Assembly (NCBI GenBank): GCA_046314385.1
Contig: JBKBWZ010000006.1
Location: 6,173-70,172 of the forward strand
Origin: Alphaproteobacteria bacterium
GTDB lineage: Bacteria; Pseudomonadota; Alphaproteobacteria; Micavibrionales; UBA2020
Reading direction: 5' to 3'
DNA length: 64,000 nucleotides
The position numbers were made by a program, and so were the translations under genes. The notes beneath the pieces were generated by a model, which saw nothing but the letters and a program-made list of their open reading frames with translations, was not told where the DNA came from and did not search any database. Of this stretch, positions 1-64,000 are shown one piece after another; positions within the stretch are counted from its first letter, which is position 1, and every line of letters begins with the position of its first letter.

Positions 1-156
1 CGATGCGCCGCTGATCCCCGTGCCGGCTGTCGATTTCACCAGCGGCTTTTGCTGCTTGGTGGCAAAGATGCCTCTGGTTTTTTGATAGAAATACCAAAGT
101 TTGCCGGGGGATTTGCCTTCGTAGCTGACGCTCATGGTGTTGCCTTTCACGATCAT
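1..156 (-). CDS. hypothetical protein, partial (runs off the left edge)
   Basis: Minus-strand frame is open from ATG at 156 to position 1 (alternative ATG at 135 with GAAAGG 9 nt upstream). Translation begins MIVKGNTMSVSYEGKSPGKLWYFYQKT. Third codon positions are GC-rich like neighbouring genes. Too short for the ORF track. Confidence 0.3.
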   Translation of the reverse strand, partial: MIVKGNTMSVSYEGKSPGKLWYFYQKTRGIFATKQQKPLVKSTAGTGISGAS

Positions 157-298
157 TTTGCAAGATGCGCGCGCAAAGGGGCTGCGCGAAGCGAATCCTG
201 TATAGCGGGTTTTAAATCACGGCCCAGTATATTGCCATAAAACAGATTGTCAAATGTTTTTACTGTAATTTTATATATTTACATCAAAGGTTTATATG

Positions 299-937
299 TT
301 ATTTCGGGCCGCGCGGACGCAGGGTGATGACCTTGAGCGGTGCGATGTCACGCTGCAGGATGCAATTCTCGGTCACGGCGCGCGCCTGCGCTTCGGCCTG
401 TGCGGCGGCGGCCTCTTGGCGGCGGCGCGAAAGCGCGGCTGTGACAAAGCCGACATCTTCCGCGCTGAGATGCTGGCGGGCGAGCGTTTCTGCCGTTTCG
501 CCTTTTTGATTTGCGATATCGATCGCCGCGCCGGCGGTGATCAGACGGCAGGCCGCCCAGCCGTGTTTGGCGCGGATGGCTTTCATCAATGCGGTATCGC
601 CGGTTGTGGTTTCCTGCGCATCCATTTGCGCGCCTTTGATGACCAGACGTTCGACCGCGCCGCTCATCAGGTTTTCACAGGCAATCATCAGTGGCGTGGT
701 TTTTGACTTGCCCGCCGCATAATCGTAATCGGCGCCATGGTGCAGCAGCAAAGCGGCAGCATCTTCATGCTCGTTTTCCAGCGCATAGAGAAGCGCGTTC
801 ATACCGCTGTCATCTGTATCGTTGATATCCTGTTTGCGCGTTTTCACAAAATCGTGAATCGCGGAGAGGTCGCCATCGGCCGCGGCGGTCAGCAGAACGG
901 CGGCACCTGCCGCACGCCTGAAAGCCGCCCGCGCCAT
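299..937 (-). CDS. ankyrin-repeat protein (212 aa), candidate secreted effector
   Basis: Ankyrin repeats readable in the translation: DDSGMNALLYALENEHEDAAALLLHHGADYD, KTTPLMIACE..LVIKGAQMD, GDTALMKAIRAKHGWAACRLITAGAAID. Start overlaps the stop of the upstream ANK gene (TGATG at 935-939). C-terminal tail is ITLRPRGPK. Confidence 0.85.
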   Translation of the reverse strand: MARAAFRRAAGAAVLLTAAADGDLSAIHDFVKTRKQDINDTDDSGMNALLYALENEHEDAAALLLHHGADYDYAAGKSKTTPLMIACENLMSGAVERLVIKGAQMDAQETTTGDTALMKAIRAKHGWAACRLITAGAAIDIANQKGETAETLARQHLSAEDVGFVTAALSRRRQEAAAAQAEAQARAVTENCILQRDIAPLKVITLRPRGPK

Positions 938-1407
938 CAGGGCAGCCTCTTTCGAATGGTGGGAGAGGGTAAAACCGATACGGCTTTTTGCAGCACGCTG
1001 CCGCGTTCTGCCAGCGCGTCGCGCAGGACGGACAGGAAATCATCCGCTTTCTGTTCGCGCAGAATAGCGGCGACCGTATCGCCGTTTGCGCGCGGCAGAT
1101 CTTCGCGCGCGCCCGCCGCCAGCAGCACGGCAAAGACGGATTTCTGACGGCTTTCGGCGGCGATCATCAGCGGCGTTTCGCCCTTTTGCGACGGGGCGTC
1201 AACGGGTGCGCCATGGGCAATCAAAAACCCCGCACAATCGGCATGGCCATAAAGCGCCGCCCAATGCAGCGGCGTCCAGCCTTCGTCATCGCACGCGCGC
1301 ACTCGGGCGGGCAGATCCGGAAACGACATCATCGACGCCAGATCGCCCTGCGCGATCAGGTTCGAAAATTTTTCATCGATTGTAATTTCCGCATCATCCG
1401 AAGACAT
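937..1407 (-). CDS. ankyrin-repeat protein (156 aa), candidate secreted effector
   Basis: Canonical ANK repeats: DDEGWTPLHWAALYGHADCAGFLIAHGAPVD and KGETPLMIAAESRQKSVFAVLLAAGARED. Lies 5 nt downstream of the OsmC gene on the same strand. Confidence 0.85.
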   Translation of the reverse strand: MSSDDAEITIDEKFSNLIAQGDLASMMSFPDLPARVRACDDEGWTPLHWAALYGHADCAGFLIAHGAPVDAPSQKGETPLMIAAESRQKSVFAVLLAAGAREDLPRANGDTVAAILREQKADDFLSVLRDALAERGSVLQKAVSVLPSPTIRKRLP

Positions 1408-1412
1408 AGCCG

Positions 1413-1832
1413 TCAGCTTTCAAGCCGCGACATCATGCGCGGGTTATTGCCCAGTGTTTTGTGCACGGGGCATTTATTGGCGATTTCAAGCAGGCGCGCG
1501 CGCTGTTCGGCATCCAGATTACCTTCCAGCGTGATGTCGCGGGTGATGATATCGATGACAGCATTGCCCATGTCATCTTCGCGGTGGTGCGTCATGCGCA
1601 CGGAAACCTTTTCGAGCGGCCAGCCTTTGCGCTCCGCATACATGCGAATGGTAATGCTGGTACAGCTGCCCAGCGCGGCCAGCAGCAGTTCGCAAGGCGC
1701 AGGCCCCTTGTCCTGACCGCCTTTTTCAACGGGCGCGTCAGACAGGAAGACATGCGTTTTGCCCTGCACGCTTTGCACATAGTTGCCATCGCCGCTATCG
1801 GCCACGGTGATTTCGGTTAGACCCTCTGCCAT
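1413..1832 (-). CDS. OsmC/Ohr-family peroxiredoxin-like protein
   Basis: OsmC-type motifs GPAPCELLLAALGSCTSITIRMYAERKG and ANKCPVHKTL. Length of 139 aa is typical. Confidence 0.8.
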   Translation of the reverse strand: MAEGLTEITVADSGDGNYVQSVQGKTHVFLSDAPVEKGGQDKGPAPCELLLAALGSCTSITIRMYAERKGWPLEKVSVRMTHHREDDMGNAVIDIITRDITLEGNLDAEQRARLLEIANKCPVHKTLGNNPRMMSRLES

Positions 1833-1874
1833 GATGAAACCCCTTTCATAGGCGTGAAAAAATAAACCAGTACA

Positions 1875-2687
1875 TCAGCCGCCGTTTTTCGGCGCGGCAT
1901 TTTTGCGCGGCGCGGCGGACGGCGGATTGTTATCTTGCAGCGGCGTCGCCTCTTTGGGCGCATCGGGTTTTTTGTCTTCGAGCGCATCGTGAAGCTTGTC
2001 TTCGGCCGCATGCAGGCCTTCTTTTGCCTTCAGCGCCGCCCAGCGGCCAAAAGTTTTGAGAACGGAAGGTTTTTTATCCGCTGCTGCATCGGCTTTATCC
2101 GCTGCCGGTGCGCTATCGGCCGCGGCCTTGGCGTCTTTTTGTGCGGCAGCATCGGCCGCGGCCTTGGCTTCGGCGGCTTTTTTGGCCGCGGCCGCAGCTT
2201 GTCTTTCTTCGCGGGCACGTTTGGCCAGCACGGCTTTTTCCTGCCAGGCGCGTTTCAGCTCGTTTGTCTTCATCTCGAGGTATTTGTTTTTGACGATTTC
2301 CTGCACATCGTTCATGTAGTCGTTCTTGATCTTTTCAAGCTGCTTTTTGGCAAAGAAACCCGCCGCGCCCGATACCAGCACAGCGGCCGCGCCCACAGCG
2401 CCCGCCACAATCAGGCTGGGTGCCATCACGGCGGCGACAACGCCCGCACCTAGCGCCGCCAAACCGCCGAGCGCCAGTGCGCCCGCACGTTTCAGCGAGA
2501 CGCGAATGCCTTTGTGCGTTTTCACCATGTCTTTGAGCGTGCCCATGATCCATTTATTCGTCGGCAAGAGGGGCGAATGCGGATCCAGATCCGGCAGCAT
2601 CTTGCGCGCCATCCATGTATCGGGATTAAGCGGCTTTTCGGTTGCCGTGTTTTGCGGCTTCGCGGTGTCAGGCGCAGAGGTGGTCAT
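1875..2687 (-). CDS. membrane protein with a Gly/Ala-rich bilobed hydrophobic core and an Ala/Lys-rich coiled-coil tail
   Basis: Hydrophobic core AGALALGGLAALGAGVVAAVMAPSLIVAGAVGAAAVLVSGAAGFFA, followed by AKRAREERQAAAAAKKAAEAKAAADAAAQKDAKAAAD. Start set at the ATG with GAGAGGA 6 nt upstream. The ORF is open to 2720, so the start is uncertain. Confidence 0.65.
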   Translation of the reverse strand: MTTSAPDTAKPQNTATEKPLNPDTWMARKMLPDLDPHSPLLPTNKWIMGTLKDMVKTHKGIRVSLKRAGALALGGLAALGAGVVAAVMAPSLIVAGAVGAAAVLVSGAAGFFAKKQLEKIKNDYMNDVQEIVKNKYLEMKTNELKRAWQEKAVLAKRAREERQAAAAAKKAAEAKAAADAAAQKDAKAAADSAPAADKADAAADKKPSVLKTFGRWAALKAKEGLHAAEDKLHDALEDKKPDAPKEATPLQDNNPPSAAPRKNAAPKNGG

Positions 2688-2747
2688 GGGTGTCCTCTCG
2701 TCGGGCGGCGGAATCATCATAAATGTTTGAGTAAAATCAGCGGGCTC

Positions 2748-2775
2748 AGACTAGCATTTTTTCATAGAGCGGCAA
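2748..2775 (-). promoter_or_regulatory. sigma70-like promoter candidate (TTGCCG-16 nt-TAGTCT)
   Basis: On the minus strand, TTGCCG is at 2775-2770 and TAGTCT at 2753-2748, upstream of the 1875-2687 gene. Pattern match only. Confidence 0.3.
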
Positions 2776-2873
2776 AGGTTTTTGCCGGTGACCGAAACAA
2801 TAATAGGACACAGGTTTTTGCCCCGCGTAGCCCGCAGGACGTTTAAGGATTCTAGGCGAAGGAAAACAAGCGC

Positions 2874-3875
2874 TTAGGCTTTTGGCCCTGCGATATTTTT
2901 GCGCGGTGCAGCAGGTTCGGCGGCGGTTGCCGGCGTTGTTGGGGCCGTGCCTGCGGCGGGGTCTTTTTGTGCCGCCTTGCCAAAGGCATCATTCGCAGGG
3001 GCAGCCACAGGCGTGGCGGCCTCCGGCTCGGGCAAAGGTTCTGCTGCATTCTGCGCCTGCGCCGCAGCGGCCGCCGCAGCCGCGGCCTTGGCACGTTTCT
3101 TTTCGCGCATATGTCTGATACCGACGATGCCGAAATAAAGCCCGCTGACACCCGAAACCAGATAGCTGGTCGCCAGCACCGCGCCGCCGACGACAAGCCC
3201 GCCCACCGCCACGACCGGCAAAACCAGAATTTGCGTGGCCAGTGTCGCCGCACCAAGCGCCAGCGATAAAACCGCACCGCCGACCGCAAGCCCGCCCAGC
3301 AGGTTGTCTTGCTGACCCACGGCCAGTTTACGGCTCATCTTCCATACACGGCTGCCGAGAACGGCTTTGACGGGCTTTGTTTCCAGCAGTTTTTTGATGC
3401 TAGGTTTTTCACACTGGCGCTGCAGCCAGTTTGGCCCCTGCACATCCGGCTTGGGCGGCAGCGGCTTTCCTGTGACGTTGGAATATATTTTGCGCAATCG
3501 GTACCACGACCGCATACTGCCCGCGGTAATGCCATAGATACCAAGCCCCACAGCGGCGCCGCACACCGCAATGCCCGCCGCCGCCAGCATAAACGGCGCG
3601 GCCACGACATAGGATACCGCCAGTGCCGCTGACACCACAATCGCGCTTGCACCGCCTTTTACAGCCAGCGCATGCACCCAGAATTCGTGTTCGTGCAAAA
3701 GCTCGCGCGTGAAATTTTTGCCAAAGCGGGCGCGGCTTGCGATGCCGCTGCGTGTGCGCTGCCACCAGCTGGCGGATGCAGGGGTAGACGGTACCGTCGT
3801 CGCCACCGCCGCATCGGGCGCGGGGGCACTTTGGGCGACGGCTATGTCGTCTGGTTTGTCTTGCATGTCGGACAT
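2874..3875 (-). CDS. membrane protein with two Gly/Ala-rich hydrophobic blocks and an Ala-rich tail
   Basis: Two long hydrophobic blocks: GGASAIVVSAALAVSYVVAAPFMLAAAGIAVCGAAVGLGIYGITAG and GGLAVGGAVLSLALGAATLATQILVLPVVAVGGLVVGGAVLATSYLVSGVSGLYFGIVG. Then KKRAKAAAAAAAAAQAQ. The tail AAPRKNIAGPKA closely matches the tail of the downstream gene (AAPRKNAAPKNGG). Confidence 0.65.
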   Translation of the reverse strand: MSDMQDKPDDIAVAQSAPAPDAAVATTVPSTPASASWWQRTRSGIASRARFGKNFTRELLHEHEFWVHALAVKGGASAIVVSAALAVSYVVAAPFMLAAAGIAVCGAAVGLGIYGITAGSMRSWYRLRKIYSNVTGKPLPPKPDVQGPNWLQRQCEKPSIKKLLETKPVKAVLGSRVWKMSRKLAVGQQDNLLGGLAVGGAVLSLALGAATLATQILVLPVVAVGGLVVGGAVLATSYLVSGVSGLYFGIVGIRHMREKKRAKAAAAAAAAAQAQNAAEPLPEPEAATPVAAPANDAFGKAAQKDPAAGTAPTTPATAAEPAAPRKNIAGPKA

Positions 3876-4262
3876 TGACTGTAAAAGCTCAAAAAAATGC
3901 CGTCAGCCCCGTTTAAAACCGGCGGGACAGGCAGCGCATAAATATATCGGGCAGCGCATGATTCAACATATTACCGCCGAAAGCAAGAATCGATTTACCC
4001 CAGCGGCGGTAAAATCCCTGCAATATTCCTAAAATGCGCGCAAAAAATGCGGGGCGGCGTTGTCTGGTAATACCTTGAAAGATAATAACAAAACGCGCCT
4101 GACGCTGAAATTTGTCAAAACCGCGGTGCATTCACCAATCATTAACTTTATTTGCATAAAGTCAATGTATACACGAAAACGCTGATGCCCTGAAAACCTA
4201 CAAGAAACGGCATCAAACCCAAACAAAAGGCGCGATCGTATAAACACCGGGAGGATACAACA

Positions 4263-4661
4263 ATGAGCGACATCAAAGGTTATCTCTACGTCGGCAAGGG
4301 CCATGATGACACCGCCAACAACGGCTTGGGCGCGGACGTTGCGCGCTTTGTTATCGTGCACAAAGGCCGCGAGGCAGAGGCCGAGAGCCTTGCCAATGCT
4401 TTCCGCAACGTAAATGCCAAAGACCAGCTGCGTGTGCGCACCGGTGTTATCCAGTGGCGCGCCGATCAGGTCGACGAACAAATTGAAAAACTTAAATCAC
4501 GGCCCGATCTCGCCGATACGCTCGGCCAGTTGACCCGCGCCAAGGCAGATCTCGACGGCGTCAGTGCTGCCGCCAGCAGCGAATTTGGCAGAAAAGCCGC
4601 CAAGTCCGTCAAGCCGCCCGCGCCGGTACGCCAGCCGCGACCGGCCGGACTGCACGCCTAG
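4263..4661 (+). CDS. hypothetical protein (132 aa)
   Basis: GGGAGGA Shine-Dalgarno 7 nt before the ATG. Coding-like GC3. Pro/Arg-rich tail KPPAPVRQPRPAGLHA. An intrinsic terminator lies downstream. Confidence 0.6.
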   Translation: MSDIKGYLYVGKGHDDTANNGLGADVARFVIVHKGREAEAESLANAFRNVNAKDQLRVRTGVIQWRADQVDEQIEKLKSRPDLADTLGQLTRAKADLDGVSAAASSEFGRKAAKSVKPPAPVRQPRPAGLHA

Positions 4662-4755
4662 GATATTTTTATATCGGTACTTTCTATGATGGGGACTCGT
4701 CCGCCGGGACGTAAATATCGGGTTTCGTGTCCTCCCGGACATGATGGGGAAAACT

Positions 4756-4787
4756 AAAGAGCCGTCCGAAAGGGCGGCTCTTTTTTT
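4756..4787. terminator. rho-independent terminator between convergent genes
   Basis: Stem AAAGAGCCGTCC / GGGCGGCTCTTT with a GAAA loop, followed by a T7 run on the plus strand. Confidence 0.7.
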
Positions 4788-4817
4788 ATCTTCTTTTGAA
4801 TATTCGTATGAACGGTT

Positions 4818-5876
4818 TTATCGGGCGGCTTTGGCTGTGCGGATTTGGCCGAGCAAATGAAACGCGCCGAGCAGCACCCCGCCGCCCAGCAGCGCCAGCA
4901 ACAGCGGCCAGAGCGCATCAAGCCAGAGGCCGCCATCAATCATCGCAGATTCTGCCGGTGCATCGGGCAGGTAAATCACATTTACGATATCACCCACGCG
5001 CCCGCGCGGGGAACTGGTGGCCACTTTGGCGGCGAAAACATGATGATCGCCGCGCGCATCAGTGAAGCCGATTTTGGCGCGGTACATCGTCTTGTGATCG
5101 CTGCCTTGTCTGGCATCAAAACGTTCAATAACGCCCTGCGCCTGTTGGCCATAGAGCGTCAGATCGCGCAGCTGCGTGCCCATATGCCACGCGAATCCCA
5201 GCGCCCCCAGGCCGAATAAAAAAGCCAGCGGCGTGCCCACGCGCAGACTTTTTTCGGTGTCCGCCTGCATGCGCCGCCCGGCGGGCGTTTGCAAATAGGC
5301 CTCGATGGTGGTGAGCTCGGCGGCCAGAAACCGCCCGCTGCGGCGTTTGCGGATTTGCGCGCGAAAGCCCTGTTTGTCCGGCCGCCCGTCTTTGGGCAGC
5401 AGCGTTTTTTTCAGCCGCTGTGCCGCCACCAGCAAAAATATCGCCGCAGAAACCCATGTCGCCGGTGTAAACGGAAAAGAAAAAATGCCATGCGCCAATA
5501 AAACCAGCCCCGGCACAAGAAACACCAGACCGATAAAAATCGCAGCGCGCAAATCACTGCGGATACCCTGCGGATCGCTTTCGAAAACATAGAGCATGAC
5601 TTCGCGCCCCGTTTCCTTGCCTTTGATAAATCCTGATCCGGTATCCGATACTTCTTCAAAGGTATCGCCGTTCGGCATCATGTATTTATAAACCGGGTAA
5701 AACATTTTGCCGTCGCGGCGCACACCGGTGATGACGGCTGGTACACGCCGCGCATATAAATACGTATGCAGCGTGTGCAGCAAAATTGCCCCGCCGATCA
5801 GCGCACAAAGCCCCCCGCCCAGCAAAAAACCCGCCTGCTGGAATGCCATCATGATATCAAACGTCATATCGAACAT
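4818..5876 (-). CDS. membrane protein with two DUF3592-like modules
   Basis: Two repeats of a TM helix plus a beta-rich segment (VITGVRRDGKMFYPVYKYMMPNGDTFEE and GVIERFDARQGSDHKTMYRAKIGFTDARGDHHVF), flanked by TM helices. AGGAGA lies 10 nt upstream of the ATG. Confidence 0.65.
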   Translation of the reverse strand: MFDMTFDIMMAFQQAGFLLGGGLCALIGGAILLHTLHTYLYARRVPAVITGVRRDGKMFYPVYKYMMPNGDTFEEVSDTGSGFIKGKETGREVMLYVFESDPQGIRSDLRAAIFIGLVFLVPGLVLLAHGIFSFPFTPATWVSAAIFLLVAAQRLKKTLLPKDGRPDKQGFRAQIRKRRSGRFLAAELTTIEAYLQTPAGRRMQADTEKSLRVGTPLAFLFGLGALGFAWHMGTQLRDLTLYGQQAQGVIERFDARQGSDHKTMYRAKIGFTDARGDHHVFAAKVATSSPRGRVGDIVNVIYLPDAPAESAMIDGGLWLDALWPLLLALLGGGVLLGAFHLLGQIRTAKAAR

Positions 5877-5990
5877 CGGGTGTTGTCTCCTGCGGGTGTG
5901 CGCTGCCCTTTTTGCGCGGCATCTTTCAACAGACGGCGCGCGGTGCTATGATGACACAAAATACACCACCGCGCGAAAAAAGGACAAGCC

Positions 5991-6389
5991 ATGACCGAAG
6001 CCGCCCCCCAAAAAACCGCCACCCCAAAAACATATGACCCCAACAATATCTTTGCCCGCATCCTGCGCGCGGAAATTCCGTGCAACAAGGTTTTTGAAGA
6101 CGATCACGTTCTTGCTTTCCGCGATATTCAGCCGCAGGCGCCGGTGCATGTGCTGGTCATCCCCAAAGGCGCCTATGTCGATATGGACGATTTCACCGCA
6201 CGCGCCAGCACCGACGAAATCGCCGCCCTGTTCCGTGCGCTGGGGCAGATTGCACGCAGCGAAGGCTTGGCCGAAGCGGGCTATCGCGTCCTGTCCAACT
6301 GCGGGCTGAACGGCGGGCAGGAAGTGCCGCATTTGCATCTGCATTTGGTCGGCGGCCGCGCCCTTGGCCGCATGCTGGCCGCGAATTAA
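5991..6389 (+). CDS. HIT-family (HinT-like) nucleotide hydrolase
   Basis: Histidine-triad motif HLHLHLVGG. N-terminal IFARILRAEIPCNKVFEDDHVLAFRDIQPQAPVHVLVIPK. Confidence 0.9.
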   Translation: MTEAAPQKTATPKTYDPNNIFARILRAEIPCNKVFEDDHVLAFRDIQPQAPVHVLVIPKGAYVDMDDFTARASTDEIAALFRALGQIARSEGLAEAGYRVLSNCGLNGGQEVPHLHLHLVGGRALGRMLAAN

Positions 6390-6489
6390 AACGCAAAGAC
6401 TGCGGCACCCAAGTTAAACCCCTGTTTTTATATTCATTTTAAAATGCGGCGGCGCAAGATAACAAAGTATCACTGCGCCGTATGCAACC

Positions 6490-6517
6490 TTGTCAAAAAT
6501 TGCCGGTCTGGTAGACT
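6490..6517 (+). promoter_or_regulatory. sigma70-like promoter candidate (TTGTCA-16 nt-TAGACT)
   Basis: TTGTCA at 6490-6495 and TAGACT at 6512-6517, about 80 nt upstream of the 6596 start. Confidence 0.3.
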
Positions 6518-6595
6518 GCGACGGAATCAAAGCCTTGGTTTCAGACAACAACACGCAGCAGCGCAAAACAGCGGCGCCGCGTCAGGCAAGGATGC

Positions 6596-8077
6596 ATGGC
6601 AGACAAACGCCGATTGCAGGATCAATTCAAACGCGCCGCGCGAAAAACGCTGCTGGTATCGGCGATGGGTATTGCCGCGCTGGCCGGATGCAGCGGCACG
6701 CCTGTGCGTCAGGACACGCCGGGTGACGCCGACCTGCACAGACCCGTCGCTGCGGTCACCCCGTCCAAAAATGCCGAAGGCCGCAAACTGAGTGCCGAAA
6801 CCGAAGCGATTTTCCGCCGCAATATGCCCACCCCCGTGAACGACCGTCTGCCCGAGCAACAAAGGATCAACGCCTATCTGGATCAGCTCTGCTTCACGAC
6901 CGCAAGCGCGCCCAAAGAAGAACAGCGCGCCATGCGCCGCGCGCTGGAAGATCTGGCGAAATTGCCGCTGACCGGCCGGCCGCTGGTCGAAATGGCCGCG
7001 CGCGAAAATATCCAGTTCTGCAATATCCAGCATCTGCCTGCAGGCATGGGCGCACAATACGTGCCGCCGGTCGGTGCTGTACTGGTGCCCGGCAACATGC
7101 CGCCGGAGCCGATGATTTTGCGCATCGCACATGAAATTTTACATGCGGCGCAGGATAAAAACGGCTTACTGTCTTATCAGTACGATTGGGACATTCACAG
7201 CCGGCTGGCACGCAACCTGTCGATCGAAGCCGCCGCGCTGAGTTTCGAGCTGATGGTCGCTTTTGAAATGAAACAGCAGGGCGATGCCAAACTGTGGGAT
7301 CATATGCGCACCCGATATGCGCAGCAAAGCTCTTATGGCGATGCGCGGCTTTATACACTGACCGAAGAAACATGGGCGCAATCAAAAGCCGAAGGCAAAA
7401 CCGATGACGCCGCGCTGCGCGATGTCGGCAAGGCTTTGTGGACGCGTATGTTCGATAACCCCGGCTGGCTGGATTTTTATCTGAATTTCGAACTGGCGAC
7501 CTATATACGTGACGTCACCAGCGGCGCACTGGATGGCCAGCGCACCCTGCGCAGCGGCGGCTATAGCCAGAGCAAGACCGACAGCGCCGGAAAAATCGGC
7601 AGCGGCGAAAGTTTTACCCGCGGGGCGCGTGTGCCGCCGCTTGAAAAACTGCTGGCCGGCAACGACAAGATGCGTCAGGCCTATGCCGCGGTTGATCTGG
7701 AACGGCACCGCCGGTCACTGGGCGCGGATCATCCGCAAACGCAGGCCTTACGCCGCGCGGCAGTCGCTGACAATAACCCTTATTTGGCTGTTGATTTCGA
7801 AGCGGCGCTGAAGCTGATGCAGCAAAACGCTTTTCCGGATGCGGAGGGGAAAAAGAAATTCGCCTATCTGCATGAATATATGGATGCCGCGCTGAAACCC
7901 GCACGCGCCGCGGTTGCGGAGATCGTGCCCGGCGCCAAAGAAAAACCCGCCGAAGAGCAAAAACCCGAAGCCCTGCCGGAGCCCGAAGGCGATGCCGATA
8001 CCCCCCGCCCCGTGCCGCCGCGCGACACGCTGGCACAGACAAAACCCGCCGCGCAAAGATTGCCGCGCGCCGGATAA
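6596..8077 (+). CDS. lipoprotein with HExxH motif, putative zinc metalloprotease (paralog family 1 of 3)
   Basis: Lipobox LAGC at aa 28-31. HEILH at nt 7130-7144 in the context RIAHEILHAAQD. Downstream SIEAAALS. Upstream TGRPLVEMAARENIQFCN block is shared with the 19732 and 49336 proteins. Confidence 0.7.
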   Translation: MADKRRLQDQFKRAARKTLLVSAMGIAALAGCSGTPVRQDTPGDADLHRPVAAVTPSKNAEGRKLSAETEAIFRRNMPTPVNDRLPEQQRINAYLDQLCFTTASAPKEEQRAMRRALEDLAKLPLTGRPLVEMAARENIQFCNIQHLPAGMGAQYVPPVGAVLVPGNMPPEPMILRIAHEILHAAQDKNGLLSYQYDWDIHSRLARNLSIEAAALSFELMVAFEMKQQGDAKLWDHMRTRYAQQSSYGDARLYTLTEETWAQSKAEGKTDDAALRDVGKALWTRMFDNPGWLDFYLNFELATYIRDVTSGALDGQRTLRSGGYSQSKTDSAGKIGSGESFTRGARVPPLEKLLAGNDKMRQAYAAVDLERHRRSLGADHPQTQALRRAAVADNNPYLAVDFEAALKLMQQNAFPDAEGKKKFAYLHEYMDAALKPARAAVAEIVPGAKEKPAEEQKPEALPEPEGDADTPRPVPPRDTLAQTKPAAQRLPRAG

Positions 8078-8108
8078 TCAAAAAGAAATCAAAAGACGTT
8101 AGACGCGA

Positions 8109-8900
8109 TCAGGGGTGAAAGCCGCCGAATTTGCGCGCGGGCGCATCGCGTTTGATGTCCGGCGGTGCACCAAAACGCGCGACCACATCGGCAGCGGCAT
8201 CGGTGATGCTGCGCTCTGCGCTGGCACCTGCGGGCAGGGACTGCCCCGCCATTTCGCGCCCATGCCAGTTGAGCGCGGGGATGTGGATCGCTTCCATGCC
8301 GTTTTTACGCGCAGGGATAATATCCGATTTCAGGCTGTCGCCGATCATGACGGCGTCTTCGCCCTTCAGTCCGGCCTTGGCCAGCGCCGCTGCATAAACC
8401 TGCGGGTTTTTATCTTCGACAACAAAAACATCGCGGAACATGTGTTTGAACGGCAGCGCGGCGACACGGTTTTTCTGCACATCCAGATCACCGACGGTGA
8501 TGAGATAAAGATCAAGCCCCGCATCGGCCATGGCGCGCAGGGCGTCCTGTGCGCCCGGTTTGATTTTTGCTTCGGTGCGATAGACGTTATAGGCCATGTC
8601 GCGCGCATGCGCGATTTCACCGGCATCGGCATCGGGCAGGTATTCTTTGAGGACATCTTCATAGGCCTGCGGCAACAGTTCCTTGCCGTAGCCGTAGTTG
8701 TCAAAAATTTCGATCTGGCGGGCGCGCAGGCGTTCAATGACGTCTTCGGATTTTTCGTGCACGCCGGAGCCGAGTATAAAGTCCGCGAAACGGTTTTCGG
8801 CGTCGATGTAGATTTGCTGGGTTTCGATCAGCGTATTGTCCATGTCGAGAAAAACGGCTTTGACCACGCGCGGTGACTCCTGCTTTACGGGTTGGGGCAT
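8109..8900 (-). CDS. HAD-superfamily hydrolase
   Basis: HAD motif I FLDMDNTLIE and motif IV-like MIGDSLKSDI. The ORF-track start at 8945 is a TTG, so the first ATG at 8900 was chosen. Start is uncertain. Confidence 0.75.
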   Translation of the reverse strand: MPQPVKQESPRVVKAVFLDMDNTLIETQQIYIDAENRFADFILGSGVHEKSEDVIERLRARQIEIFDNYGYGKELLPQAYEDVLKEYLPDADAGEIAHARDMAYNVYRTEAKIKPGAQDALRAMADAGLDLYLITVGDLDVQKNRVAALPFKHMFRDVFVVEDKNPQVYAAALAKAGLKGEDAVMIGDSLKSDIIPARKNGMEAIHIPALNWHGREMAGQSLPAGASAERSITDAAADVVARFGAPPDIKRDAPARKFGGFHP

Positions 8901-9009
8901 CGATGTTGTATGCGCCGAGTCTATCGTTTTTTTCGCCGCAGGCAAGAGGCACTGACACTGTATAGATCGAGCGATTACAGATACTTAATTTTGCTGCATT
9001 GCCATATTG

Positions 9010-9038
9010 TTGCCATAAACGCGCAAAAGGTCTAGTCT
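9010..9038 (+). promoter_or_regulatory. sigma70-like promoter candidate (TTGCCA-17 nt-TAGTCT)
   Basis: TTGCCA at 9010-9015 and TAGTCT at 9033-9038, 55 nt upstream of the ankyrin gene start. Confidence 0.35.
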
Positions 9039-9093
9039 GGCAGGCAGAAAAGATTGGCACAGATCCGCCAAAACCCCAAAGCCGGATAAGACG

Positions 9094-9711
9094 ATGAGCT
9101 GGATGAAACATAGCCGCCGCGGCCGCCCCTCTCCCCCGCGTGAGCCGGAAAACGGCATCGTCATCGCCATTTCAAACGGCGATCGCGGATGGCTGGCCGC
9201 GCTGCTGCAGGCGGGCGCAGATACCAATGCACCACACCGCGGCACCTTGCCGCTGCATCTGGCAGCGCGGCGCGGTGAATTTGATATTGTCGATATGCTC
9301 ATCGCCCGCGGCGCAAAAATTGACGGCCGCGATGATGCGGGACGCACGGCGCTGATGATTGCCGCCGCCACAGGCAGCGCCGCCGAAATCACAGCCCTGA
9401 TCCAGCGCGGCGCAGCTATCGACGCCGCCGACAAAGAAGGCAATACCGCCGCACATCATGCCGCGCGGGCGCTGCGTTTCGATCATCTGGCGCGGCTGGT
9501 GCAGGCGGGCGCGGATACTGCCGCCGCCAATCACGCCGGTGAAACGCCGCGCAGCCTGTGCGCTGCCGAAGGGGGCCATGCCGTATCTGTATTGGAACAG
9601 GCCGCAAAAGACCGCGCCAAAATCATCGCTGCCCAAAACGCCACGCTGCAGCAGTCCATCACCTTGATGCCGCCGCTAAGGTTCAAGCCGCGCACGGCAG
9701 GGCCGCGCTAG
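9094..9711 (+). CDS. ankyrin-repeat protein (205 aa), candidate secreted effector
   Basis: ANK repeats: LPLHLAARRGEFDIVDMLIARGAKIDGRDDAGRTALMIAAATGSAAEITALIQRGAAIDAADKEGNTAAHHAA. Tail is PPLRFKPRTAGPR. Confidence 0.85.
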   Translation: MSWMKHSRRGRPSPPREPENGIVIAISNGDRGWLAALLQAGADTNAPHRGTLPLHLAARRGEFDIVDMLIARGAKIDGRDDAGRTALMIAAATGSAAEITALIQRGAAIDAADKEGNTAAHHAARALRFDHLARLVQAGADTAAANHAGETPRSLCAAEGGHAVSVLEQAAKDRAKIIAAQNATLQQSITLMPPLRFKPRTAGPR

Positions 9712-9769
9712 GCCAGCGCTTTTAAAAAACAATCATGCATGTAAAAAACGGCCGATGCCGCAGGCGTTA

Positions 9770-10285
9770 TCAACCGCCGAGGGTTTCGCGCGCAGCCCTG
9801 CAGGTATTGTGATTTGCAGCATCCTTTGCCGGGGCCGCATGGCAATTTTGTTTTTTTTGCGCCTGCCATGCCGCGAAGCTGACGACCGGATGTTCGTCAC
9901 CGAAACGCAGCGCCTGCATTTCAAGCCAGACACGCAGATAGGGATTGGCCGGCGACGGGTCGATTTTATAAATCGGATAAACGCCGTCCAGCTTCAGGTC
10001 TGCCAGAAAGGGCAATTGTTCTTCAAGGCAGGCTTTGACGGTTTCGATATTCGCCTGCGTTTGCGCGGCGGTGGCATCGCAGTCCATGACGAAAGCAACA
10101 AGGCGGTGCAGCGCCGCGGAGCCTTCCTGCGCGAGCATCAAACCGCTCGAGAGCGAGATAATATCATTGAGGTGAAAGTATTTAGAGACCAGACCGCTAT
10201 CGGCAGACATGTTGCCTTGCAGCATGTCTTGTTCGTTTTGCAGCGCGGCGGCGCCGTCGGCCGCTTCATAAGAATCATACGTCAT
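9770..10285 (-). CDS. small acidic hypothetical protein (about 171 aa)
   Basis: The ORF is open to 10363, but the first 26 codons have atypically AT-rich third positions, so the start was set at MTYDSYEA. My count is about 21 Asp/Glu against 12 Lys/Arg. No recognisable motif. Confidence 0.5.
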   Translation of the reverse strand: MTYDSYEAADGAAALQNEQDMLQGNMSADSGLVSKYFHLNDIISLSSGLMLAQEGSAALHRLVAFVMDCDATAAQTQANIETVKACLEEQLPFLADLKLDGVYPIYKIDPSPANPYLRVWLEMQALRFGDEHPVVSFAAWQAQKKQNCHAAPAKDAANHNTCRAARETLGG

Positions 10286-10541
10286 GGTACACACCCATCT
10301 ATCAGCCCTTGGGGCCTGTTGCGGCGGCAGAAATGTGACGCCGTTTAGATCATTTAGGTACATGATTTAAAACATCTTTTGGCGCAAAGGTCGCCTGAAA
10401 TATTTTCATCGTCGCAAAATACTGCGCCCGTGTTTTTATTATGTCAACATTTTTGTCGCACTGCGGAAAAAAGCAAAAAAGATCAATGCCCTGCCGCAAC
10501 GCTGCGGCGGGGACTATGCATCGTCATTGTCACCGAGTCGC

Positions 10542-12143
10542 TTAGCGGCGGGGGCCGCCGTCACGTTTTTGGGAGAGGTTGCCGTCTTTCGGGTCTTCGT
10601 TTGCCGGCGGCGGCGCGTCATTTTTGGGCACCGGCGCAGCCGGTTTGGCGAAATCACGCGCCGAAGGCAGACGCAGCACCTTGCCGCGCGCTTTGTCGAG
10701 CGTGCCTGCGTCCTTGTCTTTCGCCGCACTGCCGCGCGGACGCATCAATTCGGGATTGAGCGGCAATTGTTTTTGATACTGCCCGCCCGCCACGATCAGA
10801 CGCTGCACGATGGTGCTGTCGCGATCGCCCTTTTCTGCCAGACGGTCGAGCACCGTCCAGCCGCGGTCATCCGTCAGATCCGGGTTGGCGCCGCGGTCGA
10901 GCAGCAGGTCGAGAATATCCATGTTCTTTTTTTCAATCGCCAGATGCAGCGGCGATGCGCCCTTGGCATCGGCAATATCCGGGCTTGCGCCGCGCGCCAG
11001 CAAATATTCGACAAGATCAATTTTGCCCGTCGCGGTGGCGAAGTGCATCAGCGTGCGTCCCGCGCGGTCACGCGCATCCGGGTCGGCACCGCGGATCAGC
11101 ATGATGCGCGCCGCGCTTTCAAGACTGCCCGATTGCATCGTCCAGTGGCGGCCATGCACGCAATCACACAGTTCGCCCAGCGGGGTGATGCCAGCATTGT
11201 TTTTTTCAGCCAGCAGTTCCGGCGCGCGGTCGAGCACGCGGGCAATCATAAACACGCTTTGCGTGCGCGCCAGCACGTGCAGGACGTTATTGCCGTTATT
11301 GTCTTTTTGTGTCAGATCGGCGCGGTCAAGCACGGACGCAAAGGCATCGGCTTTTTCCAGCCGCGCGGCAAGATGTAAAAGATTTTCGCCCTTGTCATTG
11401 ACGGCGCAAACATCTGCGGCGGCGGCCAGCATATGCTGCAACACCTGCGGGTATCGCTGCAGGCGTTCATCGTCAATCATATACATGTAAGGCGATTTAC
11501 CGTCTTCGTCGCGCAGGTTGGGGTCTGCTTTGTTGCGCAGCAGACGCTCCACCATCAGCGGTTTGTCGAGGAAAAGATGCAGCGGCGTCTTGCCGTCTTC
11601 GTCGCGGGCATTCGGATCGGCACCGCCGCTGACCAGAAGGTCGATCAAGGCAGGGCGCGCCGTACCCAGTTTGTGCAGCGGACGGCGGCCGTCTTCGTCG
11701 GCGATATTCGGATCCGCGCCCAGTTTCAGCAGCATCTGTACAAAATTATCCTGGCTTTGCGCGGCGGCGTGATGCAGCGGGGTGCGGCCCTGCGCGTCTT
11801 TGAGATCGATATCGGCGCCGGCCTGTATCAGCGCAACGGCAATGCCGTGGCGGTCTTTGTCGAGGGCAAGGTGCAGGGGCGGAAACAACATCGCGCCGCG
11901 AAAGTTCACATCGGCACCGGATTTGATCAGCGAGACAACACGGGCCAGATCGTTATTCGCCACCGCGCGCTGCAGGCGCGTGAATCCGTTTTCGTCGACC
12001 TTGTTGGGGTCGCCCTTGAAAAAACCGGCCATGGCGTTAAAGAAATTCTTCAATTCGGCGCGTCCCGTGTCCGGCCAGCCATGCCCCAAGCGGACAAGAC
12101 CGGCAGATGATGCAAAATTGCTTACGGAGAAAAAAATTAGCAT
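10542..12143 (-). CDS. large ankyrin-repeat protein (about 12 repeats), candidate secreted effector
   Basis: Long run of canonical repeats, for example DAQGRTPLHHAAAQSQDNFVQMLLKLGADPNIADEDGRRPLHKL, DEDGKTPLHLF and DAKGASPLHLAIEKKNMDILDLLLDRGANPDLTDDRGWTVL. The start may be the internal MAGFFKGD at 12032. Confidence 0.85.
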   Translation of the reverse strand: MLIFFSVSNFASSAGLVRLGHGWPDTGRAELKNFFNAMAGFFKGDPNKVDENGFTRLQRAVANNDLARVVSLIKSGADVNFRGAMLFPPLHLALDKDRHGIAVALIQAGADIDLKDAQGRTPLHHAAAQSQDNFVQMLLKLGADPNIADEDGRRPLHKLGTARPALIDLLVSGGADPNARDEDGKTPLHLFLDKPLMVERLLRNKADPNLRDEDGKSPYMYMIDDERLQRYPQVLQHMLAAAADVCAVNDKGENLLHLAARLEKADAFASVLDRADLTQKDNNGNNVLHVLARTQSVFMIARVLDRAPELLAEKNNAGITPLGELCDCVHGRHWTMQSGSLESAARIMLIRGADPDARDRAGRTLMHFATATGKIDLVEYLLARGASPDIADAKGASPLHLAIEKKNMDILDLLLDRGANPDLTDDRGWTVLDRLAEKGDRDSTIVQRLIVAGGQYQKQLPLNPELMRPRGSAAKDKDAGTLDKARGKVLRLPSARDFAKPAAPVPKNDAPPPANEDPKDGNLSQKRDGGPRR

Positions 12144-12410
12144 GATGTGGAAAGCGAGTCTATGCCGCTTCGTAACCCTGCATTAAAAAACAGCGGCAAA
12201 ACGCAACTTTATTACAATTAACGCCGTTCAGTTAAAACATGCAAAGCATGTCTATTGCCAGAACATTGTTATTAAATGATTTTTTTGACTTGCACAGGGA
12301 CGGAGCCGCCTGACAGTATATAATAAGTATCTCCGGCATGGCCGCCATGCCGCGCCAAATACAGAAAATACCGCGCAGATGCTCAAAAAACAGCGCCCGC
12401 GCCCCTTTTG

Positions 12411-13916
12411 ATGTCAGGTTTTATGTCCCCGCTTGTCGCCCGCCGCACGCCCCTGCGCCGCCCTGCCGCTGCCTTTGCCGCCGCACTGCTGCTGGCCGTC
12501 TGTCTGCTGCTGCCTGTACACATATCCCGCGCGCAACCCCATGATGCGCCGCCGGCGCTGGCCGATACCTCTGCCGCCGCACAAACGCCTGCCGCACCCG
12601 CGGCTATGGATGACGAAGCGCAGCGCATCTACCGCAAATACGGCGATGCGCTTTATCAGATACAGGTGATTGATCTGGTCACTGAAAAGAAAACCGCCAT
12701 CGGCTCCGGCTTTCAATTCACCAAAGACGGTATGATTGCCACCAATTACCATGTCGTCGCCGATGCGATCCAGCGGCCCGAAGCCAACCGGCTGGAATTC
12801 GTCCATGACCATTTTGGCACGGGGCGGCTGAAAATTCTGACCGCCGATGTGCGTTATGATCTGGCCATCTTGCAGCTGGAAACGCCGCATGCCGCCTATG
12901 TCGAGCTGGGAAAATCCGACCTGCCCAAGGGCACGCGTCTTTTTTCACTGGGCAACCCGCATGACATCGGCTTTACGATTGTCGAAGGCACCTACAACGG
13001 CGTTTCGCGCGACAGCTTTATCGACAAAATCCATTTTTCCGGCGCGGTCAATCCGGGCATGAGCGGCGGGCCGGTGCTGGGGCATGATGGCCGCGTTGCC
13101 GGTATCAACGTCATGACCGCGGGCAACCAGATCGGATTTCTGGTGCCGGTGGAGCCGCTGCGCGATATGGTCGCCGCCCTCAAAGACGCCGGTGCGACGG
13201 CGCCCGATTTTACCGCAACCGCCAAAGAGCGCATCGGCGCGCAGCTGATCGAGGCGCAGGCAAAAGCCCTTGCGCGCATGCAGGTCGGCAACTGGAACAA
13301 CGTGCCGTTTGGCCGCATGATGGTGCCCGGGCGCATTGATACCGCTTTTAAATGCTGGGCCAGCCAGCGCCATACCGATAAAAGCCCCTATACCCATCAC
13401 CGCACCAGCTGTTCGACCGAAGACAGTATTTATCTGGACGACGGGTTCACGACCGGCAGCTTTAGCTATAGCTACGAGCTGCTGCGCGCGCGCAAGGGGT
13501 TTGGCAGTTTGCGGTTTTATAATATCTATCAGCAGCTCTATGCCAATCCTTCGGATGCGTTTTTTTCCATGAACGCGCGCGAAAAAGACGTCTCCAATTT
13601 TGATTGCGACACCCGTTTTGTCGTCATGGACGGCCAGCGCTGGAAAGCTTCTTTTTGCACGCGGCATTACAAAGAATACGCCGGACTGCATGACATGCTG
13701 CTGTATATGGCGCAGCTGGGACAGAGCCGCGAGGGTCTGGTGATCACCCTCGGCGCACAGGGCGTCACCAAAGACGGCGGACTTTCGCTGATACAGCGTT
13801 TTATGTCGGCCATGACGCCCCAGCCGATTGCCGCCGAAGAACCGCCGCCATCCCTCACCGCCGCCGATGCACCGGAACAGGCCGCCCATAAAGACAGCGC
13901 GGGGGCAGCGCCATGA
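12411..13916 (+). CDS. secreted trypsin-like (S1/DegP-type) serine protease without PDZ, with a Cys-containing C-terminal domain
   Basis: Signal-like N-terminus. Catalytic-triad contexts ATNYHVV (His), DLAILQLE (Asp) and GMSGGPVLGHDGRVAGINV (Ser). About 250 aa of unassigned C-terminal sequence. ATGA-coupled to the downstream FHA gene. Confidence 0.85.
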   Translation: MSGFMSPLVARRTPLRRPAAAFAAALLLAVCLLLPVHISRAQPHDAPPALADTSAAAQTPAAPAAMDDEAQRIYRKYGDALYQIQVIDLVTEKKTAIGSGFQFTKDGMIATNYHVVADAIQRPEANRLEFVHDHFGTGRLKILTADVRYDLAILQLETPHAAYVELGKSDLPKGTRLFSLGNPHDIGFTIVEGTYNGVSRDSFIDKIHFSGAVNPGMSGGPVLGHDGRVAGINVMTAGNQIGFLVPVEPLRDMVAALKDAGATAPDFTATAKERIGAQLIEAQAKALARMQVGNWNNVPFGRMMVPGRIDTAFKCWASQRHTDKSPYTHHRTSCSTEDSIYLDDGFTTGSFSYSYELLRARKGFGSLRFYNIYQQLYANPSDAFFSMNAREKDVSNFDCDTRFVVMDGQRWKASFCTRHYKEYAGLHDMLLYMAQLGQSREGLVITLGAQGVTKDGGLSLIQRFMSAMTPQPIAAEEPPPSLTAADAPEQAAHKDSAGAAP

Positions 13917-14872
13917 CCAAACTCGTCATTCGCATCGGCGATCATGACGGCGACGATGCCGTTGTCTATCACCGGCCGGCGCATTTTCCGATCACGCTGG
14001 GGCGCGGTTTTGGCAACGACATTATTTTGCCCGATCCGCACGCATCGGCACACCATGCCGAAATTCTGCATGATGGCACGGACTGGATTTTGCGCGATCT
14101 GGGCAGCGAAAACGGCATCCTTCTGCACGGCACGGCGCTGCGGGGGGCACAGACGCGCCTGACATCCGGCGACGAATTTATGCTGGGGCGCACGCCCGTT
14201 GCGGTTTTCGATCCGCAGCATCCGGTACCCGCCGCAGAAAAGCTGGAACAGACACATCCGTTTATCGCGCATATCACAGGCGGTGTTTTGCCGTGGCTGT
14301 ATTTTACGCTGGCGATTGCGGCGATATGCCTGATGGACTATCTGGATTTCTGGACCGAAAATGCGGCAGCGCAAGTGGCCAAAACAGCGGGCGGCATTGC
14401 GCTGGGCATTTTGATCTGGGCCCTGCCGTGGTCGGTTGCGGGCAGGTTGATCCGCCACCGTTCTGCGTTTCGCGCGCATGTGGCGATGGTCAGCCTGTGC
14501 CTTTTGGCGGCGACGCTGCTCTGGCCGCTGCAGGATATGCTGAATTTTTTGACGTCTGAAAATCTTTTTGCCGCGGCCTGCGAATATATACTGAACGGCG
14601 TACTGATCGCGGGGCTGATCTATGGCAGCCTGGCGCTGGCCACGCATATGACTGCGCGCCGGCGGGCGCTGGCGGCGGGGTTTTTTACCCTTGGCGTTAT
14701 GGGCTCGCTGCTGGCGCTGGGCTATCTGGGCGGCGATACTTTTGATCCGCGGCCGCAATATGCATCGGGGCTGGAGCCGTATTTCCACAGCCTGCCACCG
14801 GCGGACGGCATCGATGATTTCCTCGCACGGGCACGGCAGCTCACCGAAGACAATTCCAAGCCTTTGAATTAA
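13913..14872 (+). CDS. FHA-domain protein with a polytopic membrane C-terminus
   Basis: N-terminal FHA signature ITLGRGFGNDIILPDPHASAHHAEILHDGTDWILRDLGSENGILLHG, then about 5-6 hydrophobic helices. Start overlaps the protease stop (ATGA). Confidence 0.8.
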   Translation: MTKLVIRIGDHDGDDAVVYHRPAHFPITLGRGFGNDIILPDPHASAHHAEILHDGTDWILRDLGSENGILLHGTALRGAQTRLTSGDEFMLGRTPVAVFDPQHPVPAAEKLEQTHPFIAHITGGVLPWLYFTLAIAAICLMDYLDFWTENAAAQVAKTAGGIALGILIWALPWSVAGRLIRHRSAFRAHVAMVSLCLLAATLLWPLQDMLNFLTSENLFAAACEYILNGVLIAGLIYGSLALATHMTARRRALAAGFFTLGVMGSLLALGYLGGDTFDPRPQYASGLEPYFHSLPPADGIDDFLARARQLTEDNSKPLN

Positions 14873-14909
14873 AAAAGAATTTCAGCGCAGGCGCGACGCC
14901 GTGCCGTCC

Positions 14910-14940
14910 TTGACTCTTTTTTGATGTTATGGAATATTAT
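14910..14940 (+). promoter_or_regulatory. sigma70-like promoter candidate (TTGACT then AATATTAT)
   Basis: TTGACT at 14910-14915. An AT-rich -10 candidate (AATATT or TATTAT) follows after a 17-19 nt spacer. Its position argues for the ATG at 14966 as the start of the downstream gene. Confidence 0.3.
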
Positions 14941-14965
14941 ACACGCTCAACCCGAAGGCCGAAAA

Positions 14966-16696
14966 ATGGTACAGCCGCCACATCCCTGGCCCCAGCCGCC
15001 ACCGCGCAATCACATGCACTTCAACCCCGAAGGCATGCAGGCCGTCTATCTGCCGCATCGCGGGGGGGCAGATCTGTTTTTTTGCCACGGGCTGGAGCCG
15101 AAATCACCGCAGGCAAAAATGATGGAAGCTGTCGCGCGCCATGACACGGCGCAGCTGGCCGCACTCATGGCGCAGCACCCGCTGGTGCCGCCCGATTTTC
15201 AAAACGCGAATGGCGTCACGCCGCTGATGGTTGCTGCCGCGCGCGGCAATACGGAGGCGCTGCATGTACTGGCCAACCACCCGCTGGTCAGCCTGTCACA
15301 GCAAAACCGCGACGGCTGGACAGCACTGCATTACGCCGCCCATTTTGACCAGAGCGATGGCGTGGCCGTGCTTTTGAAACGTCAGGCAGATTTTAAAATC
15401 GTCAACAATAGCGGCGAAAGCCCCTTTGCACTTGCGCCAGCAGCAGCGCAGGAGGCTTTCTGGGCGCATAAGCCTTTTGTCTATCATATGAAACGGTCTA
15501 CGCCGAACCACCCGCGTCTGTCGCCCCCGCCGCCAAAACCGGAAACCGTCACCACGGAAAACAATGAAAAGCCCGCCGCGCCAAAGCCCGCCGCCACAAA
15601 CAACAAACCCGCCCAGATGTCATTGACGGCGGCTTTTACACGCGCGGCGATGAATGTGGGTCTCAGCACCTCGGCCAGATCGGGGGTTTTCGAGCGCCTC
15701 AAAACCGATATCGCCGAAGGCCGCAGCGACACGCTGCCCGATGCCTATGTACGGATGGAAACCGCCGCGGCGGAAGCACAAAAACGCCGTGAGACTATCC
15801 ATTTCGACTGGGACGGTCTTTTGGCTGTCGCGGCGAGTGCAGGGAATATTCCGGCACTGACCTTTATCGCCAAGAAGCGCGATTACATGGACAGCAAGCC
15901 GCTGACGCAGGCGCTGGCGGCCTTGATTGCGACAGGCAAAGACAATCCGCAAACAGCCGAAGCCGCGCAGTGGCTTTTGCGCTGGGGCGCGGATGCAAAC
16001 GCCACCGCCAAGCTGGCCTATTATCACGGATCCAAACCGGGCACGCTGGCCTATCAGGCCTTTGCCGCGCGCAAGCCGCTGATTTTCGAAGCCATCTGTC
16101 TGCAGGCCGGCGTTTTGAAAACATGGCACGTATCGCCCGACCAGCTGAGATGGGAACAGAAAGTTGAAAAAATTCTGGCCGACCAGCTGCACGGCAATGC
16201 CGATCCGAATATCCGCCCCGTTCTGGATGCGCGCGGCGAAGCTGTCGCGCTTTTGAAAATGCGCAGCTTGCTGGAACATATGGGACACGAAAAACTGACC
16301 GCGCATCTCGAAGACGCGCTGACGCGCGCAGATCTGCGCAAGATGATGACGGTTTACGCAGAGACACGCACCAAACACATCCTGCGCGGTGCCTTCACTG
16401 TGCCGCCGGAAATGGGCGCCCGCGCGATGGCCCTTGCGCTGATGCACGGCCGCACCGGTTTTGCCAAACGTCTGGAGGCTGACGGCCATAGTCTGCACAA
16501 CCTGCGCGGCGGTGCCTATGGCGCTGAAATCACCAGACTGGAGGAAACCGGCAGCGATGCCGTGCGCGCATTTATCCGCAGGCATAAATCCGGCGAGAAA
16601 ACCGCGCCCGATATTCTTTCAATTGACGACAAATACACCCTGCTGCGCGGCGCGGCGGCGCGGATGCCCGTTTCAGGGCGCGGATACGGCTTCTAG
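14966..16696 (+). CDS. ankyrin-repeat protein (about 576 aa), candidate secreted effector
   Basis: ANK repeats NANGVTPLMVAAARGNTEALHVLANHP and NRDGWTALHYAAHFDQSDGVAVLLKRQADF, plus later degenerate repeats (LLRWGADANA). GAAGG lies 9 nt before the ATG at 14966. The ORF is open from 14921. Confidence 0.8.
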   Translation: MVQPPHPWPQPPPRNHMHFNPEGMQAVYLPHRGGADLFFCHGLEPKSPQAKMMEAVARHDTAQLAALMAQHPLVPPDFQNANGVTPLMVAAARGNTEALHVLANHPLVSLSQQNRDGWTALHYAAHFDQSDGVAVLLKRQADFKIVNNSGESPFALAPAAAQEAFWAHKPFVYHMKRSTPNHPRLSPPPPKPETVTTENNEKPAAPKPAATNNKPAQMSLTAAFTRAAMNVGLSTSARSGVFERLKTDIAEGRSDTLPDAYVRMETAAAEAQKRRETIHFDWDGLLAVAASAGNIPALTFIAKKRDYMDSKPLTQALAALIATGKDNPQTAEAAQWLLRWGADANATAKLAYYHGSKPGTLAYQAFAARKPLIFEAICLQAGVLKTWHVSPDQLRWEQKVEKILADQLHGNADPNIRPVLDARGEAVALLKMRSLLEHMGHEKLTAHLEDALTRADLRKMMTVYAETRTKHILRGAFTVPPEMGARAMALALMHGRTGFAKRLEADGHSLHNLRGGAYGAEITRLEETGSDAVRAFIRRHKSGEKTAPDILSIDDKYTLLRGAAARMPVSGRGYGF

Positions 16697-16947
16697 ATAC
16701 GTCGCGGCGGAACAGCTGTAGCCGAAAAAATATTTTCAAATTCCGTAATGCGCCTTATGCCGCAGCTTTCGCGCGGCTGTTTACCTTATCTTGTACGAAA
16801 CCGCGCGCATGGCCGCGATATCTTGTGGCGGTTAACTCTATCTTAAGCCGTGCAGCCTAGTCTGGTGCAGCGATACCCCGCCCGCGCATTTGCGGCCTGC
16901 GATTTTTTAGGTTAGTGTTTTTATGGGGGTGTCGGATCGGGGTAGTC

Positions 16948-17508
16948 ATGCTGCGTCTGAACGACTTGTTTAATACCATTACCGGCAACGGAATCGACAA
17001 ACGGAACGAGCAGGGCGAAACCAAGCTCTACCGCGCCGCGCGCGAAGGCAATGTCAGCGCGGTCAAGAAACTGCTGCGCGCGGGGGCAGACCCCGATATC
17101 GCCGACAGCCACGGGCTGACGCCGCTGCATCAGGCCGCCTATTGGGGCGAAGGCGAGATTGTCAGCCTGCTGCTCAAAGCGGGCGCGGCGCCGAATATCG
17201 ATAACGGACACGGCTGGACACCTTTGCACAGCGCCGCATTGTCGGGCGGCATGAAAAGCCGCAGCGGGATTATCCGCGACCTTAAAAATGCCGGCGCCAA
17301 AGACGATATCAACGATAAACAGGGCTGGACCGCGCGTGATTACATGCAGCTTTGGGAAGAAAACGCACCGGCCGCGCAAAAATTGAAACATGGCACCGGA
17401 CATGGCGGCGCGCCTGTGCCGGATTCTGAAACATCGCGCCCGCCAGATACGCCGGTGCCGCCGCAAAACGGCGCAAAGCCCTGCGGCCCGCCCGCACCCC
17501 GTCACTGA
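16948..17508 (+). CDS. ankyrin-repeat protein (186 aa), candidate secreted effector
   Basis: ANK repeats: GETKLYRAAREGNVSAVKKLLRAGADPDIADSHGLTPLHQAAYWGEGEIVSLLLKAGAAPNIDNGHGWTPLHSAALSG. Pro-rich tail. The track start at 16915 is a GTG, so the first ATG was used. Confidence 0.85.
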   Translation: MLRLNDLFNTITGNGIDKRNEQGETKLYRAAREGNVSAVKKLLRAGADPDIADSHGLTPLHQAAYWGEGEIVSLLLKAGAAPNIDNGHGWTPLHSAALSGGMKSRSGIIRDLKNAGAKDDINDKQGWTARDYMQLWEENAPAAQKLKHGTGHGGAPVPDSETSRPPDTPVPPQNGAKPCGPPAPRH

Positions 17509-17700
17509 TCTCTTTTCCGCGATCCGTTTTCGGCGTTTATTTTCCAGTTTTCCTGTCCGGCAAAATCGGCACGCCCGCGTTCGATTATCGTTGCGCCGCG
17601 CGCCGTTTTACCTGAAACTATAAAGATATCGGCAGGATTTCATTAGAGACTGCCTTCACGCCAAGGCTGCCCCGCGCGGGCGAACAAGGAGTTGCGTCAC

Positions 17701-18267
17701 ATGGAAAACTGGGTCATCTGGGCCGTTCTGGGTCTTATCGCGCTGTTTCTGGTCGTTCTTTACAACCGGATCGTCGCGCTTGTCCAGCGCCGCAAGAACG
17801 CTTTTTCCGATATCGATGTGCAGCTGAAGCTGCGCCACGATCTGGTGCCCAACCTTGTCAACACGGTCAAGGGCTATGCCGCGCATGAAAGCGCGGTTTT
17901 CCAGCGCGTGACCGAAGCGCGCGCCACAGCCATGCGCGGCGGTGCCATCACGGACCGCGCGCAGGCCGAAGGCATGCTGGGCGCCGCCATGATGAACCTG
18001 ATGGCCGTTGCGGAAAACTATCCGCAGCTGAAAGCCGATACCAACTTCCTGCAGCTGCAATCCGAGCTGTCGGACATCGAAAACAAAATCGCCGCTGCGC
18101 GCCGTTTCTTCAACAACGCGACCAGCGAATACAACACCGTCATCACGCAGTTTCCTGCCGTGCTGGTGGCGCGTATTTTCAACTTTAAACAAGAAGCCTT
18201 CTTTGAGCTGAACGCCGAAGAAAAAACAGCCGTCAACACAGCACCGAACGTCAGCTTCGGCAGCTAA
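17701..18267 (+). CDS. LemA-family membrane protein
   Basis: N-terminal TM helix, then LemA-type YNRIVALVQRRKNAFSDIDVQLKLRHDLVPNLVNTVKGYAAHE. AAGGAG lies 9 nt before the ATG at 17701. Confidence 0.85.
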   Translation: MENWVIWAVLGLIALFLVVLYNRIVALVQRRKNAFSDIDVQLKLRHDLVPNLVNTVKGYAAHESAVFQRVTEARATAMRGGAITDRAQAEGMLGAAMMNLMAVAENYPQLKADTNFLQLQSELSDIENKIAAARRFFNNATSEYNTVITQFPAVLVARIFNFKQEAFFELNAEEKTAVNTAPNVSFGS

Positions 18268-18305
18268 GACCGGTGTAATCGGTACGGGGGCGATAAAGGC
18301 GTGAC

Positions 18306-28201: not shown

Positions 28202-29287
28202 TCACACCTTTTGCGATTTGGCGGCGACAATACCCGCCGCCGGGTCCAGCGGCCAGCGCGCGCGCACCGGAAAATCAATATCATCTGTCATGCCGCGCAG
28301 CAACCGCTCCATCCCCGCCCAGGCGATCATGGCGGCATTATCGGTGCAGAGCTTGAGCGGCGGGGCGATAAAACGCAGGCCTTTTTCTGCCGCGATACCT
28401 TCCAGCACGCTGCGCAGGCGTTTGTTTGCCGCAACGCCGCCCGCCACAACCAGCGCGGGCGATGGCGGCGACAGCGCCAGATAATCGATCATTGCATGAC
28501 GGATACGGTCGGCCAGAATATCGGCAACGGTTTCCTGAAAACTGGCGCAGAGATCGGCGGCATCGGCGCGTGAAACGGCACCCGCCGGAAAGCCGTCAAT
28601 CATGCGCCGCACGGCGGTCTTGAGGCCGGAGAAAGAAAAATCACAGCCCGGTTTGCCCAGCATCGGGCGCGGCAGCGGATATTTTGCGCGCGCGGCCGCG
28701 ATGTCTTCGCATGCGGCGGCCAGTTTTTCAATCGCCGGCCCGCCCGGCCAGCCAAGGCCGAGCAGTTTGGCGGTTTTGTCAAAAGCCTCGCCCACCGCAT
28801 CGTCAATCGTCGTGCCAAGGCGCGTATAGTCGCCGACATCTTTTGCGACCAAAATCTGGCAATGCCCGCCGGAGACAAGCAGCAGCAGATAAGGGAAAGC
28901 AACATCATCGTCCGTCAGCCGCACGGTTAGCGCGTGGCCTTCCAGATGGTTGACCGCGATTAGCGGCAGGCCGCGCACCTGCGCAATTGCCTTGGCCGTC
29001 ATCACACCGACCAGCACGCCGCCAATCAACCCCGGCCCCGCCGTGACGGCAATCGCGGAGAGATCATCGAGCGTCACGCCCGCGTCATGCAGCGCGTCTT
29101 CGACCAGATGGTCCATATGTTCCAGATGCGCGCGCGCGGCAACTTCGGGCACAACGCCGCCATAGGCCAGATGCTCGCGCTGGCTGAGCACCTGATGCGC
29201 CAGAATACGCCGGTCTTCGCCGACGATGGCGACGGCGGTTTCGTCACAGCTGCTTTCGATGCCCAATATCAGTCGCGGTTTTGTCAT
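28202..29287 (-). CDS. tsaD: tRNA N6-adenosine threonylcarbamoyltransferase
   Basis: [33 protein letters not shown] and [13 protein letters not shown] are Kae1/TsaD signatures. Confidence 0.92.
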
Positions 29288-29410
29288 GCCCCCCTTATAT
29301 CAGTCTTCGGCGCGGATTTCACCCGTAAAGAGATGCCATAATGCGTGCAATTGACAGCCCCGCCGCCTTCGCGCAGACTGCGCTGATTGTTTTTATGACG
29401 GAGAGATTTT

Positions 29411-29650
29411 ATGACGACAATCGATCAGGCACGCGCCGCCAAAGATAAACTGGAAAAACAGCTGATGGGCCGCTTTAACGGCGCCGCATTGCCCGTGAAC
29501 AGTGTCGGCCTCAGCCACGATCAGGCCGGCTATTACGTGGCCGTCGGGCTGGAGCGTCAACCGACCGCCGCCGAAGACGCCAAATTACCCAAAAAATGCG
29601 ATGGCGTGACCGTGAAATACAGCGTCAACGGGCCGATCAACGCGTTTTAA
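29411..29650 (+). CDS. hypothetical small protein (79 aa)
   Basis: GGAGAGA lies upstream of the ATG. Coding-like GC3. No recognisable motif. Confidence 0.5.
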   Translation: MTTIDQARAAKDKLEKQLMGRFNGAALPVNSVGLSHDQAGYYVAVGLERQPTAAEDAKLPKKCDGVTVKYSVNGPINAF

Positions 29651-29762
29651 GCTGCCCGCCTTTCGCCGCAGGACAAGGAATAAAAACAGCTGATATCTGT
29701 TAAAAATTTCTTGTGAAGCTGTTTGTGTTGTAATAATCACTTTCCGGTAGAAGGAGCCGCTC

Positions 29763-29954
29763 ATGACGCGTAAAAAAATCAGCCTTAATTCTATGGTATC
29801 GTTTAATAAAATTTCCGACGCTGGAAACTCCGCAAAAGAAAACCCGGAAGCTTCGGATCATGGCATAAGCCATGACGCGACTGAAAAAAAAGCCCCCCAA
29901 AGGCCAAAAAATAACCATGTCGGCAGCTTCGGTGGCATTTTTTTTACAATATAG
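29763..29954 (+). CDS. small hypothetical peptide (63 aa), paralogous N-terminus with the 30438 peptide
   Basis: GAAGGAG lies 7 nt before the ATG. The N-terminus MTRKKISLNSMVSFN matches MRKTIKLNPVVAFQ of the 30438 ORF. Lies in a low-GC islet. Confidence 0.4.
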   Translation: MTRKKISLNSMVSFNKISDAGNSAKENPEASDHGISHDATEKKAPQRPKNNHVGSFGGIFFTI

Positions 29955-30111
29955 ACCGCTTTGTCCGTTTTTAACGCCGCGGCGCGGATGAAGACGTACC
30001 AAGGCTTTGTTTTAATTTGTATATTTAAACATTAATACATCCCTTTCTGCCACGAACTTCGCTCTGAGGTTCAGCCTGTCGCCAAGATCAGGTGATATAG
30101 TCGCAGCTTAT

Positions 30112-30140
30112 TGACATATTGCAAAGCGCGCGTTAAGTTC
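30112..30140 (+). promoter_or_regulatory. sigma70-like promoter candidate (TTGACA-17 nt-TAAGTT)
   Basis: Perfect -35 TTGACA at 30112-30117, a 17-nt spacer, and TAAGTT at 30135-30140. This is 28 nt upstream of the 30168 ORF. Confidence 0.4.
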
Positions 30141-30167
30141 ATTCTCATAATAAAAGGTGTGTAAAAA

Positions 30168-30410
30168 ATGGAATTCCCCAAAAACATCGCCGCCGGTACG
30201 CGCGGCCAGTTTACCGAAGCTTTCAACAGCATGGCCTATGCACCGCTGGATGCCGCGCGTTTTTATGACGAAGCGCAAAAAGCCGGCTGGCATGAGGCGC
30301 GTATTTTCCCGCCCGGCACGGCCTTGATGTTTGATAACAGCAAGACAGATACCCGCATCACGGTTGATACCGATCGTTTCGGCAACGTAAAGCGTTTCCG
30401 TCAGGGCTGA
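30168..30410 (+). CDS. hypothetical small protein (80 aa)
   Basis: AAAGG lies upstream of the ATG and a promoter candidate is just upstream. No recognisable motif. Confidence 0.45.
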   Translation: MEFPKNIAAGTRGQFTEAFNSMAYAPLDAARFYDEAQKAGWHEARIFPPGTALMFDNSKTDTRITVDTDRFGNVKRFRQG

Positions 30411-30437
30411 TTTTTTATATTTATACGGGGACATATA

Positions 30438-30605
30438 ATGCGCAAAACAATCAAACTTAATCCTGTCGTTGCTTTTCAAAGCGCCGCCTCGTCTAACAGC
30501 GCCGCGCCAGAAAAGCACTTGCCTGCGCCTCCAAAAGAAGAAAAAGAGCCGGAAACCAAAAATCGTCCGCTCGTTGGCCGCGCAGGGCCGCGCGCTTGGT
30601 ACTAA
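30438..30605 (+). CDS. small hypothetical peptide (55 aa), paralogous N-terminus with the 29763 peptide
   Basis: My own translation (below the ORF-track cutoff) is MRKTIKLNPVVAFQSAASSNSAAPEKHLPAPPKEEKEPETKNRPLVGRAGPRAWY. GGGGA lies 7 nt upstream. A terminator follows. Confidence 0.4.
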   Translation: MRKTIKLNPVVAFQSAASSNSAAPEKHLPAPPKEEKEPETKNRPLVGRAGPRAWY

Positions 30606-30630
30606 AACCGCAGCCAAACGCCCCCGTTTA

Positions 30631-30659
30631 AAAAACCGGCCCCTGCGCCGGTTTTTTTC
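30631..30659 (+). terminator. rho-independent terminator
   Basis: Stem AACCGGC / GCCGGTT with a 6-nt loop, followed by T7. Confidence 0.6.
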
Positions 30660-30779
30660 TGCGCGGCGGCGCCTTCACATAAGCCGCCGCCCCCATAAAA
30701 ATGCGCATGTTCCTTGGCTTTCCCGCACAAAAAGCCTAATAAAAAAGGGAGCAGCAAACACAGCAGTATGACGAGAGAC

Positions 30780-31709
30780 ATGAAAACAAAGATCAATATC
30801 GGTACGCGCGGCAGCCCGCTGGCGCTGGCGCAGGCGGAATTGCTGGCAAGCGCGCTGCGCCGCGCGCATCCGCATCTGGCCGCGCCCGAAGCGATTGAAT
30901 TCGTCATCATCACCACCACCGGCGACCGCATTCAGGACCGTCCGCTGTCCGAAGTAGGCGGCAAGGGTCTTTTCACCAAAGAAATCGAAGAGGCGCTTTT
31001 GGATGGCAGCATCGATGCCGCTGTGCATTCGATGAAAGACATGCCGACCGAACTGCCCGCGGGTCTTGTCATCCCCTGCCTGCTGCCGCGCGAAGATGAG
31101 CGCGATGCTTTTTTCAGCCGCGGCGGCGAAACGCTCGACACCTTACCCGCAGGCGCGGTTGTAGGCACTTCAAGCCTGCGGCGTCAGGCGATCATCCTTG
31201 CCCGCCGGCCTGATCTGAAAGTCGTGATGTTTCGCGGCAATGTCGGCACACGGTTGCAAAAATTGCAAGACGGCGCGGTTGATGCCACGTTGCTGGCGGT
31301 GGCGGGGCTGAACCGGCTTGGCAAAAGCGATCTGATACAAACCGTGCTGCAGCCCGATGTGATGCTGCCCGCCGTGGCGCAAGGCGCCGTCGGAATCGAA
31401 ATCCGCGAGGAGGATGCGGAGATGGCGGCCTTGCTCGCCCCTGTACATTGCCCTGTGACCGCGCTGCGCGTCTGTGCCGAGCGCGCCTTTCTGGCCGCCA
31501 TGGACGGGTCTTGCAAAACGCCGCTGGCCGCGCTGATGTCTGTGCCCGACCCCGAAGGACGCGCGCGCTTCGATGCGCTGTCGGCCAACCCCGACGGCAC
31601 AGACCTGCACAAGGTCAGCTATCTGATGCAGGTGCTGCACGAAGGAGACGCCGAGCGTCTGGGCCGCAAGGCCGCGGCCGATATCCGCGCGCGGCAGGCG
31701 GCGGCATAA
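30780..31709 (+). CDS. hemC: hydroxymethylbilane synthase (porphobilinogen deaminase)
   Basis: INIGTRGSPLALAQA, IITTTGDRIQDRPL, GGKGLFTKEIE, DAAVHSMKD and GTSSLRRQA are HemC signatures. The start could also be 30768 or 30714. Confidence 0.92.
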   Translation: MKTKINIGTRGSPLALAQAELLASALRRAHPHLAAPEAIEFVIITTTGDRIQDRPLSEVGGKGLFTKEIEEALLDGSIDAAVHSMKDMPTELPAGLVIPCLLPREDERDAFFSRGGETLDTLPAGAVVGTSSLRRQAIILARRPDLKVVMFRGNVGTRLQKLQDGAVDATLLAVAGLNRLGKSDLIQTVLQPDVMLPAVAQGAVGIEIREEDAEMAALLAPVHCPVTALRVCAERAFLAAMDGSCKTPLAALMSVPDPEGRARFDALSANPDGTDLHKVSYLMQVLHEGDAERLGRKAAADIRARQAAA

Positions 31710-31889
31710 CATAATTCCGCGCCGGACAAAAACGCGCATCTGAACGCCGCAAAGATACCGCGGAGGGGAACAAAAAAACCAGTTAATCCTTAACGGGATG
31801 TTCACCGGCGATATATATTATAAAAGACGGCACCGCCGCAGCACCCGTTCAAGGCCGCGCGGCGCCGTAAACAGAAAAAAAGGAAGCAT

Positions 31890-34370
31890 ATGCGCTCCAT
31901 TCTCGTCACACGGCCCGAACCGGCCGGCAGCGAACTGGCCGCCCGATTACGGCGCGAGGGCTTTGAAGCCTATCTGGCACCGCTGAGCCGTTATGTGCCG
32001 GTTGCGGCCGATCTGGACATTGCCACCACCTGCCAGGCTTTGGTCTTTACCAGCGCGCAGGGCGTGGCGCAGTTTCCGCCCGCACCGCAATCGCGCGACA
32101 CCACGGTTTTCGCTGTCGGCGCCGCCACTGCCGAAGCCGCACAGCAAGCCGGATTTGCCCATGTCATCACCGCCGGCGGCGATGTGCGCGATCTGGCGCA
32201 GACGCTGATTGCGCGCAAGGCCGAGCTGGCACTGGATGCCATCTTGCATATTTCGGGCGAAGATACGGCCGAGGATCTCGGCCAGCTGCTGATTGACAGC
32301 GGCATTGCCACGCACAAGCGCGTCGTCTACCGCACCGAATTTATCACCCAGCTGCCGCCGGAAATTGAACGCGCACTGACCGAGGGGAAGATCGATACCG
32401 TTCTCTTGTTCTCGGCCCGCGCGGCGCAGCACTGGCTTAAAATTCTATCGCGCGAAGATTTACGCACCGCCAGCGCCAAGCTGGAAGCCGTCTGCCTGAG
32501 CGACCGCGTTGCCGCCGAACTACGCGGCACACCATGGCGCGCCGTCAAGGTCGCCAAAAGCCCGCAGGTAGAGGCCGTGCTCGACATTCTGCGCGGGGCG
32601 GATACGGCGCCGCCGCTGCCGATCGCCCTGCCTGCGGACCCTGTCATTGATATTTTTGGCGGTATTCGCCCGCTGGCCAACCGTCTCGGCATCACGGCAT
32701 CGACGGTGCAGGGATGGAAAAAACGCGGTATCATCCCCGATGCGCGCGTCGAAGCCATTTACACCGCCGCCGAAGAAGACAACATCGACATCAACGCCAT
32801 GCTGGCCAAAGGACAATACAAGATGACTATGGATGACGCAGGCGGCCGCCACCCCGGTGCACAAGGAAGCGACCGCCGCGGCCCCGACCGCCGCCAGAAC
32901 CGCCCCGCCTATGACGCGCATGGCAATGTGCGATCTGCCACCTATAGCGGCCCTGACCGCCGCACCGGCGGGGATCGCCGTGCGCATCAGGCGCGGGTGC
33001 AGCAGCGCGTGCGTGATGAAAAAATGCGTTTTATCACCCGCACCGTTTTTATGGTTTCGTTTTTTATCGGCGCGCTGGCGCTGGCCGGCACGTTTGTTAT
33101 GGCGCCGGAATTTTTCTCCTTCGCCGAACGCCGCGACCGCGAAAAGGCCTACGAGCAGCAGCTGAAAGAATACGAAGACCAGATCCGCGAGCTGCAAAAA
33201 CGCCAGAACGAGCTGCGCCGCCAGCAAGGCGCAGCACCCTTGCCGCTGGACACGGCGCCGGCGCAGCAAACCGCATCGCCCGGCATCGGCCAGCGGATGA
33301 ACCAGAGCATCCTGCGCGTGCAGGGCGCGGTCGATACCGTAAAAACCACGGTGGGCGGCACGATTGAAGGCGCGCAAAAAACCGTGCAGAAATCCGACAC
33401 CTATCAAGGGTTTCAGAGCCTGATGCGTATGCTGGCGATGCTGAACAACCTGACCCGCACGCAGGAAGGCACGCAGGAAGCAGACGGCATGATGGGCCGC
33501 CTGCGCCAAGTCATGGCGGGCGCACCGAATGACCCCGAAGGGCTCAGCAAAGCCGTCGAGCAGGCGCAAAAAACTGACCCGACGCTGCAAAAAATCATGG
33601 GCGGCGTGGCCCCGAAAGATTTGGGCGCCGCGGCCATGCTGCTGACGATGAACGAGCTGCGCGGCAATATCGGCGGCGGGCAGTCGTTTGAAAGCGACCT
33701 GAAAATCATCGAAAAATACGCAAGCGACGACCCCGAAATGCAGGCCGCGCTGAAACGCGTGGCGCCCTATGCCCGCAGCGGTGTTCTCAGCCGCCAGCAT
33801 CTGCAAAAAGATTTTCGCAACATTGCCGCCGATATCGTGATGGCAAAACTGCAGGGCGAAGATGCTTCGGTGCGCGAACGCGTGATGCAGCGTCTGTCCA
33901 AATACGCCAAGATGCGCAAAATCGACGACATTCAGGGTGACAGCGTGGATGCCACCGTGGCGCGCGCCGAACTGCTGATCGATCAGGGCGACATCAAGGG
34001 CGCCATCCGCGAACTGCAATCGCTGGAAGGTCCGCCGGCCGAAACCGCATCGGCATGGGTGCAGCAGGCCGAAGGTCATGTTGCCGCCGATGATTCATCA
34101 CAGGTGCTGCTGCAAACCGTGCTGGGCATGCTGGGTAACGGCGGTGGCAGCGGGGTTTTCTCCGGCTTTGCGGGCGGCGGCGGTTTCGGCGGCATCGATC
34201 TGAACAGCGCGGTGGGCGATCTGCTGCAACAAATGCCGATGGGTGATATTTTCGGCGGCGAGCTGCCCAACATGGGCGGCCAGACCACCGTACCCTATCT
34301 GTCACCCTCGCTGCAGCAGCAGAACCACGGGCTGGGCAATATGCCGCAGCTGGAAATACCGATGCCTTAA
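31890..34370 (+). CDS. hemD: uroporphyrinogen-III synthase fused in one ORF to an HTH-like segment and a Mic60/mitofilin-type membrane protein
   Basis: aa 1-235 are HemD-like (ILVTRPEP..LVFTSAQGV..VLLFSARAA). aa 253-305 are Cro/YdaS-like (LANRLGITASTVQGWKKRGIIPDARVEAI). aa 326-364 hold four DRR motifs. TM helix at aa 381-405. Coiled coil follows. aa about 575-745 are mitofilin-like (VARAELLIDQGDIKGAIRELQSLEGPPAETASAWVQQAEGHVAADD). There is no stop codon anywhere across the 826 codons. Confidence 0.8.
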   Translation: MRSILVTRPEPAGSELAARLRREGFEAYLAPLSRYVPVAADLDIATTCQALVFTSAQGVAQFPPAPQSRDTTVFAVGAATAEAAQQAGFAHVITAGGDVRDLAQTLIARKAELALDAILHISGEDTAEDLGQLLIDSGIATHKRVVYRTEFITQLPPEIERALTEGKIDTVLLFSARAAQHWLKILSREDLRTASAKLEAVCLSDRVAAELRGTPWRAVKVAKSPQVEAVLDILRGADTAPPLPIALPADPVIDIFGGIRPLANRLGITASTVQGWKKRGIIPDARVEAIYTAAEEDNIDINAMLAKGQYKMTMDDAGGRHPGAQGSDRRGPDRRQNRPAYDAHGNVRSATYSGPDRRTGGDRRAHQARVQQRVRDEKMRFITRTVFMVSFFIGALALAGTFVMAPEFFSFAERRDREKAYEQQLKEYEDQIRELQKRQNELRRQQGAAPLPLDTAPAQQTASPGIGQRMNQSILRVQGAVDTVKTTVGGTIEGAQKTVQKSDTYQGFQSLMRMLAMLNNLTRTQEGTQEADGMMGRLRQVMAGAPNDPEGLSKAVEQAQKTDPTLQKIMGGVAPKDLGAAAMLLTMNELRGNIGGGQSFESDLKIIEKYASDDPEMQAALKRVAPYARSGVLSRQHLQKDFRNIAADIVMAKLQGEDASVRERVMQRLSKYAKMRKIDDIQGDSVDATVARAELLIDQGDIKGAIRELQSLEGPPAETASAWVQQAEGHVAADDSSQVLLQTVLGMLGNGGGSGVFSGFAGGGGFGGIDLNSAVGDLLQQMPMGDIFGGELPNMGGQTTVPYLSPSLQQQNHGLGNMPQLEIPMP

Positions 34371-34504
34371 CCTGTACGCTGTTTTTTTGTTTTGCTGTCT
34401 GCGGTTTTGATTTTTTATTTGTTTGTGTCTTTTGAATCCGAAAACAGGGCAAGACCCGCCCCCGCCCCGAAAGGATACCCCCCCATGAACCGGAGCCGAA
34501 AAAT

Positions 34505-35878
34505 ATGATCCGCGCCCTATGGTTTTTGGCCAGATTGTCTGTGCTTGTTTTTGCGGTCGGCTGGCTGGCCGCGCGGCCGGGCTGGATTACGGTTGACTGG
34601 CTTGGCTACCGCATTGAACTGGCCATCGGCTTTGCCGCGGCGGTGCTGGCTGTTTTGTTGCTGGGCGTGATTTTTATCGACCGCCTGTGGCGCGGGTTTG
34701 TATCGATGCCCGCCACGCTGCGCCGTTACCGCTATACGGTGCGGCGCGAAAAGGGATACCGTGCGCTGACCTCCGGCCTTGTGTCTGTCGCTGCCGGTGA
34801 CCCGCAGGGCGCCGAACGGCACGCGAAAAAAGCCGAAGCCTTGATACCCGCAACGCCGCTGACAAAACTTTTGACCGCGCAGACGGCGCTGCTGAACGGC
34901 AATGCGCCCAAAGCGCGGCGCGAATTTACCGCGCTGCTCGAAGACGGCGAGGCGGCGTTTTTTGGCCTGCGCGGTCTTTTGACGCAGACGCTGAAAGAAG
35001 GCAGCTATGGCGAAGCGCAAACACTGATCCGCAAAGCCGAAGCCTTGCAGCCCAAACGCGTCTGGGTCGTGCGCACCCGTTTTGATATCGAAACCCGCAA
35101 CAAAAGCTGGCCCGAAGCGCTGGAGGTTTTGAAAAAAGCCGAAAAAATGCGCATCTATGATACGCAAACCGCGCGCCGCCACCGCCAAAGCATTTTGACC
35201 GCACAGGCGATGGAAAACGAAAAGCAGGGCTATCTGACCATCGCCGCCAAACAGGCCGCGCGCGCGGCGGGTCTGGATTACGGTTTCGCCCCCGCAAGCC
35301 TTTTGCTGGCCGATCTTTATAGCCGGATTGGCAAGAAACGCGCGGCGCTGCGCACGCTGGAAAAAGCATGGAAGACGCAGCCGCACCCCTCATTGGCTGC
35401 GCTGTGGATGCGTCTGATGCCGCCCGCGCGCAAAGAACCTTCGGTCTATGACACCGGCCGCGATGCCTATCAATGGGCGCGCAAGCTGGGTGATGTGAAC
35501 CCGCAGCATAGCCTGAGCCAGCGCATGATCGGCCATGCCGCGCTTGACGCCAGCCTGTGGAAAGAAGCGCGGGAGCGTTTAACCGCCGCCGCCGATTTCC
35601 GCGCACTGGCCAAGCTGGAGCGCGCCGAAACCGGCAACGAAGCCAAAGCCCGCGAATGGCTAGAGCGCGCCGAAGATTACCCGCCGGAGCCGCGCTGGAT
35701 CTGCGGCAGCTGCGGCCATATCGCGGCGGACTGGCGCGTGCTCTGCGGGCATTGTGCCGCTTTTGATGCGCTCGGCTGGGCCGTGCCGCAAGGTGACGCC
35801 CATAAACCGCAGCCCGCGCTGGCCTTGCCCGATAACGACATCATCGCGCCGCCTGTGGCGCTTTCTGCCGCAAGATAA
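34505..35878 (+). CDS. hemY: HemY-like membrane TPR protein
   Basis: HemY_N-type start with two TM helices and RRYRYTVRREKGYRAL. TPR-like helical body. C-terminal zinc-ribbon-like WICGSCGHIAADWRVLCGHC. Confidence 0.8.
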   Translation: MIRALWFLARLSVLVFAVGWLAARPGWITVDWLGYRIELAIGFAAAVLAVLLLGVIFIDRLWRGFVSMPATLRRYRYTVRREKGYRALTSGLVSVAAGDPQGAERHAKKAEALIPATPLTKLLTAQTALLNGNAPKARREFTALLEDGEAAFFGLRGLLTQTLKEGSYGEAQTLIRKAEALQPKRVWVVRTRFDIETRNKSWPEALEVLKKAEKMRIYDTQTARRHRQSILTAQAMENEKQGYLTIAAKQAARAAGLDYGFAPASLLLADLYSRIGKKRAALRTLEKAWKTQPHPSLAALWMRLMPPARKEPSVYDTGRDAYQWARKLGDVNPQHSLSQRMIGHAALDASLWKEARERLTAAADFRALAKLERAETGNEAKAREWLERAEDYPPEPRWICGSCGHIAADWRVLCGHCAAFDALGWAVPQGDAHKPQPALALPDNDIIAPPVALSAAR

Positions 35879-35883
35879 AACGC

Positions 35884-36252
35884 ATGAAGACACCGCCGCC
35901 GCCAGAAGATGAAAATCCGCTGCCGCGTCAGGGCGCGGGCTGGGCGTCGTTGCTTTTGTCGATTACGGTGGTGATGGGCGGCGGTTTTATTCTGGCGGCG
36001 CGCGTGCTGCCGCCGCTGGTCGGCTTTGACATGGACAAACAAGTCGCAGGCATTGGCGAAGTCGCCGTGATGGGGGTTGTGTTTTGCGTTTTGCTTGTTT
36101 TCCTCATGTATTTGTCTGTGATTGTCTGGTTGATTGTGGCGCGGCTGTTTGTGCCGCGCGAAACGATGTATGCGATTATGATCTATGGCCCGACATCGCG
36201 CTTTGATCATTGGCTGTTCAACCTGCTTTGCCCCGATCATGATGCCGTATGA
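35884..36252 (+). CDS. hypothetical membrane protein (122 aa)
   Basis: Two or three hydrophobic helices. ATGA-coupled to the next gene. Confidence 0.45.
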   Translation: MKTPPPPEDENPLPRQGAGWASLLLSITVVMGGGFILAARVLPPLVGFDMDKQVAGIGEVAVMGVVFCVLLVFLMYLSVIVWLIVARLFVPRETMYAIMIYGPTSRFDHWLFNLLCPDHDAV

Positions 36253-36716
36253 AACCGCCCGCGGTTTATCTGATGCACGGTTTTATCGGTGCGGGTAAAA
36301 GCACTTTTGCCCGCAGCCTTTCTGCCCGAACCGCCGCCCTGCGGCTGAATGCCGACGAATATGTCGCCGCCCGCTTTACGCCTGCGCAAGTCACCGCCGA
36401 TTGGGATACCTGCTTCGCAAGCGCCATCGCCGCGCTGTGGCAGGAAGCCGCCGCACAGACCGCCGCAGGGCGCGATGTTATTCTGGATTTCGGTTTCTGG
36501 ACACGCGAGAGCCGCGACGACGCCCGCGCCCGCATTGCCGCCATGGGCGCGCAAACCGTGCATTATTATATCGATACACCGGATGATATTATTCTGACGC
36601 GGCTGAAAAAACGCGAAGGCGACATTGCCCGCCGCAATCTGGCGCAGTTCGATAGCCTGAAAAAAATGTTTTCGCCGCCGGAGCCGGATGAAGCCGCGAT
36701 TTATATCCGGCCTTAA
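36249..36716 (+). CDS. P-loop kinase-like ATP-binding protein (AAA_33/zeta-like fold)
   Basis: Walker A motif GFIGAGKST near the N-terminus. Small size is typical of this group. Confidence 0.65.
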   Translation: MKPPAVYLMHGFIGAGKSTFARSLSARTAALRLNADEYVAARFTPAQVTADWDTCFASAIAALWQEAAAQTAAGRDVILDFGFWTRESRDDARARIAAMGAQTVHYYIDTPDDIILTRLKKREGDIARRNLAQFDSLKKMFSPPEPDEAAIYIRP

Positions 36717-36738
36717 GGCTGCGCGCCTGCCGGCTTTT

Positions 36739-36927
36739 TTAGTTTTTGCCTGTCGGCAATGTAATACAGGTAAAGCCGCGCTCGGTGGTGACTTTGTAGA
36801 ATTCGCCGTAGGGCGCGCCCGATTTCGGCACGCAAAGTTCGAACATCTGCTGCTGGATTTCGGCAAGGCGCGCGGCGGCGCTGCCGCTTTGCGGGTCTTG
36901 CACGGTCTGCATTGTGACTTGTTTCAT
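36739..36927 (-). CDS. hypothetical small protein (62 aa)
   Basis: GGGAGA lies 8 nt before the ATG at 36927 (MKQVTMQTVQDP). The track ORF extends to 36984. Confidence 0.45.
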   Translation of the reverse strand: MKQVTMQTVQDPQSGSAAARLAEIQQQMFELCVPKSGAPYGEFYKVTTERGFTCITLPTGKN

Positions 36928-37076
36928 GGTCTTGGTCTCCCTGTTGCCCGCGCGCACTTTATATCGGGCGCGAATCGCACTCAAGCCCTTGAATGTGTTT
37001 TTTTATTGCGAAGATGCGGAACTTTGCGCTGTGCCGGATTTTGCGGCGAAAATAAGGGCTGGCGAGAACCGCCGCG

Positions 37077-37853
37077 CTATTCAAGCCGCAGGCGTTCGCG
37101 CACCAGCAGCGGGTAAAGCGCAAGCCCCGCGATAAACCCGCCGACATGCGCTGTCCAAGCGACTTTGCCCTCTGTGCCCGGCATACCGGCATAACCGAAA
37201 GCAAGGGAAATACCGATCCACAGCACGATCAGAAAAATCAGACGGCGATAGCCTTCGCCGCCCAAAAGACCGGAGCGGAACATCAAAATCAGCATACCGC
37301 CAAACAGCCCGCTGATACCGCCCGATGCGCCGATCAACGGGGATATATCCTGCGGCATCACCGCAAAATGCAGCCCCGCGCCAATCACGCCCGATAAAAA
37401 ATAAATCAAGGCCGCGCGTTTCAGCCCGATGGTTTTTTCAAGCGCGCTGCCAAAAGCCATCAGCATGCCGATATTGACGCCGATATGCAGCCAGCCGCCA
37501 TGCAAAAACATATGCGTGACCGGCGCCAGCACCGCGCGCCAATCGGCATCGAGCACGCCGGTATAGCGCGCCGGCACAAAACCGAAATGCATGACAAGGT
37601 CGAAAAACGCTTCGTCAGACAGCACATAGCGCAGCCCCATGCAGGCCAGCAGTATAAGCGACAGATATTTGATACCGGCCGGCAGGTTGAGAATCGGCTC
37701 GGATCCGCTTTGCGGCAGTGCAGCGTTTTTTTCTTCGGCTTGTTGCGCCGCACGCGCCGCGCGTTCGTCGGCGGCCGGAAATCTGGTGATTTTCGGGTCA
37801 TGCTGGCCGTTCATTTGGCCGTTCGGTTTTTCGTTATCGTGATCGTTTGACAT
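37077..37853 (-). CDS. rhomboid-family intramembrane serine protease
   Basis: HGGWLHIGVNIGML and GASGGISGLFG motifs with about 6 TM helices. Only the C-terminal 258 aa of the 751-aa track ORF is taken. The rest is antisense to the aminotransferase gene. Confidence 0.85.
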   Translation of the reverse strand: MSNDHDNEKPNGQMNGQHDPKITRFPAADERAARAAQQAEEKNAALPQSGSEPILNLPAGIKYLSLILLACMGLRYVLSDEAFFDLVMHFGFVPARYTGVLDADWRAVLAPVTHMFLHGGWLHIGVNIGMLMAFGSALEKTIGLKRAALIYFLSGVIGAGLHFAVMPQDISPLIGASGGISGLFGGMLILMFRSGLLGGEGYRRLIFLIVLWIGISLAFGYAGMPGTEGKVAWTAHVGGFIAGLALYPLLVRERLRLE

Positions 37854-37955
37854 ATTGATACGGGGGTTGATCTTATATCCTGCAAACGAGTATGCTCTGG
37901 GCACTTTCGGAATGCAAATACCAACGACATTTATATAAAGCCAAGGATGCCGACG

Positions 37956-39299
37956 ATGTCCCATAGCCTGAAGCCCAACGATCTCGATGCCCATTTCATG
38001 CCCTTTACGGCGCAGAAATCTTTCAAGAAAAAGCCGCGCATGATTACGGGCGCGAAGGGCATGTATTACTATTCCGATGACGGGCGTGAGCTTTTGGACG
38101 CCTCTGCCGGTCTGTGGTGCGTGAATGCGGGGCACAGCCATCCGAAAATTGTCGAAGCGATCCAGAAACAGGCGGCCGCGCTCGACTACGCGCCGAATTT
38201 TTCTTTTGGCCATCCGCTGGGTTTTCAGGCGGCTTCGCGCCTTGTCGCCGAAATGCCGGGCGATATCGACCATGTGTTTTTCAGCAATTCCGGATCCGAG
38301 GCGGTCGATACCGCGGTTAAAATCGCCCTCGCCTATTGGCGCGCGCGCGGCAAGGCGGCCAAAACCAAAATCATCAGCCGCGAACGCGCCTATCACGGCG
38401 TCAATATCTGCGGCGTGTCGCTGGGCGGTATTCCGTGGAACCGCAAAGTTTTTGCAGGCGCGATGATGCCGAATGTCGATTACCTGCCGCATACGCATAA
38501 CCCGCAGGAACAGGCGTTTTCGCGTCACCAGCCCGAATGGGGCGCGCATCTGGCCGATAACCTTGAAAATCTTGTCACGCTGCACGATGCCGAAAACATC
38601 GCCGCCGTGATTGTGGAGCCTGTCGCGGGATCCACCGGCGTGCTGGTGCCGCCCAAAGGCTACCTTGAAAAACTGCGCGCGATTTGCGCCAAGCACGACA
38701 TTCTGCTGATTTTTGACGAGGTCATCACCGGTTTTGGCCGTCTGGGCAAAGCAACCGCCGCCGAATATTTCGGCATCGTGCCCGATATCATCACGGCCGC
38801 CAAGGGCATCAACAGCGGCACCGTGCCGATGGGCGCGACCTTTGTGCGCAAGGGCATCTATGACAGTTTCCTTGCCAGCGCGGGCGAATACAGCATTGAA
38901 TTTTTCCACGGCTATACCTATAGCGGTCACCCGCTTGCCTGCGCCGCCGCGCTTGCCACGCAGGAAGTTTACCAAAGCGAAGGCCTGTTTGAAAACGCCG
39001 CCAAGCTGGAAAAAACATGGTCGGACGCGCTGCACACGCTGAAGGGCAAACCGCATGTCATCGACATCCGCACCATCGGCCTGATGGGCGGCGTCGAGCT
39101 GGACCCCGGCACCGACCGCAAATACCCCGACGAAATGTCGCGCGCGATGGAAGTTTTCGACCGTCTTTATTTCGAACAAGACACCGTGATGCGCTTTACC
39201 GGCAATACGCTGGCCATGTCGCCGCCGCTGATTGTGACCGAAAGCCATATCGGCCAGATCGTCGAGCGTATCGGCAAGGCGCTGGCCAGCACGCGCTAA
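37956..39299 (+). CDS. class-III (omega) aminotransferase, PLP-dependent
   Basis: FFSNSGSEAVDTAVKIA, ILLIFDEVITGFGRLG and TAAKGINSG (PLP lysine context). AAGGA lies 8 nt before the ATG at 37956. Confidence 0.9.
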   Translation: MSHSLKPNDLDAHFMPFTAQKSFKKKPRMITGAKGMYYYSDDGRELLDASAGLWCVNAGHSHPKIVEAIQKQAAALDYAPNFSFGHPLGFQAASRLVAEMPGDIDHVFFSNSGSEAVDTAVKIALAYWRARGKAAKTKIISRERAYHGVNICGVSLGGIPWNRKVFAGAMMPNVDYLPHTHNPQEQAFSRHQPEWGAHLADNLENLVTLHDAENIAAVIVEPVAGSTGVLVPPKGYLEKLRAICAKHDILLIFDEVITGFGRLGKATAAEYFGIVPDIITAAKGINSGTVPMGATFVRKGIYDSFLASAGEYSIEFFHGYTYSGHPLACAAALATQEVYQSEGLFENAAKLEKTWSDALHTLKGKPHVIDIRTIGLMGGVELDPGTDRKYPDEMSRAMEVFDRLYFEQDTVMRFTGNTLAMSPPLIVTESHIGQIVERIGKALASTR

Positions 39300-39350
39300 A
39301 CCCGCGCGCGCGGCAGGGCGTCTGCATGACAAAATGCCTTGGTATTTGGC

Positions 39351-39881
39351 CTATTTCTTTTGCCGGATTTCGCGGTTGAAGCCGTAGTCAAAAACAAACG
39401 GCACCGGCGCATCTGTTTTTTGCAGATGGATATGAAGCCCCTGCCGTGCCAGAAGATCATTCACGCTGGTCATTTGTTCGATGTCATAGCTGTAATCTTC
39501 GTGGTGCGATTTCCAGTGCTGTATCTGCTTCAGCGCGCGCACCTTGGCTTTGGACTGCGTCGGCGCGACGACAAAAACATTTTTATGCTGTTCGGCGAAA
39601 TCGGCCGGATCATAGCCGCCAAGATTGACGAACCATAGTTTATCCGCACCCTCGGACGGTTTTTCCGAGAGGATAACGTTATGCCCGTCGGCAGAGGTCA
39701 GCTCGCCCCAGCAATCCAGATGCAGGCTTTCGGGTGTGCCCCACCATTCGGCGCGGATCAGATCATAGGTATCCTGCATCACCGCACCCGCACAGATGCG
39801 CACATCGTGCAATTCGATCAGCGAATTGGCGGTTGACCCGCCGATATAAAAAACAAAAAGCTTCAGCGGCGGTTTTGTCAT
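39351..39881 (-). CDS. DUF1543-like protein
   Basis: Two repeats of the GG..E(L)HD..F pattern (FYIGGSTANSLIELHDVRICAG and LWFVNLGGYDPADFAEQHKNVFVVAP). The start overlaps the amidase stop (TGATG). Confidence 0.6.
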   Translation of the reverse strand: MTKPPLKLFVFYIGGSTANSLIELHDVRICAGAVMQDTYDLIRAEWWGTPESLHLDCWGELTSADGHNVILSEKPSEGADKLWFVNLGGYDPADFAEQHKNVFVVAPTQSKAKVRALKQIQHWKSHHEDYSYDIEQMTSVNDLLARQGLHIHLQKTDAPVPFVFDYGFNREIRQKK

Positions 39882-41356
39882 CACGGGCTCCAGGGGTCGA
39901 AGGCGATTTTTTGCTCCAGCGCATGGGCAGTTTGCAAAACCAGCGCATCTTTCAGATAGCCCGCCATGATTTGCAAACCCGCGGGCAGCCCCGCCGCCGT
40001 CAGGCCCGCCGGAATGCTGGCGGCCGGCAATCTGGCAAGGTTTGCGCCGTAGGTAAACGGCGTCCAGTCTTCCCACGGTTTGCCTTTTGCGTCTTTCGGC
40101 ATATTTGCGCCGGCATCAAAGGCCGCCATGGCTGTCGTCGGTGTGACCAGAATGTCATAGTCATCCAGCACCGATTTAAAATAGGCACCGATATCCATAC
40201 GCGCGCGCTCCGCCGCCAGATAGCCGTGCAGCGGCAATTTATCGCCGCGCGCCGCCCAATGGACAAGCCGCGGGTCGGTCTTTTTTTTCTGCGCCGCTGT
40301 ATAGCCCGCCAGCATATGTGATGCCACCGCCATCCAGTGCTTGTTAAACACATCGATGATATCCGGCACATCCAGATGCACAATATCAACGCGCCCCAGT
40401 TTGCGCAGATGCCGAAGCTGCGCATTGATCACCAAAGCCACATCGGGGTTCATCTTTACGTCATTGATCTGCGGCGCGAAGGCGATTTTCAGGCGCGGCA
40501 GCGGCGCGTCTATCGCCGCTGCAAAGAAAGGTTTTTCAAGCGGCAGCGCGTGCCAGTCCGGCGTGCGGCCCTGCGCATCCGGCGCGGCAATGACATCAAG
40601 CATCAATGCGCAATCGCGGATGCTGCGCGCCATCGGGCCAATCGCCGACAGCGTCGAAAACAGACTGGGTGGAAAAGACGGCACAATACCGGGGCTGGGC
40701 TTGAAAGCCGCCACGCCGCAGAAACTGGCAGGGATGCGCACCGACCCGCCCGCATCCGACCCCATGTGCAGCGCGCCCATGCCGCAGGCCGCCGCCACCG
40801 CGCCGCCGCCCGATGACCCGCCCGATGTTTTGCGATCGTCCCACGGGTTGCGCGTGATGCCATAGAGCGGGCTGTCGGTCACGCCCTTGTGCCCGTATTC
40901 GGGCAGCGTGGTTTTGCCGATAAAGACCGCGCCCGCTTCGCGCAGCCGTGCCACGGCGGGCGAATCTGTTTTTTGCGCCGCATCCGAAGACAGGCGGGAG
41001 CCGAAACGCGTCGGCCAGCCCCTGACATGAAACCAGTCCTTGACCGACACCGGCACCCCGTCGAGCGCGCCCTGCGGCCTGCCCGCCCGCCAGCGTTTGT
41101 CCGATGCCTTGGCCGCGGCAATCGCCGATTTTGCGTCTACCAGACAAAAAGCATTCAGCTGCGGGTTATAATCGCGGATACGGTCCAGCACGGCCACCGT
41201 CACATCCAGCGGCGACACAGCACCGGACGCATAGAGACTCGGCAGCACCGCGGCTGTCAGGCCGCAAAGGTCGGGCTGTATTTTTTCATGTCTTTTCAGT
41301 GGTTTATGTTTAATCTTCACAGGGTTGTCGCCGATTTTTTTGCAGATATGATACAA
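39881..41356 (-). CDS. amidase-signature family amidase
   Basis: GGSSGGGAVAAACGMGALHMGSDAGGSVRIPASFCG is the AS signature. The track start is a TTG, so the true start is uncertain. Confidence 0.85.
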   Translation of the reverse strand: MYHICKKIGDNPVKIKHKPLKRHEKIQPDLCGLTAAVLPSLYASGAVSPLDVTVAVLDRIRDYNPQLNAFCLVDAKSAIAAAKASDKRWRAGRPQGALDGVPVSVKDWFHVRGWPTRFGSRLSSDAAQKTDSPAVARLREAGAVFIGKTTLPEYGHKGVTDSPLYGITRNPWDDRKTSGGSSGGGAVAAACGMGALHMGSDAGGSVRIPASFCGVAAFKPSPGIVPSFPPSLFSTLSAIGPMARSIRDCALMLDVIAAPDAQGRTPDWHALPLEKPFFAAAIDAPLPRLKIAFAPQINDVKMNPDVALVINAQLRHLRKLGRVDIVHLDVPDIIDVFNKHWMAVASHMLAGYTAAQKKKTDPRLVHWAARGDKLPLHGYLAAERARMDIGAYFKSVLDDYDILVTPTTAMAAFDAGANMPKDAKGKPWEDWTPFTYGANLARLPAASIPAGLTAAGLPAGLQIMAGYLKDALVLQTAHALEQKIAFDPWSP

Positions 41357-41457
41357 TAGGAAATATTCACAAAAGAGTTTTGCCTCTTTTGCGCCGCCGT
41401 ATCAAGCACTTCGCCGCTTTGTGCCGCGAAGACGCTGTCTAGAGGGAGAGAGCCCGC

Positions 41458-42297
41458 GTGAAACCCGTTCTGTTTCAAATGAAACCCGCCCTGTTTTTTG
41501 CCGCCGCACTGGGCATGGCCGTTTTTTGCAGCTATGCCGTGCCGCGCACCGCCGCCGCTTATGACGGGCTGATGTCCGGATCGAAAACCACAGATGGCTA
41601 TGACGGCCTGCTGGCCCCCAGCCAACCCGCCCCGCGCGGCAATACCCGCGGCACACAAGAACCCCCCGGCTATGAGGGCCTGATCCGCGGCGCCGTACCG
41701 CAAAGACCTGTTGAAAATCCGGGCGCGACCAGCCCGGTCTCGCCGGCACGTCCGGGAACGGTGGCAACGCCCCCGAGCGCGACGACATCGCCGGTTCTCA
41801 GGCCACAGCCGGTACAAACAGCACGCCCAGAAATACCGATGACACCGCGGCCAGGCCGGGCGCGTGTTGGGAATATTTCGAGCGCCCAGCAGCTGATGCT
41901 GCTTGCAAGACTGAACGGCGTCAATCTCGACTTTAACAGCGTAATTAACGATAGAGTAAAACCATCTCCCGCGCTGCTGGGACTACCCGACCCGAAGCAA
42001 CCACGTGTAAATGGTATGCTACCGATGGAGCTTTTAGCCAAAACACAAATTGATCGCATAATGACCAGTATCAATCATCCTGCACTGTCAAATGAACAGC
42101 GTCAGGTAAATGCCCGTAACGGGTACAACCAACTTCTGGGCTATGTTGATGGCATCATGACCCGCCGCATGGTTCCTGACGCAATGTATAAAAATGCCGG
42201 TCTGAGTGATACATTTATCGCCGAGGAACACGAGGCAAATGAACGCGCAATGGCACGCTTTGAAGAGGCGTTTAAAATTTTACGCCCGCTGCAATAA
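41458..42297 (+). CDS. secreted hypothetical protein with repeated Y[DE]GL motif
   Basis: GTG start with GGGAGAGAG upstream. Signal peptide MKPALFFAAALGMAVFCSYA. Mature N-terminus carries YDGLM, GYDGLL and GYEGLI. GC content falls in the 3' half. Confidence 0.6.
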   Translation: MKPVLFQMKPALFFAAALGMAVFCSYAVPRTAAAYDGLMSGSKTTDGYDGLLAPSQPAPRGNTRGTQEPPGYEGLIRGAVPQRPVENPGATSPVSPARPGTVATPPSATTSPVLRPQPVQTARPEIPMTPRPGRARVGNISSAQQLMLLARLNGVNLDFNSVINDRVKPSPALLGLPDPKQPRVNGMLPMELLAKTQIDRIMTSINHPALSNEQRQVNARNGYNQLLGYVDGIMTRRMVPDAMYKNAGLSDTFIAEEHEANERAMARFEEAFKILRPLQ

Positions 42298-42322
42298 GCT
42301 ATTTGAAAAAGAGGATCCTGAC

Positions 42323-42841
42323 ATGACGACGTACCAACCGCAAAGGACTGATAGCCGCGTTTCTCGCCTTTTCTTTTTTATTGTGGCATTGGCATGTTTT
42401 TTTGTCGTTTCTCCAGACAAGCCCTCTCTTGCACAAGGCTATGAGGGTCTTATACAAACGCAAAGTGGGTACAATCCCCCACGGCGCAGTAATCAAGACT
42501 CCGGCGGCGGCTATGAGGGGGTTGTGGGCTGGCAATCGCAGCAAGGCGCGACCAACCCTTATGGCGCTGCACCTGCAGGAGATATTTATCAATTTGTACG
42601 CAGCTCGGGTACAAGCGTTGATGAGCGCCGGGCCGCAGAGAGAGAAAAACGAGAGGCACAGCGCCTCGCGCGCCAGCAGCAAATCATGGACACCAATCGT
42701 GTTCGTGCCGAAGCGCTGCACGCCCAACTAGAAGCCCAAAACGAAGCACGGCAGCGCCAAAATCAAGCGCAGCATCGGGAGATTATGCAGCGGATGCAAC
42801 AGCAACAAGAACAGCAGCAGCAGCAGCAGCGACGTCGTTGA
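42323..42841 (+). CDS. membrane-anchored or secreted hypothetical protein with GYEG motifs and a Gln-rich coiled-coil tail
   Basis: AAAGAGGA lies 7 nt before the ATG. Hydrophobic N-terminus, then SLAQGYEGLI and GGGYEGVVGW. The C-terminus is QRMQQQQEQQQQQQRRR, encoded partly by (CAG)6 at 42812-42829. Confidence 0.6.
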   Translation: MTTYQPQRTDSRVSRLFFFIVALACFFVVSPDKPSLAQGYEGLIQTQSGYNPPRRSNQDSGGGYEGVVGWQSQQGATNPYGAAPAGDIYQFVRSSGTSVDERRAAEREKREAQRLARQQQIMDTNRVRAEALHAQLEAQNEARQRQNQAQHREIMQRMQQQQEQQQQQQRRR

Positions 42842-42867
42842 AATTTGAATATCAGCCCGAAGCCTTT

Positions 42868-43164
42868 TTAGGCGACGCCGTGATAGCTGCAGGGCGTGCA
42901 GCGCACGACTTCGTCGTCTTTCAATTCATAGAACATGATAATGCCGCGCTCGATCGCCTCATCAAGATAATCCTTGCGCAGCCCTTTGAGCACGGCTGAT
43001 TTTTCGGCGGCCGTAATCAGCACATCGCGCGGGTTATCGGGGCTGACGCGAAAACGCGCGGGCACTTCGATACCGCCGTCAAAAACAGCCAGACGCGGCA
43101 TCAGGATCGTAACCCCCGTCCGCGTGGCGAAGACAACTTCGTATTCGCTAATGATTTCAGCCAT
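42868..43164 (-). CDS. hypothetical protein (98 aa)
   Basis: Strong GGAGAAAAAGGAA region immediately upstream of the ATG. Coding-like composition. Confidence 0.6.
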   Translation of the reverse strand: MAEIISEYEVVFATRTGVTILMPRLAVFDGGIEVPARFRVSPDNPRDVLITAAEKSAVLKGLRKDYLDEAIERGIIMFYELKDDEVVRCTPCSYHGVA

Positions 43165-43233
43165 TTCCTTTTTCTCCCCTTCCTACTCTAGCCGAGTCTG
43201 TCTTAAAAAAGTGTTTTCGTGTAGGATGGCGCC

Positions 43234-43842
43234 ATGAAAACAAAGGATAAAATCTGCTGTTCGGCCCTGCCCCCCGCCCTGGCGGGCGCGCTGGAGGAGG
43301 CTTTGGGCGCTGCCGCCGATATCACCGCCGCGCCGGAAGGGGCCGATCTGGCGCTTTATCCGGCAGACGGCGCCGCACCGCAGGGGTTATCGCCCGCTGT
43401 GCCGCGCCTGACGCTTGACCTGCGCAGGCCGCAGCGTCTTGGCGGCATTTTGCGCCGCGTTCGGCAAATGATTGAAAGCCCCGCCTTTTATCTGGATGAC
43501 ATCGTGCTTGGCGCAGCGGTTTTCCAGCCGCAGGAAAAAACCATTTTTGCCGCCGCTGATGCGGCTGCCGGCAGCGCCGGACTGACCGACAAAGAAGTGG
43601 ATATTCTGCTTTGCCTTGCACGGCAGGACGGCCGGACGCTGAAGCGTGATGCGCTGCTGCACCATGTCTGGCGCTATCAGCCGGGTGTCGATACCCATAC
43701 GCTGGAAACCCACGTCTATCGCCTGCGCCAGAAACTGGCTGCGCTCGGCGGACTTGAAAATCTGCTGCTCACCGACGATGACGGCGGTTATCGCCTGTCG
43801 GTATCGCCCGCCGCTGCCGCCGCGGCAGAAGAAGAGGCCTGA
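43234..43842 (+). CDS. OmpR/PhoB-type winged-helix transcriptional regulator with a degenerate N-terminal domain
   Basis: C-terminal Trans_reg_C-like LTDKEVDILLCLARQDGRTLKRDALLHHVWRYQPGVDTHTLETHVYRLRQKL. The N-terminal about 90 aa lack an obvious receiver DD..D..K pattern. Confidence 0.7.
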   Translation: MKTKDKICCSALPPALAGALEEALGAAADITAAPEGADLALYPADGAAPQGLSPAVPRLTLDLRRPQRLGGILRRVRQMIESPAFYLDDIVLGAAVFQPQEKTIFAAADAAAGSAGLTDKEVDILLCLARQDGRTLKRDALLHHVWRYQPGVDTHTLETHVYRLRQKLAALGGLENLLLTDDDGGYRLSVSPAAAAAAEEEA

Positions 43843-44384
43843 GCCGCCGCGCCTTGCGCCTCCCGCCAGGCCGCGATAATTTTTTCAATTTTCACTTTCT
43901 GCTTTCCGGCGGCAGGAATATCTTCGATCACATGGTCGATACCGCGCAGATCCAGATGCCGCGCCGGCCGGCTTTCAATCACGATATCGCCCAGACCGGC
44001 GCGTTTTTGCAAAGCCGTACGGCGCGCATGCACCGCCGCGATACTGCGGTAAGGCACACGGATCGCATCACGCAGCAGCACATTTTCGGTGAAAGACAGA
44101 TGGTCGCCATGAAAATCGTAACAAACATGGCGGCAGTTAATCGATGCAACAACAAATTGCGGCGCAATGACAAGCAGCAGCACCGCCGCCGTCGACAATA
44201 GATACGAAAGCGCCGCGCCAAGGCCCAGAAACCTGCTGCCCAGCGCTGCCGCTTCGGGCAGCAAAAAAATAATCAGAAGAAGACTGACCGTCAGCCGCAC
44301 CGGATGCCGCCACAGCTGCACAAACGGATCAAAACGGCTGCGCAGCCGCAAAAGCGGGACAGGTGTTTTTTTACTTTGCGGCAT
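43788..44384 (-). CDS. membrane protein with bacterial PH (bPH_2/YdbS-like) domain
   Basis: Two TM helices, then HGDHLSFTENVLLRDAIRVPYRSIAAVHARRTALQKRAGLGDIVIES. The 3' end overlaps the convergent regulator gene by 55 nt. Start is uncertain (44384 or 44450). Confidence 0.6.
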   Translation of the reverse strand: MPQSKKTPVPLLRLRSRFDPFVQLWRHPVRLTVSLLLIIFLLPEAAALGSRFLGLGAALSYLLSTAAVLLLVIAPQFVVASINCRHVCYDFHGDHLSFTENVLLRDAIRVPYRSIAAVHARRTALQKRAGLGDIVIESRPARHLDLRGIDHVIEDIPAAGKQKVKIEKIIAAWREAQGAAAQASSSAAAAAAGDTDRR

Positions 44385-44988
44385 CAGCCGGCAAGCTGTC
44401 CGGCGCGGGCGCAGGGGCGGGCGCGGCAACCGCCGCCGATACGCGTGCAATCGCGCGGTATTCGCTGTCTTCGATCAAATCAAGAATACGCGGCATCAGA
44501 TCGAGTTTTTGCGGCACATCTTCGATTTTCAGCCCGCTGAAAGCGCGCGGATGCCGGTTGAGCCCCGGCACGGCAATCATAATATTTGTCAGCATGCGCT
44601 GGCTTTGCAGCGCGCCGCCGGCCTGCATGACATCATCAATATCGCGGTAGCGCACGCGGCCACGGCGCGGGCTGATCAGGAACTGGAAATACTGATATTC
44701 AAGATAATCTTCGTAAAAGCGGAAGAAGGTGCGCGCATAGGCTTTTTTCTTTACTTCGAAAAACAGCGGCGGCGATACAACAAGGCTGCCGATCAGAAAC
44801 AAGCCATAGATATGACCCGCGTTGAAAAAACGGCCGATACCGATCATATGCAGCAGGATATAAAACAATGTGCCGCCGATCATCGTCACCAGCAAAAACG
44901 CAACGGCTGTAAAGAGCAGTGCCTGTATGGTGACAAGCCCTTGATCAAAGTGCGGACGAATCGTCAGCAGTGGTTGTTTTTTTTCCAT
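44371..44988 (-). CDS. membrane protein with bacterial PH (bPH_2-like) domain
   Basis: Same architecture as its neighbours: TM hairpin, then RGRVRYRDIDDVMQAGGALQSQRMLTNIMIAVPG. Confidence 0.6.
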   Translation of the reverse strand: MEKKQPLLTIRPHFDQGLVTIQALLFTAVAFLLVTMIGGTLFYILLHMIGIGRFFNAGHIYGLFLIGSLVVSPPLFFEVKKKAYARTFFRFYEDYLEYQYFQFLISPRRGRVRYRDIDDVMQAGGALQSQRMLTNIMIAVPGLNRHPRAFSGLKIEDVPQKLDLMPRILDLIEDSEYRAIARVSAAVAAPAPAPAPDSLPADAAK

Positions 44989-45021
44989 AGGAATATACCT
45001 TCAGCGGTTGCAGACATTATC

Positions 45022-45576
45022 CTATGCCGCTTTGCTTTTCTCAACCAGTTCTTTGATCCGCTGCAGCGGGCTTTCGTCACTGCGCAGGCCGCGCAGCGTC
45101 AGGACCGGCCCGCCCGCCCTGTCATAATGCGGAAATCGCGCCAATTGCGGCAGATCCTTGTGCAAAAATAGCCGCACCCCGCCAAATCCGGCCGCGCGGT
45201 CACGGTCTTGCAGGGGCTCGGCATCCTCGACGCGGGCGATGGCCGAAAACGGGATGCTGGCCATGCTCCGCCCGCCGCCTTCTGCTGTCGCGCCCTGCAC
45301 CACCTCCAGCCGGTCACGATAGAGCGCATAGCGCAGCGGCGTCGGCCTGCGCCCCAGCAGCGCGGGCAGAAAAACCGCAATCAAAAGGTCAATCGCCGCC
45401 ACAGCCAGAAAAATAAAGGTAAGAAACATATCGTCACTGCCGCTGAGCAGGGGAAAGATAAACGCCAGCGCCGCCACCATCAAGGCCGCGGCAATCATCG
45501 CCTTGCGCAGCATCGCCACGGCCGAAGGCGGCGTATAGGTCTGGAGAATATGCAGCGGCGGCGTTTCTGTCGTCAT
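45022..45576 (-). CDS. membrane protein with bacterial PH-like domain
   Basis: TM hairpin, then YALYRDRLEVVQG..SIPFSAIARVEDAEP..GGVRLFLHK. Start set at MTTETPP. The track ORF extends to 45714. Confidence 0.55.
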   Translation of the reverse strand: MTTETPPLHILQTYTPPSAVAMLRKAMIAAALMVAALAFIFPLLSGSDDMFLTFIFLAVAAIDLLIAVFLPALLGRRPTPLRYALYRDRLEVVQGATAEGGGRSMASIPFSAIARVEDAEPLQDRDRAAGFGGVRLFLHKDLPQLARFPHYDRAGGPVLTLRGLRSDESPLQRIKELVEKSKAA

Positions 45577-45610
45577 GGCGGCGGCGTCTTTCGGGTTAAA
45601 TGTTTCTGCA

Positions 45611-46204
45611 TCAGCGCGCGTTATTATCGGGCGCGGCGGCCGGCACGGCAAGGGCAATATCATGCGCGCGGCACTGCGCCCGCAGCGCGGCATAGATCGT
45701 CTGCCCGCCCGCAACCGTCAGCGCCTGCACACCGGCTTTTTCAAGCGCGGCGAGCATATAAAAAATTTCACCGCCCGCATCCTGCCCCCCTGTCTGGGCA
45801 GATCGGTGTGGGGCAGCAGCGGGCGGCAAAGCCGAAGCCGCGCGCTGATACGCGTCAAAAGCACGGTGCGTTTCCTGAACAAAAGGGGCCGGCAGACCCG
45901 TATCCGGCGTTTGAAACGGCGGCGGGTTATTATCACGCTGCGGCGGCGTCTGACCCGCCAGCAGAACAAAAAGCGCGGCGATGCTCAGTTCGACCGCATC
46001 GCCGGAAAAAGAATCTGCGGAAATGCCTTCGGGAAAGTTTTCTGCGGCGCTGTCTTGGCCTGTGTGATCTGTATCTTTGAGCTCGTCGCCGCTACGTTTT
46101 TGCGGCTCGTCGCCGCTGCGCGATACTGGCCTGATCGGGGACGAAGGAGAGATTTCCTTGCGCGGGTCGACCGGCCTGAAAAAATCGCCCGCACCCGCAA
46201 ACAT
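45611..46204 (-). CDS. hypothetical protein (197 aa)
   Basis: Coding-like GC3. Same-strand neighbours sit 7 nt upstream and 35 nt downstream. Contains a 13-nt direct repeat encoding SGDE twice (46081-46117). Confidence 0.5.
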   Translation of the reverse strand: MFAGAGDFFRPVDPRKEISPSSPIRPVSRSGDEPQKRSGDELKDTDHTGQDSAAENFPEGISADSFSGDAVELSIAALFVLLAGQTPPQRDNNPPPFQTPDTGLPAPFVQETHRAFDAYQRAASALPPAAAPHRSAQTGGQDAGGEIFYMLAALEKAGVQALTVAGGQTIYAALRAQCRAHDIALAVPAAAPDNNAR

Positions 46205-46211
46205 ATTTGTC

Positions 46212-46946
46212 TTACTTCGTTCTGTCGTAGAGCTTCATCATATCTCCACGCATCCTTTCTGCTCGGCCGGGTCCGTTGCGCGCCCAAAGAACCTCTCCGG
46301 TAAGGGGTGAGACAATTGACATCATCGCAACTTCTCCCGCCAAAAGACGATAAGGCGTGCCCTGAAGCTCAATTGGTTTCTTATCCGCGAAATTAGGCTC
46401 GATTTCTAAAATCATGCGAACCCTCCCAGAAGCGCCTACTGTGGAGACATGCAGCTTTTCGGCAACATCTGGCTCGACTGACATCCACTGATATTCCATC
46501 AATTTTGGAACAACAATCGCATATCTTTGACCGGCGAATTCATACGCAAAAAACGTCTGGTCATTAAAGCTTTCAATGATAAAACCTTTGTTGGCTTGGC
46601 TATACGAAGACAACATAATATTTGCACCGATTACGAGCGTTTCCGGCTTGGCGAAAAGTCGGAATTTTTCGATGTATTCGCGGCGTTTGACATCCAGCAC
46701 CGCTTCGCGGTCGAAATCATTTGCTTCGCGGTATTCCTTGCTGTGGCGCGCCCATTCGGTCGCGCTGGGCGGGTCGGCGGACAGCACATGCTGCACAATC
46801 GCCACTTCTTCGGCGGTGGAAATACGCGGACGGTATTCGCCGCCCGTTGTGCTCGCGCCCCATTGGGCGGCGGCCGGCAGACTGGCCAGCAGACAAACGG
46901 CGGTGAGAGCACAGGCAAAACCGGCAATTTTTTTGGCGAAGGTCAC
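46212..46946 (-). CDS. secreted hypothetical protein (about 244 aa)
   Basis: GTG start with GAGAGGA upstream. Signal peptide TFAKKIAGFACALTAVCLLASLPAAAQ. The 3' two-thirds are visibly lower in GC. The track ORF start at 47207 overlaps the divergent Smr gene. Confidence 0.6.
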   Translation of the reverse strand: MTFAKKIAGFACALTAVCLLASLPAAAQWGASTTGGEYRPRISTAEEVAIVQHVLSADPPSATEWARHSKEYREANDFDREAVLDVKRREYIEKFRLFAKPETLVIGANIMLSSYSQANKGFIIESFNDQTFFAYEFAGQRYAIVVPKLMEYQWMSVEPDVAEKLHVSTVGASGRVRMILEIEPNFADKKPIELQGTPYRLLAGEVAMMSIVSPLTGEVLWARNGPGRAERMRGDMMKLYDRTK

Positions 46947-47038
46947 TTCTTGTTTATCCTCTCGTGCGGTCGTGTCTATCGGTCTTTCAAACGATAGTAT
47001 ATCATAACAGCGGTTAATTTTTTTGAACAGCGGCAGGC

Positions 47039-55800: not shown

Positions 55801-55875
55801 AAGGCGAATAAACGATTCAAGCGGCTGGCGCAAAAGCCGCACAAAGGGTTTCAAAAGAGCGTCGAACATACCCAT
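52813..55875 (-). CDS. icmB: type IVB secretion ATPase IcmB/DotO
   Basis: About 1020 aa. N-terminus IRLETADDDTTLVAEDGSLLTVVRVDG. Walker A FAQPGGGKSV. Walker B-like LCYDEFHR. Lies immediately downstream of an icmJ-like gene, as in Legionella. Start set at MGMFDALL. The ORF is open to 55947. Confidence 0.9.
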   Translation of the reverse strand: MGMFDALLKPFVRLLRQPLESFIRLETADDDTTLVAEDGSLLTVVRVDGARQIIGDAEYKKILSDSVVKIGTRFDRPGHAMQVYFTRDPERSYNELKKLLRPNYMAAKNTGLEIDDIFEERAKNLSHYVAWEEIYFVLWTRPSVLSKSDLSREAERARGKKWVNAKDAQYPFAAIDGIRTRHNSFSIATVTALKEMGIQAATMEVHEALATIRANLLQTSIDSKWRAILPGDKIPPRAPQKKNDMSDILWPSLRQQLTMSNARVINDHVVEMGKYVWGGCDMVLGPTDPIPFPAFLERMSEARIPFRMSFLLEGGGIQGMAMQQFLSSIFAVTNAENKMVKEALEALSVIARSEPVVKFRLSFATWAPKDDIELLEDRLSTLTQSAESWGYAQVSMISGDPLDQVMSSALGIHCASTAPPAVAPLYEVMKLMPWQRASSPFEQGAILFRTPDGRVWPYQTGTNVTTTWFDLVFAQPGGGKSVLMNTLNLGTCLTAGMANLPFIAVIDIGPSSAGLVSLLKDALPPNRRHEVTSYRLQMTTQYAINPFDTKLGMRMPQVSERSFLIELLTLICTPPGQPDPYDGISQLCGMVVDEMYRWRDDNTANAEPRPYLPRIDQTVDDAIRAHDIKIQPGAYWWDIVDLLFDKGLAYEAAMAQRYAMPTLGDAIAAARRPQIRNLLEETSIGSSSEGVIHAFERMITSGVREFPILSSVTKFSLAETRVCALDLADVCPSGDATSDRQTAVMYMLARQALVTPWWINEEALAQMPPKFRAYHEGRLKDLAETPKRLCYDEFHRTSKTKSVRAQIVRDVREGRKRGIQIILASQMLDDFDDDMVDLATGVWVLGAAISDSAVDATQKRFGLTDTARWVMRNKLTGPKAGGAPALLVLGTTDGRYEQHLINTLGPIELWAFSTTAEDAAIRNRLYSRIGASQARKLLGVNFPGGSARSEIRRRIAALSEKGDVEGASLGNVIEKIVEELVGSTKVKLEDIAVNDPKPPEAKAPEAAAPETGGGDKPAGQ

Positions 55876-56124
55876 TAGACAAGCATCCCTGATTTTGCCG
55901 CCATGATTTTTACCGGTAGACCCCGCCAATGGCGCAGCATTCAACAATATATCAGATAAGCCTTGTAAAGACAGGTCTTTTGTTCAAAAACCGGCACGCC
56001 CGGCGCGCGGCGGGTTATGTCCAGCGCAGCCTGTGCCGTAAGAGGCAACGCCCGTTTTAACGTAATTGATGCGCGTCAAAAACAGGGGCGGTGCCACGGA
56101 CGAGAGGGAGATTTAAAACGTAGA

Positions 56125-56844
56125 TTATTCGCTAACGGGGGGAGATTGTTTGTTATTCGTCCGGTTGCGCAGATCATAGAACAAATTGACCCAGCGCCGC
56201 GGCGGCACATCGCCGAAGGGGCCATCTTTGGAACGCCAATAGGCGAGGATCTGCGGGAACTGGTTAAACTCCAGATCGCCTTCTTTGATGATCCGGCGGT
56301 CGAGCGGCAGCATACGGAAGCCCTTGAGGCGTGAAAGGCGGTTTTTGTATTCCTTGGCCTCGAGGAAATCCTGCAAGACCGTCGCCAATATGCGCGGACT
56401 GTCTGTGCCGAGCCTGTTGAGCGCTTCTTCCTTGCGCGCCAGCAGCGCTTCGAGCGCATCGCGCGCAGCATCGGCCATCGGCCCCTGCGAGATACGCGCC
56501 ACATAGATGGCACGGCATACATGGTGCAGCGCGGCCTGTCCGATTTCAGGCAGCCAGATCACGGCGCCGGACTGCATACGCTCCACGCGCTCCAGATGAA
56601 AACACTGGTGGCAAAATGTACAGGCTGTCGCGTAGTCGTCTTCGCCGCCGGCCTGACCGGTTTTGCCGATATAATTTATTTCCTGATATTTGCGCGATTG
56701 AAAACCGCAATAGCGGCAGGTGTATTGGTCACGCTCCAGCACCTTTGTGCGTATATCCTCGGACGGCGTATGCACATCCTGAGAAAGAATACGCCCGGCA
56801 TCGGACAATCCGCTGATGCCGGGCGATATCCTTAAATAGGCCAT
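56125..56844 (-). CDS. icmJ: IcmJ/DotN-like zinc-binding T4BSS coupling-complex protein
   Basis: Cys clusters RDQYTCRYCGF and ACTFCHQCFH are of the kind known for DotN. Size and position between icmD and icmB match the Legionella order. Confidence 0.75.
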   Translation of the reverse strand: MAYLRISPGISGLSDAGRILSQDVHTPSEDIRTKVLERDQYTCRYCGFQSRKYQEINYIGKTGQAGGEDDYATACTFCHQCFHLERVERMQSGAVIWLPEIGQAALHHVCRAIYVARISQGPMADAARDALEALLARKEEALNRLGTDSPRILATVLQDFLEAKEYKNRLSRLKGFRMLPLDRRIIKEGDLEFNQFPQILAYWRSKDGPFGDVPPRRWVNLFYDLRNRTNNKQSPPVSE

Positions 56845-56874
56845 ATCAAAAATCCTTTGAAGTGGCCAATCTTC

Positions 56875-57279
56875 TTACGGTACGAACAGGGTGCTAGAGT
56901 TACCCAGTTTCAGACCGGCAACGTTTGCTTTCGCTTGGTCACCGTTCGAGATCGAACCCTGCATGATACGCATCATGAACGGAAGCGCTAGGAACATACC
57001 ACCGCAAGCAAGACGGATCAGTGCGTCTTTCATCGGGGCCTGAGCCGGGTTGTCAACGTGCTGCTTCAGTTTGAAAATACCAGCGAGGGCGAGACCAGCA
57101 CCAGCGATGTACGCGAGGGTAGAGATCAGGCCGACGGTACCGGAAACAGCAGTAACAACGTTCTTGGATGCGTTGCTAAGATCAAGTGCAGTAGCAGACA
57201 TAGCATCTGAGCTATCCGCCATGAGAGCGCCTACCGTAGCGGCAGCCGCGAGTTTGTGAGAGAGTTTTGACCGTTTCAT
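56875..57279 (-). CDS. icmD: IcmD/DotP-like small inner-membrane T4BSS protein
   Basis: 134 aa with a TM hairpin: GLISTLAYIAGAGLALAGIFKLKQHVDNPAQAPMKDALIRLACGGMFLALPFMMRIMQGSI. Assigned from synteny and size. Confidence 0.65.
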   Translation of the reverse strand: MKRSKLSHKLAAAATVGALMADSSDAMSATALDLSNASKNVVTAVSGTVGLISTLAYIAGAGLALAGIFKLKQHVDNPAQAPMKDALIRLACGGMFLALPFMMRIMQGSISNGDQAKANVAGLKLGNSSTLFVP

Positions 57280-57339
57280 TTGTAGTTCTCCTTTTACTTA
57301 CACACAGTTAGTTAGCGTAGCACGCTTTTATCGTGTCTA

Positions 57340-58275
57340 CTAGTTAAATGAGAGCCCTGTGACGTTCACCGTACGCATGATCACGTTAATGAACTCACCC
57401 AGGTTGATCGCCAAAGTGCCCCCGAACAGGAACGTCAGACCTTGTGCAACGGTGGCCCCTTGTTGGCCATCGGCAAAAGCTCTTAAAACGAACCATCCTC
57501 TGATAAAAGCGATATAGCCGACCAACATGACGAAGGCCATCACCGCTTCTATAACTGTTTGGACACGCAAGCGAGATACGTTGTCCGTAATTACCGTATT
57601 GGAGACCAGCGAGTTGGTCTTCAGCGTATTGCCCGTGCCGCCAAAAAGGCTGTCGGCAAAAGTCCCCATCGAATCCCCGAAGGAGAAAAGAGCGCCCGAT
57701 GCAACAAATGTCGTAATTGTTCCCACGCCACCCGGGCCGCGCGGCCCTTCCTCGACACGTTTGGTCAGGCGCGATATACCCACAAGCAAGAGCGCAATAG
57801 CCGAAAGATAGGCTATCGCCGTCAACAGAGCTTCCGCCGGACCGGCGATGTTGCTCATAAAATCGAAAACCATTTTATCAAGGCCGCCGCCTGAAAGCGC
57901 GGCTTTGGTCGTGCCCGTATTACCTAGCTTGTTCGAGCCGATCGCTTCACCGGCGAAAATCGAGCCTCGAACGATACGGATCATAAAAGGCAGAGACAAG
58001 AAACATCCGCCCGCAACCATGCGCTTGATGCCCTCCCACAAGGAGGTTTGTTGCGGGTTATCTACGTGCTGTTTGAATTTGAAAATACCTGTTATCGCAA
58101 GAAGTGCGCCTGTGATGTAGGCAATTGTCGAAAAAATGATGGTAATACCATCAGTGGCCCGTAATGTGTTTATAAGGACATCGCCCATTTTTTGGCCGGC
58201 AAAAGCATTATCTGCAGCAACAACTGTAAACAGCGAAGCGAATAACAGCGTTTTGCAGATATGGCGATACATCAT
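57340..58275 (-). CDS. icmC: IcmC/DotE-like inner-membrane T4BSS protein with an extra N-terminal IcmD-like module
   Basis: The N-terminal about 130 aa closely parallel IcmD (IFSTIAYITGALLAITGIFKFKQHVDNPQQTSLWEGIKRMVAGGCFLSLPFMIRIVRGSI). Two further TM hairpins follow. Start set at MMYRH with GAGGG upstream. The ORF is open to 58341. Confidence 0.6.
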   Translation of the reverse strand: MMYRHICKTLLFASLFTVVAADNAFAGQKMGDVLINTLRATDGITIIFSTIAYITGALLAITGIFKFKQHVDNPQQTSLWEGIKRMVAGGCFLSLPFMIRIVRGSIFAGEAIGSNKLGNTGTTKAALSGGGLDKMVFDFMSNIAGPAEALLTAIAYLSAIALLLVGISRLTKRVEEGPRGPGGVGTITTFVASGALFSFGDSMGTFADSLFGGTGNTLKTNSLVSNTVITDNVSRLRVQTVIEAVMAFVMLVGYIAFIRGWFVLRAFADGQQGATVAQGLTFLFGGTLAINLGEFINVIMRTVNVTGLSFN

Positions 58276-58515
58276 GCGATACACCCTCGGTGTGTAAAAG
58301 AGGTCATACTTTATTACATCACCTTTTGCAAAACTGTGCAAACAAGCTGTTGATCAAGCATAACCGTATACCAGTTAAGTTGCTGTTTATAATAGATAAA
58401 AATACGTACTTGGCGAGCGTACAAACAGGGAGAATTTGGCTAAATTTTACCTGTTTTTTAGGATTTTGGAGCATCCAGAGAAGAAAAAGGCCTGAGAATG
58501 ATTCTCAAAAGTTAG

Positions 58516-59712
58516 TTATTGGTTAATCGAGCCGCGCGTACCGTTAACAAACCAGCGGCCCTGCGCATCGGTTGCAATCGCCGTGACTTTACCGATACCG
58601 GCGAGCGTATCACCGACACTGACCGTGCGCATCTCGCTAGACCCTTTTTCAGAGACCCAGGCCATACCAGGCTTTGCCGAGCGCAAAACCCAATCGACTT
58701 TACGGGCCGGTGCCGCAGGCTGTGCTGCTACCGGCTTTTTCTCGGCCGTAGGGGCTGCTGCTGTCCCGGTTTGCTTGGTCGCTACGGCGGGGGTGGACTT
58801 GGCGGTCGCCGCTGTTTTTGCGGCAGCCTTGGCATCGGCCTGTGCTGTCTTCAGATCGGCTTGCGCTTGTGCCAGCGCTGCGGATTTCTTGGCAAGCTCG
58901 TCATTCGCCTGCTTGAGCGCCTTTTCGGCGTCGGCAAGCGATTTTTCTGTTACTGCCAGTTTCTTTTCGAGCGCTTCGGCGTGCGCCTTCGCGCCGGTAT
59001 CTTCGGTGGGGGCAGTCGTCGGTGCCGCTGTTGCCGCAGCCGTTACCGGCGCTGCTGCAAAAGGATCAACGATATCATTTTGTACCGGCGCAGATGTCGT
59101 GGCCTCGGGAGCATTCACGGCATCGGTGACGTCCTGAGCACCCATCATCGCAAAAGGATCAATGATGTTACCGCTGTCGGCCTGTGTATCGGCCTGTGCG
59201 CCATCATCAAATGTTTCAACGGGCATTTTCTTGAAAGCTTCTGCCGCCGCCGCCGGCGTTTCTTCCATTCCCCAGGGCGCATTCACCGTTGGGGCATCTT
59301 CGGACGGCGCGGCGTCGGGAATACCAAAAGGCAGATTTCCGGCATCTGCCGTGATGCTGTCAGCAGGGACAGCCGGCTGTGGGGGCAAATCACCCATGGG
59401 CAAATCGGCCGAGGTTGTCATTGTATCGCGCGCATCTTCCGCCGTTGGCTGCGGCGACACCGGTACCTGTGCCGTTTGCGTCAGGCCCGGAACATCAAAA
59501 GGCAATTGCACGCCCAGAAATTTAACCGCAGCAAAACTGCCGCCGCCAAGAACCGCGAGCAGCAAAACCGTCACTATCAGCCCGCCGCCGGATTTTTTCT
59601 GTTTCGGCGTGGTCTCTAGCGGGGTTTCGATTTCCTCATCGAGACTGACGTCGTCAAAAGACTCTTCTTCTGTATCTTCAACGTCAAGCTCGAATTCGTC
59701 TTTGTTGCTCAT
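58516..59712 (-). CDS. icmG: IcmG/DotF-like T4BSS protein
   Basis: Acidic N-terminus, a single TM helix (GGGLIVTVLLLAVLGGGSFAAVKFL), an Ala/Lys coiled coil, and a C-terminal beta domain WVLRSAKPGMAWVSEKGSSEMRTVSVGDTLAGIGKVTAI. Synteny between icmE and icmC. Confidence 0.65.
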   Translation of the reverse strand: MSNKDEFELDVEDTEEESFDDVSLDEEIETPLETTPKQKKSGGGLIVTVLLLAVLGGGSFAAVKFLGVQLPFDVPGLTQTAQVPVSPQPTAEDARDTMTTSADLPMGDLPPQPAVPADSITADAGNLPFGIPDAAPSEDAPTVNAPWGMEETPAAAAEAFKKMPVETFDDGAQADTQADSGNIIDPFAMMGAQDVTDAVNAPEATTSAPVQNDIVDPFAAAPVTAAATAAPTTAPTEDTGAKAHAEALEKKLAVTEKSLADAEKALKQANDELAKKSAALAQAQADLKTAQADAKAAAKTAATAKSTPAVATKQTGTAAAPTAEKKPVAAQPAAPARKVDWVLRSAKPGMAWVSEKGSSEMRTVSVGDTLAGIGKVTAIATDAQGRWFVNGTRGSINQ

Positions 59713-59736
59713 CTGTGTTTTGCCTTTTTGTCTGGA

Positions 59737-61128
59737 TTATTGGCCCGCCCGAACCTTCATTCCGACCTCGTCTGTGGTCACAGTCGAAAGCATCAAAATA
59801 CCGAAAGTTGTTCCCTTGGCCAGTCGAATAGTAATCGGACGCTTTGCCTGTTCGGTCATGGCACTTGCGATCTCTCCGGCCGCCTCTTCTGCACCCGCCA
59901 TCAATTCTTTTTTGGTGTCGAGCTCGTCTTCCTGCTGGATCACAGCGCCGCCGGGACCGGTGGTCGTCGAGGTGACAGCCTTGGCAGCAGCTGAGGTATA
60001 GCCTTCAAGGAACTTTGCTGCCGCTGGTAAAATCACACGGCGAAAATAGTGACGATCAATATCCGTCACATGGCCGGCCAACGTGGTTTTTTCGTCGAGC
60101 GCGATACCGTTGATTGTATAACCCACGGCATCCTTGACGATAACCGAGAACTCAAGGACAAGGTATTCTTCCTGAACACTATATTTTCCAAGAGCCCGCC
60201 CGCCCGCGAAAGGTCCAGAAAGGACATGCGCGAGAACCGGCCCGGGAATGTCCGAGTTCAATTCATTGAGCAGTTGCGCATAGGCAATAGATCCTGCGGG
60301 CGTAATGATACGGGTTTTTGGCTCGTTGCTCGCTGCAACAACCCCCCCGGCTGCACCGACACCGGCTGCGCCCGGCATACCCATCCCCATGCCCATCGAG
60401 CTGGAACTGCTTGCGGTCAAGCTTGCTCTTTCAGCCTTTTCTCGTTCGGCCTTCATGATTGCGTATGCGGAGTCTTCTTTTGTAATCCCTGCGACCTTGG
60501 AGGGCTGCGGCGCCTGTGATGAAATGATCACACGCATCTGTTCGGCCAATGCTTTGGCTGCGTCCGGATCCATTTTCATCGCAGCTTGCTGCGGACGGAC
60601 AGGAGTTGGCATCGGCACAATTTCAGGCTCTTTTTCATTCGGAGCATCTTGATCGGGTGCACGGCCGAGCTCAAGCCGCGCGCGCTCTTGCGCAGCCTGG
60701 CGCCACTGCGCCAGAGGGTCGTCCATGTCTTGTTGCGGCTGTGCCGGAATAGTAATGTTATCCGAACTGGCCGAATCGATTGCGATAGGAATAAAGCTTC
60801 CACCGCCCTGCGCGCTCTGTTGCAGCTGCTGTTCGTTTTGTTGTTTGAGACGCTCCTGCATATCCACGTCGATATTGTCGACGGTTCCGGGGGTGCTCTT
60901 GACCTGCTCGGTTCCGCTAATCGACGTCACTGCACGCCCCTGAGGCCCCTCTTCTGCCGGCGCAAAAATCATATAGGCGCCAAAAAGCACCGCAGCCCCA
61001 AGCACGACTGCGCCAATTTTCATGAGAGGATTGTTGTCCCATGCTTCTTTGAAAGAAGTTTTTGGCCCGGCGTCCTGCTCGAAATCGTCTTCCTGATCGA
61101 TATCGATATCGTTTTCGTTATTGGTCAT
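59737..61128 (-). CDS. icmE: IcmE/DotG-like (VirB10/TrbI-domain) T4BSS core protein, short form
   Basis: Acidic N-terminus plus a TM helix (IGAVVLGAAVLFGAYMIFAP). C-terminal VirB10/TrbI-like domain (ITPAGSIAYAQLLNELNSDIPGPVLAHVLSGPFAGGRALGKY..TIRLAKGTTFGILML). 463 aa with no long repeat region. ATGA-coupled to icmK. Confidence 0.8.
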   Translation of the reverse strand: MTNNENDIDIDQEDDFEQDAGPKTSFKEAWDNNPLMKIGAVVLGAAVLFGAYMIFAPAEEGPQGRAVTSISGTEQVKSTPGTVDNIDVDMQERLKQQNEQQLQQSAQGGGSFIPIAIDSASSDNITIPAQPQQDMDDPLAQWRQAAQERARLELGRAPDQDAPNEKEPEIVPMPTPVRPQQAAMKMDPDAAKALAEQMRVIISSQAPQPSKVAGITKEDSAYAIMKAEREKAERASLTASSSSSMGMGMGMPGAAGVGAAGGVVAASNEPKTRIITPAGSIAYAQLLNELNSDIPGPVLAHVLSGPFAGGRALGKYSVQEEYLVLEFSVIVKDAVGYTINGIALDEKTTLAGHVTDIDRHYFRRVILPAAAKFLEGYTSAAAKAVTSTTTGPGGAVIQQEDELDTKKELMAGAEEAAGEIASAMTEQAKRPITIRLAKGTTFGILMLSTVTTDEVGMKVRAGQ

Positions 61129-62246
61129 GGCGTGGTTACCTCGTCAGCGGCGATTTGGGCGCGTACCATCCTGCCTTCGTCGGAAAGCAGGATCACGGGT
61201 GCGTGGTTAAGCGTATAGACATTCATGCCGTCGGCCGAAGAAACGCTGGAATCCCAACCGGGAGAAAGCAGCGTCAGCGGCGTGCGCAGATAAAGCTGGT
61301 CGGAAACCTTCCATGCTGTCGTGCGGCCATCGGCACCAATGACATTGACGCGCACCGCTTCTTTGGGCGGCGTGCCATCCAGAAAGCCTGTCATGTTATC
61401 ATCACGGCCTGCAACCGCCTTAAGACCGCCGTATTGAATCAGCGGCGTTTTGGCCAGCGGGCCGGGGCGCGGTATACGCGCATCAAAACGGTAATGCACT
61501 TCGTCAAGACCGGTTTCCAGCCGCACCGTAACGGGCGTAATAAGATCAACCAGTCGGATTGAGATGTTTCCAACTCCATGCGCCGTAACCGGAGTGATGC
61601 GAATGATATGCCCACCGGATTCCGGCGTAGTAATTTCATATTTACCAGCCCAGCCGATATCCTGAATAGGCCAAGGCGCCCCGGTAGAATCAAGAATGGT
61701 AAACGTCGTCACATGTCCAGGAGACATCTTAATGAGTGCAGGCGCCTCGCTTGGGTCCAGAGACAGGGTCTGAACGACCTGACGGGGTTCAGGCACGGTA
61801 ATCGGCGTTTCCGCAGCTTCGCGTTTAACCTTGAAAACTTCCAGCGTCCTGCGGATCTGAGCCGCCTCCAGCGGCAAGAGCTGCTTAAGCGCCATTTCAA
61901 AGGCCTGCTCATCCATTTTACGTTTTTGCTCTTCGGCCTCCTGCTCCATCAAAGCTTGCAAGTCAGCCGCGCTCGATGTGCCGCCCATCATCGGGCCAAC
62001 AGGCAAGCCGCCGGCCGGACCCAGAGGATTTGACATCATGGGATCGCCGCGCATTGCAGCCATGGGATCGATAATTTGTTCTTCTGGGCTGGGGCCTCTG
62101 GCGGGTTTATCGGCGGGCACCGCAGCGCCGCGCTCAGCTCTCTGGCGGAAAGCTTCAAACTCGCTTAGATCTGCCTGTGCAAACGCAAAAGACGGGGCCA
62201 TGCCAATTAGCGCCACACAAACGATACTTGAAACCAAAGGCCTCAT
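61125..62246 (-). CDS. icmK: IcmK/DotH-like T4BSS outer-membrane core protein
   Basis: Signal peptide MRPLVSSIVCVALIGMAPSFAFA. Beta-rich C-terminal body (HVTTFTILDSTGAPWPIQDIGWAGKYEITTPESGGHIIRITP). AAGGAGA Shine-Dalgarno before 62246. Synteny between icmL and icmE. Confidence 0.72.
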   Translation of the reverse strand: MRPLVSSIVCVALIGMAPSFAFAQADLSEFEAFRQRAERGAAVPADKPARGPSPEEQIIDPMAAMRGDPMMSNPLGPAGGLPVGPMMGGTSSAADLQALMEQEAEEQKRKMDEQAFEMALKQLLPLEAAQIRRTLEVFKVKREAAETPITVPEPRQVVQTLSLDPSEAPALIKMSPGHVTTFTILDSTGAPWPIQDIGWAGKYEITTPESGGHIIRITPVTAHGVGNISIRLVDLITPVTVRLETGLDEVHYRFDARIPRPGPLAKTPLIQYGGLKAVAGRDDNMTGFLDGTPPKEAVRVNVIGADGRTTAWKVSDQLYLRTPLTLLSPGWDSSVSSADGMNVYTLNHAPVILLSDEGRMVRAQIAADEVTTP

Positions 62247-62379
62247 CGCGGTTATCTCCTTAAAAATCTGTTCTCCGAAGCACAGCATCTGACTCTGTGC
62301 TCTACAGAGAAGCAACATATTTATACCCTACGCCCCGCCTGCCGCACAATCCTTATTACGCGAACAACGGAGCCTGACA

Positions 62380-63009
62380 TCAATCGACGCGCCAGGTAAA
62401 GATACCAAGCCCGGCTGCATTGACTGTTGTTGGCAGTCTTACGACAAACATTGTCGCCGTGGCACGTATGGCTCTTTCTATACCAGGGGCCCGAACAGTC
62501 ATCGTCAGTGGCACCTCAATCATCCAGCCCATCTGTCCTTCGTTCATACCTTGTCCGACTATAGATGGCGGCGCGGCAGGAATTGCCGTGATGACCTGCT
62601 GGAATTTTTGCACATTTTCGAACAGGCTTGATTTGCCAAAAGACTGACGGAAGCTGGTTAGCCCCTCGGGCGAGAAATATTGTTGCGATATTGCAAAACG
62701 TTCGTTGACGTCGTTGAAACCAAAGGTCAGAATTTCGGTCGCTGCCTGTGCCGCCCAATCCAAAAGAAGTGCGTTACTAATGTAAGGCTCACTCAACGCA
62801 ACAAGGGGCATAGCCTGACCGCCGCTCATAATCGCAAAATATCGGTCTTGCGGTAATACGTAGCTGACACGATAAAAAACAACGACGAGCAGACCAAGGA
62901 TTGCAAGCACAAGCGCAATCGCAATGCGGAACATGTTCTTGTAGCCATCTCGATAGCTAAGTAAGGTTTCGAGATCTGCCGTCGCATTTCTTTCTTCCGC
63001 CGTCGTCAC
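62380..63009 (-). CDS. icmL: IcmL/DotI-like T4BSS inner-membrane protein, paralog 2
   Basis: GTG start. N-terminal TM helix, then a DotI-type periplasmic domain (DRYFAIMSGGQAMPL..LLDWAAQAATEILTFGFNDVNERFAISQQYFSPEGLTSF). Aligns along its length with the upstream paralog. Confidence 0.72.
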   Translation of the reverse strand: MTTAEERNATADLETLLSYRDGYKNMFRIAIALVLAILGLLVVVFYRVSYVLPQDRYFAIMSGGQAMPLVALSEPYISNALLLDWAAQAATEILTFGFNDVNERFAISQQYFSPEGLTSFRQSFGKSSLFENVQKFQQVITAIPAAPPSIVGQGMNEGQMGWMIEVPLTMTVRAPGIERAIRATATMFVVRLPTTVNAAGLGIFTWRVD

Positions 63010-63071
63010 CGCTATGCTCTGCCTTTGTGAATATTATGCGATCGACTTTCCTCAGCGGGAAAGTCTGGCCG

Positions 63072-63971
63072 CTATTGTCCGCTTTCCGCAAGCCACTGCT
63101 GGATACCAACCCCGTTGGGATTCTCGAGCGAGGAGACCCGCTCGACCACAAGAGTCAATTTCAGGTTTTCTGTACGTGCCTGTTCGCGCGCACGATATTC
63201 TACCGACATCGGCATTTCCAGCACCCAGCGATATTTACCACCAGCGACACCGTGCTGGCGAATAACCGGGGCGCTGCGCGGGGAGGCCACAACAACCTGA
63301 CGCTGCGCCGTGACGGATTCGATAATCCGTGCCTTTTCCATGGCGGTCGAAAATGTTTCCCAGCCCGTTTTGGTGAAATGGCGCGACGCCTGCTGCAAGC
63401 GGCGCTGGTAGTCGTGGAAGCCGAAGGTCATGACCTCGGTTGCCGCCTGCGCGACCCAGGACACGAGCGCGGAGTCGGTCAGGAAACGCTCGTTCAGCGG
63501 AGAGAGCTGCATGATACGGCCATCTGCCGTGGTCGCAAAATAGCGGTCATAGGCGACCGAGTTATTGATATGCACGATCAGCGTCAGGATCAGCCCGACG
63601 ATGATGACGCCTTCAAGGATCACGATTTTGATCAGATTGCGAAAGCCGTCGCGGTAAAATTCGTTGCGCGTCACAACGCTGACGAGCGGGCCGCCCGGCA
63701 TCGGTGCGGGTTTTGTGATCGGATTTTCTGCGACGGAACCTTTTTTAGGCGCCGCCGGTTTTTCCACGGCGGCCGCCGCCGCTGTAGCAGGGGCTGCGGG
63801 CTTGCCGCCCAGAACCTTGCTCAGCATCGACATCGGATTGCTGGCCGCAGGCGCGGGCGCATCTGTGGCTGCCGGATCGATTGCCGGATTGTCGATGTCG
63901 GTTTCGTTCGTGTCGCGTCCCGCGTCGGCCATACTATATGTATCCCCTGTATTGTCCCCTATAACCCGCAT
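63072..63971 (-). CDS. icmL: IcmL/DotI-like T4BSS inner-membrane protein, paralog 1 (Ala/Pro-rich N-terminal extension)
   Basis: FYRDGFRNLIKIVILEGVIIVGLILTLIV (TM), then DRYFATTADGRIMQLSPL..LVSWVAQAATEVMTFGFHDYQRRLQQASRHFTKTGWETF. The frame stays open to the window edge. The start could be 63971, 63932 or beyond. Confidence 0.72.
   Translation of the reverse strand: MRVIGDNTGDTYSMADAGRDTNETDIDNPAIDPAATDAPAPAASNPMSMLSKVLGGKPAAPATAAAAAVEKPAAPKKGSVAENPITKPAPMPGGPLVSVVTRNEFYRDGFRNLIKIVILEGVIIVGLILTLIVHINNSVAYDRYFATTADGRIMQLSPLNERFLTDSALVSWVAQAATEVMTFGFHDYQRRLQQASRHFTKTGWETFSTAMEKARIIESVTAQRQVVVASPRSAPVIRQHGVAGGKYRWVLEMPMSVEYRAREQARTENLKLTLVVERVSSLENPNGVGIQQWLAESGQ

Positions 63972-64000: not shown

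Follow-up and report, generated by a model that had tools for sequence, protein, structure and literature searches.

In published descriptions, the Mic60 proteins of Alphaproteobacteria consist only of a transmembrane helix, a coiled coil, the LBS and a C-terminal mitofilin domain, and the gene, for example that of R. sphaeroides (433 aa), is flanked by hemD and orf52. Muñoz-Gómez et al. (bioRxiv 10.1101/2022.06.14.496148; Curr Biol 2023) described HemD as "occasionally fused to Mic60" in Rhodospirillales, Kiloniellales and Rhizobiales, the two forming one chain with a membrane anchor at its midpoint, a cytoplasmic HemD and a periplasmic Mic60, encoded in a hemC-hemD-mic60-orf52 cluster. The fused HemD/HemX proteins (NCBIfam NF005411, PRK06975), in which HemD is joined to a membrane protein whose gene directly follows it in the hem cluster, show that fusions of HemD with membrane proteins are a catalogued and recurrent event. 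Two further systems are relevant to the locus presented here. RodZ is a bitopic cell-shape protein whose N-terminal Cro/CI-type helix-turn-helix (HTH) binds MreB, and it provides a precedent for RNA binding by a basic juxtamembrane region. P22 Cro, N15 Cro and YdaS (PF14549, PF15943) share an all-alpha Cro fold and the pattern VI..FG...R..A..LG....(A/T)V.(Q/G)W...IP, and the P22 and N15 proteins are free dimeric repressors.

The 64,000-nucleotide stretch of alphaproteobacterial DNA analysed here (the window) carries a single ORF for HemD and Mic60, with the membrane anchor at its midpoint, as in the published fusion class (Table 1). It comes from an uncultured Micavibrio-like lineage that Muñoz-Gómez et al. 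do not name, and it shows an HTH, an Arg-rich tail with DRR motifs and candidate internal initiation, none of which is mentioned in their paper (10.1101/2022.06.14.496148). While transmembrane helix, coiled coil, C-terminal mitofilin domain and gene position are those of a canonical alphaproteobacterial Mic60, the window protein adds an N-terminal cytoplasmic Cro-like HTH and a long tether. The HTH has the sequence pattern and fold of the phage Cro and YdaS proteins but is covalently attached to a membrane protein, and its DNA binding is putative. The likeness to RodZ is confined to the architecture of a cytoplasmic HTH, a basic juxtamembrane segment, a single transmembrane helix and a periplasmic domain; matches to HTH_25 or RodZ_C (DUF4115) were absent in Pfam and NCBIfam, and the periplasmic part is Mic60. 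Unlike in HemD/HemX, the membrane partner is Mic60 with an HTH; PRK06975/NF005411 was not listed for the window protein in NCBIfam at E up to 1, and relatives reached 26-33 bits where the cut-off is 414, via their HemD part only. The HemD-Mic60 fusion as such is thus not new, and the earlier publication reasoned about its topology in the same way. We are fairly confident of the overall picture of a true HemD/HTH-Mic60 fusion with an HTH native to Mic60, a recurrent merger, a bitopic product and a probable internal start.

Table 1. Features of the HemD-HTH-Mic60 locus in the window.
Feature	Nucleotide position	Residues	Strand	Basis
hemC (porphobilinogen deaminase), upstream neighbour	30714..31709		+	Pfam Porphobil_deam (E 1e-82) and Porphobil_deamC
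Promoter-like block CTTAACGGGATGTTCAC-N6-TATATATTAT	31789..31822		+	lies in the 180-nt spacer between hemC and the fusion ORF
Whole fusion ORF including stop	31890..34370	1-826 (89.2 kDa)	+	ATG start
HemD / uroporphyrinogen-III synthase domain, cytoplasmic	31890..32594	1-235	+	Pfam HEM4, AF2, Foldseek
Hinge between HemD and HTH	32595..32627	236-246	+	AF2 pLDDT <50 at aa 239-244
Cro/YdaS-like helix-turn-helix (NCBIfam NF046037)	32628..32810	247-307	+	profile, AF2, Foldseek
Candidate internal RBS AAGGA and ATG of M312	32809..32825 (32809-32813 and 32823-32825)	312	+	comparative conservation
Arg-rich juxtamembrane region with four DRR	32850..33011	321-374	+	motifs at aa 328, 333, 356 and 362
Single transmembrane helix	33027..33101	~380-404	+	hydropathy; inside AF2 helix aa 363-446
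Periplasmic coiled-coil helix	33102..33227	405-446	+	AF2 secondary structure, pLDDT
Helical Mic60 C-terminal region	33387..34139	500-750	+	Pfam Mitofilin, pLDDT ~90
Gly-rich disordered C-terminal tail	34140..34367	751-826	+	pLDDT <50
hemY_N/TPR membrane protein ("Orf52" of the Mic60 literature), downstream neighbour	34505..35878		+	Pfam HemY_N (E 2e-23) and TPR

The genes around the fusion ORF are arranged in the order gpsA(-), tsaD(-), hemC(+), fusion ORF(+) and hemY_N/orf52(+), and the order hemD, Mic60, hemY_N/orf52 was the same in all 80 related loci. The longest hemC ORF starts with a TTG at 30714 that has no SD, and an internal ATG some 50 nt further on is probably the true start. In the spacer upstream of the fusion ORF, a consensus scan recovered TTAACG-18-TATATT at 31790-31819, within a block that is near-identical in the loci L002-L007 and still recognisable in L009 and L013, although dS at the locus is 0.4-1.2 or more. 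The sigma-70 scan of 29200-36300 is uninformative alone, as its 3 sites compare with 3.1 in shuffled sequences and are no excess; what lends weight to the site at 31790-31819 is solely its conservation. Rfam gave no match at gathering thresholds in the whole window, and Pfam gave none for the two small ORFs that lie between tsaD and hemC.

The preliminary description had reported a single 826-codon ORF without a stop between HemD and the Mic60 part, and the ORF listing and translation confirm that no in-frame stop interrupts it. A missed stop or frameshift, arising from a sequencing or assembly error that joins separate hemD and mic60 genes, has to be considered, as an error of one nucleotide easily merges neighbouring genes with an ATGA overlap and a related low-coverage contig (L001) carries a break of the opposite kind. 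Against this, 25 independent species-level assemblies of the clade to which the window belongs share the continuous frame and a hinge of 7-13 aa, and a database protein (P0001) found on 2 contigs is 100% identical to the 826-aa product. HEM4 and Mitofilin are moreover present on a single chain in at least 120 database proteins, with identities down to 26%. Every segment of the ORF, junction included, is under purifying selection: among the six close orthologues, dN/dS was 0.00-0.41 over all nine segments (range against L002-L006, where dS of the locus is 0.4-1.2 and up to 3.2 in short segments, L007 being higher or saturated), and it was 0.00-0.38 at the HemD-HTH junction, with dS of 0.6-2.0 there. 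The artefact is thereby effectively refuted, and the ORF is shown to be a genuine, selectively maintained fusion of neighbouring genes of the hemC-hemD-mic60-orf52 cluster.

The domain assignments made beforehand, i.e. HemD, HTH, four DRR motifs, transmembrane helix, coiled coil and mitofilin, all held when checked with profiles, hydropathy and AF2. The HemD part matched Pfam PF02602 HEM4 at aa 14-231 (E 4e-37, 127.9 bits against a gathering cut-off of 27.5), and its AF2 model, with pLDDT mostly above 90, has the two-lobed UROS fold: Foldseek matched 13 UROS chains at E 1e-11 to 1e-8 with TM scores up to 0.74, including the structures 3mw8, 3re1 and 4es6 (E ~1e-11, TM score 0.7). Conversion of hydroxymethylbilane to uroporphyrinogen III remains its putative activity, supported indirectly by a dN/dS of 0.05-0.18 among close orthologues and by the loops F53-T54-S55 and F174-S175, which are near-invariant in the fusion family. 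The hinge that follows goes back to what were once the end of hemD and the start of mic60; it measures 7-13 aa all through the window clade compared with 31-57 aa in other fused lineages.

At the other end, Pfam PF09731 Mitofilin matched aa 598-727 (E 7e-13, 48.7 bits against 27.4, profile positions 463-596 of 614), aa 674-728 had a weak sequence match to the Mic60-Mic19 structure 7pv1, and the C-terminal region had a dN/dS of 0.06-0.12 among close orthologues. A single transmembrane helix followed by a coiled coil lies N-terminal to the mitofilin domain, as in Mic60. After the coiled coil, AF2 places a disordered stretch (aa 455-498) and then helices at aa 503-596, a candidate location for the LBS1/2 amphipathic lipid-binding helices. 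The C-terminal tail ends in a conserved PY.SP motif, which the A1 consensus keeps as PYxSP near the C-terminus. On the other side of the membrane helix, the stretch between the HTH and this helix has a pI of 11.1, and the spacing of its DRR triplet (x, x+23, x+29) is kept across the window clade; other lineages have acidic or Pro/Ala-rich disordered linkers in its place. The DRR segment had no Pfam match; a c-di-GMP-binding or other known motif there was considered and dropped. By the positive-inside rule, the AF2 model and the published reasoning on such fusions, we infer an N-in/C-out topology: the product would be a bitopic inner-membrane protein with HemD, HTH and Arg-rich DRR tail in the cytoplasm and the Mic60 body in the periplasm. 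The topology proposed in the preliminary description, with enzyme and HTH cytoplasmic and mitofilin periplasmic, agrees with that published for HemD-Mic60 fusions.

The HTH was assigned by a match to NCBIfam NF046037 ("carph-isopro domain"; 56.3 bits against a cut-off of 38, aa 250-301, model positions 2-53 of 54), a profile that fused and unfused relatives match at 56-69 bits. In Pfam, aa 250-301 gave YdaS, P22_Cro and CI matches that were all sub-threshold, with PF14549 and PF15943 missing their gathering scores (19.1 and 22.1 bits against 30.2 and 30), and the tandem-HTH relatives P0128 and P0150 pass the P22_Cro profile. The AF2 model (pLDDT 92.8) adopts the all-alpha Cro fold (TM score 0.67-0.71, rmsd 1.2 Å against 1rzs and 2hin), with a TM score of 0.70 and rmsd of 1.2 Å against N15 Cro, 0.67 and 31% identity against P22 Cro, and up to 0.79 against phage Cro/YdaS models; owing to the small size of the domain, its Foldseek E-values (0.01-0.4) are weak. 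The PHROG matches are DNA-binding proteins and regulators, and the recognition-helix region reads STVQGWKKRG. Of 120 fusion homologues, 112 have the strict HTH motif, and the HTH columns, at least 90% conserved over the fusion family, surpass most HemD or mitofilin columns in conservation. Together with a dN/dS of 0.04-0.06 among close orthologues, the alignments mark the HTH as the most conserved part of the fusion protein.

The distribution of the domain was assessed by an exhaustive search of cluster representatives and by a genome scan built on a 5-sequence alignment. The HTH motif recovered 80 GTDB loci, and in every one the domain lay between hemD and the body of Mic60, always followed by a linker of 37-144 aa and a transmembrane helix; in about 45 of the 80, hemD has its own stop and the HTH begins the Mic60 ORF. 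Among 136 new representatives scored within the best 150 of 989 matching clusters, 84 combined HTH and Mitofilin and 17 HemD, HTH and Mitofilin, and only 2 were not Mic60. Short HTH-only proteins were considered as possible markers of a different genomic context: P0137 proved to be a fragment on a contig of 640 bp, and P0128 is a tandem-HTH protein with an unrelated neighbourhood. Comparison of these sequences shows the HTH to be a conserved, predicted cytoplasmic N-terminal domain of a Mic60 subfamily, whether HemD is fused or not. The subfamily comprises Micavibrio-like, Kiloniellaceae, Rhodovibrio, Inquilinaceae and Azospirillaceae lineages, and its layout is HTH, disordered or basic tether of 37-144 aa, transmembrane helix, coiled coil and mitofilin domain. 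Some relatives have kept the fusion but lost the HTH (P0080, P0081, P0083, P0084 and P0120), and the domain is therefore dispensable in some lineages. We found no literature on the NCBIfam name "carph-isopro" and none linking Mic60 and helix-turn-helix domains.

The preliminary description was thus right about a Cro/YdaS-like HTH, whose identity is strengthened by NF046037 and the Cro fold, but not in seeing it as a phage-type segment held by the fusion linker. An insertion from a phage or mobile element peculiar to that linker is very improbable: phage Cro, YdaS and CI proteins are indeed the best sequence and fold matches, but about 45 of 80 genomes and 84 of 136 cluster representatives have the domain as the N-terminal part of an unfused Mic60, tether and transmembrane helix always come after it, it is the protein's most conserved segment, and no mobile-element genes flank the locus. 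If Mic60 did recruit a Cro-like domain anciently, as is possible, the recruitment predates the fusion.

What the HTH does is the least certain step. We prefer to see it as a membrane-tethered DNA-binding module, a reading to which we give slightly less than an even chance. A RodZ-like protein-docking module, with a cytoskeletal or tetrapyrrole-pathway protein, possibly HemD, as the partner, would be nearly as likely, though itself a minority view; docking of HemD itself would explain why fusion to HemD is frequently tolerated. The layout of HTH, basic juxtamembrane stretch, transmembrane helix and periplasmic domain matches RodZ, the HTH surface residues are extremely conserved although promoters differ between lineages, and the window HTH is net acidic (pI 4.8). 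In addition, a search of 81 loci for conserved palindromes with half-sites of 5 nt and spacers of 0-12, a weak test that covered the 1.7 kb preceding hemD, found only generic GC-rich ones, so that a local operator is unsupported. On the other hand, neither the RodZ HTH nor the RodZ_C family matches in sequence, the recognition-helix pattern closely tracks that of DNA-binding P22 Cro, and in R. sphaeroides, where the genes are separate, Mic60 did not co-purify with HemD (10.1101/2022.06.14.496148), though that species may lack the HTH.

A second product may be made from the fusion gene. The arrangement AAGGA-N9-ATG at M312 is kept in 20 of 24 window-clade loci and absent outside that clade; as an mRNA signal (AAGGA-N9-AUG) it would yield a second Mic60 of 56 kDa without HemD and HTH (aa 312-826, predicted 55.9 kDa), and structural Mic60 could therefore exceed the enzyme-bearing form. 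Internal initiation at M312 or M314 had been raised as an aside in the preliminary description, and for M312 it now has comparative support from SD conservation and Gly codon bias. A peptide constraint (K/E-G-x3-M-[ST]-D-D) or a translational pause could also account for the conserved motif, and we regard this as a serious possibility, if not the favoured one. The pairing energy with the anti-SD spans -5.3 to -10.5 kcal/mol and equals that of the annotated start in strength, but the window's value of -5.3 is moderate, and within single ORFs the internal SD at M312 is no outlier, other internal Met codons scoring equally; the peptide motif G-x3-M-[ST]-D-D is, moreover, conserved in itself. Such a constraint fails to explain, however, why all 21 Gly codons at the site are GGA (18) or GGG (3) and none is GGC, when ORF-wide usage is 73% GGC and 5% GGA, nor does it explain the A-ending K/E/Q codon before them or the confinement of the feature to the fused clade. 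Initiation at M312, giving a 56 kDa product in the window clade, is on this comparative evidence probably the better explanation, though only somewhat better than an even bet. A programmed frameshift or termination releasing HemD was also considered, and no signal for it was seen.

The fusion itself had been presented as unusual, a view that has to be given up: of the 75 species-level genomes with this type of locus that were scored in full, at least 33 have the continuous ORF, as do at least 120 protein clusters, and databases routinely annotate it as "uroporphyrinogen-III synthase", the very situation that the preliminary description had named as speaking against its claim. Fitch parsimony on a crude NJ tree of about 220 columns gave at least 8 changes between fused and separate states, with a "separate" root, and linker lengths fall into distinct classes among fused lineages. 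Where hemD and HTH-mic60 are separate, they often have an ATGA overlap (L031, L047, L055, L060, L072) or a gap of a few bases, so that a tiny indel merges them. By these comparisons, the merger is shown to have happened repeatedly; HemD would fuse easily and often because the two ends that are joined both lie in the cytoplasm and the genes overlap.

Adaptive coupling, in which a Mic60 tether channels tetrapyrrole synthesis to membrane-shaping sites, was the functional reading offered earlier, and we consider it rather unlikely. Independent fusions do recur, a large and deeply diverged clade retains the fusion, the synteny of the hem genes and mic60 is conserved, and yeast MICOS interacts with ferrochelatase (10.1101/2022.06.14.496148). 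However, close relatives do well with separate genes, substrate and product of HemD are soluble, the enzyme and the Mic60 body are on opposite sides of the membrane, the ATGA overlap makes the fusion mutationally cheap, and an internal start by which Mic60 is uncoupled from HemD seems to have evolved in the window clade. The fusion is most likely a near-neutral merger that the topology allows; it would fix co-expression and place HemD at the membrane, and a new mechanism is not required.

What is new here is the HTH as, on the comparative evidence, Mic60's own and previously undiscussed cytoplasmic head in a group of Alphaproteobacteria. Our readings of HTH-Mic60 and of the internal start are comparative and come from uncultured lineages. 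They suggest that many alphaproteobacterial Mic60 proteins carry a highly conserved cytoplasmic Cro-like domain that neither the model organisms nor the Mic60 papers considered here show. If the start at M312 is true, the window clade would provide a tidy case in which the structural protein is still made in unfused form from a fusion gene. The HTH head is a candidate link from Mic60 to cytoplasmic partners, DNA or protein, and may matter for the origin of MICOS and cristae. We speculate, as a rather unlikely combination, that a large Mic60 subfamily, fused and unfused, would carry a functional membrane-tethered Cro-type DNA-binding domain on its cytoplasmic side, the equivalent of the mitochondrial matrix side, with the window-clade gene giving two products (89 kDa HemD-HTH-Mic60 and 56 kDa Mic60). 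If this is true, the bacterial ancestor-type of the cristae organiser would physically couple the nucleoid, or the transcription of specific genes, to envelope architecture.

The 826 codons of the open reading frame (ORF) that joins HemD (uroporphyrinogen-III synthase) to Mic60 (mitofilin) begin with ATG and hold no internal stop, and the preliminary description of their content, namely a single ORF with HEM4, a helix-turn-helix (HTH), four DRR motifs, a transmembrane (TM) helix and Mitofilin, was correct on every point. Pfam recognised HEM4 over aa 14-231 with E 4e-37, and Mitofilin over aa 598-727, the latter scoring 48.7 bits where the gathering score is 27.4; the DRR motifs are located at aa 328, 333, 356 and 362, and a hydrophobic helix extends from about aa 380 onward. 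All Pfam matches within the HTH (YdaS, P22_Cro, CI and MerR, aa 252-305) were sub-threshold, and the NCBIfam model NF046037 ('carph-isopro') exceeded its cut-off at aa 250-301 (56.3 versus 38 bits). The gene order (see table) is the standard alphaproteobacterial arrangement hemC-hemD-mic60-orf52 of Muñoz-Gómez et al. (bioRxiv 10.1101/2022.06.14.496148), orf52 being the hemY_N/TPR gene. The longest-ORF start of hemC, a TTG without SD (dG +0.7), is probably over-extended; an ATG about 50 nt downstream (about 30768, MTRDMKTKINIGTRGS...) agrees better with the start of the Pfam domain. At the other end of the locus, the C-terminal tail of the fusion protein is Gly-rich and disordered, and it closes with a 'PY.SP' motif that the family consensus retains and that may serve for contacts in the periplasm or with the outer membrane.

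Features of the HemD-Mic60 locus and its surroundings (window positions)
Feature	Position	Strand	Remark
gpsA	27184-28284	-	neighbour
tsaD	28202-29287	-	neighbour
tsaD-hemC gap	29300-30700		1.4 kb, low GC
second conserved piece	29408-29650		within the gap
80-aa ORF (MEFPKNIAAGTRGQFTEAF...)	30168-30410	+	within the gap
hemC	30714-31709	+	neighbour, longest-ORF call
promoter-like block	31789-31822		upstream of the fusion ORF
fusion ORF	31890-34370	+	HemD, HTH, Mic60
ATG of M312	32823	+	candidate internal start
C-terminal tail	34140-34367	+	aa 751-826
hemY_N/TPR gene	34505-35878	+	neighbour

A sequencing artefact as the source of the continuous frame can be ruled out for practical purposes. Database matches to the full-length protein numbered at least 120, with lengths of 665-1020 aa plus one 582-aa fragment, and identities ran from 100% down to about 26%; nearly all of these homologues carry both PF02602 and PF09731, and where a name was given it was nearly always 'uroporphyrinogen-III synthase'. 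When nine segments of the ORF were compared at the codon level with orthologues in the related loci L002-L009, dN/dS against L002-L007 was 0.00-0.41 wherever dS was estimable (every segment for L002-L006), while dS lay at about 0.4-1.2 for the larger segments and reached 3.2 for short ones. Against these same loci the 11-codon junction gave 0.00-0.38, and the HTH had the lowest values of all segments (0.04-0.06). A full-length AlphaFold2 model built on a 120-sequence alignment predicted HemD with pLDDT >90, a six-residue hinge of low confidence (aa 239-244), a confident HTH (aa 247-307), a disordered stretch (aa 308-337) and one long helix (aa 363-446) comprising the juxtamembrane stretch, TM and coiled coil; aa 455-498 were disordered, aa 500-750 helical and confident, and the tail disordered. 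With this model Foldseek retrieved 13 uroporphyrinogen-III synthase chains (E 1e-11 to 1e-8). The HemD part is presumably enzymatically competent. On a metagenome contig of low (4x) coverage (L001, 5250-7620), hemD, an isolated 94-aa HTH and Mic60 in two pieces occupy different frames, which probably reflects frameshift errors or a decaying locus and not a true stand-alone HTH gene.

Nearly invariant columns of the 120-protein alignment cluster in the HTH (I253, F256, G257, G258, R260, P261, A263, L266, S271, T272, V273, Q274, G275, W276, R279, I282, P283 and A294), and the strict motif FGG[IL]RP[LM]A..L.[IL]..STVQGW..R..IP is present in 112 of the 120 fusion proteins. Of the others, two have an HTH that diverges slightly from the motif and five have truly none, so that the domain can be lost with the fusion kept; in four of these, which are relatives of the window protein (P0080, P0081, P0083, P0084), HemD joins the DRR region directly, and in P0120 a long disordered linker takes its place. 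One genome per GTDB species was scanned with two HTH peptide patterns, which yielded 361 genomes, and HMMs for HemD, HTH, TM/coiled coil and mitofilin, built from the alignment, were run on all ORFs of the best 80 loci. The HTH lay between hemD and the Mic60 body in all 80. About 35 had every part in a single ORF (e.g., Ferruginivarius, Hwanghaeella, Aestuariispira, Rhodovibrio); in about 45, among them Pelagibius and the cultured Kiloniella (five species) and Micavibrio aeruginosavorus, hemD (230-260 aa) is closed by a stop codon of its own and followed by an ORF of 450-630 aa made up of HTH, tether, TM and mitofilin.

With a 69-aa HTH fragment as query, phmmer, run exhaustively against 1.84 billion cluster representatives, gave 989 clusters at E <=1e-3. 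Among 136 new proteins within the best 150 of these, 84 combined the HTH (at residues of about 5-90) with Mitofilin, 17 had HemD, HTH and Mitofilin, 32 were short and HTH-only, two had tandem HTHs in an unrelated context and one paired the HTH with a mitofilin match that was split; the one HTH-only protein checked (P0137) is a fragment on a 640-bp contig. The HTH thus belongs to Mic60 whether or not HemD is attached, and it can be regarded neither as a feature of the fusion linker nor as a recent phage insert, as the phage-type segment of the preliminary description had suggested. Published descriptions of alphaproteobacterial Mic60 list TM, coiled coil, LBS and mitofilin, and the HTH is unmentioned in the Mic60 papers that were searched. 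The two tandem-HTH proteins (P0128, L083 5001-6464, and P0150; 421-487 aa, no Mic60 part) score about 100 bits with NF046037 and match P22_Cro above the Pfam cut-off; they lie near a two-component system, a WecG-type glycosyltransferase and a transposase, unrelated to mic60. The genomes closest to the window are MAGs under the labels Alphaproteobacteria, Micavibrio, Rhodospirillaceae or 'Bdellovibrionales'. The locus is clearly alphaproteobacterial, yet several MAGs among L002-L081 are titled Bdellovibrionales or Pseudobdellovibrionaceae, because NCBI places Micavibrio under Bdellovibrionota; the Mic60/hem synteny fits the alphaproteobacterial placement used by GTDB. For single MAGs under the names Anaerolineae, Patescibacteria or Flavobacteriales, an error of binning or labelling seems to be the cause.

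All lines of evidence on the fold agree on a Cro-like domain as modelled. The isolated HTH (AlphaFold2, 16-sequence alignment) was predicted as five helices with pLDDT 92.8, and in a Foldseek comparison with the PDB all-alpha Cro proteins ranked first, namely N15 Cro (TM 0.70, rmsd 1.2 A), P22 Cro (TM 0.67, rmsd 1.2 A, 31% identity) and, also near the top, Xfaso-1 Cro; so small a domain gives weak Foldseek E-values (0.01-0.4). Among viral models Cro, YdaS and DNA-binding proteins came out on top (TM up to 0.79), and in PHROG the matches were to DNA-binding proteins and transcriptional regulators. Inspected by eye, the sequence is close to that of P22 Cro (VID.FG...R..A..LGI...AVSQWK...IP), and therefore much of the HTH invariance is family-level architecture.

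Its closeness to bona fide Cro repressors and a conserved, basic recognition helix argue that the HTH could bind DNA, a reading which we hold tentatively, given that the window HTH is acidic overall, that promoter regions vary between subclades while the recognition helix is constant, and that a search for a conserved palindrome near the cluster found none. By analogy, a role of the HTH as a protein-docking module is possible and little less likely: RodZ, a bitopic protein of the cell envelope, can bind a protein, MreB, through its Cro/CI-type HTH. Other roles appear unlikely.

The preliminary description had presented the fusion as unusual, which does not hold, for related genomes carry the same continuous ORF, routinely annotated. 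The observation stood and its interpretation is supported in part, but the headline was already known: HemD-Mic60 fusions have been reported by Muñoz-Gómez et al., and the NCBIfam model 'fused uroporphyrinogen-III synthase HemD/membrane protein HemX' describes an analogous fusion. An ATGA shared by the hemD stop and the HTH-mic60 start is present in five unfused loci, and other unfused loci separate the two by a few bases. Fitch parsimony on a neighbour-joining tree of 75 loci (HTH and mitofilin columns) placed 'separate' at the root and required at least 8 changes between fused and separate, an approximate count given the crude tree. All 25 loci of the window's clade are fused, with a hinge of 7-13 aa, and the sister L018 is unfused; the remaining fusions are scattered over the tree with hinges of 31-57 aa, consistent with independent events. 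The fusion protein would have an N-in topology, and joining the two proteins costs nothing in topology, since HemD and the N-terminus of Mic60 both lie in the cytoplasm.

From HTH to TM every locus has 37-144 aa, which in most lineages are acidic or Pro/Ala/Ser-rich and disordered-looking. A conserved arginine-rich tether is limited to the window's clade and the unfused L018 and L047, roughly ERRR..DRRQ-x8-15-G.[VI]-x5-Y.GPDRR.G.DRR..-x4-RQ..RI..EKWRF.NR followed by TM, with DRR spaced at x, x+23 and x+29. This DRR tether (pI 11.1 in the window) meets the positive-inside rule and had no match in Pfam.

Internal initiation at M312/M314, as proposed earlier, gained comparative support for M312. 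Loci of the window's clade have a Met about 12 residues past the HTH, and in 20 of 24 of them AAGGA, AAGGG or GAAGGA stands before it at a constant spacing. Neither the unfused sister lineage nor any other lineage among the loci compared has this SD-Met combination, the fused Ferruginivarius sediminum, Aestuariispira insulae and Hwanghaeella included, and many of these other lineages lack a Met anywhere from HTH to TM. The Gly codon within the motif is GGA in 18 cases, GGG in 3 and never GGC, as against 73% GGC, 12% GGG, 10% GGT and 5% GGA elsewhere in the same ORFs (n = 1454), and the K, E or Q codon ahead of it almost always ends in A. The lineages are not independent, yet even if the count is restricted to about 7 deep ones with saturated dS, this synonymous bias would be improbable by chance (0.17^7, about 4e-6). 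Anti-SD pairing is predicted at -5.3 to -10.5 kcal/mol in 20 of 20 loci, a level (-5.3 kcal/mol) reached by only 24% of other internal Met codons, and equals that of the annotated ORF start (-5.6) and of orf52 (-6.3). Since the SD before M312 is not an outlier within single ORFs, we regard the site as a candidate, and initiation there as somewhat probable. The gene would then give two products, the second (aa 312-826, 55.9 kDa) with DRR tail, TM and Mic60 and devoid of HemD and HTH.

Upstream of the fusion ORF, L002-L007 conserve the promoter-like block CTTAACGGGATGTTCAC-N6-TATATATTAT, L009 and L013 have it in recognisable form, and another block (ATTGAC..GCTATGCT) takes its place in L010-L012 and L014, which suggests that the fusion gene may have its own promoter, apart from hemC. 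The tsaD-hemC gap has 43-52% GC (about 62% around it), no long ORF and no Rfam match. Its 80-aa ORF is probably a real small gene, judged by protein conservation (L002 92%, L004 and L007 84%, L013 51%, L009 45%), and has no Pfam match; conservation of the second piece is confined to L002, the closest relative.

The cheapest explanation for the fusion is a near-neutral merger of overlapping, co-oriented genes with products on the same side of the membrane, after which an internal start would bring back a HemD-free Mic60. The new content is modest: a subfamily of Mic60 natively bears the highly conserved HTH as its cytoplasmic N-terminal domain, fusion with HemD has come about repeatedly and takes only a trivial mutational change, and in one clade there is comparative evidence for what may be an internal start.
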